From: Folioceros fuciformis
Lineage: Eukaryota
Direction of reading: 5' to 3'
DNA: 20,000 nucleotides
NCBI GenBank assembly: GCA_049999805.1
Contig: JBNGIO010006191.1
Span: 209,578 to 229,577 of the forward strand
How positions within the stretch are numbered: the first letter of the stretch is position 1; each line of letters opens with the position of its first letter. The notes below the pieces were generated by a model. That model made no database searches and was not told where the DNA came from. It saw only the letters and a program-made list of their open reading frames with translations. A program made the translations under genes and the position numbers. Of the stretch, positions 1 to 20,000 are shown one piece after another.

Positions 1-1
1 C

Positions 2-2200
2 GCACGCGCCCTGGCGCAGACCACCACGCTCACACAGCTTCGAATCGGAGATGCCGTGCCAGGGAATGTGCCCATGCACATCATTCCCCTGCTCCAAGCT
101 TTGGTGTGGCCCGATGACTCCGACGAGTTTTGGGATTCTCCTCCTCCTCCTGGGCCTGCTGCTTTCAATTACTCCATCACTCTGCTTACTATCGACTGTC
201 CGGGAGGGCAGGAGGCTGTGGAGCCGGGGCTGGGAGAGGCCCTGGCTCGGGTGCTTCGGTCTAACCGTGCTCTCGATCAGCTCTGGGTTGCCAGCTTCTT
301 CGTCACTCGCGGGTTGGGAGGGCTGCGCGACAACACCACCATCACGACGCTCCAAGTGAGGCACAGGCTGTCTTCCCACGATGCTGACATGGATCCTCTG
401 CTGCTATCCATCCTTGGGGAGTGCAACACAATCCAGGAGCTGCAGCTCGAGTTTGAGAAGCCCTTCCGTGCTTGTGGCTTCACCAAGGAACTCTTCCAGG
501 GCTTGAAGGATAACAAACCTGGCGTCAAGAGGCTCAGGTTGGATGGCTGGGACGGGCTCGACGACCACATGTTTCAAGACCTGATTCAATCTCTCCCCAC
601 CAACACCAGCCTGGAGGACGTTTCTATCAAGGGCACCTCGTGGGAACAGCAAGGCAAGACGAAAAAATTGGTGAAAACGTTGAGGGACACGAGAGTGGAG
701 CCGCATCTGTTGGCGTTGCTTGCAGAGTTGGAGTCCGAGTTGCCTGTGCTGCAACGACTCCCACCTTTGGATCTCTGGGGGAGCTACTTCAATTGCACTT
801 GCCAGGACCAGGAATGTTATCACCGCGGGGAGTGGCAGTGGGAGGTGCGCCTGCGCCTGCTCAAAGCCATCGGCAATTGCCGCACGCTGAGGAAGATTCG
901 GCTCAATCCTGCTTGGAGGACGGGTTACAGCGTGACGCAGCAGGAGGCGTTGGCGCTGTTTTCGGGCTTGGAACACAACCTTGTGCTGCGGGAGCTGGAT
1001 TTGTGTGGCTACCAGGGATTTGTGACCACACCAGCCTGCGTACAGGCACTGACAGCTGTCATCCTGACATCGTATCGCTCATTGGAGGTCCTGGATTTGC
1101 GGTATGCGGGATTGAGCGCAGATGGGCTGGGTGACATCGTTTCAGCTCTGCTACGCAATGGCACCTCCTCAGTCCTTACAAGATTGGCTCTCTGCGGAAA
1201 CCACATCGGAAATGCTGTCGGGGCGCAACACCTGGCCGACCTCCTCATCGACTCGCTCACGCTGCGCAGTATCTCGATTAGGAACATAGGCATGGACGAG
1301 GAAGGCGCAGTGCTCATCGCAGAGGCCCTGGCGTACACCTCCACACTGACCGGGCTTAGGATAGGAGATGAGGTGCCTTGGAAACCAACGAAAACGCATC
1401 CAGCGCCCATGCTCACCACTCTCCTGCTCCAGGCATTGGTGTGGCCTGAGTCCTCACATCCGACTTCGCGGGGCCAAGGCCTCAACAATGAGAAGGATGG
1501 GGGTTTGATTACGAGATGGAAGGATATGGGTCATGGCTTTCTCTCGGGATTGAATCACCCGCGGAGTGGCAGAGGCTTAAAGGACGACCTCATGGATGCT
1601 GTTGCTATTCCACTACTCCAAGCTGTCCCTCCGGATCAGGATTCGGCGAGGTGTTCTGGCGCTCGTATTCCCCCTCCCACTGTTTACAATCGCTCCGTCA
1701 CGTCGCTTGTCGTTGAGTGTCGTGGGGGCCAGCAGGTCGTGGACCCGGGGCTGGGAGAAGCCTTGGGTCGCGTCCTTCGCTCCAACCGTGCTCTCAGTGA
1801 GCTCTGGATTGATAGCTTCTTCATCGCTTGCGGATTGGAATCGCTGCGTGAGAGCAGCAACATCACCAAACTCAAACTGGTTCACTCCAAGCACTCGGAC
1901 GACGATGACATGGATCCTATGCTGATCGAGGTCCTTCAAGAGTGCAAGACTGTTCGGCATCTGCAGCTTCAATTTGAGAAGCCCTTCGGTCCATGCGCGT
2001 TCACCAAGGCGTTTTTCCAAGGGTTACACAGCAACCGCAGCATCAAGAGGCTCGTCTTGGATAGCTGGGATGGATTGGATGATGATATGTTCCACGATTT
2101 GATGGGCTCTCTTGGACATGACTCCAACAACGTTCTAGAGAAAATCTCTTGTAAGAAAACATCCTGGGAGAGGGAAGGCTATGTCAAGATCATCGACAGC
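2..2200 (+). repeat. Intragenic duplication of a ~230-aa module (about 2-690 vs about 1319-2200)
   Basis: Matching pairs: ALAQTTTLTQLRIGD/ALAYTSTLTGLRIGD, LLQALVWP twice, CPGGQEAVEPGLGEALARVLRSNRAL/CRGGQQVVDPGLGEALGRVLRSNRAL, DMDPLL/DMDPML, FEKPF twice, WDGLDDHMFQDL/WDGLDDDMFHDL, and GTSWEQQG/KTSWEREG. Confidence 0.9.
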
Positions 2201-2371
2201 AGGCTTGCCCTCCTAAGAGCCACGCGAAACCGCAAGGTATGTGTCCCAGCTGGCCACCCAGTTGTCTTCATCGGTTCCTTCAGAAACCACAAATTGAGAG
2301 CTGACAGGGGAGCTTTTCTGTTCTTACTTGTGCAGGCTCGGAAGGCCAAGTCCAACCTCCGGCTATGGTAA
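2..2371 (+). CDS. Ribonuclease-inhibitor-class LRR protein (TORNADO1/NLRC3-like LRRs), 5'-partial. Exons <2-2236 and 2336-2371, or unspliced because the intron is in frame
   Basis: The frame is open from base 2 (ARALAQTTTLTQLRIGDAVP...), so the gene starts upstream of the window. RI-like LRRs include LRELDLCG, SLEVLDLRYAGL, LTRLALCGNHIGNAVGAQHLADLL and TLRSISIRNIGMDEEGAVLIAEAL. Candidate intron 2237-2335 (GTATGT...TTCTTACTTGTGCAG, 99 nt). Confidence 0.75.
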   Translation, partial: ARALAQTTTLTQLRIGDAVPGNVPMHIIPLLQALVWPDDSDEFWDSPPPPGPAAFNYSITLLTIDCPGGQEAVEPGLGEALARVLRSNRALDQLWVASFFVTRGLGGLRDNTTITTLQVRHRLSSHDADMDPLLLSILGECNTIQELQLEFEKPFRACGFTKELFQGLKDNKPGVKRLRLDGWDGLDDHMFQDLIQSLPTNTSLEDVSIKGTSWEQQGKTKKLVKTLRDTRVEPHLLALLAELESELPVLQRLPPLDLWGSYFNCTCQDQECYHRGEWQWEVRLRLLKAIGNCRTLRKIRLNPAWRTGYSVTQQEALALFSGLEHNLVLRELDLCGYQGFVTTPACVQALTAVILTSYRSLEVLDLRYAGLSADGLGDIVSALLRNGTSSVLTRLALCGNHIGNAVGAQHLADLLIDSLTLRSISIRNIGMDEEGAVLIAEALAYTSTLTGLRIGDEVPWKPTKTHPAPMLTTLLLQALVWPESSHPTSRGQGLNNEKDGGLITRWKDMGHGFLSGLNHPRSGRGLKDDLMDAVAIPLLQAVPPDQDSARCSGARIPPPTVYNRSVTSLVVECRGGQQVVDPGLGEALGRVLRSNRALSELWIDSFFIACGLESLRESSNITKLKLVHSKHSDDDDMDPMLIEVLQECKTVRHLQLQFEKPFGPCAFTKAFFQGLHSNRSIKRLVLDSWDGLDDDMFHDLMGSLGHDSNNVLEKISCKKTSWEREGYVKIIDSRLALLRATRNRKVCVPAGHPVVFIGSFRNHKLRADRGAFLFLLVQARKAKSNLRLW

Positions 2372-3182
2372 CCCGTAACCGTTGGTTGCGACTCTCAGGT
2401 TCTTCGGATCATTACCAAGTTGTTGCTGATGCAACTGGTCCGAGGAAGAAGCCAAAGATATTCCCAACACGGTGGCGGGGCACTCGCCCCAACGGAGCGA
2501 GTGCTGTCTTTCATTAGTGCCCCATATCGCCCGACGCGTGCCATCTGTATACAGTATGTACATACCGTTATCTCGCATTCAGATATGGGAGGAGTGAGAT
2601 TTCGAAGGAACGAAAATCACCATCCCTGGAAGACGAGACGTGACCACATCCTGCATCTGCTTTATGCGAGCTAGCACGCCGCCAGCAAAATCTTGGTCGA
2701 GTACCAATCTCTGCCTCTCAAATTTACATGAGTTGCTCCACGCCACGTCATGTCAGGGGTAATAGGATAGATGAACAGATTCCAAGAAAACGACAAGCGT
2801 ACCCTGAGCAGGGATTTACGCTCCCTCTTGTCTGAAAAGGGTCAACCCACAAACAACCAAACCTCCAGGAGCCCAGCATCTTCAGTTCCCAGAATTTGTG
2901 GGTGGGTACGGGGTTTACCGGCGATGGTCGTCGCCAGGAGCAAGAGCATCTGTAGCAACAATTTTTTGTGTACCGTATCATGCCGTAGGATCACAGACGA
3001 GCTTATAAGATCTACCGATCGTCAGACTTCCGGCGTGAGTGGTCCGGCGAGGTTCCGTGGTAAACCATCACCTGTAAGCCAGCGTGGGTGATGAGCAGCC
3101 GTTACCTTGGATATGCACACGGGTGATGGTATCCACACTACCCGACCTTCCAAGCTGAGCTTTCTGGACCTGGCAGGCGTGC

Positions 3183-5240
3183 GTGATCGGGATGGGCGTA
3201 GTAAAGGTTGGAACCGTGAGCATGTTGTATCAGGAAGGGGAGCTTCATGAGGCCTTCGGAGCCCTGGAATCTCTGGCGCAGAGACTCTGCTATTTCTCAG
3301 TCTCTGTTTTGCACTGTCCTAAAACAGAATTTGGTTATGGGGCGACATATGCACAACTTCAGTGTCAAACTTGGGTACAATTCGATTGCATCCAGGGCGA
3401 ACTGCATGTATATAAGTACATTCAGGTAGGGTATAGGAGGCCATGGATGTGTTCAGCAGGTAGGCAAAGCAGATGTTTTCGCCTTTCTTCCAGCATCTCT
3501 GCATACGCTAAACATGGGAAACCTAATGAGGCAGTGCGTTGGTCCGGAGTGAAAGTGAAGGCTATTGCTTACGTCTTTGTCGCTGCTCTTTCAGCTTGTG
3601 CATCTTCTGCTGACTTGGAATCTGGCAAGGAAGTGCACTGTGATGCAGTGCAGGGTGGCATTTCTCCCGGCTTGTTTGCTGGCGCCAGCCTGGTGGACAT
3701 ACATGCAAAATGTGGTGAACTGAAACATGCACGCCTGGGTTTTCATAGCATGGGCACAAAGAATATGGTGACATGGAGTGCCCTGATAGCTCGGTATGCA
3801 AACTGCAGTGACTGAATAATGCACGTGAGGTTTTTCACAGTATAACCGGACAGGACGTGGTGACGTTGCTCATCTTTTGGCAGCAATTCTTGGCAAACAT
3901 CGGTCTGAATCTTATTTCTGGTTTCATACAGAAGGGCAGGCGCTGCTCTCACTGATTGTTGAATGAGGTCTGCTGGATGGCAAACTGGTGAGCAACCGCT
4001 TGGTGGACACTTATACAGAATGTGGTGAACTGAACTGTTCGTTGTCCGCGTAAGGTGTTGTGGCTTAGATGGGTATACACAGTAAGGACTCGGTCAAGAG
4101 GCGCTTGACTGCATGGACAACTGGACCTCAATTTGGCTGAAAATTTTACTTTCGCTTGCCTGATGGCGCTGATGACTCTCAAAAGGTCAAACAGCTGCAC
4201 TTGCAGACTAACGCAAGAGGACTGCTGGATAACACACTGGTGGGCATGCAAGCAAAATGTGGTCAACTGATGATGCACGCCAGATTTTTAACAGCTCGGC
4301 CACACACCTCGGCAAAGCTCCTTTTTTCTTAACAACTTTCCCCCGAAACCATGGAAGAAAAGGGGCATTGAAGTGAAAAAAAGTGGCACCCATGAATCCT
4401 AGTTTTTGAGAAAAATGACTTTTAGATATTTTTTTAAGAGAAAAATAATTTTCTATTCCATATGCTAGAAAATATATCTCTTCTGGGTATTATCACATAA
4501 GTTATATCACATAAGTTTTTATTTCTAAGTAATAAAAAACAATTTTCATTAAAACAATTTTAAATCCCCAAGTAAAAATTATTTGCCAAGGTCTGCAATC
4601 AATGGTGCCCTAGAGAACGGCAGGCATCTGCACTCACAAATTGTGGAACGAGGACTGCTGGATAACATAGTGTTGTGCACCTAGCTGGTGGCCATATCTG
4701 CAACACGTGGTGAACTGCAAGAGGCACGCCAGGTGCTTGACAGCAAGTTCCCTGACATCTGGGTATGGTGCTTGCGATGGTGGCCAGATACTAGAGCTCA
4801 AGCTTGTTTTGAGAAGATTTCTTTTGTCGCTAGTACACAGCCTGCTCTTTCTCCTTTGAGTAGCAGCTAGTCATGATGGACTAGTCCACCGTCTGATTCC
4901 ATCGCTGAACGGTGATGCATCCTACTATTGAGCACTACACCGGCGTGATCTTCTTGATCGAAGGGGCCATTTAGATGGGGCAAAGACGATGCTATTATCA
5001 TGTCAAGGTACAGGGGCATTGACGCCTTCGTTGAATGCTTGCCAAAGTTACAGAAAAAGAGGGGGGCGATGTGGTGTCTTGAAAGCAGTGATAGACTGGA
5101 ACGTCCTGGTGTGGTTGTGAAGGCTTTGTGGGGCTGGTTCCCCAGGCACGCACATGTGCTGATGGCAAATTCGTATGCGGACGCGGGTAGGGGGGCCGAT
5201 GTAGACAGGACTCAGACACAGAAAAGTGGCAGGAGGTAGC
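3183..5240 (+). pseudogene. Degraded PLS-class pentatricopeptide repeat (PPR) gene with an E domain
   Basis: PPR motifs ISAYAKHGKPNEA, VFVAALSACASSADLESGKEVH and SLVDIHAKCGELKHARLGF..NMVTWSALIARYA. Further fragments are LVDTYTECGEL (~4000), RGELQEARQVLD (~4705), EHYTGV../DLLDRRGHLDGA (~4930-4985) and the E-domain-like HVLMANSYADAGRGADVDR (~5150-5210). Many stops and frameshifts. Confidence 0.8.
4303..4595. mobile_element. Candidate non-autonomous TIR element (MITE-like), AT-rich, inserted in the PPR pseudogene
   Basis: CACACCTCGGCAAA (4303-4316) and TTTGCCAAGGTCTG (4582-4595) are inverted with 12/14 match. They bound an abruptly AT-rich 293-bp block flanked by PPR remnants. No long TSD; only CA on both sides. 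Confidence 0.55.
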
Positions 5241-5857
5241 GAGAAACTTGCAGTCGGGATTATTGAGCTGAGTAAGCCGGTTCAGGTTCTGGTTGGTGTA
5301 AGGAGAGGATGTTGGGCTCAACGTATACAATACCAGTGCACGTGTGAAGCAGGAAGGTCACAGAATTTGTGTTGAAGCCACAGTATGAGAAGGTGCTTGC
5401 TAGATGTGCCCACCATCTACCTCCGACTTTGAGTGGGACACCACTGGTAGTCGAGAAGACTCGGTGGTGTGAGTCTATTTCCTTTCCGACCATCAAAAAT
5501 ACAGTCACACTGAACTTAATTTCTACTTAGTTATTCGAGCCAATATCTGTTTAGGCACTCAAGCCTGAACTGTAACTTCAATCACAATCTGAGAGAATTT
5601 CAATCATGGTCTCTTGGCCATTGCAACATTTGTCGACTTCTTCAGGCGCAATCAGAATTCATTGGAATAATACCCAATCCTTCAAGGAAACACAAATGCG
5701 AATTGGTGAATGTGCCGCATCATGTTCGTAGCAGGAGCACCGGATAACCGCTGGGGAAAACCTCCAGTTCGCATTACACAAATTACCCAGTTGAAGTTGC
5801 GAGTGGCGTCTTAGCCACCCGTAGATACCATTGTCGTATTTAATATACAAGGAACTT

Positions 5858-6765
5858 TCACGGCAAAGCTTCCGGAAACAAGAGCTTCAACCTGGATTTG
5901 AGAGAGTCTTCAATCGTGGTCGGTTCGGCCATAGCTCCGTTTCCGACGTCGCCACAAGCAAGCACTTTCGGAATAGGACTAATTATCACAACGCCAAGTT
6001 CTTCAAGAACCTTCAAATGCGGCTTGGTGAAAGGACTATCCCACATCAACGTGTTCATAGCTGGAGCGACAAAGAACGGCTTTGAAAAATCCCAAGCTCG
6101 CACGATGCAAGTTACCAAATTGTCACAAATGCCATTGGCAACCTGCAAAAGGACAGAAACAGTGAGCTAATTGCACTGCACCATCTCGGCAGTATGAACC
6201 TGTGTAGACAAATGAAAGTAGACGGACTGCGACCTACACAAGGGTGACCTGCACGAAGTCCTGATGTAGGTCAACTTCTCAGTATACCAGACACAAGTCT
6301 AGGATGTATGAGAACGAGACCGAAACACTCTTGCACATTAGGAGGGGTCAAAGTTAGAGTAGATCTCAAATCTTCGACAGTGACAAAAATGTGCGTGACC
6401 TACGACATAAATCAAGACGCCAATGGGCAATCATGGGATGTTCTGACCTTAGCAAGCGTGTTGGCAGAAAGAGGGGCAATCACTAAGGCATCGGCCCATC
6501 GCCTTAACTCAATATGAAGGACAGTGTCCCCTTTCTTCGTCCAGCTTGACCACTCGTGTTCATCGGTATACAATGCCACACCGGGTGACAGAGATCTGGA
6601 GTCGATGAAGTGCAACGCCGACTTGGTGACTACAACGGCTACCTCCGCCCACTGCGACACGCCGACCGCAAGCGCAGTGAGCTTTATGGCTGCCACGCTT
6701 CCTGTCGCCGCAACGATGACGCGGGGCTTCCTCGGCTTGGACTCGACACCGCCACCGGACGCCAT
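5858..6765 (-). CDS. HAL3: Phosphopantothenoylcysteine decarboxylase (HAL3/CoaC flavoprotein), 200 aa; exons 6765-6448 and 6142-5858
   Basis: KPRVIVAATGSVAAIK, VLHIELRRWADALVIAPLSANTLAK|VANGICDNLVTCIVRAWDFSKPFFVAPAMNTLMW and LACGDVGNGAMAEP. Catalytic His and Cys are present. Phase-0 GT-AG intron 6447-6143. Confidence 0.95.
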
Positions 6766-6811
6766 ACGGCCACAAAACCTAATGTCCACAGCAGCCCATA
6801 CGACGGTGTCC

Positions 6812-7239
6812 TCGGGCGTCAGCCACAGTCCGCCCAGCAGCAGGGACCGTACACTGCGCTCTTCTGGCACGGAGCTTGTCCTGCGGCTTCCTGCTTAATC
6901 CAGTTTGCTGCCCGCTTCACCTCTTGTTGCACGGTTGAGCAAAACATTAGTTGCCAAGACACGCAAGGGGCCGTTCGAGAACATCCACAAGCGGGATGTC
7001 ACAGACCACTTGCCTACAGCAAGCGGCTAGCTGATACTTCAGCACATTGCACTCTCCAAAGAAATTAGACACGGAATGTTCGGGACACCTCTTGAACTGC
7101 TTGACGCTCTGCACAGGAAGCAACTTGAAGACTCCACTAATCGCATCCCAACTGCTGCACAAGCGAGACATCCTTGATCGCGGAGTTCACTTACGTTCGG
7201 GCACACAGGATCCTGGCGGAAAGCCAGCTCTGGCAGGTT
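6812..7239 (-). pseudogene. CMC2: Pseudogenized copy of CMC2 (COX assembly twin-Cx9C protein)
   Basis: Collinear with the intact copy at 10295-10724. The start ATG is replaced by AAC (7239). Exon 2 reads SVKQFKRCPEHSVSNFFGECNVLKYQLAACCRQV. The intron-2 acceptor CAG has become CAA (6927-6928), there is a 2-nt deletion near 6900, and the stop TGA has become CGA (6812-6814). Confidence 0.88.
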
Positions 7240-7761
7240 TTTGCCCTAGAGTGCCACCAACGTGCTAGTGGGTACTTCAAAATATGGAACGAGTGATCGG
7301 AGTGCCCTATAACCACAAACGTCACCGGACCCGGGCCCAACGACTAGCCCCCACCGGGAACAACAGGTCAAATGTTAACATGTACATCTTGCTTTGTTTT
7401 CTTGATGATAACAGAAACTCAACTTCTGATCTCGTCCTCCGCTTCACATAGAATACTTAAATTAGTTGTACTTGGGGGTTGATTTAGGGTGATTGCCGGT
7501 CTTCGTGAGTGATAGAAGGAAGAGCAACAAGAAGTTGACGATGGTGGCACCATGGGAGGCAAAGAAGATCCGCGCATACTAGGCAAACTACGAATTTAGG
7601 TGTAACGCATATCTCTATCGTCGGACAAGATCTCTGACATACCAAAGAATTTTTGCAGATCTTGTCCAGCAATGGAGAGCAGCCAATCACAAGACCATGG
7701 AAACTGTATCTAATACAAAATCCACATTATGGGATATCGCCTTATTCACCTCAATATGCAT

Positions 7762-9113
7762 TCAAGCCGCTGTTACGGAGCTTTTCCGTTTTCTTCTGAA
7801 GTACACGGTCCAAGAGTATATTTCCAGTACCATAGCAATGCCCGCTAGTATCGCCAACACTGCAACATACACTTTCCTTCTGCTGCTTTGGTCAAGGCCG
7901 ACGTGTGCAAAGAGATTGAAGCCAAGAAATATGTTGGTGGTTGCCAGAAGAATGGCGAGGTAGCCAGCTGTATGGTGGTAAAGATTCCACAAATAACGAA
8001 CTTTGTGCTCTTTGTGTGGCCGCAGGACAAGTGCCAGCACCTATCATCAGTAGCAAACACAGCGCAAATGTCAGTTCATCTCTGCAAGAAACTATCATTT
8101 TTTAGTTCATGCAAACACTAGTCTTAGAGGAGAGAGAAGCACCTGAAGTGTAGATAGCGCGAAGACAACTGTACCAATAGCCCCGTGAGTGATACGTTTG
8201 TCATCTCGGTTGTCCACTGCGTATCGCAACCTGATTCCGACAGCCCAGCCTGCCAATCCGAGGATGTACCCCGACACTTGGAAGGTTATGTGAGCATAGA
8301 ACCAGATAGGGTCAAGGGACTTGAAGGGCCTAGCGTATCTGGCGACAATCACTCCAACAGGTAGAAGGAAGCCCCAGGCCACGGCGTTCAGGATTGCATG
8401 ATTCTGTACGAAATGGGAGCACAGAGTTTAGTCTGCAGTAAAGTATAGCAGATCCACACGGAGAAGCATAACGCACAGGTACCCACAAATTTGAGCTGCC
8501 GGTAAGGATAAACTCCTGGAGGGGCAACTCCAGGACCCCTGCTTGTCAGGGAAATGGTGGAGAAGTAGTTCTCGTAATCGTTGCCATTATCATGTGCCAC
8601 AGGCACGCCACCTCTAACAGGTCCAGAATTCCACAGCAGATTCAAGGACTCCGCACTGTACAAAACGGAAGCGAAGATCTTCACGGTATCCGTGCCGAAC
8701 TCTGCAGAGTAGTTAAGAGCGGTGACAAGTCGCTCCCCGGGAGTGGTGAGCGGCTTACCATCGTTCTGGCTGCGGCCCATTTGGAAGGGCTTCACAACCG
8801 TCAGCCCAGCAACATCTCGCCAAGCTAGAAAGGCAGCGGAACCCGACATCCTGGCGGGGTGAAGGGGATTGATCCCCCATCCTGACCACCGCTGGGTGGT
8901 TGCCGTAGTGTGAGCAGTGTAGGCACCAAGCAGTGTACCGTCATCATGGCTCCACGCGAAGGAAGCCCCGTTGGGTAGGCTCAGGCAAGCACCCAAATTC
9001 AAAACTGACCCATTGATCTCGAAAGTCTGGCTACACTGCTGCGAGTAAACCAAACCCTGCAAAATGCACAACGCAGCAGCTGAACACCACAGCACAATCA
9101 AGGAGGATGTCAT
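7762..9113 (-). CDS. DOMON plus cytochrome b561 domain protein (CYBDOM/AIR12 family), 388 aa; exons 9113-8487, 8403-8143 and 8040-7762
   Basis: N-terminal signal peptide and DOMON motif WSGWGINP..RMSGSAAFLA. Cytochrome b561 motifs HAILNAVAWGFLLPVGVIVARY, WFYAHITFQVSGY, THGAIG and LRP..EHKVRYLWNLYHHTAGY. Both introns are GT-AG and phase 0. Confidence 0.93.
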
Positions 9114-9349
9114 CGTGAAATTTGAAAAGGATCTGACGCTCTAACTGTCACCACTACCTTCACCTGATGAGCTCGGCCCAGGTCCTATTAGTCTAGTACG
9201 CGATTCGCGAAATCCAACTGGCCCTTTCTCGGAAGCCCGGCTTGCTCTTGCCTCGAATGTTCGGGCACTAGTCGGCTCCTGCAGTAATTCGGCACCGTAC
9301 AAAATAGCTAAGGTACATATGGTGGGAGCCGTAGGGTCTGTACTGTTGC

Positions 9350-10248
9350 AGGTAGCAAAAGTCGATCTCGAGTTGAGTACATATGTGTGGTTGGTTCGGA
9401 CATTGCTCCATTACCGACTTCTCCAAGACAAGAATTTTGGAAGAGGATTGATGATGATAGCATCAAGTTCTTCAAGACCCTCAAAGACGGCTTCTAAAGA
9501 TGGACTTATCCCACGTCAACGTGTTCTGCGAAGGGGCAGCCAAAAACTGGTCTCGAATAATCCAAGCTCACACGCTGCAGGTACCAAGTTGTCACAGATG
9601 CCATTTGCACCCTACACAAGAACAGAAGCCGTGAGAACGTTGGACAACACTGGGGACATGAATACGCTAGTGGAACGTGTACGGAGTGTGGCCTACACGA
9701 AGTTCTCAATGTAGGTTTACATCGTAAACCCGAGACAATTCTAACAGGGCTAGCGCTCTGTGAGAACGATACCAAAATAGTCAGGCACATGATCAGGAGT
9801 TGAGGTAGGCGTGGATCGAAATCGTCGAGGGTGACAAAAATGTGCGTGATTTCTGACATCCAAACCTCAGTACGCAATCACAGGGCGCTCTCACCTTGGA
9901 GAACGCGTTGTGAGAAAGAGGGGCAATGTTAAAGGCATCAGCCCATCGCCATCGTTCGATATCAAGCACATTGTCCCATTCTCCTCCACCTTGACCACTC
10001 CTCTTATCCGTGGACAATCCAACACCAAGTGACAGGCGGCAGCTGAACCGGTGTACAATCCAACAAAAGGGTGAGTGACAAAGGGCTAGAGTCCATGAAG
10101 TGCAACTCAGATTTGGTGAGGCTACCTCCGCCCCACTGGGACGTGCCGATAGCAAGCGCAGTGAGCTTTATGGCAGCCAACCTTGCAGTAGCCGCCACGA
10201 TGGCGGGAGACTCCTTGGCTCGGAGTCGGAACCGCCACCAGAAGTCAT
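9350..10248 (-). pseudogene. HAL3: Pseudogenized copy of HAL3/PPC decarboxylase
   Basis: ATG at 10248 (MTSGGGSDSEPR vs MASGGGVESKPR), then a 1-nt frameshift near 10212 followed by IVAATARLAAIKLTALAIG. More indels and an insertion at ~10020-10075. RRWADAFNIAPLSHNAFSK ends at a conserved donor (9894). Exon 2 starts at 9611 (ANGICDNLV) and is frameshifted, with the ACGD motif destroyed. The intron is also homologous (GTGACAAAAATGTGCGTGA in both copies). Confidence 0.9.
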
Positions 10249-10294
10249 GCGGCCGCAAAACCTAGTCCCCGCAACACTGCATGACAAAGTGTCC

Positions 10295-10724
10295 TCAGGA
10301 ATCAGCCACGGTTTGCCTAGCGGCAGGCACCGCAACTTGCGCTCGTCTGGCACGGAGCCGTTCCTGCGACTTCTTGCTTGCTTCAAGGTTTGCTGCACGA
10401 TTCACCTCTTTCTGCACGGGAGAGCAAAAACTGAGCTGCCATAGCACGCGAGGCGCCACTCAACAAATCCACAAGCGGGATGTCACAAACCTCTTGCCGG
10501 AAGCAAGCATCCAGCTGATACTTCAGCAAATTGCACTCGCCAAAGAATTTGGCCACGGGATGCTCGTCATGACACCTTCTGAACTGCTTGATGATCTGCA
10601 CATGCAATTGGGAAACTTCACACACTGCATCCCAAGCGCTGCACAGACAAGTCATCCCCTGGCAAAGCAGTTCGCTTACGTCCGAGCAACTAGGATGCTT
10701 GTGCAAAACCAGCTGTGGATGCAT
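10295..10724 (-). CDS. CMC2: COX assembly mitochondrial protein 2 homolog (Cmc1-family twin-Cx9C), 88 aa; exons 10724-10680, 10595-10491 and 10411-10295
   Basis: The spliced product is MHPQLVLHKHPSCSD|IIKQFRRCHDEHPVAKFFGECNLLKYQLDACFRQE|KEVNRAANLEASKKSQERLRARR...ADS*. It has two Cx9C motifs plus the MHP.L..H and KFFG.CN signatures. Both introns are canonical and phase 0. Confidence 0.92.
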
Positions 10725-10991
10725 GACGTCGCTAACAGTTGGCCCTAGATTGGCACGCGGTCTCTACCACACCATCGGCTCCCGAGGCAAAGGTGAAAGT
10801 AGAGACTGCACCGTGAAATACATCTGCGTTTTAAATCCACGAATAAATGGTCCGTAACGAAATACATACGTTTTGTATTATGTGTAGTGCCAATGTTGTC
10901 GTCCTCTATATGGTCCGTGACGAAATACTTACTGAAAAAGAAAATCGTGTAGAGGAAACATTGTCACTAATGTGCCTCCCACCTCCCATCA

Positions 10992-11075
10992 TGTCAGAAG
11001 TGGGATTTGAACCCACGCCCCCTTTCGAAGACCAGAACTTGAGTCTGGCGCCTTAGACCACTCGGCCATCCTGAC
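10992..11075 (-). tRNA. tRNA-Leu(CAA), intronless, with a long variable arm
   Basis: The reverse complement is GTCAGGATGGCCGAGTGGTCTAAGGCGCCAGACTCAAGTTCTGGTCTTCGAAAGGGGGCGTGGGTTCAAATCCCACTTCTGACA. It has A and B boxes and anticodon CAA. Minus-strand T-runs lie about 50 nt downstream (~10936-10944). Confidence 0.97.
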
Positions 11076-11618
11076 TTCCTCATAACTTTCCATGACTTTT
11101 TAATTATTTAACTTAAAAATCTAATCCCACCAGAAATCTATGCACCTCGATAGTTGTCACTACGCCGGGTTTCATGTTACCTCCTGCTGCCACTCTCAAG
11201 GTCTGGATCCTGTCTGCATCAGCCCACCTGCTTGCATCTGGGCACCACCTAACATGAGTAACTTTATCCCCGTCGTCGTCGTCACTAATTGATAAAAGAA
11301 TTAGGGAGCTTTAGTGCGTGAATGAGGTTCTACCCCTTCCCAAATCTTAGTCCCTTTGTGTAGACGGTACTAGGCATCTCACGAATCAGACCGCTTGTTA
11401 AGCATTCCTACCACGGGTTGTTTTGATTATTCAAAATTTCAATTGTTTTTCGAAACTCTAGTCAGTATTCACAACAGCGTTACACAAAGGAGTACAATCC
11501 GTGTTTGAAAAGACAGCTTGAATAGTACCACTTTCAAGAATCACTATTGGCTAGGTGCAGCTAGATCCAACGAGTGTGTGATGTGACTCTCCATGTTTTA
11601 TTCGTGCCTCTAGCCCAC

Positions 11619-14278
11619 TCATCCTCGCCTGCTCCTCCTGCTTCCTCTACTGGACCGAGTATTGCTACCTCTCACGACATCAGGTGCGGGAATTGCCAGT
11701 ACAGTGCCATCGCGGATGTCTTCAAGGTTGGAGTTTTCTATCGTCTTCTGTGCCTCTATGTACACCATGCAGTCTCTCACCTGCGAACAAATGGCGTTGT
11801 AGTGAGGGGCCATTCATTCTGCTCTTCGTGCCTACTAGTAAATTCATAGCTCAATCACGAGTACCGAACCTGTTCTTCTAGGTCAGATATCCGCTTGTCT
11901 TTCTCCAAAACAGCTGCTTGGTGCCTGTCAAAGAAAAACGCCGGTCTCAGACCTATCGGACGTTGTAAGCATGGATCCAGCAGAGGTGTGGGGAATGAGC
12001 ACCACTATGACGCACCTTTCTTCCACCTCTTTCAACTTCCGCTGCCATATTGTTTGATTTTCGGCTAGTGATTTGTTCACCTGCAAAACGGAAGGAACTC
12101 ATCACGACATGCCAATAGACTGCTTTCCCTTTCAACGGAAAGACCAGATTCTGCAGTACCTGTTGCAGGAATTTCAATTCCTTCTCCTTCGACTCTATCT
12201 TGCCATCCATCTTTTCTTGTAGCTTTTGCAGCCTCACCCTGAAGGATTTCTCCACGGCCTCAGAGATGCGCTGTTCTGTCTCCACTAGCATTCCCTCGTA
12301 GTGCTGGAAACATGCAATGAACAAACACTGGTGGGCAATTGGGCCTAACTGCAGACAGACAACCTTGCAGACAGTACACTTGAGAGCCATAAGGCCCAGG
12401 CATAGGGCCTCAATTGAAAACCAAATGTTACCTGTCTCTGACTTTCAAGCTGGGTAGTCAACAGGTGATTGTATTCATACGAGATCTGCATCAGAGAGAC
12501 AAATCACTCCTTGTTTGCTGGACTTGGGATTTTGCGTTGAAGAGCAAATTGCAGAGGTCAGTGCACATATGACCTACTGCTTCCAGTTTACTGTCATGGA
12601 CCGCTTCCATCATGTCTGACCCCCTGCTACATTCACAGCTATCCTCACTGCCTTCCCTGCAAGGCGCTGGAAGCTCTACAAGCTTTCCATCAGTCTTGGA
12701 TTGTATCAACCGATGGACATACCCATCCCCCACATAGTCCCACACTCGCTGTGTCTCGAGTTCTAGTGAATAGCAATGGTTGGTGAGCTTGAAATGATTC
12801 TCTGCATGCCCTGCTGCATATCTGCAAGCTCAACAACGAGTACTTTCATTCAACTTCCTCAAGTGCATTTGGCAGAGAAACCTTCACTGTCAATGAGCTC
12901 TTTGTACCTCCCACAGCCAACAAACCCGCAAATGACACAAATCCAAAGGCTTTCGGATGTCCCACAAACAGAGCAAGTCGAATTCTGAGAAGTTTGGCAG
13001 TATCGGCATACCTGCAAGACCAACGGTTAGGTGTTCAACTTCGCACACCATTCAAGCAAAAAGAGAATGTTCCGGTCAAAGAACTTACTGGACATGACGA
13101 ATCTGTCCACTTCGAGATACATGTACTGTGGAATGAGTGGTTGCAAACAGTGGTAAGGATTCCACTGATGTGCTGATCGAGCCTCTCTGTTTACAAAAAA
13201 GGAGAGTGTTAGAAACTTTCAATCCTAACATCACAAAGTGGGTACTGTTAGTGGACTACTTCAAAGAATTTTACAAATCTTGCAAACCAAAGAGCACACA
13301 GTGGTGACAAGGAGAACATACCAAGGCAGACAGGGCAATTCGGGAGCTCTGTCAGACCCGCTGGAGGAGTTGAGGCTTGCTCTTCAGAATCAGTGTACTG
13401 TACATCTGCAGTGTAGACGACATGACAGACCTCTTCCTGTCACAGAAATCATGGTTAATTCATCCGTGTCATTTGAAGTCCTTAGCAAGAAGGACTGGAC
13501 AACAGAAGAAAAGACCTCCACACTATTGAGGAAACCACTTGCGCTTGTGCGTTTGCTAATGGAAGCTGGGTCGAAAAACCCCGTGGTACCAAATTACACC
13601 AGAAGACAGACAAGATGCTTGCTCCGACAGGAAATAAATACCTCCAAAGAAGAAAACTTTTTCCCATTGTAGTGTTGGTAGAAAGCGTCAGCTGAAGCCA
13701 CAGAGTCGAATGTCATGAGAACACAAAATCTGTCCTGGACGCCATCCGGCCTGAAGAAGGCAGAAGAATAAGAACGAAGGCTTGCAAAGGAAAGACCGCG
13801 CAACAAAGGAAGCGGACTTGGTCCAAACCTGACCATCCTCATCTTGGAGATGTTCTGCAAAAATGATCCCGTGAATTGACAGAAATCGGATCCGGTCATG
13901 TGGTTCGGAACCGCCAGCACACACAGGTGCTCCCTACGACCCTCCTGCACAAAAATTCATCTCTCCAAAACTCAGCTTACGCGTCAACGCCTGGAAACAA
14001 CTTCCTCCCGCACATCAACGGACAAGTCTCACCGGAAGCTTATCCACGGAATCGGGATCTATCTTGGTGTTCCGGAACAGGTGCACCACTCCCCGGGTGG
14101 CTTCCACCCTGGGATTCCCGGAGGAAAATCTGAGCGTGGTAATGTCCCCAGAAGTGCCTTCCTCCTCCACAGCTACCCCGCTGGGCGATGCTTCGGAATT
14201 CTGCGCCATATCCTGAGATGTCATTCCTGACTCGCACTCCAGCACCCGATCCAACGCGTACACCTTCACAATAAACAT
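11619..14278 (-). CDS. BRIZ: BRAP2-RING-ZnF-UBP E3 ubiquitin ligase (BRIZ/BRAP family), 503 aa; 12 exons: 14278-14033, 13944-13829, 13750-13642, 13436-13322, 13186-13089, 13011-12908, 12821-12578, 12485-12432, 12303-12160, 12080-12016, 11924-11870, 11780-11619
   Basis: FSSGNPRVEATRGVVHLFR, LCVLAVPNHMT.SDFCQF and [54 protein letters not shown]. ZnF-UBP: LWICVICGFVGCGRY..HCYSLELETQRVWDYVGDGYVHRL. C-terminal coiled coil. All introns are GT-AG and the exons sum to 1512 nt in frame. Confidence 0.93.
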
Positions 14279-14533
14279 CACGGTGGCAGCACCAGGAGAT
14301 TAATCCGGCACGGTCACCGTGGGGATCTCTCCATGAGCATAACCAATTCCAAACTTCTTTGTTCTACACCTATACTTCATATCTGATTATCGCGTCCCAC
14401 ATCTTCTCCTCAAGGCAGCCTGCTCTGCTGCACGTCGAGATGCATGCCGCGTTCACATACGTCTCCGTCTCCGATCCCGATTCAACATCATTTAGGGTTT
14501 ATAGTTTGGAGACGGATTTGTGGGGTTTGCGAT

Positions 14534-14647
14534 GCATTTCCAAGTTGGCATGGGGTTAAAGCTCGTCTGCGAGAGTGGGCCCTGTGTTGTTTAAAAACGC
14601 GTTGCAGTTGTAATCCGTGCCTTCCCAGGAGTCTCGTTCCGAACGAC
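14534..14647. repeat. Non-coding segment duplicated at 16427-16849, where it is split by a TIR element
   Basis: GCATTTCCAAGTTGG..TTAAAGCTCGTCTGCG..GTGGG.CCTG..TGTTTAAAAACGCGTTGCAGTTGT..CTTCCC..GTCT.GTT..GAACGAC aligns collinearly with 16427-16471 plus 16783-16849. Both copies are preceded by TAGGGTTT (telo-box; 14493 and 16397). Confidence 0.75.
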
Positions 14648-15303
14648 TCGTCTTCCCTTTCGTTTGGCCTTCCCGTTTGCGGCACTGCACGATCTGGTTT
14701 CCAGCGGCGGGGGGGACAGCTCCGCCTGCGGCAGGAGGGCCTGGGCCTAGCCATCAATTTTTTGTCTTCGTGTTTTGTTTAGTGGAAGGACTGGATCGAA
14801 TTGGAAGAAGTTTGGTGGCGTCATTCAGACCTAGACCACCTACTGACCTGCGTTAGCCCCGTCGTCCTACTTCCACCTTGACGTGTGTGTTTGTACCTGG
14901 ACAATCCTAACTCGAGGCTGACACAAGCTGGAAGGATGATCGTTATGGGTTATCCAATGTAAGGTGCGTTTGCTTAAAAATCGTTTCCAAATCTTCTGTT
15001 TAATCTTCAGATTCAGGATTCGAGAATGCAAGTCGCTTCCGTCGGCCCGGAAGGAAAGATGATTAAAACCCAATACCAAGGGATTTCATGGTATACCTGC
15101 AGTACCCTCTCCAAAGCATCTTCTCATTCAAGTGCTGGTCCAAGCGCAGCAGACACTACGCACTTATCTATATACCTGAGACATTTTCACTGCGCAAGCA
15201 CCACCTCGTAGCAAGTGGTCAATCAAGTGACTGCAACCAGCTATGACGTAATCCAAACAATGGTCAGTGATGTAAGCAGGACACTCGTCTCGTGTTTTGC
15301 AGC

Positions 15304-16066
15304 CTAGCAGTCCCTAGCTGAACTGTGCATGGTCCAGTAATCAGAGGCGTCGTGCATGGCACCACACTCTTTATGGCAAAGAAGTGAATTCCCGGGCAAA
15401 CTGCCCGTAACATTCCAGCTCCCCAGCGTGGGATCGAAGACCAGTATGGCCGCGAGTTCCCTAACCCCCATCTCCCAAGACAACATCCGGCCTTCGCGCA
15501 CCGCCACCAGCTTGAAGCAGCGTCCTGTGGCGTCCACGAAGATGCGTCGCAAATCCTTCAACATGACGGAATCCGGGAACTCCAGCAGCCAGGCCCAGGA
15601 GCTGGTCAGGGGGTTGCCGACGGCGTGGGGCAAGAGCGCAGTTGCAGCCTGACGTCTAGACCTGGTGGTCAGGATGACGCCGCCAGCTGCGGACGCCGAG
15701 CGCACGTTCACACGCCGGGACGGGGAGGATCGCAGCCAGACCGGGAGCCGGGGTTGGTACCGTTTATCCGAGGCAGGGTCGTAGGCGCAGGAGGCGACGC
15801 CGGCGCGGCGTCGCGAACAGCATCCATGGGTCCGATACACCTCCCCGACATGCTAGCCCCTCCCGAGAAAACAAGGGCGAAACCAACACCTCCTTGCAAA
15901 CTTTGCACACAGCACCCGACCGCAACAGGCTCACCAGCGGCAGCTGCACCAGGGTCGTGGTTGAAATGTCGTTAGGCAGATTGCCACAGCTCCGCTCCCC
16001 AACGAGCTCGTGCGCATCGGCACCCGCGTCCTCATGGGACGTTTCCTCCGCTCGAGTGGATGACAT
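15304..16066 (-). pseudogene. F-box (F-box/kelch-like) gene, frameshifted and probably truncated
   Basis: F-box motif LPNDISTTTLVQLPLVSLLRSGAVCKVCKEVLVSPLF in one frame. After a frameshift near 15800 it continues as CAYDPASDK..SAAGGVIL..VGNPLTSSW..FKLVAV..VFDPTLGSW, typical of plant F-box-associated propellers, and stops early at 15304. Confidence 0.7.
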
Positions 16067-16471
16067 CTCAACCCACCGGGACTGAGGGTTCAGTGGAACT
16101 GGGCTCGCGCACTTTAATAGCGCTTGCACAAACCTAATGGGGTTCTCAGTATCTCATCAAGCCCGCACAAACATACCAGTTCTGCACTGCAAACTTGCTT
16201 GCTGGCTCGTCCACATCCTTCCCTGCGTTCCTGATTCGCTAGTCTTAGCCGCTCATCTTGTACTTCAAACATTCTGCTGGTCGACATTGCTGCAGTAGCA
16301 CCTGGGCTCATGATCATGGATGGAGCTTTAAATACACATAAACCCGATCCTGATCATATCCCGATGCAGGTGAGACGTGCACGGGTTTCGGAGACGTAGG
16401 GTTTTTGACTGTGTCGGTTTACCGAAGCATTTCAAGTTTGGTGCAGTTTAAATGTCGTCTGCGGATGTGGG

Positions 16472-16776
16472 TATGGCATACCAAAGGGGACACTCTCTCA
16501 CTATGCATTTTTTAATGCTTTCTCATGGGGTATCGTCGTTTTGGGCTGGATGCCGGGCGGCCTTAGGGCAGAAAGCCCAAACACCCCTGTAACCATAGTG
16601 GGGTGGGGGCGCGCCTCTGCTTGGGGGCAAGACATGCTTGCAAAGTGCAAGCATGTCCGGTGTCCGGTTTGGTTTTGGCCCTCCAACTCGCGTACGCGCC
16701 AAAGGGGACGAATAACAGATGTGTTTGTAAAAATATCCTAGAGAGAGAGGGGGCGTGTCCCCTTTGGTATGCCATA
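16472..16776. mobile_element. Non-autonomous DNA transposon, 305 bp, with perfect 22-bp TIRs and a 6-bp TSD
   Basis: TATGGCATACCAAAGGGGACAC (16472-16493) and its exact reverse complement (16755-16776). TGTGGG directly flanks both ends (16466-16471 and 16777-16782). Confidence 0.88.
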
Positions 16777-17197
16777 TGTGGGGCCTGGGCTGTTTTAAAA
16801 CGCGTTTCAGTTGTGGGGAATTTTCTTCCCGGCGTCTTGTTTGAACGACGGCTCTGCTCATCATGCCGCTACTCCTGCCTTCAAATTTGCGCACTCCGCG
16901 TCTCCCTTTTTTGTTGGCATGGGGACAACTGAACCGGGGGCTTCATTAGCTGCTGCTGCGCTCTTGCATGCAGTTGTGTGTTGGGGTTTCTTTGGGTCTG
17001 TGGGAGGGCTGGAGAGAACTGGAGGGAATCGGGAGATGGGAGAAGCGGAGCTGGAGGAAAGAAGAGGGCCCAGGGGGGAGGGAACAGGTTTGTGGCTGGC
17101 CATCTGTGGTTGTTGCAATTTGCTTGTGTGTGGCAGCTGAGGGTTTGAGCCGGATTCCGTGCAGGCTTAGTCGCGAAGGAGAAGGCGAACATGCGGG

Positions 17198-18397
17198 ATG
17201 ATTAGTGAGCTGGCTGCGATGGGAAGCAGGGGAGGTGAAGCCTCCACCAGCAGGGCGAGCGGGGGGAAGGATGCAGGGCAGGGGCAGGGGCAGGGGCAGT
17301 GGCAGGGGAAGGGGAAGGGTAAGGGTAAGGGTAAGGGGAAAGGAAAGGGAAAGGGAAAGGAGAAGGAAGAGGGCTCCGAGAAGAAGCTGCAGGTGGAGCA
17401 GTCGAGGAAGGAGCGTCGCTTGCTTAGGGCTCGGTACCGCGATGTGAAGAGCACGATTGCAGGGGAGAAGGAGGAGTTGGGGAAGGTGGATTCGGTGAAG
17501 TTCGCGTCTTTCTACCATACGATCCAGGATTTGCACCACCTGGTGCAGAAACCGCGGGAACAGGTATCGGACGCGGAAGCTTTGCTGGACATGACAAACA
17601 CGTTGATGGACACGGCGCGCGGGGCGAGGCGCAGTCACGGAATCTCCCCATCCGATTTCGTGGATGCTTTGATCAACAAGTTCGTTCGAAGGAACAGGAG
17701 GGATGGGCAAGATGTGGACATCGACTGGGGCGCTTTGGGGCTGGAAGCTTGCCTGGTGCTGCCGGAGGCACCGGGGGTGTGCACCATGGTAGGGCCGATG
17801 GAGAGCGAGCCCAAGCCGAGGAGAAGCTGCGCTCCCCGAGGCCGGAAGGAGAGGCTGGGCCGGATGACCCAGCCCGAAGAGGTGGAGGAAGCCTCGGCAT
17901 CGGGCGAGAGGAAGGAAACAGACGCAAACATGGAGGTCATGTTTAGCAAGCTGCGCAGTCTAAGGCGCGTGCAAATGGAGGCCCTGGTGCTGAACAGGGG
18001 TTCGTTCTCCCAGACCGTGGAGAATATCTTCTCCTTGTCCTTCCTGATTCGAGACGGGCGGGCGGAAATCATCATCGAGGACGACGGCAGCAACAGCATC
18101 GTGCCGAGGAATGCTCCTTCCAACGAGCAGGGAGTTCAGTGTGGGGAAACATCTCAATTCGTGTTCAGTGTAGGGTTCAAGGACTGGGAGATGATGAAGC
18201 AGAAGGTGGCAAACGGCGCCGAAGTGATGCCAAATCGGAGCGGAAACAATGTCCAACCTCCTTCCCACCAGGCCTCTGTCACTCCTGTCAGAATAACCTC
18301 CAGGAACAGAGCCAGGGGGAACGCCTCGCAGGAAGAGGTGCAATTGGAGAGGCAGCATCACGGGAAGCGCAGGAAGCTTACACTCCAGGATAGCTAA
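17198..18397 (+). CDS. NSE4: Non-structural maintenance of chromosomes element 4 (SMC5/6 kleisin), intronless; the start may be the ATG at 17219
   Basis: ERRLLRARYR, VQKPREQVSDAEALLD, GISPSDFVDALINKF, IDWGALG, PGVCTMVGPM, ETDANMEVMF..L, LVLNRGSFSQTVENIFSLSFLIRDGRAEI, FVF...FKDWEMMK and TPVRITSRNR all match plant NSE4. Confidence 0.93.
   Translation: MISELAAMGSRGGEASTSRASGGKDAGQGQGQGQWQGKGKGKGKGKGKGKGKGKEKEEGSEKKLQVEQSRKERRLLRARYRDVKSTIAGEKEELGKVDSVKFASFYHTIQDLHHLVQKPREQVSDAEALLDMTNTLMDTARGARRSHGISPSDFVDALINKFVRRNRRDGQDVDIDWGALGLEACLVLPEAPGVCTMVGPMESEPKPRRSCAPRGRKERLGRMTQPEEVEEASASGERKETDANMEVMFSKLRSLRRVQMEALVLNRGSFSQTVENIFSLSFLIRDGRAEIIIEDDGSNSIVPRNAPSNEQGVQCGETSQFVFSVGFKDWEMMKQKVANGAEVMPNRSGNNVQPPSHQASVTPVRITSRNRARGNASQEEVQLERQHHGKRRKLTLQDS
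17274..17360 (+). repeat. Coding hexanucleotide microsatellite encoding (QG)n(KG)n
   Basis: CAGGGG, AAGGGG, AAGGGT and AAAGGG repeats in the NSE4 N-terminus. Confidence 0.85.
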
Positions 18398-18682
18398 GAG
18401 TTTAGGGGGGAGTAGTGTCAAATTTTCCTAACCCTAGTTTTATCTTTTTCGGGAAGATCTAGAAGTAAGGTCTCCAATTTATTCTCGCAACTCACTCGGC
18501 TCTGCCGGACAGAGTAGTTGGACATCTGTCATGAATAAATGATGCAGGTGTAGCAGTAGGTGGAGAGGACGAGAACACCAAGTGAATTAAAACAACACTC
18601 AAAAATACACAGTGGAGAGCGAGAGGAAGACTGCTCGCAATGTACGTATAGAAAGATCACCAAGACAGAAGTCCTGGATTAA

Positions 18683-20000
18683 TCAAAGTCGCGCGTCCGG
18701 CACGACGCGGACGATGCCTCGGTATGCGTCCAGGGTGAGGAAGTCGTCGAGCTTGTCCTTGAGGCACTGGGCGACAAAGAGCTGAGCAGCCTGGTGGTAG
18801 TGGCCGCGGCGGAACTGGGCAGGGCCCACCTCGCGGTGCACTCTCTCGAGCTCTTCCTCCACAACACGCCCGAAGAGCTGCCTGGTGACGCGCACGGGGA
18901 CTGGCTCGCCGTTGAGCACTGCGCCGTAGTGAATCCACTGCCAGTTCTGCACCCGGCTGATCTCGGCCGTGGCCGCATCCTCCATGAGATTGTAGAGCGG
19001 GACGGAGCCCGTCCCTGCCAGCCACGCCGCCAGATACTGGATCCCGACACGAGTGTTGAGACGCAGCCCCTCCAGGGACCGCTTTCCCTTGGGCATCTCC
19101 AGCAGATCCTCCTGCGTCACCTTCACATCATCTCTACGCACCCCGAGCTGGTTCTCCCCCGGCATGTTCTGGTCGAACACTTCCAGCACCAGCGGGATGA
19201 GCCCCGGGTGCGCCGCCCAGGTGCCGTCGTGCCCGGCCCGGACCTCGCGAAGCTTGTCCGCCCTCACCAGGGCCAGAGCCGCGTCGTTGGCCGCCTTGTC
19301 GTCCTTGATGGGGATCTGGGCAGCCTGTGGTTAAGCAAGCTTGGGTCAATGTTGGACGATGAAGGAGATGCAAGCACTCGAGGGTGAATGAGAAGGAGAT
19401 GGAGAACACCACACGCAGAGCAGCAGCACCCACCATGCCTCCCATGGCCTGCACGCCGCGCTCGTGGCACGTCTTGATGAGGAGCTCGGTGTAGTTTCTG
19501 AGGAAGCGCTGCGTCATGCCCACCTGGATGCGGTCAGGGAGGAGCCGGTCGGGGTGGTTGCGGAACGTCTTGACGAAGGAGAAGATGTAGTCCCAGCGGC
19601 CGCAGTTGAGGCCGGCGGAGTGATCCCGCAGCTCGAACAGGATCTCGTGCATCTGGAACACGGCTGGGAGCGTTTCTATGAGGACGGTGGCGCGGATGGA
19701 GCCTCTCGGAGCGCCCACACCCAGCTCCGCGGCCTCGAACACTGCGTTCCAGATGGCTGCCTCCCGGGAATGCTCCATCTTGGGGAGGTAGAAGAAGGGG
19801 CCGCTGCCGCCGTGCTTGCTGCGGAAAGCGCCGTGGTTGTGGTAGAAGTAGAGGCCGAAATCGACGAGGGCCGCCACGGCGGGCTGGCCGTCCACCTCCA
19901 CATGCGCCTCGCGGAGGTGCCACCCCCGGGGGCGCACCATGAGCACGGCGGTCACGTCATTCAGCTTGTAGCTTCTGTTGCGCTCGGGGTCGTGGTGAGT
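18683..20000 (-). CDS. MLS: Glyoxysomal malate synthase, 5'-partial; exons >20000-19434 and 19324-18683
   Basis: [78 protein letters not shown] and [20 protein letters not shown]. The C-terminus -ARL* is a PTS1-type signal. GT-AG intron 19433-19325. Confidence 0.97.

Follow-up and report, generated by a model that had tools for sequence, protein, structure and literature searches.

The locus analysed here raises the question of whether a land-plant nuclear mRNA carries, or once carried, two proteins. Green algae have many such mRNAs and land plants few, and a gene pair in the 20,000-nt stretch of DNA under study (the window) bears on their loss, a reading frame for CMC2, a small gene of mitochondrial assembly, being followed at a distance of 46 nt by one for HAL3, a gene of coenzyme A synthesis. 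A preliminary description had put this arrangement forward as a candidate plant dicistronic mRNA, which our analysis bears out as history and not as a present-day mRNA. In both copies of a duplicated unit, CMC2, HAL3 and the spacer between them are spanned by RNA contigs, the gene order is shared by many green algae, a moss and, probably, also a liverwort, and the pair in Auxenochlorella is a bicistron defined by Iso-Seq, whereas each copy in the window retains one intact ORF. On the best reading, land plants inherited an ancient bicistron of the green lineage, which a tandem duplication with reciprocal loss then divided in the genome studied here.

Organization of the duplicated unit and its spacers

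All genes of the duplicated unit lie on the minus strand. The unit, about 1.4 kb long, occurs as a tandem duplicate whose copies (A and B) are 3.48 kb apart and 75% identical, and a DOMON-type (DUF568) gene (7364..9113, minus), recognized by Pfam and by spliced RNA contigs, lies between the copies and outside the unit. As had been described, both spacers are 46 nt long and on the same strand (6766-6811 in copy A and 10249-10294 in copy B, minus); the HAL3 ATG is located at their 3′ ends (6765 and 10248, respectively), and the two align without gaps at 31 of 46 letters (67%). It had also been stated that the spacer follows a CMC2 stop in both copies, but a genuine stop 46 nt before the ATG was found in copy B only, where this ATG opens a pseudogene, while the corresponding position in copy A reads CGA (6814-6812). 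The copies stem from one duplication and are not independent observations. The lack of AATAAA and TATA-like motifs in the spacers, noted earlier, is uninformative because both motifs are absent from 98.7% of the 46-nt stretches sampled from the window.

Each spacer contains a 6-codon mini-ORF (6799-6779 in copy A and 10282-10262 in copy B) that is in the CMC2 frame and ends 13 nt before the HAL3 ATG. The two mini-ORFs show three synonymous differences, a degree of conservation not beyond chance given the 67% identity of the spacers, and the element could be involved in reinitiation or could have arisen by chance. We also considered it as the tail of an ancestral CMC2 separated from HAL3 by a 13-nt gap, which was dropped since a moss CMC2 is likewise 88 aa long and fits the TGA as the old stop.

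Reciprocal inactivation of CMC2 and HAL3

In copy B, CMC2 (10724-10295, minus) is a three-exon gene that indeed encodes the 88 aa described earlier, with exon 1 at 10680..10724 (ATG at 10724, 15 codons), exon 2 at 10491..10595 (35 codons) and exon 3 at 10295..10411 (ending in TGA), both introns being spliced in RNA contigs (joints 10595/10680 and 10411/10491). The protein scored 32.7 bits against Pfam PF08583 (Cmc1-like; cut-off 22) and has twin CX9C cysteines (13/23 and 36/46) within exons 1 and 2, and its start codon has G at −3 and C at +4. The assignment made here is to the Cmc1-like family; the name CMC2 (not CMC1) is taken from the preliminary description and from a label in PMC11892635. 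HAL3 of copy B (9340..10248, minus, the low end being approximate) is a transcribed pseudogene with frameshifts and an early stop, exon 1 having six frame-breaking indels and a stop after 26 codons. RNA contigs revealed that its ancestral intron (9894-9612) is still spliced, as is a new intron (10181-10043).

In copy A it is HAL3 (6765-5858, minus) that is intact, consisting of exon 1 (6448..6765) and exon 2 (5858..6142), with a joint at 6140/6446. Its 200-aa product has the PF02441 (Flavoprotein) fold with conserved His, PAMN and Cys motifs, which we take to be characteristic of HAL3 / PPC decarboxylase, and exon 1 shares 67-74% identity with the top single-domain plant relatives. The accompanying CMC2 (6812..7239, minus) is a pseudogene with a Cmc1 score of 17.7 bits, below the cut-off. 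Besides the lost stop, AAC is in place of the start codon (7239-7237), the intron-2 acceptor has been lost (it ends CAA), and exon 3 carries a 2-nt deletion. It was also noticed that intron 1 of this dead CMC2 (7194-7109, minus) still has GTAAGT and GTGCAG ends although it seems to be retained in the RNA contig, and that a minor alternative donor in the HAL3 intron (6143-6237, minus; depth 5.1) would yield a truncated product of 117 aa.

Because some unusual residues of the copy A HAL3 (5858-6765) are common to the copy B pseudogene, the acceleration of HAL3 likely began before the duplication. In a quick tree, a method that gave no finer placement, the window HAL3 fell among streptophytes, on a long branch that belonged to neither the moss nor the liverwort clade. 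No other intact CMC2 or HAL3 was found in the same genome (87 Mb in 7,240 contigs; searches giving lower bounds). A weak Cmc1 match elsewhere in it (L004, 19.2 bits, below the cut-off) turned out to be a different Cys-rich ORF.

The two copies have been inactivated reciprocally, in opposite genes. The window and the contigs of the RNA run agree letter for letter where listed, and the lesions are therefore not assembly errors. Since each copy has only one intact ORF, the present locus, judged from its sequence, can make no two-protein mRNA. It is hardly conceivable that a functional mRNA of this kind is produced here today: RNA does span both frames in both copies, but each copy has a broken ORF, the HAL3 protein was not restored by any of the three splice forms modelled for copy B, and the identity of window and contigs where listed speaks for the lesions being real.

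RNA cover across both reading frames

A single run (X1) covers the stretch. It is not recorded as RNA and was treated as such because its contigs contain 11 listed joints with CT..AC ends, corresponding to GT-AG introns on the minus strand; two further runs, X2 and X3, gave matches of only about 35 nt apiece and were uninformative. In copy A, one gap-free contig of 809 nt (7254-6446) extends over HAL3 exon 1, the spacer and all of the dead CMC2, whose old introns are retained, and its depth was 17.3, compared with 17.2 for the contig of HAL3 exon 2. Bin arithmetic indicated no cover at 7255-7356, the bin mean being 7.84 versus 7.86 computed for cover ending at 7254; because of this fit, the cover of copy A is not genomic smear. 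In copy B, the bin containing the spacer (10162-10348) had a mean of 61.2 and was the deepest copy B bin in the RNA contigs. A spliced CMC2 contig (56.6) running on to about 10182 would give 50.5 for this bin, whereas one ending at the stop would give 16.3. Bridging of the spacer and the 5′ end of the cover in copy B were deduced from bin means, 8 of the 37 contig pieces being listed individually, and this 5′ end was estimated at 10743..10754 (minus), 20-30 nt before the CMC2 ATG. The RNA cover of both copies begins at a homologous CTAGGGC motif just upstream of CMC2, located at 7249 in copy A (5′ end of the contig within 7244..7254, at 7254) and at 10748 in copy B. Single contigs carrying both ORFs had been suggested as a check on the pair; RNA contigs do span both frames in each copy of the window, and no land-plant transcript with both ORFs intact was seen. 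As a separate observation, copy B RNA continues past the dead HAL3 to 9163 (region 9055-9612, minus), and a minor joint (9055/9163, depth 5.4) skips the ATG of the DOMON-type gene (9113), a possible read-through into a third ORF.

Because RNA covers both frames in both copies from homologous starts, the unit was likely one transcript before it was duplicated. A single promoter upstream of CMC2 would have produced one mRNA, on which CMC2 would have been translated from the first AUG and HAL3 reached by leaky scanning, as in algae, and/or by reinitiation. After the duplication, copy A would have lost its CMC2 start, the dead CMC2 likely being now the 5′ leader of HAL3, and in copy B the dead HAL3 is likely carried as the 3′ trailer of CMC2. 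The old CMC2 promoter still appears to drive each copy, and the unit would have been split in nature with both halves apparently remaining under its control. If the second cistron worked poorly, a duplicate without the CMC2 start would have been useful, a speculation that fits copy A. We consider it likely that this tandem duplication, with CMC2 kept in one copy and HAL3 in the other, represents the remains of an ancient bicistronic unit split into two single-protein genes.

Alternatively, the two genes of land plants may still be neighbours but be transcribed as separate units that overlap, the HAL3 start lying within CMC2, with the duplication merely shedding redundant copies. Short-read contigs from one run reveal neither strand nor start site nor whether one molecule is involved, and would merge two overlapping RNAs. 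Moreover, a copy A HAL3 mRNA starting at 7254 and left unspliced would have a leader of 489 nt with six upstream AUGs, one of which opens a 74-codon frame in good context; such a leader would be expected to hinder translation, which hints at inner start sites. Overlapping units would also agree with the absence of AUG depletion from the CMC2 of the window and the moss (see below), and with the joint by which copy B RNA appears to run into the next gene, as read-through may be general in a compact genome. Nevertheless, the dead CMC2 of copy A is still covered by RNA from the old start region at the depth of HAL3 exon 2, the dead HAL3 of copy B is still transcribed and spliced, and the algal orthologue is listed as exclusively bicistronic (PMC11892635). 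We regard separate units as unlikely and retain the ancestral single transcript as the preferred reading.

Conservation of the CMC2-HAL3 order

Alignment with HAL3 retrieved 80 metagenome loci, the best 80 of 518 found in 36/64 parts scanned. Many of these loci were matched by the CMC2 queries of the window and of Riccia (E ~1e-12 to 1e-20), and with a profile made from those matches CMC2 was detected upstream of HAL3 on the same strand, always in this orientation, in 28 of the 80, a count that includes L073, scored weakly (10.4 bits) and with its contig ending within the region. In L027, the CMC2 tail lies at the contig edge. With the unspliced CMC2 ORF as the query, no homologues were retrieved, as the in-frame intron breaks the words, and the two HAL3 loci found on viral contigs had no CMC2. 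The gaps between CMC2 and HAL3, measured in 19 loci of which many are near-duplicates, were −4, −1, 1, 5, 11, 13, 22, 24, 40, 52, 53, 82 and 107 nt. The CMC2-HAL3 order with a short gap was thereby found in Mamiellophyceae, other algae and a moss, with both ORFs intact and colinear at loci such as L016, whose protein is identical to XP_001417205.1 of Ostreococcus lucimarinus, and the moss-like L068. The latter has a three-exon CMC2 of 88 aa, with the intron positions of the window, 107 nt upstream of HAL3, and it groups together with L073 among mosses (support 98). It was also noticed that the CMC2 stop and the HAL3 start overlap (TGATG or ATGA), as in bacterial coupled genes, in L041, L048-L050 (near 4001 in L048) and L022 (3995-3998).

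In the quick tree, 27 of the 28 CMC2-bearing loci fell into one weakly supported group (87) together with named plants, and outside this group CMC2 was present in 1 of 42 loci. The members of the group in which CMC2 was not detected were L036/L037, L058, L059 and six angiosperm-like loci. CMC2 was not found in the 4 kb upstream of the identical HAL3 genes of the alga-like L036 and L037, nor in the 304-3,017 nt upstream of HAL3 in the six angiosperm-like loci, three of which have little upstream DNA; L058 and L059 have too little upstream DNA for a judgement. The pair can be traced from Ostreococcus through trebouxiophytes to a moss and probably a liverwort, and it appears unlinked in the angiosperm-like loci seen.

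For the liverwort, the predicted Riccia fluitans model KAL2622620.1 (385 aa) contains both domains fused in the same order. It is the only one of 14 candidate long proteins with a CMC2 part, and no second fusion was found among 383 fetched proteins (HMMER of representatives and cluster look-ups). The model is most simply explained as a mis-joined adjacent pair, the tight arrangement probably being present in this liverwort, and it would then illustrate how such loci get mis-annotated as fusions. The same model could instead be taken to reflect alternative splicing, in which a 3′ splice site shortly before the HAL3 ATG would allow CMC2 exons to be left out or joined on, resulting in a HAL3 mRNA with a short leader or in a CMC2-HAL3 fusion. 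It joins both domains in frame, and both window copies have an acceptor-like TAG/GTTT 13 nt ahead of the ATG; in the moss-like L068 such a site is found 42 nt before the ATG, preceded by a pyrimidine tract and in frame with HAL3. However, none of the 11 listed X1 joints, from contigs that drop rare forms, falls at 10262 or 6779, the site in the window lacks a pyrimidine tract and does not share a frame with the CMC2 donors, and a fusion was seen in only 1 of the 383 proteins. Alternative splicing is thus a very unlikely account of the pair, and we keep to an ancestral bicistron.

Start codons and translation of HAL3

Nine distinct Mamiellophyceae-type CMC2 ORFs, which are related and not independent of each other, contained 2 out-of-frame AUGs versus about 16 expected from synonymous shuffles, and both of these lie in the HAL3 frame. 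As far as sequence can tell, this depletion is the published signature of leaky scanning, and leaky scanning is likely in the algae. No depletion was observed in copy B (2 versus 2.3 expected), the moss (3 versus 2.3) or L015 (2 versus 2.3), and in copy B one further AUG lies in the spacer, upstream of ORF 2. Because the CMC2 genes of the window and the moss show no AUG depletion, HAL3 of land plants would have to be reached by reinitiation, weaker scanning-through, inner starts or alternative splicing. With regard to the features by which bicistrons are recognized, copy B of the window has a short gap (46 nt) and a leader estimated to be short; few AUGs before ORF 2 were found in the Mamiellophyceae-type loci and not in the window or the moss. 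Two intact colinear ORFs are absent from the window, where each copy has one dead ORF, and we infer them for the ancestor of its unit.

Comparison with published bicistrons

The pair had been thought undescribed, which is incorrect for green algae: CMC2/COAC1 is a row of Dataset S2B of Dueñas et al. 2025 (PMC11892635; Datasets S1B, S2B and S5). There it is among 43 Auxenochlorella loci, defined by Iso-Seq, whose ORFs occur exclusively on one transcript. The pair of Auxenochlorella protothecoides (UTEX250_A10.26400/26395) is listed with a leader of 37 nt, an ORF 1 of 276 nt, a gap of 2 nt and 0 AUG before ORF 2; five other trebouxiophytes have it in colinear form, supported by long reads in Chlorella sorokiniana, and the row has no entry for Chlamydomonas. 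That survey was confined to trebouxiophytes and Chlamydomonas, and its in vivo tests of leaky scanning were made on other loci (PMC11892635). Seven supplement files of Gallaher et al. 2021 (PMC7896298) contained no match to the pair. A literature search of main texts, few of them from subscription journals, found no main text with both CMC2 and COAC1 and no report of the pair in land plants or Mamiellophyceae, or of a split of this kind. The pair is already known as a bicistron in trebouxiophyte algae, and new are its occurrence in Mamiellophyceae and land plants and its division in this genome through duplication and the loss of opposite genes.

Like the window, Auxenochlorella has a Cmc1-like gene followed by a PPC decarboxylase gene in the same order and on the same strand, with a short gap and a short leader. 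In the alga, both ORFs are intact and no AUG occurs before ORF 2 across the 2-nt gap, whereas the window is from a streptophyte, has a gap of 46 nt and AUGs that are not depleted, and its unit is duplicated with one dead ORF per copy. The pair also resembles CDC26-TTM3, named in PMC11892635 as a bicistron common to land plants and algae, in that one mRNA encodes first a small functional protein and then a larger enzyme, an arrangement kept from green algae through to land plants. CDC26-TTM3 consists of other genes, is kept in Arabidopsis and has had translation of both ORFs shown (via PMC11892635), whereas the six angiosperm-like loci showed no CMC2 upstream of HAL3 and CMC2-HAL3 is known here from sequence and RNA contigs.

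On balance we lean towards CMC2-HAL3 being a second bicistron, after CDC26-TTM3, to descend from the chlorophyte-streptophyte ancestor and still to be translated as one mRNA in mosses and liverworts. The genome studied here would then show the pair on its way out, through tandem duplication with reciprocal loss, a route by which the genes may also have become unlinked in flowering plants.

Similar courses have been described elsewhere. The Drosophila gene monkey king reportedly underwent fission by duplication and complementary degeneration, which split the domains of one protein. Duplicates of groES/groEL in cyanobacteria are described as a case of duplication and complementary degeneration in a bacterial operon (PMC5381637). 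As in the window, duplication was followed by loss of opposite parts, and the copies jointly keep the ancestral functions. The unit split here differs from one protein and from a bacterial operon in that it was likely a eukaryotic nuclear bicistron.

Other features of the window

An LRR-like ORF of 765 codons (74-2371, plus) has an internal duplication 1,521 nt apart. It is followed by a decayed PPR gene with stops and frameshifts (3190-5240, plus), towards which the HAL3 RNA runs from the opposite strand. Genes with short introns are located at 11600-14220 (BRAP2-like, minus) and at 18683-20000 (malate synthase, minus). A 31-nt inverted repeat (16472-16776) with arms 243 nt apart is possibly a small transposon, and related sequence occurs near 14560-14700. 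An Nse4-like gene (Smc5/6 kleisin; 17198-18397, plus) consists of a single ORF of 399 codons with a GK-repeat N-terminus.
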